Below are positions 1-64,000 of a stretch of DNA of 64,000 bases, piece after piece. Where the stretch lies: assembly GCA_964465685.1 (NCBI GenBank), contig CAYXKK010000001.1:229997-293996 (forward strand), given 5' to 3'. The position numbers and the translations under genes are program-made. The stretch comes from an uncultured Melioribacter sp. Lineage in GTDB: Bacteria; Bacteroidota; Ignavibacteria; Kapaibacteriales; Kapaibacteriaceae. The notes below the pieces were generated by a model. The model did no database searches and was not told where the DNA came from. It was given only the letters and a program-made list of their open reading frames with translations. Positions within the stretch are counted from its first letter, which is position 1. Every line of letters begins with the position of its first letter.

Positions 1-16
1 TCAAACAACTGGAACA

Positions 17-826
17 TTGCATCTCCGCAACACCCAGCCGGCTGCGGTGTCGCTCTCTATACCTCAGACAGGTGTAGCGGGATACACACTCCTTCTTCCC
101 GCAGAACAAGGAGCAGCAGGACAGGTTCTAACGGTCTCGAATGTCACAACTGGACAATCCTCACTCACATGGGCAAACGCAGCCTATTGGGGCCTTGCCG
201 GTTCATCGATCACAAAGGGTGGAACGGCAGCCGGTGAACAATACCTTGGGACATCGAATGATCAGGACGTCGTTGTTGCATCAAACGGAGTTGAACGTCT
301 TCGTATTAACGGCCTGCCCGGACCACGGCAAGGGTTCATTGGATTGGCAACATCCACGCCCAATGCTCCCATTGATCTCGGAGCTACAGTGCTCCTCTCG
401 AACAATGGACAAGCAACGGAACTGCGATTTGCTGAACCATTCAGTGCTGGAACGAACTACACTGCATTTCGTTCACGGGAGCAAGCACAGGACGTGACCT
501 ATACGCTTCCGGCTGCTGCTCCAGACTCAGATGGGATGGTTCTTACCGGCTCGACAACGGGCGATCTTCAATGGAGGAGTCCTCTTTCCGACGTTCGTCG
601 CGGGATTTTTACCCCCGTGATTGGAAACTACGTCCACGTGATTCCTGTCGGCACGAATATTCTCTCAGGTTCGATTCCGCTAATCACGATGATGAATCCT
701 GCAGGAACAACGATCGGATTGAGCATTACAGCCATCGACGACGTCAACGATACAATTACTGTCGAGACATCTGTACCGCTTGGCGCAGCTGATCGCATTG
801 CATGGATGATAGTACAACCGAACTAA
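17..826 (+). CDS. Repeat-containing secreted/surface protein, 5'-partial (the frame is open back to base 2, so the gene probably begins upstream of the window)
   Basis: Long ORF in frame with the window edge; the reported start is TTG. It carries twice a motif of the form Y-T-L-x-L-P-x-x-x-G-x-x-G-Q/M-V-L-T-x-x-x-x-G-x-L-x-W, which is typical of tail-fibre-like or adhesin-like beta-rich surface proteins. It is followed 9 bp later by the next same-strand gene. Confidence 0.55.
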   Translation: MHLRNTQPAAVSLSIPQTGVAGYTLLLPAEQGAAGQVLTVSNVTTGQSSLTWANAAYWGLAGSSITKGGTAAGEQYLGTSNDQDVVVASNGVERLRINGLPGPRQGFIGLATSTPNAPIDLGATVLLSNNGQATELRFAEPFSAGTNYTAFRSREQAQDVTYTLPAAAPDSDGMVLTGSTTGDLQWRSPLSDVRRGIFTPVIGNYVHVIPVGTNILSGSIPLITMMNPAGTTIGLSITAIDDVNDTITVETSVPLGAADRIAWMIVQPN

Positions 827-835
827 CGTCCAATC

Positions 836-2251
836 ATGATTCTCCTCGCCATTATGTGTGCTCTTCTCCCATGCAGCGTGCGACTGTCTGCACAGGGATT
901 TAGCACGAGTCGTGTTGAGTCGACAACGAACGCACCCCTCGTTATCGCTCAACGAGCACCGGTGGGAATGCCTATCCGCGTTCTCACCGGCGCAGGCGGC
1001 TCTATCCGCGCGTTGGAGGTGGACGGCGCAGGAGGAACATGGATACGAGGACCTGTGAGTATCGGACAATACACTGGAGCCACGTCAAACGAACTTCTTC
1101 GCATTGCAAGTCTACCGCCCTTAGGCGGAGTTGGTCTTGTGATATCCATGATCGGCACAACTACGTCTTCTGGTTTGTCAATCACGGATGTGGGTCTGTC
1201 TGGTAGTGATCACGCCGGACTTCTCATCTCATCACAAGCGAATGGATCTGGTACTGGCATCCGCATCGGAGGACCGACAGGGTCGCTGCGACCAACACTT
1301 GCTACTGGCATTGACATTACTGGCGGCACTGGACTACGCTACAATGCACTTTCTTCCGGAACAGGTACAGCTATCGACATTGGTGGCACGCAACCGCCTC
1401 GACGCGGGATAGAAGTAACGGTGTCAGGAACGGAAAACGTTGGACTTATCGCACATGCAAATACCATCGGAACCGGGATCATCGGCTCATCACGCTCTCT
1501 GTCGTATCCGACAGTTGGACCGTATCCGCGTGTTGGCGTTGTAGGACTCGGCGCAACGAACTCGTCAGTTGGCAGCGATTCATGCACTGGAGTCGTTGGC
1601 ATCGCACTACGTGGCGGTACGGCAGGAGCCAGTACGATCTCGATTGGCGTTCATGGTCAGGCAGATGCACGACCTGGTATGTCTACGGGCACTGCGATCG
1701 GAGTGCTAGGACGCACCTATGCCAGCGCTACCAGCTCAACACTCGCTATTGGAGGACTGTTTCGATCACCATTCCATGGCTATGCACTTGTGGCAGAGGG
1801 TGACGTGTACCTTGGGAGTACCAGTGATGCGCGACCCCGAGAACTTGACAAGCTTGGACTTGCGGCGGCGTCCAGAGGTTCAACGACACATGTGTTTGAC
1901 CTCAATGCATCAGGAAGTGTGCGTATGCAGACGGTGTGCATGATCGATGCACCGAACGAGCAAGCCGTGCTTCAGGATGGAACCATTGTTGCATGTGTGA
2001 CCCATGCTACTCAGCGTCTTCGTGGCATACAGGGTGCACGCATTACGGGCATTACGCCAGAAGATCAGGGGCGGATCGTGCAGCTCTGCAACGTTGGTGT
2101 CGATGATCTTCTCCTCATTCATGCTGACCCAGCGACACCAGCGCAATCTCAGTTAGTGCTGCCTCGCGCTGCGGATGGGGTACTGGTAAGCGATACGTGT
2201 TCATGGTTTTGGTACGATCACGTCGCGCAGGGCTGGAGGCGGATTCAATGA
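836..2251 (+). CDS. Glycine/Thr/Ser-rich secreted repeat protein (hypothetical, predicted beta-helical surface protein)
   Basis: N-terminal signal peptide MILLAIMCALLPCSVRLSAQ. Highly repetitive G-T-G-I/G-G-x-G tracts. Its stop overlaps the next start by 4 bp (ATGA at 2248-2251). Confidence 0.6.
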   Translation: MILLAIMCALLPCSVRLSAQGFSTSRVESTTNAPLVIAQRAPVGMPIRVLTGAGGSIRALEVDGAGGTWIRGPVSIGQYTGATSNELLRIASLPPLGGVGLVISMIGTTTSSGLSITDVGLSGSDHAGLLISSQANGSGTGIRIGGPTGSLRPTLATGIDITGGTGLRYNALSSGTGTAIDIGGTQPPRRGIEVTVSGTENVGLIAHANTIGTGIIGSSRSLSYPTVGPYPRVGVVGLGATNSSVGSDSCTGVVGIALRGGTAGASTISIGVHGQADARPGMSTGTAIGVLGRTYASATSSTLAIGGLFRSPFHGYALVAEGDVYLGSTSDARPRELDKLGLAAASRGSTTHVFDLNASGSVRMQTVCMIDAPNEQAVLQDGTIVACVTHATQRLRGIQGARITGITPEDQGRIVQLCNVGVDDLLLIHADPATPAQSQLVLPRAADGVLVSDTCSWFWYDHVAQGWRRIQ

Positions 2252-4278
2252 TTTCTCGCACGATCATTCTCCTCTTCATGCTCGGAATCAGCGGACTCCA
2301 CCGTAGCGATGCCCTCGAGCAACATCGTGTGCTCGCATGTACCATTACGGCGCTGGACGTATGCACGAGTACGGCGAATCTGTCGATTCCGTCCTTCTTT
2401 CAACAAGGTGATACAGTAGTCATTCATCAGGCAGCATCTCGTGACTTCATGAACGTGGGTGCGTTCGACGTCAACATCATAGATACCATCATAGGCGCAT
2501 CAGCACACTTCAAGTATGCAATACAACGCACGTTTGATACGCAAGGCATTATCCAACTTGTGCGCGCAGTCTCGGTGGGTAGGATTGACAACACAGATAG
2601 CGTCACGACGATTCCCTGGAACGGTCACTATGGAGGCGTTGTAGCTATCGTCTCGATTGACACATTGGTCATCGACGGTATTGTGTCTGCGAACGGCATT
2701 GGCTTTCGAGGCGGTGTTTCCTCCAGTAACTCACGTGATACGCTGCTTAGCGAGTTGTCGACCATTGATAATGGAACTCTGGTAACGTTCAATGGGTATC
2801 CGCGCAACGGTGGTGGATACGGAGGATCGTTGCTCACACGAGGAGGTCGCGGAGGCGCACCAACGGACGCATACGTGCACCCCACATCGATACCATGGAC
2901 CACACCATCTGCGATCGTAGAGCATGACTCGACCCAACCGCGACTGTATCTTGGAAGCGGTGGGGGATCCGGTCATCAGAATGATCTTCGTGGTGGGAAG
3001 GGTGGCAATGGTGGTGGCGCAATACTCATCTGCGCACCACATGTCATCACGACCGCTCGTGCTGCACTTGATGTTTCAGGGAGCGATGGCGATGACGCGA
3101 CGTACGATGGCGGAGGAGGCGGAGGGTCTGGTGGTACAATCATCATAGATACAAAATCACTTCATGGTGGAATCGTATGTGACGTATCAGGCGGTGTCGG
3201 CGGCAGTACCTACGGAAGCATCTTTCGCTACGGGCCTGGAGGAGGAGGTGCGGGAGGTGTGGTGACAGTCTCAGACCGATCATTGATCTCATCCATCCGC
3301 GTGCAACGCGGAGGAGGAGCAGGCGGTGGTTCACACGTTGACACATCAGCCACCATAGCGCCATATGGTGCTCAGCCGGGGTCTGATGGTACGTTACGCG
3401 CAGTACCACTAGCGTTGATGTCACCACGAACATCGCCTCCCACTGCATCAGTTATCATCAGCGATACGACAATTGGAGGAACATCGTTTCTGCGCTGCGG
3501 GGTCTCGGCAGGAATCGTTGTTCGGTGGATCATTGATAGCGTGCCACGTCCAGCCGCACAGAAAGTGCTTTTACCTCGCGATAGTGTGCACTGTTGTATT
3601 GAGGCTGATGTTGATCTCGGCGGATGCATTTCACGCCTTGTTCATGCTCTTCCGCTTGAACCACGTGCCGGCAATGAGATCAGAGTAAGCCTTGATCGTA
3701 TACGTGGATCAGCAGGAGATACGGTCTCGATCTTTCTCCGAGTTGAACGTCTAACGGGTCAATCAGCGATCCAAGGCACAGCATTTGTTCGACTACGTCA
3801 AACGGTGTTGATGCCCCTTGATCAAGCTCAGCGAAGCACAATGATCAATGCGAGGGTAGCTATTCCATTCACACTCGCATCGTCAACACGCTCGACCTTT
3901 CGGCGGTTTGATGCGGTAGCTCTGCTTGGTGATTCCGCACAAATACAACTTGGTATCGATAGCGTTGCAGTAACTCCACGAGCAACGGAAGTGCTGCGCG
4001 AACATGGAAGATTTTCACTCAATGACGTTTGTACTGATCGCGGACCTCGACTCTTTGACCAGCGTGCTGATGGCATACTGCGAGGGCGGACCATCTCTGT
4101 TCAAGGAGATGCGGGCATCGTCACGGATCTCCGTGGACGTGTCGTGTGCCGACTATCTCAGAACGAGCCCAACGGTATGCTGTCAGGCGCAATCCCAGAT
4201 GACTTCAATGGCATCTGCTACATCGTTGTCACGCGTGGCCTACACATTCAGACCTATGCGGTGATGGTCGAACCCTAG
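2248..4278 (+). CDS. Glycine-rich secreted repeat protein (GGxGGxGG tracts), possible T9SS-type C-terminal domain
   Basis: ATG at 2248 gives MISRTIILLFMLGISGLH, a signal-like N-terminus. It has extended GGGYGGS / GGKGGNGGG / DGGGGGGSGG tracts. The C-terminal ~80 aa ending ...NGICYIVVTRGLHIQTYAVMVEP resembles a T9SS sorting domain. The ORF track starts at 2197, but translational coupling favours 2248. Confidence 0.6.
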   Translation: MISRTIILLFMLGISGLHRSDALEQHRVLACTITALDVCTSTANLSIPSFFQQGDTVVIHQAASRDFMNVGAFDVNIIDTIIGASAHFKYAIQRTFDTQGIIQLVRAVSVGRIDNTDSVTTIPWNGHYGGVVAIVSIDTLVIDGIVSANGIGFRGGVSSSNSRDTLLSELSTIDNGTLVTFNGYPRNGGGYGGSLLTRGGRGGAPTDAYVHPTSIPWTTPSAIVEHDSTQPRLYLGSGGGSGHQNDLRGGKGGNGGGAILICAPHVITTARAALDVSGSDGDDATYDGGGGGGSGGTIIIDTKSLHGGIVCDVSGGVGGSTYGSIFRYGPGGGGAGGVVTVSDRSLISSIRVQRGGGAGGGSHVDTSATIAPYGAQPGSDGTLRAVPLALMSPRTSPPTASVIISDTTIGGTSFLRCGVSAGIVVRWIIDSVPRPAAQKVLLPRDSVHCCIEADVDLGGCISRLVHALPLEPRAGNEIRVSLDRIRGSAGDTVSIFLRVERLTGQSAIQGTAFVRLRQTVLMPLDQAQRSTMINARVAIPFTLASSTRSTFRRFDAVALLGDSAQIQLGIDSVAVTPRATEVLREHGRFSLNDVCTDRGPRLFDQRADGILRGRTISVQGDAGIVTDLRGRVVCRLSQNEPNGMLSGAIPDDFNGICYIVVTRGLHIQTYAVMVEP

Positions 4279-4279
4279 A

Positions 4280-5785
4280 TTACCTCGTCGTGTTTCGAAG
4301 GATAATGCCAAGTATACCACTGGATGTCCAGCGCGTAGCAATGTCATCCGGCACTATACCCGGTCCGATTGAGACATTACCAAGGACGATATCGAGATCA
4401 CCATCACGATCAATGTCGGCGATATGACTTACGAGCCAGCGACCTTGTGCCGCCCCCTGCACACTCCATGTTGTACGCTGCGGCGTTAATACATCCTGGT
4501 CAAATCGCACTAGGTCAATGTCGCCGCGATCAAATCGCGGGAAGTAGCTGAACGAGAAGAGATCGAGCGAACCGTCAGCAGAGAAATCTTCGAGCATCGC
4601 ACCGTAGGCCCCGTCCATTCGCTGAAAGGACTTCTGCTTCCAACCGTCCTTTGTCTGGTCAAAGATATAGACGCCATGGTACGGCTTGTATGGAGGCACA
4701 TCATAGTCCCCATTATCGCCTGCAGTGTAGATCAGTTCCAAATCCCGATCGTCATCTGCATTCACGAGGCGGAAGGATGACGAACCACGCGATGGTGGGA
4801 ACGAGAGGATCTCGCGGGATGTGAAGCGCCCCTTGCCTTGATTCGTGTACAACACGAGTGCTTCACGTGCTTGGGCCATTTGGACGAGGATGTCTGGTTT
4901 CCGATCACCATTGAAATCGTGAACAACTGCACGAATTGCACCCGGAAGTGGTGAGAGCTGGTGATACACCTGTTTTCCGCTTGCCTGTAACTCATACCAA
5001 CCGAACTGGCCAATCAGATTACCGTATTCACAAATCAGGTAATCATCGCGTCCGTCGCCATTGAGGTCGGAGACAATGACATGTGTCGGACGCCGAAGCG
5101 AGTCGATGATAACTCTCTTGCTTGGTGTACTGCCATCCCACGTTATCTCAACGAGTGATCCAACCGCCGAGTCGTGCGGAAGGAGCTTACCCATGTCTGT
5201 GACGAACCATCGATCGCCCCGAATAGCAAGCGCCGAAGGTGGACCTGCAATCTGAATCGATTGAGTGATGGTACCCTTCACATCAGCAAGATGAATTGCA
5301 TTTGTCATACCATCGCCAAGCACAAGGCTGCCGCGACTGCTATCCACATGAACAAACGTGGTCATCGGTATCAATCCGAGTCGCACAATTGGCGTTGCCG
5401 TGAAGACCGTCGTAGTTCCTCGAACCGTAACTGCAGGTGGCGGTGATAGGGCTGCGGGTGCATTGTCGATATACCACTGCGCAACCGTAAACCATTGATC
5501 TTCGGTCATCATTGGCGTTGTTGGATACATCGCCTGTAAGTCATGTGGCAACTGTGCGTGCTGCGGTAGAGGTTCCAAACCCATGTAGCGTCGCATCATG
5601 GGGAAGACTTTTGATACCCACGTAGACTTATCGAGGTCGGAAGGGGCTGGTAATGCGTGACAGGACTGACAGTACGTCGCAGCCAGACGCTCGCCTTCTC
5701 CACGGTCACCCGCGGCACCATGCACTGTGCTGATCATCAGCATCCCAACGATACACCACAGCAAGAACACGAGCTGCCCACGCAT
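4280..5785 (-). CDS. Secreted c-type cytochrome domain (CxxCH) fused to an FG-GAP/VCBS-type beta-propeller repeat protein
   Basis: A signal peptide is followed by ATYCQSCHALP, a single CxxCH haem-binding motif. Downstream are repeated DxNGDGxxD calcium-binding FG-GAP-like motifs (DLNGDGRDDYLI, HDFNGDRKPDILV, DIDRDGDLDIVLG). The ATG at 5785-5783 overlaps the purB stop by 1 bp. Confidence 0.7.
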   Translation of the reverse strand: MRGQLVFLLWCIVGMLMISTVHGAAGDRGEGERLAATYCQSCHALPAPSDLDKSTWVSKVFPMMRRYMGLEPLPQHAQLPHDLQAMYPTTPMMTEDQWFTVAQWYIDNAPAALSPPPAVTVRGTTTVFTATPIVRLGLIPMTTFVHVDSSRGSLVLGDGMTNAIHLADVKGTITQSIQIAGPPSALAIRGDRWFVTDMGKLLPHDSAVGSLVEITWDGSTPSKRVIIDSLRRPTHVIVSDLNGDGRDDYLICEYGNLIGQFGWYELQASGKQVYHQLSPLPGAIRAVVHDFNGDRKPDILVQMAQAREALVLYTNQGKGRFTSREILSFPPSRGSSSFRLVNADDDRDLELIYTAGDNGDYDVPPYKPYHGVYIFDQTKDGWKQKSFQRMDGAYGAMLEDFSADGSLDLFSFSYFPRFDRGDIDLVRFDQDVLTPQRTTWSVQGAAQGRWLVSHIADIDRDGDLDIVLGNVSIGPGIVPDDIATRWTSSGILGIILRNTTR

Positions 5786-7077
5786 CACAACCCACACCGC
5801 GTAAAGATTGTATCCACATTCGAGAGCATGCGACGTCCATCGAAGATCGCATCCAGTTCCGCGTCGGATAGGAGCGAGGTAATCTCGGCATCATCCGCTA
5901 TTGTCTCACGCAGTGGAGTCTTGGTCTCCCACGTGCGCATAGCATTGCGTTGCACCATGCGATATGCGTCCTCACGCGTGACATCCTTGCCGATGAGAGC
6001 AAGCATCACACTCTGCGAGAACGGAAGACCATGCGTCAGCTCGAGATTTCGCTGCATTGCCTCTGGATACACCAGGAGACGGTCAATCATCCCTGTTGCA
6101 AGATGTAACATGTAGTCGAGGGTAATCGTTGAGTCCGGACAGATAACACGCTCAACAGAGCTGTGCGAGATGTCACGCTCGTGCCACAGTGCATTGTTCT
6201 CGATGGCGGCAAGTGCATTTGCACGCAGAAGACGTGCAAGACCACAGATGCGCTCACTGAGAATTGGGTTGCGTTTATGCGGCATAGCTGACGAACCCTT
6301 TTGACCAGGCGAGAAATACTCTTCTGCCTCGCGCACTTCCGTTCGTTGCAGATGGCGGACTTCAGTTCCAATCTTTTCGAGGAACGCACCAATCAGCGCA
6401 AGTGTCGTGAGAAATTCCGCATGACGGTCCCGCTGTATCACCTGCGTGCTAACTGGTGCTGGCTTGAGACCTAGCTTCGCACACACGTATTCCTCAACAG
6501 CAGGGGAGAGGTGCTCAAACGTCCCGACCGCGCCGCTAATCATGCCAACACTGATCGTTTCAAGCGCACGCTCGAGTCGCGCAATGCTGCGGAGACATTC
6601 CTGATGCCACAGTGCAAGCTTCAACCCAAACGTCGTCGGCTCTGCATGAATACCGTGTGAGCGTCCGATGCAGACGGTGTTTTTGAACTCAACGGCGCGT
6701 CGAGCCAAGACATCCCTAAACGCCTGAAGATCCGTCAACAGGAGTTCGCCGGCTTGCTTCAGCTGCACTGCCAGGCACGTATCCAGCACATCACTCGATG
6801 TCATACCGAGGTGGATAAACCGAGAGGCCGGTCCGACATACTCAGCGACATTTGTCGTGAAGGCAATGACGTCATGCTTGGTCGTTTCTTCGATCTCCAG
6901 AATCCGCTGCACATCGAAGGATGCCTTCTGACGGATCTCGCGAACTGCATCCGAAGGGATCACTCCGAGTTCGGCCTGTGCTTCACATGCGAGGATCTCG
7001 ATCTCGAGCCAGATTGCATACTTGTTTTGGTCTGACCAAATTGCGCCCATATCCGGACGCGTATAACGCTCAATCAT
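5785..7077 (-). CDS. purB: Adenylosuccinate lyase
   Basis: Full-length similarity to the PurB family. The sequence [27 protein letters not shown]...[12 protein letters not shown]... contains the fumarate-lyase signature region. The ORF track extends to 7134, but the conserved N-terminus begins at MIERY (7077). Confidence 0.9.
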
Positions 7078-7229
7078 GTTCTGTTGTACGTAGGTGGAAG
7101 GTGCTACGAAACTACGACGGAACGCGGTGATCAACTGGAACCATTTATGTGTACCAAGTGTTCTTCAGGGTCGTGTTTGGGTAGCCTGTACGCGCCCGGC
7201 AAGCATTCTCACATTAGGACATTGATGTC

Positions 7230-8234
7230 ATGAACATTCTTCGCTACACTACGCTCGCTGCTGCTGCCGCGATGATGATTGGTTGCGGTAAACCTGGCGA
7301 CACCCAAGAACCAAAACCCGATGTACGCGCCTTAACGGCAGCAGAGGAAACTGAACTTCGCTCGATGGCTGAGGGCGTATTCGCTGTTCTCCCCGACGTC
7401 ATGCCAGGTCACGAGGGGACTACGGATGAGATGATTGCCCTCGGTAAGTCACTGTATTTCGACACGCGACTCTCGGTCAACGACAAGCAGTCCTGCAACA
7501 CGTGTCACAACGCCTCTGAGGGGGCGGCCGGTGTCGACAACGAGGTAACCTCAGATGGCGCACTTGGCGGTCGCGGCACTCGGAACTCTCCAACAGTCAT
7601 GAACGCAGGGTTCCATTCGTTGCAGTTTTGGGACGGTCGTGCTGATGATTTGATCGCACAAGCAAAGGGTCCGATCTGCAACCCGGCTGAAATGGCGATG
7701 CCATCACCTGAAGCGGTGGAAGCGAAGCTGAAGAAGACCCAAGAGTATCCTGGTATGTTCGCAGCAGCATTTCCCACAGACAAGGCACCGGTTACCTTTG
7801 ACAATGTGGCTAAGGCCATTGCAGCGTTCGAGCGCACACTCATCGTGAAGTCGCGCTTCGACAAGTGGATTGTCGGTGATACAACCGCGCTCACAATGGC
7901 AGAGCGTCGTGGTATGCACACGTTTATCAACACCGGTTGTATCTCGTGCCATAATGGCGCTCTGTTCGGTGGAAATGGACTCCAGAAGCTGGGCAACATT
8001 CAACCGTACACGACATCTGATCCAGGTCGCTACCTCGTCACGAAGGATCCTGCAGATAGCCTGATGTTTAAGGTTCCATCACTCCGTCTTGTGTCGCGCA
8101 CGCAGCCGTACTTCCATGATGGAACTGTTCCTACACTCTCGAAGGCAATTGAACTCATGGGCTGGCACCAGCTGGGCAAGAAGCTCACTACGAATGATGT
8201 AGCTGAGATTGAAACGTTCCTCAAGGCCCTGTAA
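7230..8234 (+). CDS. ccp: Di-haem cytochrome c peroxidase (CcpA/MauG family)
   Basis: Two CxxCH motifs (CNTCHN and CISCHNG) at the typical spacing for the family. Lipoprotein-like N-terminus (MMIGCGKPGD). Family motifs GFHSLQFWDGRA and PYFHDG are present. Confidence 0.85.
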   Translation: MNILRYTTLAAAAAMMIGCGKPGDTQEPKPDVRALTAAEETELRSMAEGVFAVLPDVMPGHEGTTDEMIALGKSLYFDTRLSVNDKQSCNTCHNASEGAAGVDNEVTSDGALGGRGTRNSPTVMNAGFHSLQFWDGRADDLIAQAKGPICNPAEMAMPSPEAVEAKLKKTQEYPGMFAAAFPTDKAPVTFDNVAKAIAAFERTLIVKSRFDKWIVGDTTALTMAERRGMHTFINTGCISCHNGALFGGNGLQKLGNIQPYTTSDPGRYLVTKDPADSLMFKVPSLRLVSRTQPYFHDGTVPTLSKAIELMGWHQLGKKLTTNDVAEIETFLKAL

Positions 8235-8245
8235 GCGCCCCGTGC

Positions 8246-8893
8246 CTATCGCGGCACAAACTCTTGCTGATAAGCAGGCACGAACGCGTCAACGTCAACG
8301 CACTGGACACCTTCCTCAAGCAGCTTCCAACTTGCAAACGCTATAAATCGCGCCGACAGTCGTGTGAGTCCGCTCACGGCTGTCGGCGCGAGTCGTTCCG
8401 CACCAGGTCCAGCAACAAATGTTTGCTCATTGATAAGAGACATCGTTTCCTCCGTCGAACAAACGCGCACTGTATGGTCACGCAACGATGACGCGCAGGG
8501 GGCAACCTGGACGTACCACAGATCACGATGCGACGGAACGACGGAGAGGATGTGCGTCGCTCCAGAGAGGAGCGCCACTTCTTGTGACGCGACATGAATC
8601 GACGTAAGTGTGGGAACGGGAAGAAGCTTCGGCGACCCCGAAAACGCGAGCCCCTTCACAAACGATGCGCCAATGCGAAGTCCAGTAAACGAGCCTGGAC
8701 CGGCTGATAATGCTACGATGTCCACCGCGTCAAGCGAAACATCAGCACAGCGCAACGTTGACTGCACAACATCAGGAAGGTAGGCGTCGTGTGATGCGTC
8801 GCGAATGATCTCTGTTGTGGCAATGAGTGACCCATCAATGGACACAGCTGCGCCACAGACCTTGCCCGATGTTTCAAGTGCAAGAACTACCAT
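8246..8893 (-). CDS. tsaB: tRNA threonylcarbamoyladenosine biosynthesis protein TsaB (YeaZ)
   Basis: N-terminus MVVLALETSGKVCGAAVS... matches the Kae1/YeaZ ASKHA fold, and the length is about 215 aa, as expected for TsaB. Confidence 0.8.
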   Translation of the reverse strand: MVVLALETSGKVCGAAVSIDGSLIATTEIIRDASHDAYLPDVVQSTLRCADVSLDAVDIVALSAGPGSFTGLRIGASFVKGLAFSGSPKLLPVPTLTSIHVASQEVALLSGATHILSVVPSHRDLWYVQVAPCASSLRDHTVRVCSTEETMSLINEQTFVAGPGAERLAPTAVSGLTRLSARFIAFASWKLLEEGVQCVDVDAFVPAYQQEFVPR

Positions 8894-11800
8894 GACTGCT
8901 CCGATGCTTCATGTTCTTCGTCACGTGACGTTGCAACACGTGTGAATTGCGATACAACAGCGAGTGCCTCATCGCGATGTCCGAGTACGACGTCGATGAT
9001 CAACCGCTTTCCTTGTTGGACAAACTTTGCATTCGGCATCGACGTGAGCGCCTGAAGAATACGCTTGAACACGTGTGTGTACCAACCGGCATTAGTCTCA
9101 GGTGGCAGTTCCATTACAAGTCGTTGATTTCGAACGTTGATACGAACGATCCCCGATGGTAGGGCCAGGATTCGCAACTTCACGGCAAACAACAATTCTT
9201 CTGCCTCCGGAGGAAGCGTGCCGAATCGATCACGCAATTCATCGTATACACGGTCGACTTCGATGATGTCGTGCGCGTTGTAGAGACGCTTGTAGACATC
9301 GAACCTCTCGGTGTCGGCAGGGATGTACTGCTTGGGAAGCAGCGCATCAGCATCGAGCTCTACGGCAATATCCTCGTTTGAGAAATCACGTTTGAGTTCT
9401 TTGCTTCCGGCAAAGAGATCAGCAAACTCATCGTGCTTGAGTTCCTCGACAGCCTCGTCGAGAATCTTCTGATAGAGTTCGAATCCCATGTCGAGAATGA
9501 AGCCGCTCTGCTCGCCCCCTAACAGATTGCCAGCACCGCGGATTTCCAAGTCGCGCATCGCGAGTTGAAACCCAGATCCAAGATCGGTGTACTCTTCCAG
9601 GGCTTGCAGACGACGCAAGGCCATGCGCGACAGCGTGTGCGGCGGGGGAATGAGGAGGTAGCAATAGGCCTGAATGTTTGATCGACCAACGCGGCCACGC
9701 AATTGGTAGAGCTCTGCCAATCCGAAGTTGTCGGCATTCTCTATAATCATGGTGTTGGCATTGGGAATATCCAGACCAGACTCGATGATCTTGGTAGCGA
9801 TGAGCACATCGAACTTGCGTTCGAGGAATCCTTCCATCACATCTTCCAACGCGTCGGATTCCATTTGTCCGTGCGCCATCGTTACTCGTAGAGTTGGGAC
9901 AAGCATCTTGATTTTCATCATGAGCTTATCCATATCCGTGATACGATCAGTTACTACGAACACCTGTCCACCTCGCTCAAGCTCGCGGAGCAGTGCTTCG
10001 CGCAGCACAGTATCATCCCACTGGGAAATCTCAGTCTGCACCGGCAGACGATTTCGTGGGGGTGTCTCGATCACAGAAAGATCACGTGCTCCCATCAACG
10101 AAAAATTCAACGTACGTGGGATCGGCGTTGCCGTCAGCGTAAGCGTATCGATCGTTGCGCGAAGCTGACGCAGCTTCTCTTTTGCTGCAACACCAAACCG
10201 ATGCTCTTCATCAATGATGAGCAATCCGAGGTTCTTGAACGACACGTCTTTGCTAAGCAAACGATGGGTACCAATCACAATGTCTGCGCCTCCATTATGG
10301 ACGCGATCTAGAATCTCCTTTTGCTCGGCTTTCGAACGGAATCGCGAGAGTACATCGATGCGAACAGGATAGCGATGGAGTCGATCACGGAACGTTACTC
10401 CATGTTGCTCGGCGAGAATGGTCGTCGGCACAAGTACCGCAACTTGACGTCCGGACTGTGCCGCTTTAAATGCCGCACGTACAGCAATCTCTGTCTTGCC
10501 AAACCCTACGTCACCACACACCAGTCGATCCATTGGTGTTGGTTGTTCCATGTCGAACTTCACTTCTGATGTTGCACGAGCCTGATCAACCGTATCCTCG
10601 TATTGGAACGACGCCTCAAACTCCTTCTGCCATACAGTGTCAGATGGGTAGGCAAAGCCAGGCTGTGACTTTCGCTGTGCATAGAGCTTGATCAGATCGC
10701 GAGCAATGTCCTTGATACGCTTCTTCGCGCGTGCCTTCTTCCGCTCCCATTCGGCAGATCCAAGTTTGCTCAGCTTTGGTGCTGAACCTTCTTCTGAGGC
10801 ATACTTCGAAAGCTTGTGGACGTAGTTGAGGTGTACGAAAAGATTATCGCCACCATCAAATCCAAGCTTGACACATTCAACGTGTGAACCGTTGATGACA
10901 ATTGTCTCAAGACCTTCAAATCGGCCGATGCCTTTATCAGCATGGACGACGAGATCACCTCGGTGAAGTTGCTGAATGTCGCGAATCGACAGGCCAGAGT
11001 CTTGTCGCGTTGTTCTGCGTTGACTCCGCTGACGACCGAACACTTGATGTTCCGTGAATACCGCGAGTGACAGATCGTCCCAGATAAATCCAGACGACGG
11101 CGACACCGACAACCACGAAATCGATGAGATCACGCGATGCAATGCGAGACCTTCATCTTCCGAGTCGAGCTCGACTTGATCAGCAAATGCCTCACATAAC
11201 TCGCGTAACCGCTTGGTATTCTGCTGCCCTTCACCGCCAACTAGCACAGTGTACTTCTTTCGATGAAGCTTTGAGGCCGTTTGCAGCAAATGTTCAAGTG
11301 ATCCATTGCTTGGTGGCTGCACCTGAGTCTGTACCTCGTGTGTCACCGTACCCAGCGGATTCAGTCGAATCGAGTACGCTGAGTGGGATGTAAACGGACG
11401 TGAAATCTCTCGAGCATGTGCCTCTGCCTCGATCGCCTCTGGCTCATCAAGAACCATCACTGATTCAGTTGGGATGTGATCGATGATCGATGAGGAAAGC
11501 GACGAATCGTCATCGTGAAACACATGTGCAAGGAACGACACCGACGCATGCTCACGAATCGAACGCTGGGAAAGGGGCTCAAACTCACGAATCGATTCGA
11601 TCGTATCACCAAAGAATTCAACACGCAGTGGATTGTCCCATCCACTCGGAAAAATGTCGACAATGCCACCACGAACAGCAAGCTCTCCCGGCTTACTGAC
11701 GAAGTCGGTACGATCAAATCCTGCAAGAGCAAGATCAGTAATGAGCGTCTCATAATTCCGCGTCGACGAACGTTCGAGCGTCCACTGTGCCTGCTCTAAC

Positions 11801-12219
11801 ACACCAACAGATGGCATAGCGAGCGATAAGGAGGGGACTGATACAACAACAACGTAGGGCTCGTTTGCCTCGGCGCGCAGGCGACTCAGCGCGTCTACCT
11901 GCTCGTGATGTACGATCCCACCGCTGGCCAGCGCACTATGTTTGGTCGCACCACGAATTCCTACGACACGATTCGAAGTGAGTAGAATACCGATGTCGTG
12001 CACGTACGCATCAACATCATCATCGGTGGGCACAACAACGACAAACGGTAGGTCACCAAGTGAACACAGAGCTGCAACATATGCCGACTTCGCCGCACCG
12101 CGGAGCGTCTTGATCGATATCTCACGATCGCGCATCAGCGTCTGCGCACTTTGAAGTACAATCGATGACGATTGCATCAGTGCAGCTATCGGCGAGGCAT
12201 CATTGCGAATAGGGGGCAT
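8887..12219 (-). CDS. mfd: Transcription-repair coupling factor Mfd
   Basis: 1110 aa. It has a UvrB-homology N-terminal region, a CarD/TRCF domain and an SF2 helicase region with GFGKTEIA (Walker A) and DEEHRFGV (DEEH box). Confidence 0.92.
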   Translation of the reverse strand: MPPIRNDASPIAALMQSSSIVLQSAQTLMRDREISIKTLRGAAKSAYVAALCSLGDLPFVVVVPTDDDVDAYVHDIGILLTSNRVVGIRGATKHSALASGGIVHHEQVDALSRLRAEANEPYVVVVSVPSLSLAMPSVGVLEQAQWTLERSSTRNYETLITDLALAGFDRTDFVSKPGELAVRGGIVDIFPSGWDNPLRVEFFGDTIESIREFEPLSQRSIREHASVSFLAHVFHDDDSSLSSSIIDHIPTESVMVLDEPEAIEAEAHAREISRPFTSHSAYSIRLNPLGTVTHEVQTQVQPPSNGSLEHLLQTASKLHRKKYTVLVGGEGQQNTKRLRELCEAFADQVELDSEDEGLALHRVISSISWLSVSPSSGFIWDDLSLAVFTEHQVFGRQRSQRRTTRQDSGLSIRDIQQLHRGDLVVHADKGIGRFEGLETIVINGSHVECVKLGFDGGDNLFVHLNYVHKLSKYASEEGSAPKLSKLGSAEWERKKARAKKRIKDIARDLIKLYAQRKSQPGFAYPSDTVWQKEFEASFQYEDTVDQARATSEVKFDMEQPTPMDRLVCGDVGFGKTEIAVRAAFKAAQSGRQVAVLVPTTILAEQHGVTFRDRLHRYPVRIDVLSRFRSKAEQKEILDRVHNGGADIVIGTHRLLSKDVSFKNLGLLIIDEEHRFGVAAKEKLRQLRATIDTLTLTATPIPRTLNFSLMGARDLSVIETPPRNRLPVQTEISQWDDTVLREALLRELERGGQVFVVTDRITDMDKLMMKIKMLVPTLRVTMAHGQMESDALEDVMEGFLERKFDVLIATKIIESGLDIPNANTMIIENADNFGLAELYQLRGRVGRSNIQAYCYLLIPPPHTLSRMALRRLQALEEYTDLGSGFQLAMRDLEIRGAGNLLGGEQSGFILDMGFELYQKILDEAVEELKHDEFADLFAGSKELKRDFSNEDIAVELDADALLPKQYIPADTERFDVYKRLYNAHDIIEVDRVYDELRDRFGTLPPEAEELLFAVKLRILALPSGIVRINVRNQRLVMELPPETNAGWYTHVFKRILQALTSMPNAKFVQQGKRLIIDVVLGHRDEALAVVSQFTRVATSRDEEHEASEQSW

Positions 12220-12251
12220 GGGAGTCTATTGACGACGGAAAAGCACGGATG

Positions 12252-12428
12252 TTACTTCCTCTGATGGCGCATCGAATCGAGGTACTCACGCATCATCTTC
12301 TGACGTTCCATCTTGCGTTCGTAGCGCTCACACTGTCCGCCGTTCAACACAGCAATCAACAGTGAAGCGCCAAACAGCAGTCCGAGCAGGACAGAGATCC
12401 ACGGACGTTGAGGTTTACGTGATGACAT
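12252..12428 (-). CDS. Small single-pass membrane protein (hypothetical), translationally coupled to prmA
   Basis: The ATG at 12428-12426 overlaps the prmA TAA stop by 1 bp. One hydrophobic helix (WISVLLGLLFGASLLIAVL) is followed by a charged tail. The ORF track begins at 12464. Confidence 0.45.
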   Translation of the reverse strand: MSSRKPQRPWISVLLGLLFGASLLIAVLNGGQCERYERKMERQKMMREYLDSMRHQRK

Positions 12429-13276
12429 TACTTCACCGGCGTCCGGAGAGCCAACGCACACCATTCGCTTTCTGCCAGCTCGTCGACTATTGAACAGCCG
12501 GCCGCGAGGAATGGTTCGGCAACTTCATCTTTGTCGTACTTGAGAATACCAGACACAAGGATGATTCCTCCGGGTTCAACAGCGTCTATAAACGACTGTG
12601 CGTAGGGTATAACGAGATGTCGATACAGATTCGCCGCGAGACCATTGCAACGGGGGAGCTGCACATCCTGAAGTTCTGCTTGCTCAAGACGAACGATACG
12701 TTCAACGGCATTGCGAGCAACATTTTCTTGGCTGTTGACAATCGACCACTCGTTGTTGTCGAACGCGTATACGTCCGTAGCACCAAGTTTGGCTGCCATG
12801 ATCGCGAGGACGCCAGTACCCGTACCAACATCAACCCATGTATCGCCAGGTTTCGCATACACCTCCATCAGACGGCACATCATGCGCGTCGTCGCGTGAT
12901 GACCAGTGCCGAATGACATTTTCGGTGTGATGACGAGTTTCATCGGATAGGAAAACTCAGAGGCTCTCCATTCAGGCACAATGATGATGCGCTCGTTCAC
13001 AACAACTGGGTCAATACTGGCCTCCCATTCGGCATTCCAGTTCTGATCTTCCTCCGTGCCAAGCTTGATCAACGTGGCATGCACACCAACCTGGTGTAGC
13101 TCTGCGAGAATCGCATCGGTGTAATCGTGTTGCCAGTCATTCTGCTCAAAGCAGACCGTGCACTCATCGAGACCCTGCTCAACACCCAAGAGGGGATACC
13201 CACCTAGGATACCCATGGCGAGGTCCATTTCCTCCTCGGGTATCGCCATCGTGAGCAGAATGTAACGCGTTGGCAT
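12428..13276 (-). CDS. prmA: Ribosomal protein L11 methyltransferase
   Basis: PrmA family. SAM-binding motif VDVGTGTGVLAIMAAKLGA. About 280 aa. Confidence 0.85.
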   Translation of the reverse strand: MPTRYILLTMAIPEEEMDLAMGILGGYPLLGVEQGLDECTVCFEQNDWQHDYTDAILAELHQVGVHATLIKLGTEEDQNWNAEWEASIDPVVVNERIIIVPEWRASEFSYPMKLVITPKMSFGTGHHATTRMMCRLMEVYAKPGDTWVDVGTGTGVLAIMAAKLGATDVYAFDNNEWSIVNSQENVARNAVERIVRLEQAELQDVQLPRCNGLAANLYRHLVIPYAQSFIDAVEPGGIILVSGILKYDKDEVAEPFLAAGCSIVDELAESEWCALALRTPVK

Positions 13277-13294
13277 GCTGTTCCTATCCGTAAT

Positions 13295-13864
13295 TTGACC
13301 ACGAAACTACGCATTCAGTCAACCACACAACTCATCGCGAGGTATCGAGTGACCGTTCAGGAGCGCGCGTCGCGCATCAGCTTTGTCATCATGGATGTCG
13401 ACGGTACTCTCACCGATGGAGCTATGTATTATGGTCCGCACGGTGAAGCACTTAAGCGATTCAGTACACGCGACGGAATGGGGTTGACCCTGCTTCGACG
13501 CGCAGGTATTGAAATGGCTATCATCACAAGCGAGGACACACCAATAGTTACGGCTCGTGCGGCAAAGCTCAAGATTCCTCATGTCTTCATGGGAAGTCAC
13601 GATAAGACTGCAACATTCCACGGCCTGTGTCGTCAGCTGTCTCTGTCGCCAGAATGCATTGCGTATATTGGCGACGATGTGAATGACCTTCACGTCATGG
13701 GATTATGTGGTCTCGCTGCATGCCCGTCTGATGCAGTTTCCGTGATCAAAGAGCGAGCGCACTATGTGGCGAACGCAACCGGCGGCAATGGCGCCGTCCG
13801 TGAGATTGCGGAGATGATTCTCAAGGCACAAGGCAAACCCTGTATCCTTCCTGAACAATGGTGA
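13295..13864 (+). CDS. kdsC: 3-deoxy-D-manno-octulosonate 8-phosphate phosphatase (HAD-IIIA, KdsC/YrbI)
   Basis: DVDGTLTDG HAD motif I. The sequence ...AIITSEDTPIVTARAAKLKIPHVFMG...YIGDDVNDL matches KdsC. The start codon is uncertain: there is no internal ATG before motif I, so an upstream start or alternative initiation is possible. Confidence 0.75.
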   Translation: MTTKLRIQSTTQLIARYRVTVQERASRISFVIMDVDGTLTDGAMYYGPHGEALKRFSTRDGMGLTLLRRAGIEMAIITSEDTPIVTARAAKLKIPHVFMGSHDKTATFHGLCRQLSLSPECIAYIGDDVNDLHVMGLCGLAACPSDAVSVIKERAHYVANATGGNGAVREIAEMILKAQGKPCILPEQW

Positions 13865-13887
13865 CATTATCGTGTTAGGAGACAGCC

Positions 13888-14277
13888 ATGGAAGACAACA
13901 ATTCCTCATACTCTAAAGGCTTCCTGATCGGTGCCGTCGTTGGCGGTGCTGTTGGAGCTGTTGTTGCATTGCTGTTCGCTCCGAAGAGCGGTCGAGAACT
14001 TCGCCGTGACATCGCGGATCGTACTGAAGATGTGGTTGATAAGGCACAACAGATGTTCAATAAGGCAACTGGTGGCGGTCACACTTCAAGCAGCTTCGAC
14101 GACGTCGTAAACGAAGGCCGCATCGCGGCTGAACGTATCGTGTCAACGGCACGTCATCAAGCCGACAATTTGATGTCCAACGCAGAACAAGTCCTTCGCG
14201 ACGCGAAAAATCGTGCAACGCGAGGCGGCGATGCGCAGCGCTCAGGCGACGACGCATTTCACACGGAGTTCCAGTAA
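13888..14277 (+). CDS. YtxH-domain protein
   Basis: GFLIGAVVGGAVGAVVALLFAPKSGRELRRDI is the canonical YtxH signature. Confidence 0.75.
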   Translation: MEDNNSSYSKGFLIGAVVGGAVGAVVALLFAPKSGRELRRDIADRTEDVVDKAQQMFNKATGGGHTSSSFDDVVNEGRIAAERIVSTARHQADNLMSNAEQVLRDAKNRATRGGDAQRSGDDAFHTEFQ

Positions 14278-14281
14278 GATC

Positions 14282-14689
14282 ATGGACGCGACCCTACTAA
14301 GTTTCCTCATCATCGCGCTGGGAGCGATCACTGCTCTTGCCATTGTTGCTGCAGTCGTACTCATTCGTGCAGGTTCAAACATTGAGCGCATGACAAATGT
14401 TGTGGAGTCGATGCAACGTGATGTCCATCAGGTAAAAGAACAAACGTTGCCTGTACTCGCAAAGACAAGTGAAGCGCTTGATCGTGCGAACTCCTCGTTG
14501 AAGAAGCTCGAAGCTCAGGTCGATACACTTACTGGTGGTGTGCGCAACATCGCAGGTATTGCCGACGATGTTCGAGAGCTCGAACAGAGTTTGCTTGCTC
14601 GCGTACGTCCTGCACTCGAGGACTTAGCGTCATTGGTATCAGGGGTAGCACGCGGTGTAACGTCATTCGCACGTAAAATCACGGGATGA
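14282..14689 (+). CDS. DUF948-like membrane-anchored coiled-coil protein
   Basis: ATG at 14282. N-terminal TM helix (LLSFLIIALGAITALAIVAAVVLI) followed by a coiled-coil. This is the usual partner of YtxH proteins. The ORF track starts at 14213, inside the upstream gene. Confidence 0.6.
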   Translation: MDATLLSFLIIALGAITALAIVAAVVLIRAGSNIERMTNVVESMQRDVHQVKEQTLPVLAKTSEALDRANSSLKKLEAQVDTLTGGVRNIAGIADDVRELEQSLLARVRPALEDLASLVSGVARGVTSFARKITG

Positions 14690-14690
14690 T

Positions 14691-15632
14691 TTAGCGCTTC
14701 TTTTTCTTCAGCGCCCCTTCAACGTCTACGCCATAGCGGGCGACAAGCTCACGTACGCCGTCGTATTCATCGTCGGTCGTTGGGACAAACCCCTCGATAC
14801 TCGCTATTGTCATGAGTGCGCGCTTGCCTTCGGCAGTAGATTGAAACTTCAGCAGCGCACCGATTAGTCGGGCTCGGATTTCCTCTGGAAGCCCCTTACG
14901 CGTGACTACTGGGTCGTTGGGGATCTCATCGGTTAGCGACAGCACCTTGACTTTTTGGTACACGTCGGGATACTCTGTGACGACCTTCGCACGCGCATCA
15001 AGCTGTTCGCCTGTAACGGTATCTGGGCGGGAGTAAAACACTGCGCCAGCATCCACATCACCCTGATACACCTTTGTTACCACCTGATTGTGTCCGTTGG
15101 CGAACATCTCCTCACGTGGGGAAACACCAATGCGACGCAACATTTCCTTTGGATAGATGTATCCTGATGTCGACGATGGATCAACGTATGCAATCGTTTT
15201 GCCCTGAAGCTGCCGCAGTGAATCAATGCCCGCATCAGCTCGAACGATAAACTCACCTCTGTAACTGAGCTCGCCGTACCGTCGCGCTACGCGTAAACTG
15301 GCCTGCGCACCATACTTGGCATGTGCCAACAGGTACGAGAAGGTGTTCATGATCGCCATATCTGCTCGTCCGGTACCAAATGCCTCAACGACCGTGATGT
15401 AGTAATTCGGGACCGAAACCTCGACGTGGAGACCGGTTTGCTCGTAGAGGTACTGAGCCAGCTTATCACCGTCCTGGATGATCGCGTGAGCATCGGTCGA
15501 CGGGGTAAGCATCAGACGGATAGGATTCGCCTCGCTGCCAGGGGTCATATCCTCTGTGAGAATCACCGGGCGGAGGGTAAGCCACGCCAGGATCATGACC
15601 GTGGCCAACAGATAATATCGAGCGATGTTCAT
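14691..15632 (-). CDS. phnD: Phosphonate/phosphite ABC transporter substrate-binding protein (PhnD family)
   Basis: DPSSTSGYIYP matches the PhnD signature. ATG at 15632-15630 gives a signal/TM N-terminus, MNIARYYLLATVMILAWLTL. Confidence 0.7.
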   Translation of the reverse strand: MNIARYYLLATVMILAWLTLRPVILTEDMTPGSEANPIRLMLTPSTDAHAIIQDGDKLAQYLYEQTGLHVEVSVPNYYITVVEAFGTGRADMAIMNTFSYLLAHAKYGAQASLRVARRYGELSYRGEFIVRADAGIDSLRQLQGKTIAYVDPSSTSGYIYPKEMLRRIGVSPREEMFANGHNQVVTKVYQGDVDAGAVFYSRPDTVTGEQLDARAKVVTEYPDVYQKVKVLSLTDEIPNDPVVTRKGLPEEIRARLIGALLKFQSTAEGKRALMTIASIEGFVPTTDDEYDGVRELVARYGVDVEGALKKKKR

Positions 15633-15726
15633 GTGGATGATTGCTTGTTCGCGATTACCGCGAAGGTTCCGTAATTTCGATGCTGCACAAAAGTACGACG
15701 CGAAATTCCACCCCACAGAGGATCAC

Positions 15727-16980
15727 ATGAACATTCATGAATACCAAGCCAAAGATCTCCTTCGCCACTACGGTGTTCCCGTACTCCGCGGCAAGGCTGT
15801 TACCTCAGCCGTTGAAGCCGGGTCAGTTGCGTACAATGATTTCGTAGCTCATGGCGTTGGTGCACTCGTTGTAAAGGCACAAATCCATGCAGGTGGACGT
15901 GGAAAGGGGACTGTGCACCATGCTGAGACAGGCGCTGCAATTGAAGTTAACGGCAAGGGGCTCCGCGGCGTCACGGTGATCACGCAGGGCAACTTGCAGG
16001 ACGAAGCGCAGAAGGTAGCCGAAGGCCTGCTCGGCAATACACTGGTTACGATTCAGACTGGTGAAGAAGGCAAGACGGTCCGTCGCGTGCTGATCGAAGA
16101 AGGCTGCAACATCGGCCACGAGTATTACTGCTCAATACTTCTTGATCGCGGCAATGGTCGCAACCTCATCATGGTTTCTACCGAAGGCGGCGTCGACATT
16201 GAGACAGTCGCTGAAGAAACACCTGAGAAGCTGATCAAGGTGCACGTCGACCCAACGTCTGGCTTCATGCCGTTCCAGGCTCGTGAGCTGGCATTTGGTC
16301 TGGGCTTGTCCGGAAACGCCTACAAGAGCTTCGTCAACTTCATTACGAAGCTGTACCATGCCTATGAAGTCATGGATTGCAGCATGCTCGAGGTGAACCC
16401 ACTCGTATCAACAAAGGATGGCGATTTCATCGCACTCGACGCTAAGGTAAATTTCGACGATAATGCCGAGTTCCGTCACCCACATTGGGCTGACCTTCGC
16501 GACATCACTGAAGAAGATCCGCTTGAGGTCGAAGCTGGCAAGTACAGCCTCAACTACATCAAGCTCGACGGCAACGTAGGCTGCATGGTCAATGGTGCTG
16601 GTCTCGCCATGGGCACGATGGACATCATCCAATTGGCTGGCGGCAAGCCGGCGAACTTCCTGGACGTGGGTGGTGGAGCTAACGTCGAGCGCATCGCCAA
16701 CGCCTTCCGCATCATGATGAGCGACCCACACGTTGAAGCCGTCCTGATCAACATCTTTGGTGGTATCGTGCGCTGCGACCGTGTCGCTAATGGCATTCTT
16801 CAGGCACTCCAGCAGGTCACGGTCAACGTGCCGGTGATCGTACGACTCGACGGAACAAACGCTGTTGAAGCGCGCGAAATCCTCCAGAAGTCAGGGCTTG
16901 ATTTCTTGGTTGCTGCCACCTTACAAGATGCTGCAGATCAAGTCACTAACGCACTGACACGCAACAAGGTTAACGGCTAA
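15727..16980 (+). CDS. sucC: Succinate--CoA ligase (ADP-forming) beta subunit
   Basis: MNIHEYQAKDLLRHYGVPV..., ATP-grasp region and ligase-CoA domain. ATG at 15727. No sucD follows. Confidence 0.9.
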   Translation: MNIHEYQAKDLLRHYGVPVLRGKAVTSAVEAGSVAYNDFVAHGVGALVVKAQIHAGGRGKGTVHHAETGAAIEVNGKGLRGVTVITQGNLQDEAQKVAEGLLGNTLVTIQTGEEGKTVRRVLIEEGCNIGHEYYCSILLDRGNGRNLIMVSTEGGVDIETVAEETPEKLIKVHVDPTSGFMPFQARELAFGLGLSGNAYKSFVNFITKLYHAYEVMDCSMLEVNPLVSTKDGDFIALDAKVNFDDNAEFRHPHWADLRDITEEDPLEVEAGKYSLNYIKLDGNVGCMVNGAGLAMGTMDIIQLAGGKPANFLDVGGGANVERIANAFRIMMSDPHVEAVLINIFGGIVRCDRVANGILQALQQVTVNVPVIVRLDGTNAVEAREILQKSGLDFLVAATLQDAADQVTNALTRNKVNG

Positions 16981-17078
16981 GAAGTGCACGCGATTCCACA
17001 CCGTCACCCCTCACAATCTGAAATATAATCTGCATTATGTAAACTAACGATATCGGCAGACTCGCCTGTTGCTGATAC

Positions 17079-17654
17079 GTGCAGAACCTCTTGGAGCTCC
17101 TCATGAACTATCGTCTCGACCGTACCATGCTGGCAACAATCGCGATTGTGGCTGCATTTCGCGTGATTCCGCACTGGCCAAACTTTACGCCAGTGATGGC
17201 CATCGCGTTGGTTGGTGGCGCACTTGCGAGTGGTCGTTTGCGCTCTTTGATCGTTCCACTGGCAGCCATGCTGCTGTCAGATCTCGCACTCGGTGTGATT
17301 ATGGGTTCCGAGTACGCTTTTCACTCAACGCAGCCTTGGGTGTACGGATCTGTTGCAGCTATCTCACTCATGGGCTTTGCAATGCGTACATGGAAGCCTG
17401 CAGCGCTCGTTCTGGGTGGTGGCACCCTGAGCGCAGTCGGCTTCTTTATCGTGACCAACTTCGCAGTTTGGTTGAACGGTGGTTTCTATCCACAAACTGT
17501 AGAAGGACTTACCGCCTGCTATGCAGCTGGCTTAGCCTTCTATCGTGATGGTGGGAACTTCCTGCTAAACGGCATCGTATCTACATGGCTGTTCTCGGCG
17601 GTAATGCTGGCCGCACCTGCAGCTGTACGTAAAGCCACTGGCGTAACTCGTTAA
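17079..17654 (+). CDS. Polytopic membrane protein (hypothetical; DUF6580-like)
   Basis: About 5 predicted TM helices. The motif RVIPHWPNFTPVMAIALVGGA recurs in a Bacteroidota-associated membrane family. The true start may be the internal Met at 17103 (MNYRL). Confidence 0.5.
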   Translation: MQNLLELLMNYRLDRTMLATIAIVAAFRVIPHWPNFTPVMAIALVGGALASGRLRSLIVPLAAMLLSDLALGVIMGSEYAFHSTQPWVYGSVAAISLMGFAMRTWKPAALVLGGGTLSAVGFFIVTNFAVWLNGGFYPQTVEGLTACYAAGLAFYRDGGNFLLNGIVSTWLFSAVMLAAPAAVRKATGVTR

Positions 17655-17687
17655 TCCCAAGTATGTTACTGCTCAGGTGTAGGCTCG

Positions 17688-18719
17688 TTATGGCAACGAG
17701 CCTACGCCTGACACCGTTGTGTACTTGATGACGTGCTTCTTCTCTGGGTGCTGTCGCTGATACTCGTAGTTCAACGCTACAGCGGCCTCATGAAATCCGC
17801 AGAGAATCAACTTCAGCTTATTCGGGTACTCGCTAATATCTCCAACGGCATAAATGCCCGGAGTACTCGTCTGGAATGTAAGCGGGTCAACAGTTACCGC
17901 GTTCTTCTCCAACGACAGTCCCCATTCGGCGATTGGGCCGAGCTTCGGTGAGAGTCCGAACAGCGGAACGAAATGATCGACGTCGATCTGACGTGTTGTG
18001 CCATCGTTGTGCGTGATAGTTACCGACGAGAGAGCGTCGTCACCATGCAGATCAGTAACCTGTGCGTCGGTGATTAGCGTAATGCGTCCTGAGTCTGCGA
18101 GTGCCTGTGCTTTAGAGACCGAATCAGGAGCGGCACGGAATTGTGCGCTACGGTGAATCATCGTCACCTCGGATGCGATGTCAGCCAGGACAATCGTCCA
18201 ATCGAGAGCTGAGTCTCCCCCGCCACCAAGAATAACTCGCTTACCACGGTAGAACTCGGGGTCCTTGATGATGTACTCAACGCCACGGTCTTCATAGTTG
18301 GGCAGCGACGCAATAGTAGGCTTACGTGGCTCAAAGCAGCCCAAGCCCCCTGCCAAGAACACCGTCTTACCAGTGATAACAGATCCGCGGGATGTTGTCA
18401 CGCGGAATGACCCATCGTCGAGGCGTTCCAGTGAGTCGGCGCGCTCGCCGAGAGTAAACGTAGGATGGAACGGCTCCCCCTGCTTGAGGAGGTTATCGAC
18501 GAGTTCGCCTGCAAGGACTGATGGAAAGCCCGGGATGTCATAGATCGGCTTCTTTGGATAGATCTCAGCACACTGTCCACCAGGGATTGGTAGATAGTCA
18601 ATGAGGTGACATTTCCACTTGAGAAGTCCAGCTTCAAACACAGTGAACAGACCGCAGGGTCCGGCTCCGATGACGATAACATCAGTTTCGTGAACTGCCG
18701 GTGCTTGATCGTGACTCAT
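17688..18719 (-). CDS. Ferredoxin--NADP+ reductase, thioredoxin-reductase-like type
   Basis: VIVIGAGPCGLF FAD-binding GxGxxG. Family motifs HLIDYLPIPGGQ and GGGDSALDW (second Rossmann) are present. About 340 aa, as expected for YumC-type FNR. Confidence 0.85.
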   Translation of the reverse strand: MSHDQAPAVHETDVIVIGAGPCGLFTVFEAGLLKWKCHLIDYLPIPGGQCAEIYPKKPIYDIPGFPSVLAGELVDNLLKQGEPFHPTFTLGERADSLERLDDGSFRVTTSRGSVITGKTVFLAGGLGCFEPRKPTIASLPNYEDRGVEYIIKDPEFYRGKRVILGGGGDSALDWTIVLADIASEVTMIHRSAQFRAAPDSVSKAQALADSGRITLITDAQVTDLHGDDALSSVTITHNDGTTRQIDVDHFVPLFGLSPKLGPIAEWGLSLEKNAVTVDPLTFQTSTPGIYAVGDISEYPNKLKLILCGFHEAAVALNYEYQRQHPEKKHVIKYTTVSGVGSLP

Positions 18720-19768
18720 GTTGATGACGATGATGATGATGATGAATGTTGAAGTGAGCGAAGTGACGTCAGTGAGATGCCGTGTTTGGATTCATACAGC
18801 CAACACAGGCCTCCAACGAAAAACGAGATACCGTAGTTCACGATCCAGGCAATCATTGCAAATGCAAGAGCTTCAGAAGCCGTTGCAGTGGTGAGGGCCA
18901 TGAGTCCGACTTGCGCAAAACTCTGATACACGCCAAATGCACCTGGTGTTGGAGCAATGGTAACACCAACGGAAATCACGAGAAGGAGCGAGGTCGCCCC
19001 CATCACTGTGAGCTCATGTGCAGATGCAAAGGGCATCGCTTGTGCCGTAACCCAAACAGGGACGATGTAGAGCACCCAGACGAGGATCGATTGAATGACG
19101 ATCGTTACATACAGCTGCGGCTCACGAACGGCTTTCATGCCCTCTCGCACATTTGTGAGAATACTGTCGAGCCGTGAGGCTAGTGGAAGATGGATTCTGC
19201 CAACTGTTTGTCGTATGATCGAGGGACCAAGATTCGTAAACACGACAACAATGAGCACGGCAATAAGTCCAATGGCTGGTATGCCGAGTCGTAGCGATAG
19301 CATTTCGATGGACATACCCGGTAACATCGTCTGCACGATAGACGGAGCGACGAGCACGACGGCTGTAATCGATACGAGAAGTGTTATGACATCTATTACA
19401 CGCTCGACAAGTACACTGCTCATTGCGAGCGGCAAGGAGAGCGATTCACGTCGTGACAAAATCCAGGGTCTCACAACTTCACCCAATCGTGGTATGATCG
19501 TGTTGACGGCATACCCGATCATGACGGATGAGAATGCTGTCGTTCTTCGAACATGTGGTGCCGCCGGACGAAGTAGGAGTCGCCAGCGAATTGCACGAAC
19601 CACGTGCGACAGGACGATAAGCGGGATGGTAAGCGAAAGAAGGAGAACATTCGAATCCCCCATCAATCGCGTGACCTCGTTGAGATCAACATTTCGCAGC
19701 AAAAACCACATCGCAGCAGCGACGATCCCGAGGCTTACACCCGCCCGTATGATTCCGCGGAACGTCAT
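18716..19768 (-). CDS. UPF0104 / lysyl-phosphatidylglycerol-synthase-TM-like (flippase-like) integral membrane protein
   Basis: 8 or more predicted TM helices. The N-terminus [29 protein letters not shown] is typical of the family. The C-terminus ends in a poly-Ser tail encoded by a (TCA)n microsatellite. The ATG at 19768 overlaps the uvrA stop, and the stop overlaps the FNR start (ATGA). Confidence 0.7.
   Translation of the reverse strand: MTFRGIIRAGVSLGIVAAAMWFLLRNVDLNEVTRLMGDSNVLLLSLTIPLIVLSHVVRAIRWRLLLRPAAPHVRRTTAFSSVMIGYAVNTIIPRLGEVVRPWILSRRESLSLPLAMSSVLVERVIDVITLLVSITAVVLVAPSIVQTMLPGMSIEMLSLRLGIPAIGLIAVLIVVVFTNLGPSIIRQTVGRIHLPLASRLDSILTNVREGMKAVREPQLYVTIVIQSILVWVLYIVPVWVTAQAMPFASAHELTVMGATSLLLVISVGVTIAPTPGAFGVYQSFAQVGLMALTTATASEALAFAMIAWIVNYGISFFVGGLCWLYESKHGISLTSLRSLQHSSSSSSSST
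18723..18745 (-). repeat. (TCA)n / (GAT)n trinucleotide microsatellite encoding a C-terminal poly-serine tail
   Basis: The + strand reads gatgacgatgatgatgatgatga, giving about 7 in-frame Ser codons at the end of the membrane protein. Confidence 0.8.
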
Positions 19769-22644
19769 CACGAGGTAGACCTACGCTTACGTACCGGCGC
19801 TCCATGTTGAGCGAAGTGTGTTGCGAGTGCAGCACCCGTGAACGAACCATTGACACCAGCAACAGCCTTCGGCGTGCCTGTTGCTACAACTCGACCACCC
19901 TGGTTGCCCCCTCCAGGTCCCATATCGATGATCCAGTCGGCAGCCGCCATAACATGAACGTTATGCTCGATAACGACGAGTGTATGTCCCTGATCAACCA
20001 GTCGATTGAATGCGTCAAGCAAAGCTGACACATCATGGACATGCAGACCCGTCGTTGGCTCGTCGAACATGAAGAGCACAGGGCCCTGCGCTTGTGTATC
20101 GAGGTGTGTTGCAAGCTTGATGCGCTGCGCTTCACCTCCGCTGAGGTGCGTTGACGGTTGACCGAGTCGAACGTATCCAAGGCCTACATCTCGAAGAATT
20201 TTAAGCTTTGACACGATACGTGGAGAATCACTGAAGTGCGACATGGCGTCTTCGACCGTCATTCCCAGCACGTCAACAATTGACTTGTCCTTGTAGAGGA
20301 TCTGCTGCGCATCGCGCTTGTAGCGTGTGCCATGACAGTTCTCGCATGGCAATTCAATGTCGGGGAGGAACTGCATTTCGATAGTGACTGTGCCAGCCCC
20401 TTCGCATACCTCGCAGCGTCCACCCGCAACGTTGAACGAGAAGTGTCCTGCTCGCCATCCGAGTTGCTTCGCAGATTGTGTTGATGCAAACACGTCCCGT
20501 ATAGCATCGAAGACCTTCGTGTACGTTGCCGGAGTCGAGCGACTTGATCGACCAATTGGTGTTTGATCGATCATCTCGATGCCAGTGATATGCTCGAGTC
20601 CATCAATGCGTTCGCACTGTCCAACCTCACCTGAATAACCGCCGAACATGCGCTGCACGCCTGCATAGAGCACATCATGCACCACTGAACTCTTACCCGA
20701 ACCTGACACTCCAGTGACGACTGTCATTGTACCGAGAGGAATGCTTACATCATCGCCACGGAGATTATGATGATGTGGTTTCCGAATGACTATCTCCTTG
20801 CCATTCCCCTTGCGATACGTTGTCTTGATTGGGACTGAACGCGTTCCACGCAAATATTCTGCTGTCAAACTTTCACCATGTTCGAGCATGTGCGGAAGTG
20901 GTCCCTGATACACGACGTTTCCGCCCTGCTCACCTGCCTGCGGCCCGATGTCGACGACGTAGTCGGCGGTTCGAATCACGTCGAGATCGTGCTCAACGAT
21001 GACAACCGTATTGCCTAGTCGGCGGAGCTGCTGCAGAATGCGGAGCAGTCGATCGGTATCACGAGGGTGCAGACCGATGCTTGGTTCATCAAGCACATAC
21101 AACGTACCCACAAGGGCTGAACCAAGTGACGTTGCAAGATTGATGCGTTGCGACTCGCCGCCCGAGAGCGTGTGTGAGAGACGATCGAGTGTGAGGTACT
21201 CCAACCCAATGTCGCACAACACATGAAGTCGTCGACGAATCTCAGCAAGTATCTGTCCGACGATTGACTCTTCAAACGGCGTCAACATCATTCGATCGAA
21301 ATGATCGCGTGCTTCGCCAAGTGTGAGAGACACCACGTGTGGGATATTTGCACCGCCCACAAAAACTTGTCGTGCGGCCGTCCGCAGTCGCGAACCGTTA
21401 CACTTTGTACACGATGTGTATCCGCGGTAGCGACTCAGCATCACGCGATAGTGTGTCTTGTAGGATTTCTCTTCGAGCATGCGGAAGAAGCCATCAACAC
21501 CGATGTACTTCCCGAACCCAGTCATCACCGATTGGCGCTGTTCATCCGTGAGTTTGTAAAACGGGACATCGACTGGCACATCTTCAAGTGGGGCTTCAGA
21601 AATCAGTGACTTGAGATACGCACCGAACGTCTCGCCACGAAATGGATGTAGCGCGCCACGACGAAGACTGAGATTTGTGTCAGGAACCACAAGGTTCATG
21701 TCGATGCCAACACTTCGTCCAAAGCCCTGACACGTTGGACATGCACCGAATGGACTGTTGAAGGAGAACAACCGTGGCTCTGGTTCGATGTATAGCGTGC
21801 CCGTGCGTGCGCTTTCAAACCGCGATGAGAAAAACGTGTCGTTTCCCGTTTGCACATCACGAATAACCAGTCGACCGCTTCCCGCTTCAAACGCTTGCTC
21901 AATCGAATCCATCAGTCGCGTGTGCGTTTCGTTGTCGTCACGTACGACGATACGATCGATCAGTACGTAAATCTCAGTTCCACTCTTCGGGAACTCTGTC
22001 ACATCATCAAGCTCAAGAAGCTCGGTTGACGATCCCAACACCAGACGTGAAAATCCCTTTGCACGCAAACCTTCACGGACGATGTCGAGCTCGGCATGTT
22101 CGTGCGGGAGTTCAGCAAGTATGTAGATCCGCCCACCAGCATGTGTCGACATCACCGTTGTGGTTACCGACTGCGGGTTGTCCTTACGGATCACCTCGCC
22201 GGTATCCTTATCAATCACGGTTCCAATGCGGCCGTACAGCAACCGGAGAAAATCATAGATCTCGGTCGTCGTTCCAACCGTTGATCGTGGGTTCTTCGCA
22301 AACGTTTGTTGCTCAATCGCAACTGCCGGCGGCAGGCCGTGAATCGCGTCCACATCAGGCTTGTTCATGCGATCCAGAAACTGCCGCGCATACGCACTCA
22401 GCGATTCTACAAACCGGCGCTGTCCTTCGGCATACAAGGTGTCAAATGCAAGACTCGACTTACCAGACCCTGACAGGCCCGTAATCACCGTCAAGGCATT
22501 ACGAGGTATCGTAACGTCGATATTCTTGAGGTTATTCACCCGTGCCCCGGTGATCGACACAACCTTCGAGGCGGCGGTTGGCGGCGGTGCTGGAGTGTTG
22601 GAAGGGGGCTTCACAGGGGTCAATTGATTGCACTGAAACCACAA
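19768..22644 (-). CDS. uvrA: Excinuclease ABC subunit A
   Basis: 958 aa with two ABC ATPase modules ([12 protein letters not shown] and [12 protein letters not shown]) and zinc-finger CxxC pairs. Short N-terminal Pro-rich extension. Confidence 0.95.
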
Positions 22645-22821
22645 AACTACGGTTTTTGGCGACCCTTACGACCACTGTGAGGTGCCTCGACCTTGGATGC
22701 CTGCGCCTATCGGGCGCACAAACGTGTGTCAAGTGATTGCTGGCACGGTACTTGCTTTATGTCAAGGAGTTCCGTAAACTTGTCGTCTTGTTTCTAACGA
22801 ATCGTATTTGGAGTCCGAATC

Positions 22822-23043
22822 ATGGCTCGTCGCTGTGAACTCACTGGTGTTGGTGTGATGTACGGCAATAATGTGTCGCACGCAAACAATAAGACACGTC
22901 GCCGCTTCCTTCCTAACATCCAAAAGAAGCGCATCTGGGTACCTGAAGAAGGTCGCTGGGTAACTGTGAAGATCACTGCAAGCGCACTCAAGACGCTTGA
23001 CAAGGTGGGCTACACAGCTATGAAGAAGCGCGCAGGAAAGTAA
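22822..23043 (+). CDS. rpmB: 50S ribosomal protein L28
   Basis: MARRCELTGVGVMYGNNVSHANNKTRRRFLPNIQKK... is the canonical bL28 sequence. Confidence 0.9.
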   Translation: MARRCELTGVGVMYGNNVSHANNKTRRRFLPNIQKKRIWVPEEGRWVTVKITASALKTLDKVGYTAMKKRAGK

Positions 23044-23082
23044 CGCGTATGCCCCGTTTTGCGGGGTTCATACCAACGGAAG

Positions 23083-23103
23083 GCCGCCTTGCGGCCTTTT
23101 TTC
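23083..23103 (+). terminator. Rho-independent terminator after rpmB
   Basis: GGCCGC-CTT-GCGGCC, a perfect 6-bp GC stem, followed by TTTTTT. It is preceded by a second weaker hairpin, CCCCG-TTTTG-CGGGG, at 23052-23066. Confidence 0.75.
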
Positions 23104-23150
23104 GTTCCTACGATGTCATAAAACACTCCATTGGTACGTCATCACTCCCG

Positions 23151-24758
23151 ATGCAACGTTTTCAATGTTCCCATGCTCCACAATGCCGCGCCTCAGCACT
23201 AGGTGTCATTACCTTACTGCTGTTGTGCGTCCTTCCCCTGTCCGCGCAACAGCCTGACTCCAGCGAGCGGGTGCGCAGGGCGCGCGAGTTATTCATCAAC
23301 GGTACAACCCTGCAGATACAGGGAAACCGACATGCAGAGGCGATTCTCGAGTTTCAACAAGCGCTCCGCTATGACTCGTCCTCTGTTACACTCGCAGCTA
23401 TTGCTCGCAGCTACTTCGAGCTGCGCAAACTTGATCTCGCACTAGAGTTCGCAGATGCGGCAGTGAAGCGCGATTCAACCTCTCGAGACATTTGGGAACT
23501 AATCGCTGAGATCGAGGTCCTCCGCGGACACTACGACGAAGGTATCGCAGCGTACGAACGCCTGCTCACGCTCAACCCATCTCGTCGCCAGCTTTACACA
23601 CTCGGTCGTCTGTACGAGCCACGTAACGCTGCAAAGGCAATCGAGATGTTCGAACGTCTCTGCGCCACGCAGCCTGATCCAACACTCCTTTTGCGGCTGG
23701 CAGATCTCTATGAACGGCGCCGTGATACAAAGGGCATCATTCGATCCCTTGAACGCGCACGCCAGAGTGATCCATATGACGCGCAAATTGCAGCACGTTC
23801 GTGTGAGGTGTATGTGCGGGAAGCAATGTTCGATGAACTCAAAGCTGTACTTGTGCAATGGAAGCGCAACGATCCTGAAATCGAACGCAGCGCTCGAATA
23901 TGGGGCGTCACATTTACAAGTCTGCTTGAGGACTCGCTCGTGTTGGCCATTCATCGGAACGAGGTGATTCCGTTGCTGGACGACGCACTCATCACCTTCC
24001 CAACAACATGGCCAGTAATGGCGTTGGCCGGAACGGTCAGCGTTGCTATCGAGGACACGGTACGCTCCCGACTCTTGTTTGATCAGACAGTGGAAGCCTC
24101 ACAGTATCGTGTTGAAAGTTATCTGGAGATTGGCCGCATTTACTTGCTGCGGAACTATCCAAACCAAGCATACGAGTACCTCTCCGAAGCACTTCGTCGA
24201 TACCCATCCGATGCTCGATGTGCATACATGCTCGGTAGCGCGAGTTTGGAACTCGACCGTGACGATGATGCAATTGCGTACTACACGGCTGCCGTTGAAC
24301 TCGATCCACGTATGGTTGACGCATGGGTGCAATTGGGAATCCTGTACGATCAGCGTGGAAATGCCGACAGTTCGGATATGCACTATCGACGAGCACTCCG
24401 CCTGGAGCCTGATAACGCTCTTGCACTCAACAACCTTGCGTATTCACTCTCTGTGCGTGGCTTGCAGTTGGACCAAGCCCGCATGATGGCATGGCGTGCA
24501 GTTCAGGCCGAGCCTCAGAGCGCCGCGTATGCAGATACGTACGCTTGGGTGCTGTTCCAACTCGGTGAATACCGCGAAGCTCGCTTCTATATCGAGCGTG
24601 CTATTTCCCTTGGTGGTAATGCAACGCACTACGAACACCTTGGCGACATTCTATGGGCACTGCAGGAGTATCCTGCTGCCCTGTCGGCATGGCGACAGGC
24701 ACTCACGCGTGATCCGTCACGCACACGCTTACTCGACAAGATTGATCAGCAGAAATAG
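23151..24758 (+). CDS. TPR-repeat secreted protein
   Basis: ATG at 23151 gives MQRFQCSHAPQCRASALGVITLLLLCVLPLSAQQ, a signal peptide, followed by multiple TPR-like repeats. The ORF track start (23049) lies upstream of the rpmB terminator and is unlikely. Confidence 0.65.
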   Translation: MQRFQCSHAPQCRASALGVITLLLLCVLPLSAQQPDSSERVRRARELFINGTTLQIQGNRHAEAILEFQQALRYDSSSVTLAAIARSYFELRKLDLALEFADAAVKRDSTSRDIWELIAEIEVLRGHYDEGIAAYERLLTLNPSRRQLYTLGRLYEPRNAAKAIEMFERLCATQPDPTLLLRLADLYERRRDTKGIIRSLERARQSDPYDAQIAARSCEVYVREAMFDELKAVLVQWKRNDPEIERSARIWGVTFTSLLEDSLVLAIHRNEVIPLLDDALITFPTTWPVMALAGTVSVAIEDTVRSRLLFDQTVEASQYRVESYLEIGRIYLLRNYPNQAYEYLSEALRRYPSDARCAYMLGSASLELDRDDDAIAYYTAAVELDPRMVDAWVQLGILYDQRGNADSSDMHYRRALRLEPDNALALNNLAYSLSVRGLQLDQARMMAWRAVQAEPQSAAYADTYAWVLFQLGEYREARFYIERAISLGGNATHYEHLGDILWALQEYPAALSAWRQALTRDPSRTRLLDKIDQQK

Positions 24759-24776
24759 TATACAGGAACCACTTCA

Positions 24777-24965
24777 ATGCAACGACCAACAAGCACCGAC
24801 CCGAACGATTATGAAGTCCTCATCCGCCGTCGCGGAGAAAACGACTACGCGTCATACTGTCCGCAGTTGGCACACATGATCAAGGGCACAGCTCACGAAG
24901 AAGTTGAGGAAGCCATGAAAGCGATCGTTCTAGCGTACATCGCTTCGCTCAAGCACGACGCGTAA
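24777..24965 (+). CDS. HicB-like / UPF0150-family small protein (antitoxin-like fold)
   Basis: The pattern YEVLIRRRGENDYASYCPQLAHMIKGTAHEEVEEAMKAIVLAYIASL fits the HicB/UPF0150 consensus (Y-V-I-x-DG-Y-A-x-CP-L-x-G-T-EEA-A-I). No HicA partner is found. Confidence 0.6.
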   Translation: MQRPTSTDPNDYEVLIRRRGENDYASYCPQLAHMIKGTAHEEVEEAMKAIVLAYIASLKHDA

Positions 24966-24968
24966 GCT

Positions 24969-25484
24969 ATGTCTAACTCGGCTCACCAGTATGTTCTCGG
25001 ACTGCGCTGGGAAACCCGGTGCGTGATTGCACTGATTGTTCTGACAGTTGTTGGAATCGTCGCAATGATGTACGCCGACGCATTTGCCTCCGCGCTGGTC
25101 CTTAGCTGTCTGATTGCTCTCGGCATTGCACTTGCAGTAACGCTCCGTCAGCTCCTACGCGACGACTACCTTCATACGACATCTGCAATGACGCTCGTTG
25201 CAATGATTCCACCTGTTTCACTTGCAACGGTGTACGTTGGGATGATTTCGTCGTGGATGCAACGAATGGGATTCGGCACGTTCATGCGTGTAGCCGTAAC
25301 CTCACTGTTGCTGTGGTCTGTTGTTGCAGTGGCGTTGCCACTGACGACGTTCGAGAGTACGCTCGTGCTTCTTACCGGTACGGCAACATCGATATTGCGA
25401 CAGATCACCGGACCTTCACGGTATCTCCTTCCATGGACGATTGGGCTGCTTTGTCTCATGCTGCTTCGCACACTACCAACATGA
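24969..25484 (+). CDS. Integral membrane protein (hypothetical, ~4 TM helices)
   Basis: It starts 4 bp after the HicB-like stop. It is hydrophobic throughout. Its stop overlaps the ATG of the CPBP protease gene (ATGA at 25481-25484). Confidence 0.55.
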   Translation: MSNSAHQYVLGLRWETRCVIALIVLTVVGIVAMMYADAFASALVLSCLIALGIALAVTLRQLLRDDYLHTTSAMTLVAMIPPVSLATVYVGMISSWMQRMGFGTFMRVAVTSLLLWSVVAVALPLTTFESTLVLLTGTATSILRQITGPSRYLLPWTIGLLCLMLLRTLPT

Positions 25485-26314
25485 TCAACCACTGGTTCGG
25501 TCGCATTGCATTGATTCTTGGAGCTGTGCTCGTGCCCCTGTTCATCGGCTCTTCGGTCGGTGGTGACGTTCTCGATCCTGCGTCAATTCAAGCACTCATG
25601 TACGGATTCGCATTCGTTGCTGTTGTTGGTATTGAACACCAGCGGAGTGGAAGCAGTGGTCGTGCTTCTGGATTGGTGCCGACACCTCGAAGCTCATTGC
25701 TGACTGCCATCGGGTTTGGATGGGCGGTCACAGCACTCGCGACGATTCTCCTCCTTGCACTCCTGTTTGGAGCACGACTTGAAGGTGTAGCTTCACCCGT
25801 GTTCTCATTCACTGGTCTTAGCACGATCGTCCTGTTCGCAGCAGGCGAAGAAGTCGTGTTCCGCGGTACCCTGCTGGAAGCACTTCATGAACGCTTTGGT
25901 CCAACAACTGCTATCCTTATAACAAGTACGCTGTTTGCACTGGCGCACGCTGGAAATCCCGGAGCATCGCTCATCAGCATTCTCAATGTTGGCCTTGCTG
26001 GCGTTGCACTCGGAACAGCCGTAGTGTCTACGTCGTCATTGTGGCTGGCCATTGGGTTTCATGTGACGTGGAATGTGCTTCTCTCTGCGGTGTTTGGAGT
26101 GGTAAGCGGAATTGATCTCGGACTCGGATTCAGTCAATTGAACACACAGTCAATCTATCCGCCTGCTCATGCATGGATCGCCGGCGCCTTTGGCGTCGAA
26201 GAGGGATATCTGACGACTGTTCTGCTGCTGGTGTCGGTGTTCTGTATCGCGAAGTACGCGCCATATGATCCATATGTGCGCGCTGCACGATTACGACGTT
26301 CGTTTTCGTCTTGA
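25481..26314 (+). CDS. CPBP-family intramembrane glutamic endopeptidase (CAAX protease / Abi family)
   Basis: All three CPBP motifs are present: EEVVFRG (EExxxR), FALAHAGN (FxxxH) and HVTWN (HxxxN). It is a multi-TM protein. ATG at 25481; the ORF track start (25253) lies in the overlapping upstream gene. Confidence 0.8.
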   Translation: MINHWFGRIALILGAVLVPLFIGSSVGGDVLDPASIQALMYGFAFVAVVGIEHQRSGSSGRASGLVPTPRSSLLTAIGFGWAVTALATILLLALLFGARLEGVASPVFSFTGLSTIVLFAAGEEVVFRGTLLEALHERFGPTTAILITSTLFALAHAGNPGASLISILNVGLAGVALGTAVVSTSSLWLAIGFHVTWNVLLSAVFGVVSGIDLGLGFSQLNTQSIYPPAHAWIAGAFGVEEGYLTTVLLLVSVFCIAKYAPYDPYVRAARLRRSFSS

Positions 26315-26346
26315 TACTTGATTCGTTGCACTGCTACGTTTGCATC

Positions 26347-27498
26347 ATGAAACTCGTCACAGCAATCCTCATTACCCTTATTGTCGCCGCACTGCCGTCG
26401 TATGCCCAATGGGTCTCGATGAAGTCAGACGGAGACTCGATCCTCCAGCGAGGCATTCGTCACATCTATAACGTTGAGTTCGACGAAGCGCATAACGAGT
26501 TCTCAAAGGTCATTGCACTCTATCCAACCCATCCCGCCGGATACTTCCTTGATGCAATGGTTGAGTGGTGGCGCATTAATCTGGATCAGAAGACTACGTC
26601 GTACGATCAGCTTTTTCTACAGAAGATTGATCGCGTGCTTGCCGTCTGCGACCGTCGACTCGATTCAATGCCAAAGGATGTTGCAGCGCTCTTTTTTAAG
26701 GGCGGCGCTATTGGGTTCCGCGGACGCTACCACATCACGCGCAACAATTACTTCAGCGCGGCAGATGACGGCCGCATTGCGTTGGGTATTCTGCAGGACT
26801 GCTATCGCATAGCTCCAGGAAACCACGATGTGATGCTCGGCACCGGGATCTACAACTACTTCAGCGTAGCCATCCCCGAACGACGTCCCGGTTTGAGTAC
26901 GCTGATGATGTTTCTTCCCTCTGGCGACAAGCAACTGGGGTTGGCCCAACTCAAAGCCGCTGCACGCCAAGCACGATACGCCGCAGTAGAGGCGAAGGTG
27001 ATCCTCATTCAAGCCTACACTGACTTCGAATGGAATCTCCTAGAGGCGATGATCTACGCACGCGACCTCCACCAGAACTTCCCCAAGAATCCAGCATTTC
27101 AGCGTGCCTATGGACGTTGCTTGATCGGACTCGGTCCGCGCGACTCTGCAGAACTCTGCTGGCGTGATGTCCTTGTCAAATACATGGACAAGAAGTTTGG
27201 CTACGACCGTCTCGCTGCTCGCGAGGCTCTGTACTACATCGGCATCTGTCGTATGCAGTCGCGGGACTTCCCCATGGCGTTGAAATACCTAGCGAAGTGC
27301 TTTGAGGCATCAAAGGTGCTCGACAAGGATGAGCCGACGGGACTCATGGTGAAGGCATTCCTGCGGATGGGTCAGATCTACGACGCACAGGGCAAACGCG
27401 ACCTTGCCAAGCGTCACTACCAACAAGTACTCGACTGGCCCGATTGGTCACAGTCGCACGCCGAGGCCACACGGTACATGAATAGTCCCTATCGGTAG
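26347..27498 (+). CDS. Secreted alpha-helical (TPR-like) hypothetical protein
   Basis: ATG at 26347 gives [21 protein letters not shown], a signal peptide. The rest is helical-repeat-like. Confidence 0.55.
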
Positions 27499-27545
27499 AA
27501 TGTCGATGCGTATTTTTGCGCATTGTTCATCGATACTGGCGAGTG

Positions 27546-29683
<2,138 letters not shown>

Positions 29684-29687
<4 letters not shown>

Positions 29688-30619
29688 TCGCAGTCGGGAT
29701 TGATATCGGAACCAATTCTGCACTGATGGTCATGGCCACAGTACATAACGACGGTCGATACGATATCATTGACGAGCTCCACGAGCTTCCCCGGCTCGGC
29801 GAGCTACTCGACACAACAGGTCGTATCAGTGATGAAGCCCAAGCGCGAGCAACGATATCACTGCAACGGTTTCGACAGCGCATACAACACGTCAATGACG
29901 GAACTCAGTCTGTGCATGTCGTGACTGTTGCAACCAGCGCACTGCGCGAGGCATCCAATGGTGCAGAGGTTTGTCGCTCGCTCGAGGACGCACTTGGATC
30001 AACGATCCAGGTGATTGATGGACAACGTGAAGCCGAACTAACGTTTCGTGGCGCAGTAGGAAACACGTCCGAGCCAACGATGATGATTGATATCGGGGGC
30101 GGATCTACCGAGTATGCGGTTGGAACAGGCGGAGCAGTGACCTTTGCCACAACATCAGATATTGGTGTTGTGCGCTTTCAAGATCGCTATGTCGACGCTC
30201 ATCCACTACCGTCCGATGCTCGAATACTGATTCGAGATCATGTACGCAACGTGCTCGATGAACATGCTCGCATCCTGTCTGCGGCAACGATCGTTCGTGC
30301 AACGGCTGGCACGCCTACAGCGTTGGCAATGATGGATCTTGGATTGCAGGAGTATCATGCAGCGGCAATCGACGGACATTGGTTGTCGCGAGATCGCGTT
30401 GATGAACTTGCGGAACAGTTGTGTGAGATGTCGCTCGCACAACTACGTGCAATTCCTGGTCTTGATGAGCGACGAGCTGATATCGTTCCGATCGGTGCAC
30501 TGATATTGTCAGAATCGCTACATCGGTGCAATCACCATCGCGTCCAGGTAAGTACGCGTGGCCTTCGTCATGGTGCCCTTGCGCTGGCAATGGATGCATT
30601 GAAACACATCTCATCATGA
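29684..30619 (+). CDS. Ppx/GppA-family phosphatase (exopolyphosphatase / pppGpp phosphohydrolase fold)
   Basis: [22 protein letters not shown] phosphate-1 motif, and IDIGGGSTE phosphate-2 motif. The start overlaps the mutase stop (ATGA). Confidence 0.8.
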
Positions 30620-31533
30620 ATCGTGCGATGCTCATTATAGTAGCACTGTTTCTTAGTGCGGCTTCCACCGTGATGGCGCAGCAACGAGAATACCACCTTG
30701 TCTACAACATGAAGGTCGGTGATATCCACGCATTCGATCTTGTGACAGAACAACATGTTGTCGGCCGACGTGCCGTGCGTGTTGCTACTGACATGCGCAT
30801 AGACGTGCTCAACAACGACCATCTGGGCAATTATGAATGCCGAATGACCCTAACAATCAATCGTGATTCATCACAGGGATTGCCAAATACGTACAATCTG
30901 AGTAACGGCGCCTTTGTCGTTGCAGGTGATCGCTCATACAGCCGTGTAGAGGGCTACGATGCGGTCATCAATAGCGTTGGTAATATCGTGCTTGGGCAAA
31001 CCGTACAACCACACACCCTCGATCAACAGGGCTTCACGCTGTCGTCGCAAACAACAGACTTTTCGATGATGGAGCGTCCGGTAGCCCCCTACGAAGTGAA
31101 CTTCACCTTGTCGTCAGCACCGGGTGAGAACCCGGTAACGATCGGGGTTCCGTACGAGGATACGATCTTCGTCACGAGTGCGATCCAACGTGTTAGCAAG
31201 AGCACCGGATTCATCACTTCACCTATGAGTGAATCGCCAGCACACCTCGACACGCTCTTCCGCCTAATGACGCTTGATTCAATCATCACCGTGGGTCAGC
31301 GTCAGGTTGGACACATCACATCTCGTGGACTCAAACGCACGGTGCTTGGACAGCAGTACGAAATCACGACGCAATACTATCGCGAAATGACGAGCGGGTT
31401 GATCGACAGTCTACATGAGACCTGCACGGCGATCCTAGCCAACGGAAAACGACGCCTCGAATACGTCACGGTTGGACGGCGACGTCATCCAGAAGCGTAC
31501 AGTCCGATGACGCTTACGCAATCGCCTCGCTGA
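30616..31533 (+). CDS. Secreted hypothetical protein
   Basis: ATG at 30616 gives [23 protein letters not shown], a signal peptide, and overlaps the Ppx/GppA stop by 4 bp. No recognisable domain. Confidence 0.5.
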   Translation: MNRAMLIIVALFLSAASTVMAQQREYHLVYNMKVGDIHAFDLVTEQHVVGRRAVRVATDMRIDVLNNDHLGNYECRMTLTINRDSSQGLPNTYNLSNGAFVVAGDRSYSRVEGYDAVINSVGNIVLGQTVQPHTLDQQGFTLSSQTTDFSMMERPVAPYEVNFTLSSAPGENPVTIGVPYEDTIFVTSAIQRVSKSTGFITSPMSESPAHLDTLFRLMTLDSIITVGQRQVGHITSRGLKRTVLGQQYEITTQYYREMTSGLIDSLHETCTAILANGKRRLEYVTVGRRRHPEAYSPMTLTQSPR

Positions 31534-34500
31534 GCAATCCGTCCTGTTCACGCTCGTGAACCTTCGCAGAACCTGTTGCCGGACTTGCTGACGCTGAACG
31601 TCCCGCATAGCGCAGTCGCTGATTATCGCCGAGTGCATCAAGCATATGAGGCTGTACAAAAGTCCATGCGCCCATATTCTTTGGCTCTTCCTGACACCAT
31701 ACAACGTCCGTCGCATGTGCATACCGCGCAAGGATCGCCGTCATGCCTTCTTGATGGAACGGATGAATCTGCTCAAGGCGTACGATGGCAACATGTGATG
31801 CGCCCAAGTCAGTACGCTTCTTTACGAGTTCGTTGTAGATCTTACCCGTACACACAACGACACGTTTCACAGTCGATGCGTCAGATACCGTAGGGTCGTC
31901 AAGAATCTCGTGGTATGAACCATTGACCAATTCAGAAAGCTCCGATTGGAAGATGCGAAGGTATCCCTTCGGCGTCATGATGATCATTGGCTTGCGCCAT
32001 TCGGCCTTCACCTGACGACGCAGCGCATGGAAATAGTTCGCCGGCGAGGTGAAGTTGCAGACAAGCATGTTGTCTTGCGCACACAACTGGAGGAAACGCT
32101 CAAGACGTGCACTTGAGTGCTCCGGTCCTTGACCATCATAACCGTGTGGGAGAAGAACCGTTAGGTTACTGCGCTGTCCCCACTTCTCTTCAGCACTTGA
32201 AACGAACTGATCGAATACGATCTGCGCACCGTTCGCGAAATCACCGAACTGTGCTTCCCAAATCGTGATGCCATCCTTTGCCACTGTGCTGTATCCGTAT
32301 TCGAATCCAAGCACCGCGTATTCAGAAAGCGGCGAATCGTGGATGTGCAGTTTTTGGATCGCACCAATATCATTGAGTGGGACGTGCCGTGTATCTGTCA
32401 TGCCATCGCGATGGACAGCTTGACGGTGATTGAACGTGCCGCGACCACTGTCTTGTCCACTAATCCGCACAGAGTGCCCTTCACGAAGCAATGAGCCGAA
32501 TGCAAGTGCCTCGGCCATGCCCCATTGCACGTGACCTTGATCGAACGACGCAAGACGTTTTTCTGCTTCAGCCTTCACCTTCGGATGGATGTTGAATCCT
32601 TCCGGCACCGATGTAACAGCCTTTGCAATCGTTGCCAACTCTTGATGAGCTACTGATGTTGCAACAGGCGCGAAGTAGGAGAACTGCGGAGTCACGGCAG
32701 GTGCGCTTACCGCCGACGTACGGTTGTCATACGCTGTGGCTAACACCGAGAGTTCATGATCAACGATAGACTTGAGTGCGTCTTCTGTTGCAATGCGCTC
32801 AACCAAGAGACGATGTCCGTACACTTTACGAACTGGCTCGAGGTTGCGGATCTTCTTGTACAACAGTGGCTGCGTCGCCGTCGGATCATCTTGCTCGTTG
32901 TGGCCGTACTTGCGGAAGCAGTACATGTCGATAACGACATCGTTGCCAAACGCCTGTCGATACGCAAAGGCAAACGCAGCAGCTGCACGACATGCCTCTG
33001 GATCATATCCATCGACGTGCAAGATCGGCACCTGCAACATCTTCGAAACAGCAGACGCGTAATGCGTAGAGCGTGAGTCTTCCGGCGATGTCGTAAAGCC
33101 AATCTGATTGTTGATGATGATGTGGATCGTTCCGCCGGTTGCATATCCAGTCAGACGCGCCATGTTCAGCGTTTCCGGCACAACACCTTGTCCGGCAAAC
33201 GCAGCGTCACCGTGAATCAGGATTGGCATCACCGTGCTGTACGTTTCATCACGATACTGGTCATCAAGCGCTCGCGCAATACCTTCCACGACGGGATTCA
33301 CTGCTTCGAGGTGACTCGGGTTCGGAGCCAGAACCATTGGGAGCGACTTGCCATTCTCTGCAACGTACATCCCCTTGGCACCTAGGTGATACTTCACGTC
33401 GCCCGATCCCTGGAATGACTCTGGATCGATCTTGCCTTCGAACTCGTTGAAGATTCGCTCAAGGGGCTTGCCCATCATGTTTGCAAGAACATTGATGCGA
33501 CCACGGTGCGCCATGCCGAGCACAGCGCCAGACAGCCCTTGTATAGCTGCCTGCTGGAGCACTTGATCAAGAATGATCATCGTGCTTTCGCCCCCTTCAA
33601 GAGAGAAGCGCTTTGCACCGAGAAACTTCGTGTGAAGGAAGTTTTCTAGGTTCTCCGCACGAGCAAGCTTGCGGAATGTGTCGAGCTTAATCTCTGGTGT
33701 AAGGGAAATCTTGAGATGCGTCCCTTCGACGTACTCACGGATCCATTGCTTCTGATCCGGATCCTGCACGTGCATGTACTCTATCCCAATGTGATCGCAG
33801 TACGTATCACGAAGCATGTCGATGATCTCACGCAACGTTGCGCGCTTTACGCCACCAAGACCACCCGTGTCGAATTCACGGTCGAGATCCCAGATCGTGA
33901 AGTTATAGTGCGCTGGATCAAGCTCTGGATAGTAGTACGCTTCGTGACCAAGTGGATTGATGCTTGCAAGGAGATGACCACGCACACGATATGCGTTGAT
34001 CATCTGCACAACGCGACCTTCCTTGTCGATCACTTCCGGCTGATCTTGCTGCAAGAACGGATTAGCACCCTTTTCGACTGACCAGCGAAGGGGCTCAAAT
34101 GGAATGTCGAGCGCAGCATACAGCTGATCGTAGAATCGGTGATCTCCAAGGAGAAGCTGGTGAATGTACTGAAGGAACTCGCCCGATTCCGCTCCTTGGA
34201 TAACCCGGTGATCGTACGTCGATGTGATCGTAACAACCTTCGACACAGCAAGTGTTGCAAGGACATCCGGCATCATTGCCTGAAACTCTGCAGGATACTC
34301 GATAGCACCTGCAGCGACAATCGTCCCTTGTCCGTCCATCAGACGTGGAACCGACATGCCGGTGCCGATACCACCTGGGTTCGTCAACGTGATGTTGGCA
34401 CCAGTAAGATCTTCCGGCGTCAACTTGTTGGTGCGGGCACGTTGGATGAGATCATCGTACGCACGTGCAAACTCATCAAAGGTCAGACGTTCGCAGTGCT

Positions 34501-35089
34501 TGATGCTCGGAACCAAAAGAATCCGAGATCCGTCTTTCCGCGTCGTGTCTACCGCCAACCCGAGGTTGATGCCAGCGCGCTCGACACGCATTGGCTTGCC
34601 ATTTTCGACGCCATATGAACACTTCATTGACGGATGGCGCTCGGCCGACTTTACAATCGCCCATGCAAGGATGTGCGTAAAGGAGAGCTTTGGACGACGC
34701 TTCTTTGCGAGCAGATTGTTGGCAATACGACGGTTTTCTTCGAGTGCCTTTACAGGCACATTCCGAACGCTTGTTGCCGTTGGCACGCGGAGCGACGCTT
34801 CCATGTTCTCGGCAATCTTGCCACCGATCGAGGAGAGCGGGACGAGTGTGTCGCCTTCACCTAGCGCTGGGAGGCGCGTGGTGTGTCCATTCGAACCGGA
34901 CACCGTTGCAGGAGTCGAAGCTGCAACTGCTCGGGGCGCAGCTGCCTGCGCGACGGCAGCGCTTGCCGCTGGTGCTGTCTCTGGTGTGTACGATGCGAAA
35001 AATGTTCGCCATTCAGGTGACACAGATTCTGGATTCCGAAGGTATTCGAAATACAGCTCATCGACATAGGCACTGTTCATCGACATCAT
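31514..35089 (-). CDS. sucA: 2-oxoglutarate dehydrogenase E1 component of the multifunctional Kgd/OdhA type (N-terminal E2 acyltransferase-like catalytic domain fused to E1)
   Basis: 1191 aa. Residues about 220-330 carry the 2-oxoacid dehydrogenase acyltransferase catalytic signature (TLTNPGGIG...STYDHRVIQGAESGEFL, DHRxxDG). Downstream are the full E1 ThDP-binding and transketolase-like domains. Confidence 0.88.
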   Translation of the reverse strand: MMSMNSAYVDELYFEYLRNPESVSPEWRTFFASYTPETAPAASAAVAQAAAPRAVAASTPATVSGSNGHTTRLPALGEGDTLVPLSSIGGKIAENMEASLRVPTATSVRNVPVKALEENRRIANNLLAKKRRPKLSFTHILAWAIVKSAERHPSMKCSYGVENGKPMRVERAGINLGLAVDTTRKDGSRILLVPSIKHCERLTFDEFARAYDDLIQRARTNKLTPEDLTGANITLTNPGGIGTGMSVPRLMDGQGTIVAAGAIEYPAEFQAMMPDVLATLAVSKVVTITSTYDHRVIQGAESGEFLQYIHQLLLGDHRFYDQLYAALDIPFEPLRWSVEKGANPFLQQDQPEVIDKEGRVVQMINAYRVRGHLLASINPLGHEAYYYPELDPAHYNFTIWDLDREFDTGGLGGVKRATLREIIDMLRDTYCDHIGIEYMHVQDPDQKQWIREYVEGTHLKISLTPEIKLDTFRKLARAENLENFLHTKFLGAKRFSLEGGESTMIILDQVLQQAAIQGLSGAVLGMAHRGRINVLANMMGKPLERIFNEFEGKIDPESFQGSGDVKYHLGAKGMYVAENGKSLPMVLAPNPSHLEAVNPVVEGIARALDDQYRDETYSTVMPILIHGDAAFAGQGVVPETLNMARLTGYATGGTIHIIINNQIGFTTSPEDSRSTHYASAVSKMLQVPILHVDGYDPEACRAAAAFAFAYRQAFGNDVVIDMYCFRKYGHNEQDDPTATQPLLYKKIRNLEPVRKVYGHRLLVERIATEDALKSIVDHELSVLATAYDNRTSAVSAPAVTPQFSYFAPVATSVAHQELATIAKAVTSVPEGFNIHPKVKAEAEKRLASFDQGHVQWGMAEALAFGSLLREGHSVRISGQDSGRGTFNHRQAVHRDGMTDTRHVPLNDIGAIQKLHIHDSPLSEYAVLGFEYGYSTVAKDGITIWEAQFGDFANGAQIVFDQFVSSAEEKWGQRSNLTVLLPHGYDGQGPEHSSARLERFLQLCAQDNMLVCNFTSPANYFHALRRQVKAEWRKPMIIMTPKGYLRIFQSELSELVNGSYHEILDDPTVSDASTVKRVVVCTGKIYNELVKKRTDLGASHVAIVRLEQIHPFHQEGMTAILARYAHATDVVWCQEEPKNMGAWTFVQPHMLDALGDNQRLRYAGRSASASPATGSAKVHEREQDGLLSEAIA

Positions 35090-35135
35090 GGCCGAGGATC
35101 TTCCAATTGTACTCTAAGAATTGCCACAAAATTAC

Positions 35136-35879
35136 TCACTTTCCTGCCATTGGACGCAGTCCAATAAATGCCAACATTCTGCCTGCTCGAATACTGTCCC
35201 GACGGTGTGAATGCCACTGTGTGTCAGTAATCGTGCACGATCGATCGCACACAATCGATGATGGACGTATTCCAGCCGCACGGAGCTGAGCCGAGATTGC
35301 CGCGTGGTTGTCAAACGTCCATTGTGACGTCGAATCTAGAACTGGAGTGCAATAGTCAGGGAGAACCGATGCAACGTCTTCTCGTACCTCGTACACATCA
35401 CCCGAGGCACACGGTGAGAGCCATGCATGCACATCCGACGCCTGCGTTCCATAGGCAGTGTGCATGGTTGTGAGAACAGCACCTACGATGTTTCCCGCCG
35501 TCCCCCTCCAACCGGAGTGGACCGCCGCAACCGCCCGGTGTACGGGATCGACGAGGAGCACACCACAGCAGTCAGCAAGCTTCACGCCTAGCACCCAACG
35601 CTCGCAATTGGTCACTAGCGCGTCGGCGTGGATAGTTACATCGGGTCGCTCTTCATCAACCACGATAACAGAAGTTCCATGCACTTGCGTCACCGTCACA
35701 ATGTCTTCACGACGGATCGCAAGGTGCTTGGCAAGCTCTGCATAGGAGCGTTCAACATCCTCAGCTGACGATGACGGAGTGTGTCCGAACGAATACCCGG
35801 GCCATGGCAACACTGACGTGTCGACCATCGTCACGCCACTGCGCACGTCAGTTCGGTCGATTGCTGTTCGAATCTGCAT
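35136..35879 (-). CDS. pgeF: Peptidoglycan editing factor PgeF (YfiH/DUF152, laccase-domain protein)
   Basis: AAVHSGWRGTAGNIVGAV fits the DUF152 consensus. The start may be the internal Met at 35828, which would remove the overlap with comEC. Confidence 0.75.
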   Translation of the reverse strand: MQIRTAIDRTDVRSGVTMVDTSVLPWPGYSFGHTPSSSAEDVERSYAELAKHLAIRREDIVTVTQVHGTSVIVVDEERPDVTIHADALVTNCERWVLGVKLADCCGVLLVDPVHRAVAAVHSGWRGTAGNIVGAVLTTMHTAYGTQASDVHAWLSPCASGDVYEVREDVASVLPDYCTPVLDSTSQWTFDNHAAISAQLRAAGIRPSSIVCDRSCTITDTQWHSHRRDSIRAGRMLAFIGLRPMAGK

Positions 35880-37683
35880 GCGTCGAACCTACGACAACAT
35901 GCTGAATTCGCGCAGCCATCCGTCTCCCCCATCGTCCAACGCCACCAGCGATCACTGCACCCTGCCGGTAGCGTGACCATTGTATCACGCGCGTGTCGAG
36001 TGGATCGGTCCCACTCCCAATTATGAGTATGCGTGTGGTGTCAGTCGACGACACGCCAACAATGCAGCGTGTACGCTGTCGATACACCCACAGTTGCTCC
36101 GTGTGTGATGCAGGAAACAGATGCACCGATGCAGTGAGCGCAAGCGCGACACACCACCGAAGGACAGCGCCGACAGAGGTTTGTGCGATAAGCGGCCACC
36201 ACCAAACGCATGTGCAGAGCGATGCAATCAGCCAGAGGTTGTCCTCGCAACGCACAAGATTCTCGAGGTACACGAAGCATTGGAGAATGAAGTCCGTGAT
36301 CACGAGTAGTAGATGCATAACCTGTGCAACAGGTTCTGCCATACCGACCACGGAAGCGAGCACAAACAGTGGTGCAACCACGAACACCAGACTCAGCAGT
36401 GGTACGACGATGCCGTTTGCGATCACGGAGAATACCGCTACCTGTTCGAAGGTGATCAGCGACGGCAGCACAATAGCGGTCGTTGCTGCAACACTTACAC
36501 TGACTACAGATGCACACGCAGCAATGCTTCGCGATGACGACGGTACAAGCATCATTGCGTAGCGCTTCCAGAGAGGAGCAAGAACAAGGATCCCCGCAAC
36601 AGCAGACACAGATAGAATCGTTGAAGCAGTGTCGAGCGACCATGGATCGGCGATCGTTAGGACCAGCACGCTACCTGCGAGGAGATTCAATCCATCAACA
36701 TCCCATTCGCGCCAGCGAGCAACTATGAGTGCTATGCCCATGACCGCTGCGCGCAGAGCCGGGATTTCGGCACCTGTGAGAAACACGTATGCGACAATCA
36801 GTGTGGCGCACGCGAACACCAGTGCACTTCCTCTCCATCGGCTTAGCACGAGCAGAATGAGCGTGAACATCAATCCCACATGTGAGCCGCTCACCGACAA
36901 CATATGAGCAGTGCCGGTACGCTGATACATAGTCATCTGCTCTCGGTCGATGCCCGATCGATCACCAAGTGCAAGAGCAAAAACAACCCCTGCATCAGCA
37001 TCAGACAGGTCCCGCGTAACAAGGTCACGCGTCCAGCTACGTATCTGTGATCGGACTCGTTGATGGAACGGTGGATCGCATACGAGATGCGAGCTGGCCG
37101 ATTCTGCTATGAATGAAACGCCTACCTGATGTGCAATGTCGCGCTCATCAACTTCATCAGGCAACCCAGGTGCGGACGGACGACGAATACGTGCGTAGAC
37201 GATGCGCTGCTCACCTGTCGCAATCGCTTCCGATGGATGTCGTTCAGTGCACATCGACGTTGTGATACAGCACGGCAAGTCACGTGCGTCGGTGTGTCCC
37301 TCAATGATGTAGGTCACCCGTGACGGCGATTGCCGCAGAACACGGGTTACCGTACCCTCGATACGGCACGGGATCGACTGTCGGAGGTATGAGTGTTGGG
37401 GGGCGATGCGCGGAACTGCAAGTGTAACCGCACAAACAGCGATAAGCACACATGAGCAGCAGAGACTTGCCAAGCAGCGACCCTTCAGTAACAGTGTGAC
37501 AGCCGCCGCAAGCAGCAAACCCATCCCCGGGATATACAGCTCAGGGCCTAGGGACACGTCTCGCAGCATCAGGACACTGCCACAGACTAGCACGCATGGG
37601 ACGATAAGGGGGCGTCTACGCATACCTATCAGAGCCCATTCATCGCTGGGCTGTGACAGGTCTGTAGGTGTTGAAAACTTCAC
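35848..37683 (-). CDS. comEC: DNA internalization-related competence protein ComEC/Rec2 (membrane channel domain, no C-terminal metallo-beta-lactamase domain evident)
   Basis: Polytopic membrane protein with the competence domain (MFTLILLVLSRWRGS...IPALRAAVMG). Confidence 0.75.
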   Translation of the reverse strand: MKFSTPTDLSQPSDEWALIGMRRRPLIVPCVLVCGSVLMLRDVSLGPELYIPGMGLLLAAAVTLLLKGRCLASLCCSCVLIAVCAVTLAVPRIAPQHSYLRQSIPCRIEGTVTRVLRQSPSRVTYIIEGHTDARDLPCCITTSMCTERHPSEAIATGEQRIVYARIRRPSAPGLPDEVDERDIAHQVGVSFIAESASSHLVCDPPFHQRVRSQIRSWTRDLVTRDLSDADAGVVFALALGDRSGIDREQMTMYQRTGTAHMLSVSGSHVGLMFTLILLVLSRWRGSALVFACATLIVAYVFLTGAEIPALRAAVMGIALIVARWREWDVDGLNLLAGSVLVLTIADPWSLDTASTILSVSAVAGILVLAPLWKRYAMMLVPSSSRSIAACASVVSVSVAATTAIVLPSLITFEQVAVFSVIANGIVVPLLSLVFVVAPLFVLASVVGMAEPVAQVMHLLLVITDFILQCFVYLENLVRCEDNLWLIASLCTCVWWWPLIAQTSVGAVLRWCVALALTASVHLFPASHTEQLWVYRQRTRCIVGVSSTDTTRILIIGSGTDPLDTRVIQWSRYRQGAVIAGGVGRWGRRMAARIQHVVVGSTHADSNSNRPN

Positions 37684-37797
37684 TCCTTCTCGGGGGATCC
37701 CCTGGCGGTATTTTCGAAGCTGTCACGCTGTGCGCTCGTGGTAGCCCTATCGTGACAATTCCCTCTTCGATAACTCGAATCTATTAAGGATACTCTC

Positions 37798-38856
37798 ATG
37801 AGTCAGGAAGCAAAGGCACCGAAAGAACCAGCAGCAGCAGCGAAGGTAAATGAAGCCAAGGTGAAGGCAGCACAACTCGCGATGGAGCAGATAGAAAAGG
37901 CCTTTGGTAAGGGCTCGATCATGCGCCTGAGCGATGAGCAATCCGTTGATATCGAAGCGATCTCGACTGGATGTCTCTCACTTGACGCTGCCATCGGCAT
38001 CGGCGGTGTACCTCGTGGCCGTATCGTTGAAATCTACGGACCTGAATCATCTGGTAAGACGACGGTGTGTTTGCAGGTGATTGCCGAGGCTCAAAAGGCT
38101 GGTGGTCTTGCAGCATTTGTCGACACAGAGCACGCCCTCGACGTTAAGTATGCACAACGTTTGGGTGTTGATCTCAACAACCTCCTTCTTTCGCAGCCAG
38201 AGTTCGGTGAGCAAGCCCTCGAAATCGTTGAAACACTCGTTCGTTCAGGAGCTATTGACGTTGTGATCGTCGACTCCGTTGCTGCGCTCACACCACGTGT
38301 TGAGATTGAGGGCGACATGGGCGACGCACAGATGGGCTCGCAAGCACGTCTGATGAGCCAGGCAATGCGCAAGCTCAATGCAGCGATCGGACGGTCAAAC
38401 ACAACGGTGATCTTCACGAACCAGCTTCGTTCGAAGATCGGTGTCATGTACGGTAATCCGGAGACGACAACTGGCGGTAACGCGCTCAAGTACTATGCTT
38501 CGGTACGGATTGACGTTCGTCGTAAGGACGTCATCAAGGATGGACAGGATATCGTCGGTAATCGCGTGCGCGCCAAAGTTGTCAAGAACAAGGTTGCTCC
38601 TCCGTTCCGTGAAGCTGAATTCGACATCATGTACAACGAAGGCATTTCACGCCTTGGTGATATGATCGACGTCGCGGTAGAATCGGGCATCATCACGAAG
38701 TCTGGATCATGGTTCTCGTTCAATGATGAACGCGTGCAGGGTCGCGACGGCATGCGGAAGCTACTCACTGAGAATGCGCCACTCTATGCTGCATTGGATC
38801 AGGCTGTGCGCGATGCACTCCATCTGCCAACACCGCAGGCATCATCGAAGAAGTAA
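37798..38856 (+). CDS. recA: Recombinase RecA
   Basis: GPESSGKTT Walker A, and otherwise the canonical RecA sequence. Confidence 0.97.
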
Positions 38857-38859
38857 CCC

Positions 38860-41004
38860 ATGGGCATCGTTACGGCAGTTCGGAGAAACGTGAAAAACCC
38901 CTCACGATGCTCTGTATTTGTCGACGACGAGTTTCTTGCAGCGTGTCCTATTGATGTAGCGTTGTCACTCGGTATCCGGAAGGGTATCGAGTTGACAGCC
39001 GACCTTGAGCATCAACTTCGACGCGAAGACAAGCGCATTGTCATGCGTCAGAAAGCATACCGCTTTGCGACGTATAAACCTCGTACCGAGCATCAGGTGC
39101 GTGCATTTCTTGCCACAAAGGAACTCACGCCCGAGGAAGTGGACGATGTGATGTCGTGGATTGTGGAGTTTCGCCTGATCGATGATGCGGCGTATGTTGA
39201 GCGATTCCTTTCCGCAGCATTTGAGCGCAAGCCACTATCGCGTCTCATGGCCCGTCGAACACTGCTGAAAAAAGGCATCCCCGATGCACTTCTTGCACCG
39301 GCACTTGAGCGCTGGTACTCGCAGGAGGCAACTGAAGACGTAGCATACCGTGCAGCTGTCAAGAAACTGCGGATGCTGACTACTGCACCTCCATCAGAGA
39401 AAGAGTCGAAACTGATCAGGTTCCTTCAATACCGCGCCTATCCTTGGTCAACTGTCAAGCAGATTGTCGAGCGGCTCAAGTCCGAAGATCTGCTCGCCTT
39501 GTTCATCGTGTTGGTATGCTGTTCACTACCTGCCGTGGCACAGCAGGATACATGCGGACGCATGCGCCTGCCTGATGCAATCAACAGCTTTCAGCCGACG
39601 ACGATGCCCGTGCTTGACGCGTTCGGCACGTTGTATGTCGACCGCAAGTTGCATCCTGAAAATCGTGACGGCGGTGTCCGCGATCCCGATGATGTGTGGG
39701 TTGCACAGCGTCGTGATGGTCAGACATTTTCGGAACTCGCCCACTCACCGATCACCACGGATATTCAACCAGATGTCATCTTCTGGGTGTCGGCAGATGG
39801 ACTCGATGCGCTGGCGGTCGGACCGTATGCACCAGCAGGCAGCGTGTCACGGTCGCTCGTCCTCCTCGCACGCAAGACTCCACAGTCTCGCTTTGATAGC
39901 GTGCACATCATCCGGATTCCGGATGTCGTCGACCTCGGTCGGAACTTCTATGCGTCGATGACCGAGGATCGATCAACGATTATTCTCGCCCTCGAACGTG
40001 CTGAGGGACGTGGAGGTCTCGATCTCTATGTCTCGCGTTTCTGCGAAGGTGCGTGGTCCCGACCATTGCACCTGGGTCCAACTGTGAATACCCCTGCCTT
40101 CGATGGAGCACCATGGCTGAGTGCGGATGGACGCACCCTCTACTTCGCATCAAGTGGACGTGAAGACAGGTTGGGCAAGGCAGACTTGTATGTGACTCGC
40201 CGCTTGGACTCAACGTGGACAACATGGTCTGCTCCACTGAATCTCGGTCCTTGCGTGAACTCAATTGAAGATGAAACTGCTATTTCACTCCTCCCTACCG
40301 GCGACTCAGCACTCATCCACTCGTGGGATGCCGAATCTGGTCGGCCTGGTATTTACCTTGTCTCCCTACCCGCGTCGGTGCGTCCGGAGCCAGCGATGAC
40401 CGTCTCGTGTCGCGTCGTCGATGCCATTACCCGGGTACCCGTCCCGAATGCACGTCTTGACGTGCAGACGCACCCATGCCATGCATGGACGGTGCGCTAT
40501 GATTCTGCGCACGCCACGTTCACGACCGTTCTTCCCCAACGATGCACTGCAACGCTACGTGCTTCGGCTGCATTCATGACGTCAAGCTCGAGTGTGCTTC
40601 GATTGCAGACACTGGATTCAACATCAACCACATCGCTTACGATTTCGCTGTTCAACCAAGCGGAGCCAATCGCATCGCTGTACTTTGATCGTGGAAGTTC
40701 GGTTCCCTCGCAGGCAGATCGCGACACGTTACAACGCATCGTCAACCTGGTGCGCGGACGAGGTGTGGGACTTCACGCCATTGGATACACCGACCGCATA
40801 GGATCCGATGCAGCAAACCGCGAGCTCTCCCGTCAGCGCGCATCAGTAGTAGCAGACGCGCTCGTATCGCTCGGTCTTGATGCATCGTTGATTGAATCCG
40901 TCGGACGTGGTGTTGCACATGGCAGTTCGAAGCTTCGCAACGAAGAACACCCGCAGAGCCGCCGTGTCGACGTTTACGTCAGGACGCAATCACGGGGTGA
41001 GTAA
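38860..41004 (+). CDS. recX: RecX (N-terminal ~215 aa) fused in frame to a PorE-like periplasmic module (PD40/TolB-like beta-propeller repeats, CarboxypepD_reg-like segment and C-terminal OmpA domain)
   Basis: The N-terminal part matches RecX (KLIRFLQYRAYPWSTVKQIV resembles the E. coli RecX C-terminus). At about aa 215 there is a hydrophobic signal/anchor-like stretch, LLALFIVLVCCSLPAVAQQ. It is followed by PD40-like repeats (LYFAS...ADLYV) and an OmpA C-terminal domain (GYTDRIGSDAANRELSRQRA). There is no stop codon between the parts. Confidence 0.7.
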   Translation: MGIVTAVRRNVKNPSRCSVFVDDEFLAACPIDVALSLGIRKGIELTADLEHQLRREDKRIVMRQKAYRFATYKPRTEHQVRAFLATKELTPEEVDDVMSWIVEFRLIDDAAYVERFLSAAFERKPLSRLMARRTLLKKGIPDALLAPALERWYSQEATEDVAYRAAVKKLRMLTTAPPSEKESKLIRFLQYRAYPWSTVKQIVERLKSEDLLALFIVLVCCSLPAVAQQDTCGRMRLPDAINSFQPTTMPVLDAFGTLYVDRKLHPENRDGGVRDPDDVWVAQRRDGQTFSELAHSPITTDIQPDVIFWVSADGLDALAVGPYAPAGSVSRSLVLLARKTPQSRFDSVHIIRIPDVVDLGRNFYASMTEDRSTIILALERAEGRGGLDLYVSRFCEGAWSRPLHLGPTVNTPAFDGAPWLSADGRTLYFASSGREDRLGKADLYVTRRLDSTWTTWSAPLNLGPCVNSIEDETAISLLPTGDSALIHSWDAESGRPGIYLVSLPASVRPEPAMTVSCRVVDAITRVPVPNARLDVQTHPCHAWTVRYDSAHATFTTVLPQRCTATLRASAAFMTSSSSVLRLQTLDSTSTTSLTISLFNQAEPIASLYFDRGSSVPSQADRDTLQRIVNLVRGRGVGLHAIGYTDRIGSDAANRELSRQRASVVADALVSLGLDASLIESVGRGVAHGSSKLRNEEHPQSRRVDVYVRTQSRGE

Positions 41005-41397
41005 GCTCACCAGCGTGCACGAACACCCGGTCGTGGCCCTGCTCTCCGTGATCAGAACATCCCACGAGTCGTGTGCATGCACGTAGAGAGCCACCTCGTT
41101 TTCACTGTGACGTTCGCAGGCTTCGTCGTGATAGGGCGACCGCCACATGAACTCTTCTGCCGCAATGAGAACGGCCCGCTCAAGATGATCAGAGCCACGG
41201 ACAATGACGATCACTTCGTCTTGACCCGATGGGATATGATCTAGGCGAACGACAATGCGTTGCCATCGATCCCGCTCCTCTAACCACAGATCTCGAACAA
41301 ACGCAGATGCGTCAGCGGCTGGGACAGCTGCATGGACAGCCGGGACCGCCATAGATGTGAGTACCATAAACACCTCCAAAAAAAAAGCGATATACAA
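40990..41397 (-). CDS. Hypothetical small protein (possible secreted; start probably at the internal Met, 41367)
   Basis: ORF between the recX fusion and tRNA-Gly. The alternative start gives MVLTSMAVPAVHAAV. No recognisable domain. Confidence 0.35.
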   Translation of the reverse strand: MYIAFFLEVFMVLTSMAVPAVHAAVPAADASAFVRDLWLEERDRWQRIVVRLDHIPSGQDEVIVIVRGSDHLERAVLIAAEEFMWRSPYHDEACERHSENEVALYVHAHDSWDVLITESRATTGCSCTLVSLLTP

Positions 41398-41456
41398 TCA
41401 ATAACCACCATCTAATGAATCACCAACCACACTATCTCGTACGATCAATACCAGCG

Positions 41457-41529
<73 letters not shown>

Positions 41530-41548
41530 GGACAGGAGAATACATATG

Positions 41549-41913
41549 TGGAGATGCCGGGAGTCGAACCCGGGTCCGAAGTGGAAAATCCGAAGCATGC
41601 CACGTGTGTCTTCGATCTATAGGTTCTCGTCGCCTGGGGCACCGATCGACAGGTCCCACACGACCAGTATCAGTGTTGTCTTACGCTTTGCCCTGCTACA
41701 CAGCTACGCGCCAGCCTGATTCAAGCGTCACCACGGATTGAGAGCAACAGGCGGCTCTCATCGTGATGGCATGGCGTCCTAAGTCTTAGGCGGCCATGCG
41801 ATAACCGAAGTTATCTGCATGTATTGTTCGCCGGTTGTATTAACGAGCTCCACCAGCGTAGCTCGACACGCATCTTCGTGACTGTCTCACCCCGTCGAAA
41901 CCGGTACATCCCC
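41549..41913 (-). ncRNA. ssrA: tmRNA (SsrA)
   Basis: The 5' end is GGGGATGTACCGGTTTCGACGGGG and the 3' end is ...CCGGGTTCGACTCCCGGCATCTCCA. These form a tRNA-Ala-like acceptor stem with a G3-U70 pair, and the T-arm is GGGTTCGACTCCC. There is an internal ORF GCA GAT AAC TTC GGT TAT CGC ATG GCC GCC TAA, giving a predicted tag (A)ADNFGYRMAA. Confidence 0.85.
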
Positions 41914-42011
41914 ATTTCGACTGATCAACATTACAGTACAAAGGTACACCCTTTGCACCGATGGCAACTATGACGAATGTCATACTCGAATGGTGTAACG
42001 TAAAAAAAGAC

Positions 42012-42929
42012 CTACACGAGCGCAGGATCTTTTGCTGCCAGACGTTCCACAAACTCCTTGACTTCTTCCATGTACCACTGCGGAGTGCTCGTCGCACCGG
42101 AGATTCCAATACGCGCAGCACCCTGAATCCATACGGGATCCAGATCGTCGGTGGTTTCCATGAAGTACGTGCGCGGATTCGATGCACGAGCTACATCGTA
42201 CAACACTTTGCCATTCGAAGAGGCTTTACCTGCCACAAAAAGCAGCACGTCGTTCTCGGCGGCAAACTTTGCGAGCTGGTTTTCGCGACCACTAACCTGA
42301 CCGCAGATCGTATCCTTTGCGTGAAACTCAGTGGCAATTTCTTCCATCGTGTCAACGATGAGTTCAGCTACTCGCCCCTTGAGTGCATCTCGTATCAGAA
42401 GAAATGTCGGACGGTCCATGGTTGTCTGTGAAAACAACACAGTCTTCTTCGTCATGTCTACAAGGTCAAGTGCTTCTTCTACCGACTTCACCACGATGCA
42501 CTGGTCGCGCACGACACCTCGCACGCCCAATACTTCTGCGTGATCCTTCTTGCCGAAGATGACCACTTGGTACCCTTGATCCCAGAACTTGCGAACGCGC
42601 TCCTGCAACTTCGTTACAACCGGACACGTCGCATCGACAATCTCGATGCCATGCTCCCAGGCTGCGCGGTAGGTTGAAGGTGGCTCGCCGTGGGCACGAA
42701 TGATCACCTTTGCACCAGAGTTCGCAAGACGCGAGAAGTCATCAACCGTGATCGTTTCGAGCCCCTTATCCTCGAGACGCTGGATCTCTTTGGGGTTGTG
42801 AATGATATGCCCGAGCACATAGACATTGCGCCCGCTGCGCGTGGCTGCAAGCTGATCTTCAGCGATCTGCACCGTGCGAACCACACCCCAGCAGAATCCG
42901 CTAAATCGATCGATGGAGACAGTGACCAT
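42012..42929 (-). CDS. ispH: 4-hydroxy-3-methylbut-2-enyl diphosphate reductase
   Basis: The MVTVSIDRFSGFCWGVVRTVQIA... N-terminus and the conserved Cys residues (C13, ...ATCPVV...) match LytB/IspH. Confidence 0.9.
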   Translation of the reverse strand: MVTVSIDRFSGFCWGVVRTVQIAEDQLAATRSGRNVYVLGHIIHNPKEIQRLEDKGLETITVDDFSRLANSGAKVIIRAHGEPPSTYRAAWEHGIEIVDATCPVVTKLQERVRKFWDQGYQVVIFGKKDHAEVLGVRGVVRDQCIVVKSVEEALDLVDMTKKTVLFSQTTMDRPTFLLIRDALKGRVAELIVDTMEEIATEFHAKDTICGQVSGRENQLAKFAAENDVLLFVAGKASSNGKVLYDVARASNPRTYFMETTDDLDPVWIQGAARIGISGATSTPQWYMEEVKEFVERLAAKDPALV

Positions 42930-42946
42930 GACGTTGTACGTTTCGA

Positions 42947-43651
42947 TTAAAAGTTGGTGAACGCGGAGACGATCGAATAGGTCTTTTGGTATCCATCAAC
43001 CAACTCCAGAATGCTCTGCACTTGGTCGTCGATCGTACAATGCGTTGTGTCAATCTCGACTGCACCATCTGGTTTGATGAGGGGGCTTACTTCCCGCTCA
43101 CTATCAAGCTTATCGCGCTCGATGATGTGGCGACGCACAGTGTCAATATCCAAATGCTCACCACGCTGCTCTGCTTCGAGCATGCGACGACGAACACGTT
43201 CGTTGACGTCGGCCACGAGGAATACTTTGACCTCGGCGTGTGGAAACACAACGCTTCCGATATCCCGTCCATCCATTACCACGCCGCCATTCAGTCCGAG
43301 CATACGTTGGCGCTGAACAAGTGCTCGACGTACACGTGGGAATACACTGACTTGGCTTACATGACTTGTCACGGAGGCTTCGCGGATTGCACGCGTCACG
43401 TCTTCTCCGTCGAGAAACACGCGCTGTCCATCAGCCGATGGCTCCAGACGTATTTCGAGGCGTTCAGCAAGCTCACCTAGCGCTGCGTCGTCCATTGCCA
43501 CTCCGCCACGAAGGGCAGCAAACGTTACTGCGCGATACATCGCTCCCGTGTCGATATACACGTACCCAAGGTGCTCGGCAACCTTGCGTGCGGTGGTGCT
43601 TTTTCCCGCACCTGCAGGACCATCAATTGCGATCGTAAGACGTTGGCTCAT
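42947..43651 (-). CDS. cmk: Cytidylate kinase
   Basis: IAIDGPAGAGKST P-loop, and YIDTGAMYR. The start is at MSQRLTIAIDGP (43651); the ORF track extends to 43702. Confidence 0.88.
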   Translation of the reverse strand: MSQRLTIAIDGPAGAGKSTTARKVAEHLGYVYIDTGAMYRAVTFAALRGGVAMDDAALGELAERLEIRLEPSADGQRVFLDGEDVTRAIREASVTSHVSQVSVFPRVRRALVQRQRMLGLNGGVVMDGRDIGSVVFPHAEVKVFLVADVNERVRRRMLEAEQRGEHLDIDTVRRHIIERDKLDSEREVSPLIKPDGAVEIDTTHCTIDDQVQSILELVDGYQKTYSIVSAFTNF

Positions 43652-43655
43652 ACGC

Positions 43656-44357
43656 TCAAAGATACCCCAAAACTTGCCGTAATCGGGACGCTGTCGCTGC
43701 ACCCGGAGCGAGTGTGTCGATCACCAGCGTAGCTCCGGCAGCCTGTAGTTCTTCAGTTGTGTGCACGCCCGTGGTGACTGCGACGCAGGCAATATCATGC
43801 GCTTTCGCGCATGTAACGTCACCAATAGCGTCGCCAATGATCAGCGATTCGGACGCCAGGAAGCTCTGTCCTGTTGCGCTCGTAACTGCTGCGAGGGCGC
43901 GAGGAGGTAGGTCGCGTCGATCTGCGTGATCATCCCCAAACGCACCGGCAACGAAGACGTCTGGCACGCCTGCCATGGCAAGCTTGTGTTGCGCAATGCC
44001 GTCAATGTTCCCCGTGAGCAATCCGCAGACAGTTCCGTGGTCGAGGAGTGCATGCAGCACCTCAACAGCACCATCCAGTCTGTGTGCAGTCTCAGGAGTG
44101 ATGAGCTCACGAGCGTGGACTGCCATGTCGGCAGCAAACTCTCTCCACACATCGTCGACCGACGCTCTGGCGACCTGTACCGCGTCGGCAATGTCGTACA
44201 CAAGTCCCCTGTCGGTACGACCCGCAAAGGACATGGTCGCAACGACCGACTGAACGTCTACGCTAAAGATTGCGCGAAACGAGCGAACGTACATTTCTCG
44301 TCCAATTCCCTGCTCTACGCGCAGCAAGGTTCCATCGATATCCCAGAGTGCAAGCAT
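43656..44357 (-). CDS. HAD-superfamily hydrolase (subfamily IA-like)
   Basis: WDIDGTLL motif I. Downstream Thr/Ser and Lys...DD motifs are present. About 233 aa. Confidence 0.65.
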   Translation of the reverse strand: MLALWDIDGTLLRVEQGIGREMYVRSFRAIFSVDVQSVVATMSFAGRTDRGLVYDIADAVQVARASVDDVWREFAADMAVHARELITPETAHRLDGAVEVLHALLDHGTVCGLLTGNIDGIAQHKLAMAGVPDVFVAGAFGDDHADRRDLPPRALAAVTSATGQSFLASESLIIGDAIGDVTCAKAHDIACVAVTTGVHTTEELQAAGATLVIDTLAPGAATASRLRQVLGYL

Positions 44358-44393
44358 CCAACAAACCTACGGCGCGTTCTCTATCTTTGCACG

Positions 44394-45161
44394 ATGCAAC
44401 CTCTTCTTTCGGTCCGTAACCTCACCTTGACCTACCCCAATGGTCATCAGGCGCTCAAAGGGATCTCCTTCGATGTGATGCCTGGCGAGTTCTTGGTCAT
44501 CATCGGTCTCTCTGGCAGCGGCAAGTCGACGCTACTCCGGTGTCTTAACAGGTTGCTCGAGCCGACATCAGGCTCCATCACGTTCAATGCACACGACATC
44601 ACGCACATCCAGGGCGAAGCGCTTCGCGAGCATCGCGCGCGAATCGGCATGATCTTCCAGCACTTCAACCTGATCCCGCGTCACTCCGTGCTAAAGAATG
44701 TACTCTACGGCACACTTGGGACGACACCAACCATGAACTCAATGTTGGGTCGGTTTTCTGATGATGCCACACGTCGTGCCTATCAGGCACTACAGGTCGT
44801 TGGCATTCCCGAAAAGGCCGACATTCGTGCCGACTCACTCTCGGGTGGACAGCAACAGCGTGTCGCTATTGCGCGTGCCTTGATGCAAGAACCTCAGCTC
44901 CTCCTCGCTGACGAACCAGTTGCATCGCTCGACCCATCGACGTCGCACTCCGTGATGACGTACCTCGAGCGCATCAACAAGGAAATGAACACCACCGTGA
45001 TCTGCAACCTGCACTTCCTCTCGCTTGTCCGACAATACGCCACACGCGTCATTGCATTGAAAGGGGGCGAGATGGTCTTCGAAGGTACTCCACAAGAGAT
45101 CACCGACGAGTGGTTCACCGCGATTTACGGCGAAGACGCTGTGGAGGTGGAAATCCGATGA
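44394..45161 (+). CDS. phnC: Phosphonate ABC transporter ATP-binding protein
   Basis: ATG at 44394 gives [46 protein letters not shown] signature LSGGQQQRVAIARAL. This strongly resembles PhnC. The ORF track's 5' extension (43926) is antisense to the HAD gene and is not credible. Confidence 0.85.
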   Translation: MQPLLSVRNLTLTYPNGHQALKGISFDVMPGEFLVIIGLSGSGKSTLLRCLNRLLEPTSGSITFNAHDITHIQGEALREHRARIGMIFQHFNLIPRHSVLKNVLYGTLGTTPTMNSMLGRFSDDATRRAYQALQVVGIPEKADIRADSLSGGQQQRVAIARALMQEPQLLLADEPVASLDPSTSHSVMTYLERINKEMNTTVICNLHFLSLVRQYATRVIALKGGEMVFEGTPQEITDEWFTAIYGEDAVEVEIR

Positions 45162-46159
45162 AACGTGTTCTTGCCATTATCATCGACGCACTGCTGGGTG
45201 CAGCCGTCGGCGCATTGCTCGAGCGCGTCATCGTTCCAGCGCTACTGGATATCGCGCCTGTGGCAGATTCATCGTGGGCGTTGCTTGCGGCCGGAGCAGG
45301 CGCACTCGCATTCGTCCTCGCAGGCCTTGGTGCCAAGGCGTCCATTGGTGGTGTGAGTCTCGGCATCGATACACCCGAGCGCTCATCAATGCGCATTGTG
45401 TCGCATCTGGGGTGGCTCACACTGAGCGTGTTCATCGTTGGTGGATGGATTATCACGTCGATTTCACCAATCGAGTTCTTTTCGCGTGACGGACTCGCCG
45501 GAGCGGGACGCATCTTCCAAGCGCTCGTCACACCTGAGTTTGACATTATCGGAGAAGCTGTTTCCGCGATGATCGTCACGATCTTCACGGCGTTCATGGC
45601 TACAGTTGTCGCTGTTCCGATTTCGTTTGTCCTCAGCTTCCCGGCAGCGCGCAACGTGATGTCGGATACGCCGCTGAAGAAGTCGATCTACGTCGTATTG
45701 CGTGTGATCCTCAACATCATGCGCTCGATGGAGCCCATCATCTGGGCGATCATCTTTTCTGTGTGGGTTGGAATCGGACCATTCGCAGGTATGCTCGCAT
45801 TGGTCGTACACACCGTTGCGTCCCTTACAAAGCAATACAGCGAACAGATCGAAGACGTCAATGCCGGACCAATAGAGGCGATCTCTGCTACGGGTGCATC
45901 ACGTATTCAAGTTCTCTGGTTCGCAATCGTTCCACAATGCGTTATCCCGTTTCTGTCCTTTACCATTTACCGGTGGGACATTAACGTACGCATGGCAACG
46001 ATCATCGGCTTTGTAGGCGGTGGTGGCATCGGTACACTCTTGACCCAGTACCAGGGCTTGGCCAAATACAACGAGGTCGGAACGCTTGTGATTTTGATCA
46101 CAGCCGTCGTGTGGATCCTCGATGTTGTGAGTGCCCGCGTGCGCGAGGCGCTGCGTTAA
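45158..46159 (+). CDS. phnE: Phosphonate ABC transporter permease
   Basis: The ATG at 45158 overlaps the phnC stop (ATGA). It has 6 TM helices and a PhnE-type EAA region. Confidence 0.8.
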   Translation: MKRVLAIIIDALLGAAVGALLERVIVPALLDIAPVADSSWALLAAGAGALAFVLAGLGAKASIGGVSLGIDTPERSSMRIVSHLGWLTLSVFIVGGWIITSISPIEFFSRDGLAGAGRIFQALVTPEFDIIGEAVSAMIVTIFTAFMATVVAVPISFVLSFPAARNVMSDTPLKKSIYVVLRVILNIMRSMEPIIWAIIFSVWVGIGPFAGMLALVVHTVASLTKQYSEQIEDVNAGPIEAISATGASRIQVLWFAIVPQCVIPFLSFTIYRWDINVRMATIIGFVGGGGIGTLLTQYQGLAKYNEVGTLVILITAVVWILDVVSARVREALR

Positions 46160-47313
46160 CCCAAGTCGAATTCGCCAAGGTTCACGCCGCCAATCCAACG
46201 TCGACGGTCGAACGTTTCGCGGTTCTTGTTGCAGACAATCTGGAAGGCCGTTGAGTTGCCTTGCTTGGCGATGTCTACCGACCAGCCGAGGAAGATTTCC
46301 CAGCAGCGGTACCACCATTGTCCGTACTCGTTGTAGACAGCATCACGGTTGGCCATCCAGTTTTCGTACCATTGCTGAATGGTACGTGAGTAGTGGATGC
46401 CAACGTTCTCGACACTGTGAATTTCAAATCCAGCGCGCTCGAGTCGTGCTACCACAAAAGAAAGTGGCATGCTGGCATCTGCGCCTGGGAAGATGTACTC
46501 GTTCATAAAGGCGCCCCAAATGAGCGACTCCTTGTGCACGCCTGCCTTAAGTCCAGCGATCTGCAAATAGAACAGACCATCGTCCTTGAGCAACCCGTGG
46601 ATCTGATTCATGAAGCGTTGGAAGTACTTCACACCAACGTGTTCAGCCATCTCCAAGCATGTGATCTTGTCGTACTTGTCCTGTGGAATCGCACGGTAGT
46701 CCATGCGAATACAACGTGCACGATCCTCAACGCCCCATGCCTTGATCTGTTCGTTGCCGTAATCAACGCCGGCTTGCGCAATCGAGATACCGGTTGAATC
46801 TGTTCCGAAGTACTTCGCAGTGTGGGCGACAAGTGTTCCCCATCCGCATCCAATATCGAGCAGACGTTCACCTTGCTTGAGCTGAATCTTCTGACTTACA
46901 AGATTCATCTTGTTGTCTTGCGCTTCGGTAAGACCTTCATTGCCATGCTTGAAAAACGCCGATGTGTAGATCATGCGTTCGCCGAGGAAACCCTTGAAGA
47001 AATCGTTACGTCGATCGTAGTGATCGCGCACGATACGTTCGTCCTGCTTCTTTGAGTGGATAGCAAGTTGCGGAATGAACTTGTTGATGACGAATCCAAC
47101 GTGGTGTCCTACGATTTCGTAGGTAAAGTAGTCCGTGCGATGCTTCATCAACTGGCGCACATCAACCGTGACGTCGACGCGTCCGTTCATGTAGTCTTCG
47201 ATGAAGTTGGTGATTGGCGTCTTCTGGCCATTCTTGTATCGCGAATTGACCTTTTGGTCACGTACAATCACGATATCACGGATGTTCTTCGACAGCACAT
47301 TCTCGGATCCCAT
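46156..47313 (-). CDS. cfa: Cyclopropane-fatty-acyl-phospholipid synthase
   Basis: LLDIGCGWGTLVAH SAM-binding motif. Full-length CFA synthase-like, about 385 aa. Confidence 0.88.
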   Translation of the reverse strand: MGSENVLSKNIRDIVIVRDQKVNSRYKNGQKTPITNFIEDYMNGRVDVTVDVRQLMKHRTDYFTYEIVGHHVGFVINKFIPQLAIHSKKQDERIVRDHYDRRNDFFKGFLGERMIYTSAFFKHGNEGLTEAQDNKMNLVSQKIQLKQGERLLDIGCGWGTLVAHTAKYFGTDSTGISIAQAGVDYGNEQIKAWGVEDRARCIRMDYRAIPQDKYDKITCLEMAEHVGVKYFQRFMNQIHGLLKDDGLFYLQIAGLKAGVHKESLIWGAFMNEYIFPGADASMPLSFVVARLERAGFEIHSVENVGIHYSRTIQQWYENWMANRDAVYNEYGQWWYRCWEIFLGWSVDIAKQGNSTAFQIVCNKNRETFDRRRWIGGVNLGEFDLG

Positions 47314-47411
47314 CAGTCACTCCCCGTAGTACAAGGTTGAACGGTATTTGTTATCCCCTACAACGATATACACCGATTTTTTGGAGAATCCTACGAATGA
47401 TTTTGTATCAG

Positions 47412-47867
47412 TTATATCGCTACGGCGGTCCATGCCCTCGTTACTATCTCTCGCAGAACTACGGCGTCTACTGCATCTAACTGCTTGATATAGATGCATG
47501 ACTTCCCTGTAGTGTGCTTTCCCAGCTTTGACAGGAGGTCACCGACATCGGCAGTACTGTGCAGGTAGATCGTCAGTGCGGCCTTTCGTGGCGAGCACCC
47601 AACAACGAACCAGTCGACACTGCGTCCTGATTCGTACTGTAGCGTCTGCGAGCCAAAGCCAACTATACTCGTACCCCACATCACCGGAGCGCATGCGGTA
47701 ATCTGCTGCATCAGTGCACACACCTGCTCCGTGTCATGCCTACGTTGAGGGTCTGAAATTGAATCGAGCAGTGTTCCAAGTATACCCGTGGTGGGCGCGG
47801 TTTTGAGGGTTGCATTTGCCATTGCCAAACTTACAATGGCATCGATATCTTCGTGCCATGAAAACAT
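47412..47867 (-). CDS. DUF1801 (YdhG-like) domain protein
   Basis: ...GFGSQTLQYESGRSVDWFVVGCSPRKAALTIYL... matches the DUF1801 core. Confidence 0.6.
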   Translation of the reverse strand: MFSWHEDIDAIVSLAMANATLKTAPTTGILGTLLDSISDPQRRHDTEQVCALMQQITACAPVMWGTSIVGFGSQTLQYESGRSVDWFVVGCSPRKAALTIYLHSTADVGDLLSKLGKHTTGKSCIYIKQLDAVDAVVLREIVTRAWTAVAI

Positions 47868-50035
47868 CCCTTCGCCTGGTCCTAATTGGTCTTACCGTTT
47901 GGCTGTGCAACCCTACTGACGCTGATGCACAGAAGCAGGCATACGTGCCAGCATACATTCGCGACACAAATACAATTGAGGGACGTCAGTTCTCGTGGGA
48001 CAAGACTGCTCAAAGCGCAAACTTCCTTCTAATCTGGGGTGATGGCGTGGGGCCAAGCCCAGAGACCTTTACCGACCCGAACCTTCGTTTCGACCCAAGG
48101 CAGATACTCGATACGATGGAGTACATCTTCCGTCGTTGCGACGAACTGGGAATGATTCATGATGAACCCGGAACACAGGCGTCGAAGTACAAATACGTTA
48201 TCGTGATGTACAACACGTACGGTCCGGGCGGACCCGAAGGCTGGGCCAACGGTTGGGCCGTAGATGATACGATCGGAGCCTTTTGGGTCCATCCCAATGC
48301 TACGCGTGATGGCGGTGTGATTGCGCACGAGTTCACCCATTCACTGCAGGCGATGTACCACATTGACGACCAGAACTCGCAACGCGGTGACAAAGCGATC
48401 TACGATAACGATGGTCTATTCTACGAGACGCATGCGAACTATGTGCGCAACGTACTCTATCCGATGGCCGTCTCGTCAGACATCGATGCGCACCACTATC
48501 TGATGCTTGAGCCTGATTGGAAATTCAACTACGAGGGGTATCACTTCCTGTTTCACATTCACAGCACACTTGGCTTACCGATGGTTAGCAGACTTTGGAC
48601 TGAATGGAAGCCCCTTGAATATCCCCTCCAAACGTTGCGTCGCATCAACGATATGACGCAAACGTCGTTCAACGACTACATGTTCGATTACGCACGCAAT
48701 GCCGTCTGCTGGAACTACCCGACTAACTCATGGGGCTCATACCTTCGCAACTCACGCAGAGATAGGCTCAATGCCGACTGGGGACGGATCTTTGCTCAAC
48801 GCACGTATGATGTGCTCCGCGCCATCGACACGAATCAACGCCGCTACTACTCCGACCCCTACAACGCGCCGCAAGACTACGGATACAATGTAGTGCCTCT
48901 CTATGTCGACGATAGTTCGAAACCCGTCGAGGTCACGTTCATCGGTCACGCAGAAGTCAATGATCATGCCGGCTGGCGCTATGGCTTCGTTACCGAACGT
49001 GCCGACGGAACGGAAGCTCGACGCGAACACGTCCAATCATCTGTCCGCACATCGATCTCGATCAATCTCAAGCCTGACGAGACTCGCGTATACCTCGTTG
49101 TACTCGGTGCACCAGTTGATAGCATGCATGCCAATCCAGCGCTCAACAACACATGGAATGGAAACCCCAAACGGTATCATTATCCGTATGAGGTTCGGTT
49201 GAAGAATGCCGTTCCAGAAGGATACCAGAATCCAGATCTCGTTCGTCCGCAGCTCCGCAGAAGCCCAGGGAAGCGACATGCAAATGGAGGGGGCTGGGTG
49301 GATGACCGCTCGAAGGTTGATGCGAGCGTGTACGTCGGACCACGAGCAATCGTAGCGGGCGCAAGCATGATCATGGGTAATGCACGCATCGATGGATACG
49401 CCTATGTCCAGGATGCTACGATCTCTGGTAATGCTCGTGTAACAGACAATGCCTTCGTTCTTGGCGGTACCGTCACTGACAGTGCTGTTGTACGCGATCA
49501 ATGCTTCGCACAGAACAATCGTATCACTGGCAAGGCCATCCTCGGTGGTTGTTCGCAGGTGTTCAACTATATGCTTGGTGGCTCAGTTCGTGTCTTCGGT
49601 GACCTTGTTGTGTACAACGAGACCGGCGAGTGCAACACGGGCGAATATCATGTGTTAACACAGTACTTTCGCAACGAGCTACTGCCTTGTGATATGCGCG
49701 ATAGCACGCACTCAGAAAACGTGTCTGTCAACCGTCCGATGATCTTTGAGATCGTATCCGTGAATGATGTTGCAACCACATCAATTCCAGCTACCGTTGC
49801 TCCGCATCCCGTGGTAAACGGCATCATGATGATCGACTGGTCAGGTATTGCTGACGTTGTCGATCAGGTGCGGATCAGCGATGCCGCGGGCCGTGTCCGC
49901 GTCACACAAATGATCGATGGATCCAATACCCGAATGAGCATCGACGTCTCTCACTGCGCAACAGGTGTCTACTCCCTTCAGTTACTCCGCATGGGGACTG
50001 TTGTTTCAACGCAGATGTTTATTTCGCAAAGGTGA
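47858..50035 (+). CDS. Secreted zinc metallopeptidase-like protein with T9SS C-terminal sorting domain
   Basis: ATG at 47858 gives MKTSLRLVLIGLTVWLCNPTDADAQ, a signal peptide. HExxH zinc motif (IAHEFTHSLQ). The C-terminal ~80 aa (...VVNGIMMIDWSGI...GVYSLQLLRMGTVVSTQMFISQR) resemble a T9SS type-A CTD. Confidence 0.7.
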   Translation: MKTSLRLVLIGLTVWLCNPTDADAQKQAYVPAYIRDTNTIEGRQFSWDKTAQSANFLLIWGDGVGPSPETFTDPNLRFDPRQILDTMEYIFRRCDELGMIHDEPGTQASKYKYVIVMYNTYGPGGPEGWANGWAVDDTIGAFWVHPNATRDGGVIAHEFTHSLQAMYHIDDQNSQRGDKAIYDNDGLFYETHANYVRNVLYPMAVSSDIDAHHYLMLEPDWKFNYEGYHFLFHIHSTLGLPMVSRLWTEWKPLEYPLQTLRRINDMTQTSFNDYMFDYARNAVCWNYPTNSWGSYLRNSRRDRLNADWGRIFAQRTYDVLRAIDTNQRRYYSDPYNAPQDYGYNVVPLYVDDSSKPVEVTFIGHAEVNDHAGWRYGFVTERADGTEARREHVQSSVRTSISINLKPDETRVYLVVLGAPVDSMHANPALNNTWNGNPKRYHYPYEVRLKNAVPEGYQNPDLVRPQLRRSPGKRHANGGGWVDDRSKVDASVYVGPRAIVAGASMIMGNARIDGYAYVQDATISGNARVTDNAFVLGGTVTDSAVVRDQCFAQNNRITGKAILGGCSQVFNYMLGGSVRVFGDLVVYNETGECNTGEYHVLTQYFRNELLPCDMRDSTHSENVSVNRPMIFEIVSVNDVATTSIPATVAPHPVVNGIMMIDWSGIADVVDQVRISDAAGRVRVTQMIDGSNTRMSIDVSHCATGVYSLQLLRMGTVVSTQMFISQR

Positions 50036-50322
50036 TACAGATGGCAGCGATCGATCAGACTATTGAGACGTCAAAGACTGTGGTGGAAATGCGCGAGATC
50101 ATCGACACCAAGATCCTAGCTCGTCCGGAAGTGCGACTCATGCTCGATGAAACCCGTTGGGAGGGTAACGTCTTACATGCTCGTGGAAAACTTGGACACG
50201 GCACTGTCACGGTCGAACACCACCGTGTACATATCCATATTGAGCTTTCCCTCTTTGGTGCTGCCGCACGTGGACAACTTGAGTCGATGCTGACGGAGCA
50301 GGTAAAGCGTCTCGGTAAGTAG
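50032..50322 (+). CDS. Small conserved protein, PHA-system-like (PF09650-like) fold candidate
   Basis: 96 aa, abutting the metalloprotease stop (GTG at 50032 or ATG at 50041). ...ARGKLGHGTVTVEHHRVHIHIELSLFGAAARGQLESMLTEQVKRL resembles the polyhydroxyalkanoic-acid-system small-protein family as I recall it. Confidence 0.45.
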   Translation: MIQMAAIDQTIETSKTVVEMREIIDTKILARPEVRLMLDETRWEGNVLHARGKLGHGTVTVEHHRVHIHIELSLFGAAARGQLESMLTEQVKRLGK

Positions 50323-50330
50323 ATTGCGGC

Positions 50331-53300
50331 ATGAGTTTCGTCCACCTCCACAACCATACCCACTTCTCCCTGCTCGACGCGGCGGCTAGCCCGCAGACAC
50401 TGATCGATGCGGCTGTCAAGGACGGTCAGAAGGCCCTTGCAATCACCGATCATGGTGTGATGTTCGGGTGCTTTGAGTTCTACAAGAAGGCAAAGAAGTC
50501 GGGCGTCAAGCCAATCATCGGCTGTGAAGTGTACATCGCCGTACGCAAGCACACCGACCGCGAGAAGATCCAAGACGCAGCGAAGAAGCGCAACTACTAT
50601 CACCTCGTCCTTCTCGCAAAGAACGAGCAAGGCTATAAGAACCTCATCAAGCTCACATCCATCGGTCACACACACGGCTACTACTACAAGCCGCGGATCG
50701 ATATGGAACTGCTGCGCCAGCACCATGAAGGTCTGATCGCTACATCAGCGTGTCTTGCAGGCCCCATTAACGCGCCAATGCTTGCTGGTGACGTTGCGAC
50801 TGCTCGTGCTAATGCTATCACGCTCAAGGAGATCTTTGGAGACGATTTCTACATCGAACTCCAAGACCATGGTTTGCCAGAAGACAAGCATGTGCTCGAG
50901 TTTGCACCGAAGTTGGCCAAGGAACTCGGCATCAAGCTCGTTGTCACCAACGATGCACACTACGTCAGGAAAGAAGATGCTGTTGCGCACAACGTGTTGT
51001 TGCACATCAACAAGGACGCATCGTTTGCACGCGATGGACAATTCAATGTGAAGACCGACCTGCGCTACAAGGTGCCAGAGATGTACCTCAAGACGCAGGC
51101 CGACATGAAGAAGCTCTTCAAGGATTTTGCCGAAGGCATCGAATCAACAGAGGAAATCGCCGACAAGGTTGATCTCACGATTCCGACTGATTTGCAGCTC
51201 CCGAAGTTCCCTATTCCAGCCGATAGCGACGCAACCACTCTCGAGGACTATCTCGAAGAGATCACAATGAAGGGGCTTGAAGAGCGCTTCCCGCAGCTCA
51301 CAAGCACCATCCTCGATCGCGTCAGCTTCGAGCTCAATGTTATCCGGCGCATGGGATACGCTGGTTACTTCCTCATCGTGTGGGACTTCATCCGTGCAGC
51401 ACGCGATATGGGTGTGCGTGTCGGACCCGGTCGTGGCTCCGCTGCGGGATCTCTCGTAGCCTACGCGCTTGGCATTACCAATATCGATCCGCTGAAGTAC
51501 GATCTGCTTTTCGAACGATTCCTCAATCCCGATCGCGTGTCGATGCCCGATATCGACGTTGACTTCTCGGATGATAAGCGCGAGCGCGTGATCGAGTATG
51601 TCAAGGAGAAGTATGGTGCCGACTCAGTAGCACAGATCATCACCTTCGGAACGCTCTCGTCCCGTGCCGTACTCAAGGACGTAGGTCGTGTGATGGGTAT
51701 CGACCTTGCAACGATCAACAGCATTACCGACAAGATTCCTGTGATTTTGGGCAAGGTTCATTCACTCTCCGAAGCAGTTGAACTGCCCGAGCTCAAGTGG
51801 CTTAAGACCACTGATGACCAGCGTATCAAGGATATGCTTGAGTATGCGAAGACGCTTGAGGGGTTTGCACGGAATTCGTCCCTGCACGCCGCTGGAGTGG
51901 TCATCGCACCGGGTCCGATCAGTGACTACGTTCCGGTGTACAAAACCCCGAACACCGAGCCGGCCACACAGTACAACATGAAGGACCTCGAGGAAGCCGG
52001 TCTGCTAAAGATGGACTTCCTCGGATTGCGTACGCTGAGCATCATCGATGAGACGCTTGCACAAATCAAGCGTAATCATGGAATCGACATTGATATCGAC
52101 ACGATTGATTTCAATGATTCAGCGACATATGAGCTGTTTGCTCGCGGACAGACGCTTGCCATCTTTCAGTTCGAATCCGAGCCGATGCAGAAGGCACTTC
52201 GCGAGCTGAAGCCAACTGTATTGGACGACTTGATCGCGATGAACGCGTTGTACCGGCCAGGTCCAATGGGTAACATCCCAGACTTCATCGATCGTAAGCA
52301 CGGACGTAAGCCAATCGAGTATCTCCATCCACTGATGGGTCCAATCCTCGAGAAGACCTACGGCATCATCGTCTACCAAGAGCAGGTCATGCAGCTCGTG
52401 CAGACTCTTGCAGGCTTCACGCTTGCACAGTCTGACGTGATGCGTCGTGCCATGGGTAAGAAGGACGAAAAGTCGATGGCCGAGCAGCGGTCGAAGTTCG
52501 TCGATGGTGCCAAGGGGCATGCAGACATCAACGAAGCCACGGCGTCTGAGATCTTTGACTTGATCCAAAAGTTTGCTGCTTACGGTTTTAATAAGTCGCA
52601 CTCTGCAGCGTACTCATATCTCGCGTTCCAGACAGCATGGCTGAAGGTCCACTACCCGGCTGAGTTTCTGGCTGCAAACATGACGGCTGAACTCAACGAT
52701 CAAGACAAGATTGTGCGCCTTATCGATGAGGCACGTCGTTTCTCGATTACCGTGTTACCCCCTGACGTCAATCGATCAACAGCAACATTCGTTGCAGACA
52801 ATAATGTGATCTACTTCGGGATGGCAGGCATCAAGACGGTTGGCATAAGTGCTGTTGACGCCATCGTTGAAGCGCGAAAGCAGCAGCCATTTACGTCGAT
52901 CTTCGATTTTTCAGCTCGCGTTGAAAAGAAGGTTGTGAATCGTCGTGTGCTTGAAGCTCTTGTATGTACCGGCGCATTCGACTCGCTCAATACTGGCCAT
53001 CGTGCGCAACTGTTTTCGGTGATCGATACCGCATTGCACTACGCATCCCAGGTACAGGATGATGCGCTTTCGAACAGTGCAAGCTTGTTCGGTGCGCAAG
53101 AAATTGAGAAGCCGAAGGAGCCATCGCTACCCGTCATCGATCCGTGGCCGGAGCGCGATCGACTGAAGAAAGAACGCGAGTACTTGAACTTCTACATTTC
53201 CGGGCATCCTCTGCAAGAATATGCCTTAGCTGTGCAGTCGTTCAGCACGCTTTCGCTGGCGCGAATCGATCCAGATCTTAACGGTAAAACGGTTCGCATG

Positions 53301-53783
53301 TGTGGTCTGCTCAGCGATGTGCGAACCAAACTCGATCGACGAGAAAACACGTTTGCTGTGTTGAAGATCGAGCAATACAACGGCAGCGCTGAAGCCATTT
53401 TGTGGAGTGAGGCGTACAAGAAGTTTGCCGAGTTGCTACGTCCCGACACCGTTATTGTTGTGCTCGGCAAGTGTGAGATCAACGGCGATGCAGCAAAGAT
53501 CATCGTTGACGAAGTCCTCTCTCTTGAGCAAGCAGAGAAGAAGTTCGCAAAGGGTTATGTGGTCTGCATCCGCCCCGATCGTGTGACTGATGATCACTTG
53601 CGAGAGCTGAAGGAACGATGCAACACGCGCGACGCTGAAGACAGCATCTCGTTCATCGTCATGCATCCCGAAGGCAAGCGTCAGTACCTTACAACGATGA
53701 AGATCAAAACGTCGAAGGAGAACACATCGTTTCTGTGTTCAACCTTCGGCGAAAGCAACGTGTTGATCGACACAGAACGCTAA
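50331..53783 (+). CDS. dnaE: DNA polymerase III alpha subunit
   Basis: MSFVHLHNHTHFSLLDAAA PHP domain start. 1150 aa with polymerase core, HhH and OB domains. Confidence 0.97.
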   Translation: MSFVHLHNHTHFSLLDAAASPQTLIDAAVKDGQKALAITDHGVMFGCFEFYKKAKKSGVKPIIGCEVYIAVRKHTDREKIQDAAKKRNYYHLVLLAKNEQGYKNLIKLTSIGHTHGYYYKPRIDMELLRQHHEGLIATSACLAGPINAPMLAGDVATARANAITLKEIFGDDFYIELQDHGLPEDKHVLEFAPKLAKELGIKLVVTNDAHYVRKEDAVAHNVLLHINKDASFARDGQFNVKTDLRYKVPEMYLKTQADMKKLFKDFAEGIESTEEIADKVDLTIPTDLQLPKFPIPADSDATTLEDYLEEITMKGLEERFPQLTSTILDRVSFELNVIRRMGYAGYFLIVWDFIRAARDMGVRVGPGRGSAAGSLVAYALGITNIDPLKYDLLFERFLNPDRVSMPDIDVDFSDDKRERVIEYVKEKYGADSVAQIITFGTLSSRAVLKDVGRVMGIDLATINSITDKIPVILGKVHSLSEAVELPELKWLKTTDDQRIKDMLEYAKTLEGFARNSSLHAAGVVIAPGPISDYVPVYKTPNTEPATQYNMKDLEEAGLLKMDFLGLRTLSIIDETLAQIKRNHGIDIDIDTIDFNDSATYELFARGQTLAIFQFESEPMQKALRELKPTVLDDLIAMNALYRPGPMGNIPDFIDRKHGRKPIEYLHPLMGPILEKTYGIIVYQEQVMQLVQTLAGFTLAQSDVMRRAMGKKDEKSMAEQRSKFVDGAKGHADINEATASEIFDLIQKFAAYGFNKSHSAAYSYLAFQTAWLKVHYPAEFLAANMTAELNDQDKIVRLIDEARRFSITVLPPDVNRSTATFVADNNVIYFGMAGIKTVGISAVDAIVEARKQQPFTSIFDFSARVEKKVVNRRVLEALVCTGAFDSLNTGHRAQLFSVIDTALHYASQVQDDALSNSASLFGAQEIEKPKEPSLPVIDPWPERDRLKKEREYLNFYISGHPLQEYALAVQSFSTLSLARIDPDLNGKTVRMCGLLSDVRTKLDRRENTFAVLKIEQYNGSAEAILWSEAYKKFAELLRPDTVIVVLGKCEINGDAAKIIVDEVLSLEQAEKKFAKGYVVCIRPDRVTDDHLRELKERCNTRDAEDSISFIVMHPEGKRQYLTTMKIKTSKENTSFLCSTFGESNVLIDTER

Positions 53784-53795
53784 CGTAGCCGTCCC

Positions 53796-55040
53796 ATGCA
53801 ACAACTTGCTTCTGCACTCGGTATCGTTGTGATCCTCGCCCTCGCCATTGCGTGGTCGTCCTCACGCAAAGACATTCCCTGGCGCACGGTTGTGTTTGGC
53901 ATGGTCCTACAGGTGGTACTTGCGGTAGGGATGGTGCTGTTTCCTCCTGGTGTTGCTGCGTTTCAGCACTTGGGTGATGGAATAACGTGGTTCTTGGGAT
54001 TTGCGCGTGAAGGAGCAGCATTTCTCTTTGGCGATCTTCCTCTTCCCAAGGGGCAAGGAGTCGTCGGCTTTCAGTTTGCGCTGACGATTCTCTCGGTGAT
54101 CGTATTCTTTTCTGCGTGCATGAGCGTTCTGTATCACTACGGCATCATGCAGCGATTTGTGCGGTGGTCTGCGCGACTGCTCGAACGTACGATGGGCACA
54201 TCTCCTATCGAATCGATCAATGCCGTTGGAGAAATCTTTCTCGGGCAGACAGAGTCGCCATTGCTTGTTCGACACTACATTCCGCATATCTCATCGTCGG
54301 AGCTCTTTGCAATGATGGTCGGCGGATTCGCTACGATCGCGGGTTCGACAATGGGCGTGTATGTAGCTCGTGGCATTGATGCGACCGACCTCATGATTGC
54401 ATCGATTCTCGCTGCACCGGCAGCACTGGTTCTTGCGAAGATTGCACAGCCACGTCTATCCGGAGAGCGGGATCTTGAGGTGCGTCAACTTGATCCCGTT
54501 GTTTCCTCAGGCAATGTGCTCGACGCAATCGCACATGGCGCTCTTGATGGCGCAAAGCTTGCACTGAACGTCGTCGTTGTCTTGATCGCCTTCAAAGCGC
54601 TCGTGGCATTCCTTGACGCACTGCTCGGACTTGGTGCAACGTCGTTAGCCACGGCCGGCGTGTCGTGGTTTCCATCGTCGATCGAGAGTATTCTCGGATG
54701 GTGTTTCTTACCGTTTGCCTGGCTGACCGGGATTCCCGGGCATGAGGCCTCGGCCTTCGCGTCATTGCTCGGTACGAAGATTGCAATGACGGAGTTCATC
54801 GCCTATGACCGGCTAGCAACAATGGTTGCTGACGGAACCCTAAGTGAGCGCACCGTGCGACTTGCAACTATCGCACTCTGTGGCTTCGCCAACGTCATGT
54901 CGATTGGCATTCAGATCGGTGGATACGGAATGATGGCTCCTGATCGCCGTGCAGAAGTCGCTCGCTTCGGATTCAAGGCCATGTGCATCGGTGCACTGGC
55001 TAACCTACTAACAGCGTGTGTCGTCGGACTTATGATTTAA
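53796..55040 (+). CDS. Concentrative nucleoside transporter (NupC/CNT family)
   Basis: Polytopic membrane protein with conserved CNT N- and C-terminal regions (GEIFLGQTESPLLVRHY..., GFANVMSIGIQIGG). Confidence 0.8.
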   Translation: MQQLASALGIVVILALAIAWSSSRKDIPWRTVVFGMVLQVVLAVGMVLFPPGVAAFQHLGDGITWFLGFAREGAAFLFGDLPLPKGQGVVGFQFALTILSVIVFFSACMSVLYHYGIMQRFVRWSARLLERTMGTSPIESINAVGEIFLGQTESPLLVRHYIPHISSSELFAMMVGGFATIAGSTMGVYVARGIDATDLMIASILAAPAALVLAKIAQPRLSGERDLEVRQLDPVVSSGNVLDAIAHGALDGAKLALNVVVVLIAFKALVAFLDALLGLGATSLATAGVSWFPSSIESILGWCFLPFAWLTGIPGHEASAFASLLGTKIAMTEFIAYDRLATMVADGTLSERTVRLATIALCGFANVMSIGIQIGGYGMMAPDRRAEVARFGFKAMCIGALANLLTACVVGLMI

Positions 55041-55043
55041 CGT

Positions 55044-55454
55044 TTACTTGGTGGAACGCTCGCGGATGAGGCGATCGATATCAACCTCGCCTTGCTCCCA
55101 TACATCATCAACACTGGCAAGCGTCTCGGTAATCAACACGTCAACATCTGCGTGTTCTAACTGCACTTGTTGAACAGCATGCGCATCTGTCGGTTGCTGC
55201 GTGACAGTGCCACCCGTCATAGTGATGAACAGCAACACTGCTGCAACTGCCCCACCTGCTCCGGTAAACCACACAAATGGTTGCTCATACCATGCACGAC
55301 GATGCACACGAACATATCGTTGCGCATAAGCGTCAGCATCTAGCTGATGTCGCAGGTGTTGCCGACTAGCAACGAGTTGATCTGCATCATCGCCAAGAAG
55401 CTCGCGCAGCTCGTTTTCAACGTCATTGTGCGGTGATGATTGATGCGTATTCAT
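55044..55454 (-). CDS. Anti-sigma factor-like membrane protein (hypothetical)
   Basis: Its start overlaps the stop of the upstream ECF sigma factor by 4 bp. Single TM helix (FVWFTGAGGAVAAVLLFITM) after a cytoplasmic N-terminal region. Confidence 0.5.
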   Translation of the reverse strand: MNTHQSSPHNDVENELRELLGDDADQLVASRQHLRHQLDADAYAQRYVRVHRRAWYEQPFVWFTGAGGAVAAVLLFITMTGGTVTQQPTDAHAVQQVQLEHADVDVLITETLASVDDVWEQGEVDIDRLIRERSTK

Positions 55455-56062
55455 GGTTGATCGGATGTTGGTTCCAAAAAGGATGGACGATACTCACTCG
55501 ACTTCATCGCTTCCGCGATCTTCTTGACTGCCCAATGGTAATTGGCCTTGAGTGCGCCCTCAGATGTGCCGGTAATCTCGTGCATCTCGGCATAGGACAA
55601 CTCGTCGAAGTACCGCATGCAGAATGCCTCACGCTGACGCTCAGGCAGAGCTGAGAGTACGACTTCGAGAAATGACTCGAGATCAGATCGATGAATGCTG
55701 TGGTCTGTATGCGACTGAACATCGCGCGCTTGCTGACGTTCCACATCGAAGTCGAGGCGCAATAACGACCGAAGCTTCGCACGACGAAGTGCTGACGTAC
55801 ATACATTGACGGTGATACGATAGAGCCACGTCTGCACAGAGCTTTGCTGCTGAAAGTTCTCTAATGATGCGAGCGCCCGAATCATGACCTCTTGGGCAGC
55901 ATCTTGCGCATCATCATGATCCCGCATGAAGCGTCGTGTGATCCCGTATACAAACCGCTGATGCTTCCGCACAAACGCGGAGCTTGCGCGTTCTCGATCT
56001 CCAGACCGGTAGGCTTCAAGGATCTGGAGATCTGTTTCCATATGCAGGTTGAGTGTGCTCAC
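55451..56062 (-). CDS. RNA polymerase ECF-type sigma-70 factor
   Basis: Region 2 (QEVMIRALASLENFQQQSSVQTWLYRITVN) and region 4 (ELSYAEMHEITGTSEGALKANYHWAVKKI) are present. The start is possibly at METDLQ (56041). Confidence 0.8.
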   Translation of the reverse strand: MSTLNLHMETDLQILEAYRSGDRERASSAFVRKHQRFVYGITRRFMRDHDDAQDAAQEVMIRALASLENFQQQSSVQTWLYRITVNVCTSALRRAKLRSLLRLDFDVERQQARDVQSHTDHSIHRSDLESFLEVVLSALPERQREAFCMRYFDELSYAEMHEITGTSEGALKANYHWAVKKIAEAMKSSEYRPSFLEPTSDQP

Positions 56063-56133
56063 AGCGTCATGGTGGTGATTACAACGTGTTTAGACACGCG
56101 GCGGCGTGCTATGGTTTAACAGGATCTTGAAGA

Positions 56134-57489
56134 TCATACACGAACGGCCTTCCAGCGGTTGCTGCGAAACACCGAGAGTGCGACCGCCGTGAACACGGCA
56201 TACCCTACTGCGATCGCGATCCAGACTCCCATGGGCCCCATAGATGTGGTGTGTCCCAATAGAAGGGCTAGTGGAAGCTGAATACCGAGCAAACTCCCAG
56301 CCGTGATCGTCATCGCAAGAAGCGAAGCACCCGCTCCCGAGAGCACGCGCACTGTCAGCAAGCCCGTTGAGAAGAACACGTAACCAATCACGGTAACATT
56401 GAGGTAACTCGTGGCTTCAGTGATAGTCTCCGGGTTCTGCGTATACAGTTTCACAAACGAGGTCCCGAATAGCCACACCGCTAGAGCGAGCACGAGCATC
56501 AACGCGCCGATCTGCACTATGGCGCTGCGATGAATCATCGCAACGCGCTCGGGACGTTGTGCGCCGATGTTTTGTCCGGTTGCTGTCTCTACGGCAATCC
56601 CCATGGCAAACACGCTCATATAGACCATCATGTCGATGTTGAGTCCGAGTGTGTATGCAGCTGTCACATGTGTACCGAAGCCAGCAACGATGGCGAAGAT
56701 CGCCGCACGATTGAGCGCAACGGAGAGCATCTGTAACGATGCGGGGAATCCTTGCTTTGCGACGCGACGCAGTAATGCCCCGTCAAGACGGAATTGAGAA
56801 AAATCAAGATGGATGTTTGTTGATCCACGAACAAGTGCTGTAAGTGCAATGGCCGTTCCGCTCATTTGCGACAGTGCGGTGGCCAGTCCAGCCCCCTTCA
56901 TTCCCATTTCCGGGAATGGTCCAATTCCGAAGATGAGGAACGGTGCGATGATCGCATTCAGAATCACCGTAATCACAAGCACCGACATAGGAAACACAGC
57001 GTTACCTGTCGAGCGGACAATGCTGAACATCTGGAAGTTCATCAGATTGAAGGTGAAGCCGATTAATAGCATACTGAGATACTCAACGCTGAGCGTTTCC
57101 ACCAACGTTTCCATCTGCATGACTGATGGAATAATCGGCAACAGCGCATACATGATCGCAGTCACACTCGCGGCCATGATGGCCATGCCGACGAGTGCTT
57201 GCGTGCCGGTTCGAGAGGCGCCTGTGCGGTCGCCCTCTCCAAACCGTCGGGCAACGATAATGCCACTGCCAACAGCGAAGCCGCTGACAAGGGTAAACAA
57301 CAGGAAGACGAGTTGATCACTAGAGCCAATGGCAGCAATTGCAGCATCACCAAGACGAGACACGTAGAAACGATCAATCAACGAATACACCATGTTGACG
57401 ATGAAACTAAAGCCCAACGGCACTGCAAACCGTCGCAGTGACGGTCCGATGGGATCGTTGATTAAGTCGACACGGCGGGGTGTAGTCAT
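56134..57489 (-). CDS. MATE-family multidrug/oligosaccharidyl-lipid efflux transporter
   Basis: ATG at 57489 gives MTTPRRVDLINDPIGPSLRRFAVPLGFSFIVNMVY, followed by 12 TM helices. The ORF track's 209-aa N-terminal extension (to 58116) is Cys/Arg-rich junk antisense to the GT2 gene. Confidence 0.8.
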   Translation of the reverse strand: MTTPRRVDLINDPIGPSLRRFAVPLGFSFIVNMVYSLIDRFYVSRLGDAAIAAIGSSDQLVFLLFTLVSGFAVGSGIIVARRFGEGDRTGASRTGTQALVGMAIMAASVTAIMYALLPIIPSVMQMETLVETLSVEYLSMLLIGFTFNLMNFQMFSIVRSTGNAVFPMSVLVITVILNAIIAPFLIFGIGPFPEMGMKGAGLATALSQMSGTAIALTALVRGSTNIHLDFSQFRLDGALLRRVAKQGFPASLQMLSVALNRAAIFAIVAGFGTHVTAAYTLGLNIDMMVYMSVFAMGIAVETATGQNIGAQRPERVAMIHRSAIVQIGALMLVLALAVWLFGTSFVKLYTQNPETITEATSYLNVTVIGYVFFSTGLLTVRVLSGAGASLLAMTITAGSLLGIQLPLALLLGHTTSMGPMGVWIAIAVGYAVFTAVALSVFRSNRWKAVRV

Positions 57490-57555
57490 GTTCCCAGCAT
57501 TGATGAATGTTTCGTAATGGTGTACAAATCTACTGCGGGGTAACTTGCGCGACGT

Positions 57556-58671
57556 ATGAGTGACGTAGCGATCAACGGAATCTTGGCAGGGGCAAGTGGC
57601 ATTTATGCCCTGCGCCTCGCGTTCTTTTTGATCGGTCAGTCTCGATCGCCTGTGTCGCCCCCAATCGCAGTGCACACACCGTCGATCAGCATTATCGTTC
57701 CGGCACGCAACGAAGAAGACAATATCGTGCGGTGTATTGAGTCGCTTCAAGCTGCAATCCAGCATATCGATGCCGTTGAGATCGTCATTGTGAACGACCG
57801 TAGCACCGATCGCACTGGCGAACGCATCGATGAGTTGGCACAGCACGATCGACGTATTCGTCCACTTCACCGCACCGCAGCCTCTACAGACCGTAATCTT
57901 CAAGGCAAGCCGGGAGCGCTGCAGTATGGCATCGATCATGCAGTAGGCGACATCATACTCCTCACCGACGCAGATTGCACAGTTGATGCGCAGTGGGTGA
58001 CGGCAATGAGCGAGCCATTTGTCGATCCTACTGTGGGCATGGTATGTGGCTTTACCACAATCCGCCCCGACGGACCCTTTGCAACGATCCAAGATGTTGA
58101 GTGGCTCTACACGCACACGATGGCGCGTGCAGGACTACAGAACGGCACGCCACTGGGCTGCTTTGGTAACAACATGGCCCTGCGGCGCAGCGCCATGAAA
58201 GCGATTGGCGGATACGGTGCAATTCCATTCAGCCTTACTGAAGACCTTGCGTTGCTTCAAGCAATGGCCTCACATGGCTTTGGTATCCGGTACCTCTGTG
58301 AACGTCACGCAACGGTTGAAACGCTCGCTTGCACGACCTTTGCCGAGTACGTCAAGCAGAAGCATCGCTGGGTACGTGGCGGCATAGCTCTTGGTTGGAA
58401 GGCCGTCGCCTTCGTTGTCAGCAGCGCAAGTGTATGGTTGGGTCTCGTCCTTGCGATCTCCACATCAGCGTGGAGTTGGGTTATCATTCTCGCAGGCTTG
58501 CGCATCCTCGGTGACGGACTTCTTATCGCACTGTCTGCGATACGTGTTGGAAAGCGTTCAATTGTTCCCGCAATCGGTCCATCACTGCTGGTTCTGCTCG
58601 GACTCGAGCTCATCTTACCACTGCTCACATTACGCCGTGATGTTGTGTGGAAGGGACAAACGTTTCGTTAG
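57556..58671 (+). CDS. Family-2 glycosyltransferase with C-terminal transmembrane region
   Basis: SIIVPARNEE, DRSTD and LTDADC (DxD) motifs are present. The C-terminal ~120 aa are hydrophobic. Confidence 0.75.
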   Translation: MSDVAINGILAGASGIYALRLAFFLIGQSRSPVSPPIAVHTPSISIIVPARNEEDNIVRCIESLQAAIQHIDAVEIVIVNDRSTDRTGERIDELAQHDRRIRPLHRTAASTDRNLQGKPGALQYGIDHAVGDIILLTDADCTVDAQWVTAMSEPFVDPTVGMVCGFTTIRPDGPFATIQDVEWLYTHTMARAGLQNGTPLGCFGNNMALRRSAMKAIGGYGAIPFSLTEDLALLQAMASHGFGIRYLCERHATVETLACTTFAEYVKQKHRWVRGGIALGWKAVAFVVSSASVWLGLVLAISTSAWSWVIILAGLRILGDGLLIALSAIRVGKRSIVPAIGPSLLVLLGLELILPLLTLRRDVVWKGQTFR

Positions 58672-61307
58672 AAACGCGTGACTTCTTCCACAAGATGCAG
58701 CAGCGAGACGTACTGTATGCCCATCGTCTTCGCAAGTGCACCTTCACAAAGCGCGTTGGCAGAAACGCCGAGTGAAATGGTCGACGGCAACTGCTGCTTT
58801 GCAGAAGCGTTCGCAGCATGAATCAACTCGGGATGGAGGATTCCCCTATCACCACCCATTCCACAACAGCTATGGTCAACAGGCAGGTAGGTCGCCACGG
58901 CGCATAGTTCTGCGATTCGGATGAAGGCCTCGGTGCGTCCAAGCTTTGCACTACCACAGCCAGGATGGATCGCAACTGATGTACGCCGATGTCGAATCGG
59001 AGTGCGTTGCAAGACGAGCTCGGCGAATGCTGTTTGGTCGAGTACACGTATACCCCGTGCTCGACACGCGTCGATCATCGCTGCTGCGCATGTCGACGCA
59101 TCGATCAACACGGGCATGTCACGCTTGCAAACAATGGACTCAATACGACGGAGCAACTCTTCTTGCGCCGCATTGGAAGCATCCTCGAGTCCTTTCGACG
59201 CAAAGGGCTGTCCACAGCAACTGGTGCCCGATATCGCTTGCACGCGTATGCCTGCACGCTCAGCAAGCATGAGAATCACCTCGTCGAGACTATCGCGATC
59301 GCGCTCTCCACCAAACCACCTGCTCGGACATGTTTGCACATAGAGCATGTGCGGATCGTTCTGACGTGAGCGTTTGACTGCATGGTGCGACCCATAGCGT
59401 TTCCATACACTCGTAACGGCACGCATGCCAAGATGCACAAGCGACATGCGTCGTGCAATCGTGCTGGCAAGCCGGTGCACAAGCGTTGGTGTCGCCTTCG
59501 CTCGCAGATGCTTGATCATGTCACCCGTGTTGATGCCAACAGGACACACTGTAGCACACATGCCATCGGTAGCGCAACTTCCATCGCCATCATAAGCGAA
59601 CGAGCGTGTGAGGTCTTTCAGGATTTCGGGATTGTCGTGATGCATGAGCATCTCACGCTGTAGCACAATTCTCTGTCGTGGCGTGAGCGTGTGCGCGCGT
59701 GTTGGACAGACGTGTTCACAGAATCCGCATTCGATGCACAGATCTTCCTTTGGTCGGATCGTCTCGTCACGTGGGTCGACAAGTGCTGGAACTGGTTTAA
59801 TGTCCCGTACGTGCACCATCGGGTCGTCATTGAGGATTACGCCGGGATTGAGAATTCCGTCCGGATCGAGTATGCGCTTGACACGTCGCATAACGTCGAA
59901 TGCAACGCTTCCCCACTCCTGTTCGACGAATGGGGCCATGTTGCGTCCTGTACCATGCTCAGCCTTGAGCGAGCCCTGATAGCGGTCAACAACGATCTCC
60001 GCAATGCGTCGCATGAAGCGATCGTATCGCTCTGTATCAGCATCTGTCTCAAATGCTTGATGCAGTACGAAATGGATATTACCATCCTTGGCATGACCAA
60101 AGATGACGCCATCATGGTAGGAGAACTCACGGAAGGCGGATTGCACATCACGTATGAGTGACGCGAGGTGTTCAGGGGGCACAGCAATGTCTTCGTTGAT
60201 CATCGTTGTACCTACAGGTCGCATCGACCCCACCGTTGGCATTAGACCCTTGCGCACTCTCCAGAGCACTGCTTGCTCGGATGTTGTCGTTGCCCATGTT
60301 ACACCGTCAGCATGCGGCGGTTGGACATCCTGGAATTCAACAAGCAACGCAGCTGCACCGTCCTGCACGATTCGTAGCGATACGGGTGTTGTTGGTAGAT
60401 GTGCCACTGAGCGCAGCGAAGCGTCGTCCAAGATCTCAATGGCGGCTGCACCATGATTGCGCCAGAACGTCACAGCCTCCGCAGCTTCATCAAGCGTTGC
60501 ATAGAGAACAATCGTCGTCCATGTCTTGGTCGCTGCTGGGACCGTCCGTAGCGTCACGGATTCAATAAAGCCAAGCGTTCCTTCACTGCCAATCAAGAGT
60601 CGTGCGATGATTCGTGCTGGCTGATCCTCATCGAGGAATGCATTGAGCGAATAGCCCATCGTGTTCTTGATGGCATACTTGCGGCGGATTGTTGCGACAA
60701 GGTCTGCATTGCCACGTACTTCATCGCGCAGAGCCTTGAGCTCTCGGTGGAGCTTTGGTGCCGCGGACGCAAGCATCGAATCCGCACGTTCGTGTGCAGT
60801 GTTGATGCGGATACCCGATGCGAGCTGGTATTCCATCGTATCGAGTGTGTTGTAGGAATTCTGCTGCGTACCACAGCACATCCCCGACGCGTTGTTGGCG
60901 ACAATACCACCAATCATTGCAGCAATTATCGACGCGGGGTCGGGTCCGAGCTTCGCGCCAAAGGGACGCAGCATCGCATTAACGCGAGCACCCGTTATCC
61001 CTGGCTGCATGCGAACGCGAGCGCCATTCTCGAGCACCTCGCACTTCGTCCAATCTCGAGAGATATCGGCAAGCACGTGGTGCGACAGAGCTTGTCCTGA
61101 CAAACTCGTACCTGCAGCGCGGAACGTTACTGCAGACTTGTTGGTGATACACCAGCGAAGAAGTGCCGTTATGTGTTGTGGCGTCGCAGGACGCACAACA
61201 ACCTCGGGTACGATGCGATACAACGAGGCGTCGTGCGCAAACGCAAGTCGGTCGGCGTACGACGTACGAACTCGGTCAGCACCTAGTAGTCGCTTCAGCT
61301 CGTCCAC
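58668..61307 (-). CDS. FAD-linked oxidase fused to Fe-S/CCG domains (YdiJ / GlcD-GlcF-fusion-like 2-hydroxyacid dehydrogenase)
   Basis: N-terminal FAD-binding PCMH domain (VVRPATPQHITALLRWC...). A 4Fe-4S motif, CIECGFCEHVCP, sits in the middle. Two CCG-type Cys-rich domains are at the C-terminus. 879 aa. Confidence 0.8.
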   Translation of the reverse strand: MDELKRLLGADRVRTSYADRLAFAHDASLYRIVPEVVVRPATPQHITALLRWCITNKSAVTFRAAGTSLSGQALSHHVLADISRDWTKCEVLENGARVRMQPGITGARVNAMLRPFGAKLGPDPASIIAAMIGGIVANNASGMCCGTQQNSYNTLDTMEYQLASGIRINTAHERADSMLASAAPKLHRELKALRDEVRGNADLVATIRRKYAIKNTMGYSLNAFLDEDQPARIIARLLIGSEGTLGFIESVTLRTVPAATKTWTTIVLYATLDEAAEAVTFWRNHGAAAIEILDDASLRSVAHLPTTPVSLRIVQDGAAALLVEFQDVQPPHADGVTWATTTSEQAVLWRVRKGLMPTVGSMRPVGTTMINEDIAVPPEHLASLIRDVQSAFREFSYHDGVIFGHAKDGNIHFVLHQAFETDADTERYDRFMRRIAEIVVDRYQGSLKAEHGTGRNMAPFVEQEWGSVAFDVMRRVKRILDPDGILNPGVILNDDPMVHVRDIKPVPALVDPRDETIRPKEDLCIECGFCEHVCPTRAHTLTPRQRIVLQREMLMHHDNPEILKDLTRSFAYDGDGSCATDGMCATVCPVGINTGDMIKHLRAKATPTLVHRLASTIARRMSLVHLGMRAVTSVWKRYGSHHAVKRSRQNDPHMLYVQTCPSRWFGGERDRDSLDEVILMLAERAGIRVQAISGTSCCGQPFASKGLEDASNAAQEELLRRIESIVCKRDMPVLIDASTCAAAMIDACRARGIRVLDQTAFAELVLQRTPIRHRRTSVAIHPGCGSAKLGRTEAFIRIAELCAVATYLPVDHSCCGMGGDRGILHPELIHAANASAKQQLPSTISLGVSANALCEGALAKTMGIQYVSLLHLVEEVTRF

Positions 61308-61308
61308 A

Positions 61309-63006
61309 TCACACCTGGAAGACGCCGTTCTTAGGTTCTGGGAGAGCCCCTTGATGCGAGGCTACAGCTATGCCACGTGAAATCACGTCACGTGTTTCTG
61401 TTGGGTCGATGATTCCATCAACCCAAAGGCGTGATGCTGCGTAGATCGGTGTCGTTGTTGCATCGTACTTGGCTTGGATCTCACGCAACATCGTTTGCTG
61501 TTGCTCTTGTGTGAGCTTTTCCCCCGTCTTCTCAAGTGATGCGACGCGAATACTCAATAGCGTCTTCGCTGCTTGCGAGCCACCCATGACGGCGATCTGT
61601 GCCGTAGGCCATGCGTAAATCAGACGTGGATCATAGGCCTTACCACACATGGCATAATTGCCTGCACCGTAGGAGTTACCCATGATGATGGTGAACTTCG
61701 GCACAACGCTATTAGCCACCGCATTGACAAGCTTCGCGCCATCCTTGATGATGCCACCTTGCTCAGCACGAGTGCCCACCATAAAGCCAGTGACATCCTG
61801 CAGGAACACCAATGGAATGCCACGTTGATTGCAGTTGAGAATGAACCGCGCAGCTTTATCAGCCGAGTCAGAGTAGATCACTCCACCGACTTGCATCTCG
61901 CCTTTGCCCGAACGTGTGATCTCACGGTTGTTGGCAACGATACCAACGGCCCATCCATCGATGCGTGCGTATCCGCACAGAATCGTCTGTCCGTACCCTG
62001 CTTTGTATTCATCGAACTGTGAACCATCAACCAAGCGTGCAATGATCTGACGTGTGTTGTATGGCTTTGCACGATCGGCGGGCATGATGCCAAGGATTTC
62101 TTCGGGATCATGCAGTGGAGCCACAGGTTCAATGCGCGAGAAGAGCGCTGACTTCCCCTTCGACGGAGCGAACTTGTCGACGAGTGAGCGAATCGTTGAT
62201 AGAGCCTCTTCATCAGAGTCTACCTTGTAATCAACGACACCGCTTACCGTACTGTGCATCGTTGCACCGCCCAGTGGTTCAATATCTGTCTTCTCACCGA
62301 TTGCTGCTTCCACAAGAGCAGGTCCTGCAAGGAACACGCTACCTGTTCCGTTGACGATGAGCGCTTCATCACTCATGATGGGCAGGTATGCACCACCGGC
62401 AACGCACGGACCCATGATTGCGGCGATTTGCGGAATGCCCATCGCGCTCATAATCGCATTATTGCGAAACTGACGTCCGAAGTGCTCCTTGTCGGGAAAG
62501 ATCTCGTCTTGCATCGGCAGGTACACACCCGCAGAGTCAACGAGGTAGATGATCGGCAGGTGATTGTCAATCGCAATCTCTTGCGCTCGCATGTTTTTCT
62601 TTGCCGTCATTGGGAACCACGCCCCAGCCTTTACAGTGGCATCATTGGCGACGATCATACACTCGCGTCCGTGGATGATGCCGATACCAGCTACCACACC
62701 CGCAGACGGACAGCCGCCCTCGGCTTGATACATGTCGTGCGCTGTGAACAATCCAACCTCAAGGAACGACGACTCTGCATCGATCAGCAGCTGGATACGC
62801 TCGCGCGCTGTCAGCTTGCCTTTTGCCTTGTGACGTTCAATGGCCTTTGCTCCGCCACCCTGCATCACCACATGCCCCTTCGCTTGAATCACGCGGGAGA
62901 TGTTCTTGTTGGCATCAGCATTCGCCTCGAACACAATGTCATGCTCGATCGGTGAACCAATGATGTTGCTCATAACGGGCTTGGTAAGATGGTTCGGAAA
63001 CAACAA
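61309..63006 (-). CDS. Acyl-CoA carboxylase carboxyltransferase subunit, methylcrotonoyl-CoA-carboxylase-beta (MccB/LiuB/AtuC) type
   Basis: GGGAKAIERHKAKGKLTARERI...CMIVANDATVKAGAWFPMTAKKNMRAQEIA...DEIFPDKEHFGRQF... resembles the MCC-beta branch rather than the PccB branch. No biotin-carboxylase subunit is adjacent. The start is possibly the internal Met at 62970. Confidence 0.8.
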   Translation of the reverse strand: MLFPNHLTKPVMSNIIGSPIEHDIVFEANADANKNISRVIQAKGHVVMQGGGAKAIERHKAKGKLTARERIQLLIDAESSFLEVGLFTAHDMYQAEGGCPSAGVVAGIGIIHGRECMIVANDATVKAGAWFPMTAKKNMRAQEIAIDNHLPIIYLVDSAGVYLPMQDEIFPDKEHFGRQFRNNAIMSAMGIPQIAAIMGPCVAGGAYLPIMSDEALIVNGTGSVFLAGPALVEAAIGEKTDIEPLGGATMHSTVSGVVDYKVDSDEEALSTIRSLVDKFAPSKGKSALFSRIEPVAPLHDPEEILGIMPADRAKPYNTRQIIARLVDGSQFDEYKAGYGQTILCGYARIDGWAVGIVANNREITRSGKGEMQVGGVIYSDSADKAARFILNCNQRGIPLVFLQDVTGFMVGTRAEQGGIIKDGAKLVNAVANSVVPKFTIIMGNSYGAGNYAMCGKAYDPRLIYAWPTAQIAVMGGSQAAKTLLSIRVASLEKTGEKLTQEQQQTMLREIQAKYDATTTPIYAASRLWVDGIIDPTETRDVISRGIAVASHQGALPEPKNGVFQV

Positions 63007-63050
63007 AGGCGCTCCAATGGAACGCCTTCGATTACTGAGTTCAGTCGTGA

Positions 63051-63434
63051 TTACTTCGGCTGTTCCGCTGGCTGCGCTGGTTGCGCTTGCTGTGCAGGTT
63101 GCGCTTGCTGTGCTGGCTGCGCAACGGGCTGCTGTGGTGGGAGCGACATTTGTGGGATCTCCGCGCCCTGCGTTACAGGAACAGGTCCGCCACCATTATC
63201 AGAGGCAAGAAAGAACTTGTTCACGACAACTGCAATCAGGACGAGACTGCCGAGCAGAACCATCGTTGCGTTTTGCAACACGTTGCGCGATTGACGCACA
63301 CCTAGGAGGTTCGTCATCTGTCCGCCAAGGCCACCCATGCCGGAGATCATGTCTGCCTTGCCTGGCTGGACCATCACAACAAGGATGAGAAGAATTGCTG
63401 CGATCAGAGCGATCGAAATGAGGAGGATTTCCAT
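63051..63434 (-). CDS. secG: Preprotein translocase subunit SecG with C-terminal Q/P/A-rich repeat tail
   Basis: MEILLISIALIAAILLILVVMVQPGKADMISGMGG... is the canonical SecG sequence. The tail is QQPVAQPAQQAQPAQQAQPAQPAEQPK. Confidence 0.85.
   Translation of the reverse strand: MEILLISIALIAAILLILVVMVQPGKADMISGMGGLGGQMTNLLGVRQSRNVLQNATMVLLGSLVLIAVVVNKFFLASDNGGGPVPVTQGAEIPQMSLPPQQPVAQPAQQAQPAQQAQPAQPAEQPK
63057..63135. repeat. Imperfect tandem repeat (GCTGG/TTGCGC... units) encoding the QPAQQA repeat tail of SecG
   Basis: The + strand reads ggctgttccgctggctgcgctggttgcgcttgctgtgcaggttgcgcttgctgtgctggctgcgcaac, about 12-15 nt units repeated around 5 times. Confidence 0.7.
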
Positions 63435-63484
63435 ACGTGTGCTGAGTGGTAAGAAAGAGCGACAAATATACGGCGATTATGGGG

Positions 63485-63973
63485 TTATGGGCAACGATAC
63501 CCAACGCAAAGGGGCTTTCGGAACGACATTCCGTTCTCGCCGAACCATACCAGGAAGGTGTCGTACCGTTGTTCGTTTTTCCGGAAGAAGCGGTTCATTT
63601 CTACCTTATCCCCATATGCATAAAGCCACCAGAGGTAATCCTTGAGCTTCCCCTGCCGCTGAAGTTCGATATTCCAGGTTAACAGGTCATTGCGATGGGT
63701 AGTGTCAAGTCCGCCCTTTGCCCATGCCCGCGTGAAGGCATATCGGAGGTCAATCATCTGCTCAATCGTCAGACGTCGTGTGACGGTATCCTTCGGCGTG
63801 ACGACGCTGGCAGCAAGTGCCATTGTGTACTCGAAGGACACAGGGAATGACATCACATTCGGACCCCGAGGATCGGGTTGCTCTAGCACCTCATCGGAGC
63901 AGAAATTGATGGGGTCGTTCGGATCACCAACCTTGAGGGCTTTGTTCCACAGTTCGAAACACAATTGCGACAT
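63485..63973 (-). CDS. Hypothetical protein (possibly 5'-truncated by the window edge)
   Basis: 162-aa ORF with good coding look, Trp/Tyr-rich. No domain recognised. Confidence 0.4.
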   Translation of the reverse strand: MSQLCFELWNKALKVGDPNDPINFCSDEVLEQPDPRGPNVMSFPVSFEYTMALAASVVTPKDTVTRRLTIEQMIDLRYAFTRAWAKGGLDTTHRNDLLTWNIELQRQGKLKDYLWWLYAYGDKVEMNRFFRKNEQRYDTFLVWFGENGMSFRKPLCVGYRCP

Positions 63974-64000
63974 CTCGGCAGTTCGCTGGGTGTTACGTTC

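Follow-up and report, generated by a model that had tools for sequence, protein, structure and literature searches.

A RecX protein fused in frame to a predicted exported OmpA-like protein through an internal signal-peptide-like segment in Kapaibacteria and relatives

RecX is a small soluble cytoplasmic regulator that acts as a brake on the DNA-repair protein RecA. In a 64,000-nucleotide stretch of DNA from an uncultured Melioribacter sp., which we analysed whole and refer to as the window, the gene behind recA encodes RecX and an envelope protein in a single reading frame. The fused frame (38860–41004, forward strand) specifies 714 residues comprising RecX, an internal signal-peptide-like segment, a β-propeller, a β-sandwich and an OmpA-like domain, with no stop codon between the RecX part and the domains downstream of it. 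Unrelated studies have yielded 20 species-level genomes with this same unbroken frame, and the fused protein forms about 76 clusters of 39–95% identity. The fusion of recX with the gene of an exported protein is thus real and evolutionarily maintained. We think it somewhat probable that the product is a naturally occurring precursor in which a Sec signal peptide lies inside the chain and whose C-terminal part would be exported and cut off by signal peptidase I, leaving RecX with a membrane tail; export, cleavage and the fate of RecX are steps that we infer.

On its 5′ side the fused frame adjoins recA (37798–38856, forward strand; Pfam RecA, 452 bits, and RecA_C), and its ATG (38860) lies 3 nt past the recA stop (38856). 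An attenuating terminator is known between recA and recX of E. coli; a spacer of 3 nt leaves no room for one of this type. A promoter scan returned 1 promoter-like site where 2.7 were expected, and a terminator scan returned 6 terminator-like sites where 3.2 ± 1.9 were expected. Divergent from recA is a comEC-like competence gene (35848–37683, reverse strand; Pfam Competence, 146 bits), a conserved neighbour outside the fusion that has the same arrangement in loci L002, L003 and L089. An AlphaFold model of the 714-residue protein has a mean pLDDT of 89.8, and low values are limited to residues 223–230, around the putative cut site, plus the last three residues. A preliminary description of this locus had placed a complete RecX in frame with envelope domains, a hydrophobic signal- or anchor-like stretch behind it, and then PD40/TolB-like repeats and an OmpA C-terminal domain. 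The open reading frame listing and Pfam confirm the unbroken frame, all three RecX helix-turn-helix (HTH) repeats are matched, the hydrophobic stretch is present as L211–A227, and Pfam places PD40 at residues 409–445 and OmpA at 608–688.

The RecX domain (38860–39474, forward strand; residues 1–205) is built from an N-terminal β-hairpin region and three 3-helix repeats. Pfam RecX_HTH1, HTH2 and HTH3 lie at residues 63–202, the first with 35.4 bits (cutoff 26) and the other two with 25.0 bits each, slightly under the cutoff of 26, which the scores of homologs exceed. NCBIfam RecX models align to residues 1–210 and fall short of the equivalog cutoff (best model NF010733, 84 against 240 bits). 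By Foldseek, the domain matches the RecX crystal structures 3d5l (TMt 0.73) and 3e3v (TMt 0.81). The window protein carries a divergent RecX, as its lineage generally does.

The envelope part, also on the forward strand, begins with a β-propeller of PD40/TolB-like blades (39553–40374; residues 232–505). It starts at a conserved cysteine, Cys232, and the motif C-x-R-x-RLP..N.FQPT, which has invariant columns in the alignment, and its AlphaFold strands span residues 257–502. A β-sandwich follows (40393–40650; residues 512–597, the full extent of its AlphaFold strands). The carboxypeptidase-regulatory-like segment of the preliminary description finds support in this fold and in homologs that match PF13620/PF13715, but in the window protein no significant Pfam match to such a domain was found. 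The OmpA-like peptidoglycan-binding domain (40672–40983; residues 605–708) scores 44.8 bits with Pfam OmpA (cutoff 27.2) and contains the motif TD..G....N..LS..RA with the conserved Asp and Arg; GYTDRIGSDAANRELSRQRA aligns with YiaD, Rv0899 and OmpA, and D645 and R660 are invariant across 76 aligned sequences. Foldseek superposes this domain on Pal/OmpA C-domains with a TMt of about 0.8.

These domains had been described as the PorE set minus its TPR, which holds as a resemblance of architecture only. PorE (PG1058), a component of the type IX secretion system, is organised as TPR-WD40-CRD-OmpA_C-like (PMC12773672, PMC7192894) and CHU_0125 is a Pal homolog (PMC5891637). The fused protein has the domain order of this PorE/CHU_0125 Pal-like OmpA family, namely propeller (WD40/PD40), CRD-like sandwich and OmpA_C-like domain. 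We rejected membership of both: NCBIfam T9SS_PorE gives 55.6 bits against a cutoff of 600, and the CHU_0125 model 75.8 bits against 620. PorE has an N-terminal TPR, and none was found in the fused protein by Pfam or in the AlphaFold model. PorE is an outer-membrane-associated lipoprotein, whereas the cysteine of the fused protein lies 4–5 residues past a signal-peptidase-I-type site. The lipobox consensus is L-[AS]-[GA]-C; by eye, no lipobox is found at Cys232, which is preceded by QQDT, or by ITT, DTS, LTS and similar residues in relatives. The PorE C-domain 6top superposes with a TMt of 0.61, no better than the generic Pal/OmpA domains, and recX was found near PorE-like genes in none of 55 Bacteroidia loci.

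RecX and the envelope part meet in an internal signal-peptide-like segment, L211–A227 (LLALFIVLVCCSLPAVA; 39490–39540, forward strand), directly followed by Q228 and Q229 (L211–Q229, 39490–39546). It has the n-, h- and c-region features of a signal peptide, with K207, the core LLALFIVLVCC, SLP and then AVA/QQ, where the slash marks the putative cut, and thus small residues at −3 and −1 and Gln at +1. The putative signal peptidase I site is A227/Q228 (LPAVA/QQ), between nucleotides 39540 and 39541. The hydrophobic core, of only about 11 residues, is followed by the helix-breaker Pro224 and then by AVA, which is typical of cleavable signal peptides. The placement of the segment departs from the usual N-terminal one: residue 211 is its first, and all of RecX precedes it. 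Of 76 fused members, 72 have a small residue followed by Gln 2–8 residues ahead of the conserved Cys (shuffle mean 40.5, maximum 52) and 4 lack it, and the strict −3, −1 and +1 motif occurs in 52 of the 76 (shuffle mean 14, maximum 27), both counts being anchored on that Cys with shuffle controls. The c-regions contain H, N and D. Four N-terminal signal peptides of the same organism, elsewhere in the window, end alike (LPLSA/QQ, LPSYA/QW, STVMA/QQ and TDADA/QK). Gln follows the cut in most Sec/signal peptidase I substrates of Bacteroidetes and of Ignavibacterium album, the so-called Q-rule, with a Q-value of 77% in I. album (PMC5837995). The window sequence ERLKSEDLLALFIVLVCCSLPAVA/QQDTC aligns with the signal peptide of the second gene of the unfused locus L005, MLVKRSDLIVAAVLCMLPAVLHT/QPNTC, and the junction of the fused proteins is homologous to the signal peptides with which split orthologs begin. 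The conservation of Gln228 might have a reason other than cleavage.

The two parts had been thought to make no functional sense as one polypeptide. This claim has to be softened: the junction has kept a Sec signal peptide that looks cleavable, so the chain might not remain intact. In the precursor model that we favour, an ancestral second gene with a normal signal peptide would have started a few nucleotides from the recX stop or overlapped it, and a small indel would have joined both frames, making the signal peptide internal (residues 211–227). RecX would be translated first and fold in the cytoplasm. As it emerged, the hydrophobic segment would bring the growing chain to the Sec translocon in an N-in/C-out orientation, and the 487 C-terminal residues would be translocated to the periplasm. 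A cut by signal peptidase I at A227/Q228 would free an envelope protein with an N-terminal Gln, in keeping with the Q-rule, and this protein would bind peptidoglycan. RecX would remain at the inner membrane face via its 17-residue hydrophobic tail, and could either stay membrane-held or be freed once the tail is removed like a spent signal peptide. Among the options listed in the preliminary description, a genuine membrane-tethered RecX is the one supported, the fusion being real and RecX lying, by prediction, on the cytoplasmic side of the segment.

Alternatively, the segment could be a permanent signal anchor and the product an uncleaved bitopic inner-membrane protein, in which RecX is covalently tied to the peptidoglycan-bound periplasmic domain; we regard this as possible though unlikely. 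RecX would then be pinned at a fixed envelope site, where it is either kept away from the nucleoid or set free only through regulated proteolysis, in a topology likened to that of MotB, TssL and RseA. Fused members have a somewhat longer uncharged stretch (median 17, range 10–33) than split ones (median 14, range 10–15), so some fused members could act as uncleaved signal anchors, and in the AlphaFold model a helix (residues 196–220) is predicted to pass unbroken from RecX through the hydrophobic core. A short class of about 430 residues keeps RecX and the hydrophobic segment with a reduced periplasmic part, having lost the propeller and retained a degenerate-looking OmpA domain; of three members scanned, one gives a weak, sub-threshold match to Pfam OmpA and two give none. 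In addition, recX stays paired with the PD40/OmpA gene where recA is not adjacent (L025 and L091), hinting at a functional link beyond co-transcription. A pure anchor, however, needs no cleavage site, and the small residue followed by Gln is kept in 95% of fused members even though junction identity among them averages 24%. The short core with Pro224 and AVA is likewise of the cleavable type. In unfused relatives, moreover, RecX ends in a charged tail and is predicted to be soluble.

A second alternative, which we hold to be very unlikely, is that a separate envelope protein is made by internal initiation at a non-ATG codon (TTG at L214, GTG at V217 or TTG at L218), the fusion being a tolerated by-product. 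The preliminary description had raised a second gene starting at TTG/GTG codons at about 39497–39509. Such codons do exist in the window, at 39499–39513, and the Bacteroidota lineage may not depend on Shine–Dalgarno sequences, which would favour such a start. But across the 20 fused species no ATG, GTG or TTG is conserved at or before the hydrophobic segment: L009 has no start codon in the 45 codons before the conserved Cys, and L007, L013, L017 and L019 have no usable start codon at the junction. Initiation at L214 would give a signal peptide of 14 residues without a positively charged n-region. Because recX has no stop, every ribosome translating it makes the fusion, which would be produced anyway.

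The comparison of orthologous loci proposed in the preliminary description was run, and it found the fused frame in the 20 species-level genomes and adjacent genes in unfused relatives. Of the 20 species-level fused loci, 19 have recA as the immediate upstream neighbour and one (L024) is cut at a contig end; in the short-class fused locus L089, recA is upstream as well. The linkers of fused members come in 19 different lengths, from 28 to 61 residues, and the frame is always kept. The identical 714-residue protein is also encoded by an independent Logan contig and by an NCBI contig of 546 kb. Independent assemblies contribute 11 members to its 90% cluster, 10 of them 714 residues long and one 704. 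dN/dS is 0.02–0.17 for RecX, 0.04–0.09 for the propeller and 0.13–0.37 for the OmpA domain, so that both halves of the fused gene are under purifying selection; for RecX this selection is the evidence of retained function, and inhibition of RecA is predicted. It is extremely improbable that the recX stop was lost here through an indel in sequencing or assembly, or through a recent inactivating mutation: one-nucleotide indels do turn an overlapping split form (L005) into a fusion, and a related 90% cluster includes a few shorter fragments encoded on long contigs, but the lost stop or frameshift once considered for this locus is excluded by the recurrence of the frame in 20 genomes from unrelated studies and about 76 clusters, its retention at all 19 linker lengths, the near-uniform length within the protein's own cluster, and dN/dS far below 1 in both halves. 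The fused proteins belong to little-studied uncultured bacteria, Kapaibacteria and relatives, and are publicly annotated as 'RecX family transcriptional regulator', 'OmpA family protein' or 'hypothetical protein', each of which hides half of the protein.

Unfused orthologs have the same gene order, recX and then the PD40/OmpA gene, with spacings that range from overlaps of 20 nt or 4 nt to gaps of 8–80 nt, and their second gene opens with a canonical signal peptide. P0196 is fused while all its nearest relatives are unfused. In a neighbour-joining tree, which is unrooted as the Bacteroidia outgroups carry no anchoring motif, split forms are not grouped apart from fused forms. The fusion originated more than once, in at least two events. 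Repeated fusion and a mixed tree would be expected if, after processing, it makes almost no difference whether the genes are fused or split. The 430-residue class, on the other hand, is more easily explained by selection to tether RecX than by neutral co-production. The pairing of recX with the PD40/OmpA gene takes in overlaps with translational coupling, the two or more fusions, and loci where the pair persists with no recA beside it.

As the leading part of a predicted Sec-exported precursor, the RecX of the fused gene would be membrane-born in the whole lineage. If the precursor is cleaved, it would be a clean natural bacterial polyprotein with an internal signal peptide, and cleavage would explain how two seemingly incompatible genes could fuse repeatedly without harm. 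If it is not, the fusion would represent a new mode of spatial or envelope control over a RecA regulator. We speculate, and consider it doubtful, that RecX is a membrane-tethered anti-RecA factor whose availability is set by the envelope through its peptidoglycan-binding partner, coupling the state of the cell wall to recombination and the DNA-damage response. The ancient, recA-independent pairing of recX with the PD40/OmpA gene, the repeated fusions and the tether kept by the 430-residue class hint at such control, which might be likened to an RseA-like device or to a YneA/ChiZ-like checkpoint in reverse. The conserved pairing offers a testable lead towards linking DNA repair with the cell wall. 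Among the papers searched, no relevant report of a RecX–OmpA fusion or a membrane-anchored RecX was found.

With known RecX proteins the fused protein has in common the three helical repeats, the fold and a place just downstream of recA, where recX is found in many bacteria. Among the best 150 search matches, other representatives stand alone at 64–246 residues, mostly 205–235, leaving aside the fused family and a few proteins that have additional RecX repeats or N-terminal extensions outside the domain scan; unlike them, the fused form has no stop and runs on into a predicted exported protein. Its junction has the small-x-small/Gln end of Q-rule signal peptidase I substrates, but in those the signal is N-terminal, whereas here a folded cytoplasmic domain of 210 residues precedes it. 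The closest parallels in layout are the FbcH cytochrome b/c1 polyprotein of Bradyrhizobium, a precursor with an internal signal peptide that is separated by signal peptidase, and the anti-sigma factor RseA, an N-in/C-out regulator subject to staged proteolysis. Neither includes a recombination regulator, and for the fused family processing is a prediction. Like both of them, the fused protein is predicted to be made as one chain whose N-terminal part faces the cytoplasm and whose C-terminal part lies in the periplasm, with one hydrophobic segment between the two.

Immediately downstream of recA (37798..38856, +), whose stop codon lies 3 nt before the next ATG, a single open reading frame at 38860..41004 (+) encodes a 714-aa protein. 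NCBIfam RecX models align with residues 1–210, and Pfam places three RecX helical repeats at residues 63–202, a PD40 blade at 409–445 and an OmpA domain at 608–688. Residues L211–A227 (LLALFIVLVCCSLPAVA), followed by QQDTC, are read through without a stop. Using an alignment of 76 sequences, AlphaFold returned a confident model (mean pLDDT 89.8) with a RecX fold (residues 1–195), a single helix that extends the final RecX helix into the hydrophobic core (196–220), a single disordered stretch (223–230), a β-propeller (~257–502), a β-sandwich (512–597) and an OmpA-like domain (605–708). By Foldseek, the N-terminal part matches RecX crystal structures 3d5l (TMt 0.73) and 3e3v (0.81), and the last domain matches Pal/OmpA domains (TMt about 0.8). 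In alignment, the latter retains the canonical GYTD..G....N..LS..RA motif, with D645 and R660 invariant across the family. Together, the ORF, Pfam, NCBIfam, AlphaFold and Foldseek confirm the preliminary description of RecX, a hydrophobic segment, PD40 and OmpA in one stop-free frame.

Divergent from recA is a comEC-like competence channel gene (35848–37683, −; Pfam Competence, DUF4131), an arrangement also found in Ca. K. thiocyanatum and at the homologous locus L089. That a DNA-uptake channel gene lies beside recA and a RecX that may be membrane-bound is perhaps not fortuitous. A convergent 135-aa ORF (40990–41397, −) without a Pfam match overlaps the last 15 nt of the fused gene; on the Logan contig L001, a comparable gene of 125 aa is predicted at this position. 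Just downstream on the opposite strand are genes for tRNA-Gly (CCC; 41456–41529, −) and tmRNA (41548–41913, −; tag peptide ADNFGYRMAA), then the housekeeping genes ispH/lytB and cytidylate kinase (42012–42929 and 42947–43702, both −). An ispH (LYTB) gene likewise lies near the fusion in L089.

Two further contigs, an independent one from Logan and one of 546 kb from NCBI, encode the identical 714-aa protein. At 90% it belongs to a cluster of 11 proteins drawn from Logan, ENA, JGI and NCBI, of which ten have 714 aa and one has 704 aa. A search of 5.8 billion proteins gave ~67 clusters covering 99–100% of the protein at 39–95% identity, all 690–741 aa long and each with RecX plus OmpA/PD40 domains. 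Taking one genome per GTDB species, RecX and the C-terminal parts share one stop-free frame in 20 species, with recA directly upstream in 19; the other locus, L024, is cut at a contig end. These species are almost all labelled Kapaibacterium, Kapaibacteriota or Ignavibacteria MAGs. Four MAGs with a Kapaibacteria-type locus (L006, L010, L017 and L023) are labelled Melioribacter, Hyphomicrobiales, Patescibacteria or Chitinophaga pinensis in public records and are probably mislabelled bins; L006 shares 96% identity with the window. The linker from the RecX end to a conserved cysteine (Cys232) takes 19 distinct lengths of 28–61 residues, with the frame kept in all. Purifying selection acts on both halves, with dN/dS of 0.02–0.17 for RecX, 0.04–0.09 for the propeller and 0.13–0.37 for OmpA. 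The gene fusion is real, conserved and recurrent, and has made a signal peptide internal. Divergence between the window gene (38860–41004) and L007 (4001–6160) is mosaic, with identities of 93% in recA, 95.6% in RecX (dS 0.81), 69% in the propeller and only 39–44% in the sandwich and OmpA parts (dS about 2), which suggests either that recombination has homogenised the 5′ region of the locus or that the exported 3′ part has evolved far more quickly.

The comparison of orthologous loci proposed in the preliminary description yielded, beside the fused frame in 20 species, split relatives with the same order of recX and PD40/OmpA gene. In Ca. Kapaibacterium thiocyanatum (L002–L004), recX ends in a stop codon and the PD40/OmpA gene is next; elsewhere the genes share 20 nt, read in different frames (L005), or 4 nt (L091), are 8 nt (L086) or 80 nt (L088) apart, or are adjacent or overlapping (L025, L030). 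Across all loci retrieved, the RecX profile gave 22 fused, 9 split but adjacent (L002–L004 among them being one species) and 3 unlinked (L029, L087, L090). The pairing is independent of recA, since none was found nearby in L025 and L091; recX was found within about 4 kb in none of 55 Bacteroidia PorE-like loci. The second gene of the split forms starts with an ordinary signal peptide. That of L005 (MLVKRSDLIVAAVLCMLPAVLHT|QPNTCKRT) aligns residue for residue with the window junction (ERLKSEDLLALFIVLVCCSLPAVA|QQDTCGRM), and the hydrophobic stretch is thus what was once the downstream gene's own N-terminal signal peptide, now placed in frame with recX. RecX of unfused relatives has a charged C-terminal tail and is therefore soluble, so tethering was not an ancestral requirement. 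There has been more than one fusion event. The fused protein P0196 (716 aa), whose RecX part is 27% identical to that of the window, has only unfused nearest relatives, of about 500 aa, and an unrooted NJ tree does not separate the split from the fused forms.

A small residue followed by Gln occurs 2–8 residues before the conserved Cys in 72 of 76 fused members (shuffle mean 40.5, maximum 52), and the strict motif [AGSTCV]-x-[AGS]|Q in 52 of 76 (mean 14, maximum 27). The fused junctions share this signature with Bacteroidetes 'Q-rule' signal peptidase I substrates; Ignavibacterium album also conforms to the rule (Q-value 77%; PMC5837995). In the window, four proteins predicted to be secreted (at 23151, 26347, 30616 and 47858, all +) have clear N-terminal signal peptides with small-x-Ala|Gln ends (LPLSA|QQ, LPSYA|QW, STVMA|QQ, TDADA|QK), so the source organism obeys the Q-rule. 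In the fused protein, a hydrophobic core of ~11 residues precedes Pro224 and AVA, and the low-confidence part of the model coincides with the AVA|Q site. That a cleavage-type site has survived while the junction otherwise averages only 24% identity argues that cleavage persists, and on these sequence features signal peptidase-type cleavage of the fused chain seems more likely than not.

A short class of 430–437 aa occupies the orthologous locus (L089, 5001–6293; P0088, P0125, P0126, P0128–P0130). RecX is retained, as is a segment resembling a signal peptide (ATA|Q, ASA|Q, AKG|Q); the C-terminal part is reduced and has no β-propeller. Of the three members scanned, P0125 gave a weak, subthreshold Pfam OmpA match and P0128 and P0130 gave none. 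The existence of this class hints that some property of the tether may itself be selected, which would fit a permanent membrane anchor in place of cleavage. So would the uncharged stretch, which is somewhat longer in fused forms (median 17, maximum 33) than in split ones (median 14), and the four fused members missing the site; nevertheless, with small|Gln so widely retained, we consider a permanent anchor unlikely.

Were the chain cleaved, RecX, whose fold is seen in the model, would be translated first and fold, presumably in the cytoplasm. The hydrophobic segment, on emerging, would direct the chain to Sec with its N-terminus in and C-terminus out. The propeller, sandwich and OmpA part would be translocated and, given the conserved motif, could bind peptidoglycan, and signal peptidase I would cut at A227|Q228. 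RecX would be left at the inner membrane face on a 17-residue tail, either to stay or to be released when the tail is broken down in the manner of spent signal peptides, by analogy through a site-2 protease or signal peptide peptidase. That RecA regulation is membrane-tethered and envelope-controlled strikes us as distinctly improbable.

Because recX has no stop codon, every ribosome translating it makes the fusion, and starts within the frame could at most yield an additional protein. No conserved start codon was found at the junction in the fused species: L009 lacks ATG, GTG and TTG alike throughout the 45 codons leading up to the conserved Cys, and L007, L013, L017 and L019 have none that leaves a usable signal peptide. 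In these loci, as read from the sequence, the periplasmic part could be made and exported only within the RecX-led chain, and the suggested second gene with an internal non-ATG start finds no support. An assembly error, lost stop or frameshift, also proposed, is ruled out by recurrence in 20 species, independent assemblies, the 19 in-frame linker lengths and low dN/dS.

Fused proteins carry the public names 'RecX family transcriptional regulator', 'OmpA family protein' or 'hypothetical protein', and the literature searched contained no description of a RecX-OmpA fusion or membrane-anchored RecX. Membership of PorE or CHU_0125 was rejected on NCBIfam scores far below their cutoffs (55.6 vs 600 and 75.8 vs 620 bits, respectively); the envelope part has no TPR by Pfam or AlphaFold, no lipobox was seen in sequences read by eye, and in Foldseek the PorE C-domain is no closer a match than generic Pal/OmpA domains. 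Of the earlier likening to PorE's domain set minus its TPR, the domain order and the absent TPR stand and PorE membership does not. The arrangement itself is undescribed; its component parts are already known, the N-terminal part being a divergent RecX and the envelope part sharing the WD40-CRD-OmpA_C order of PorE (PMC12773672, PMC7192894).
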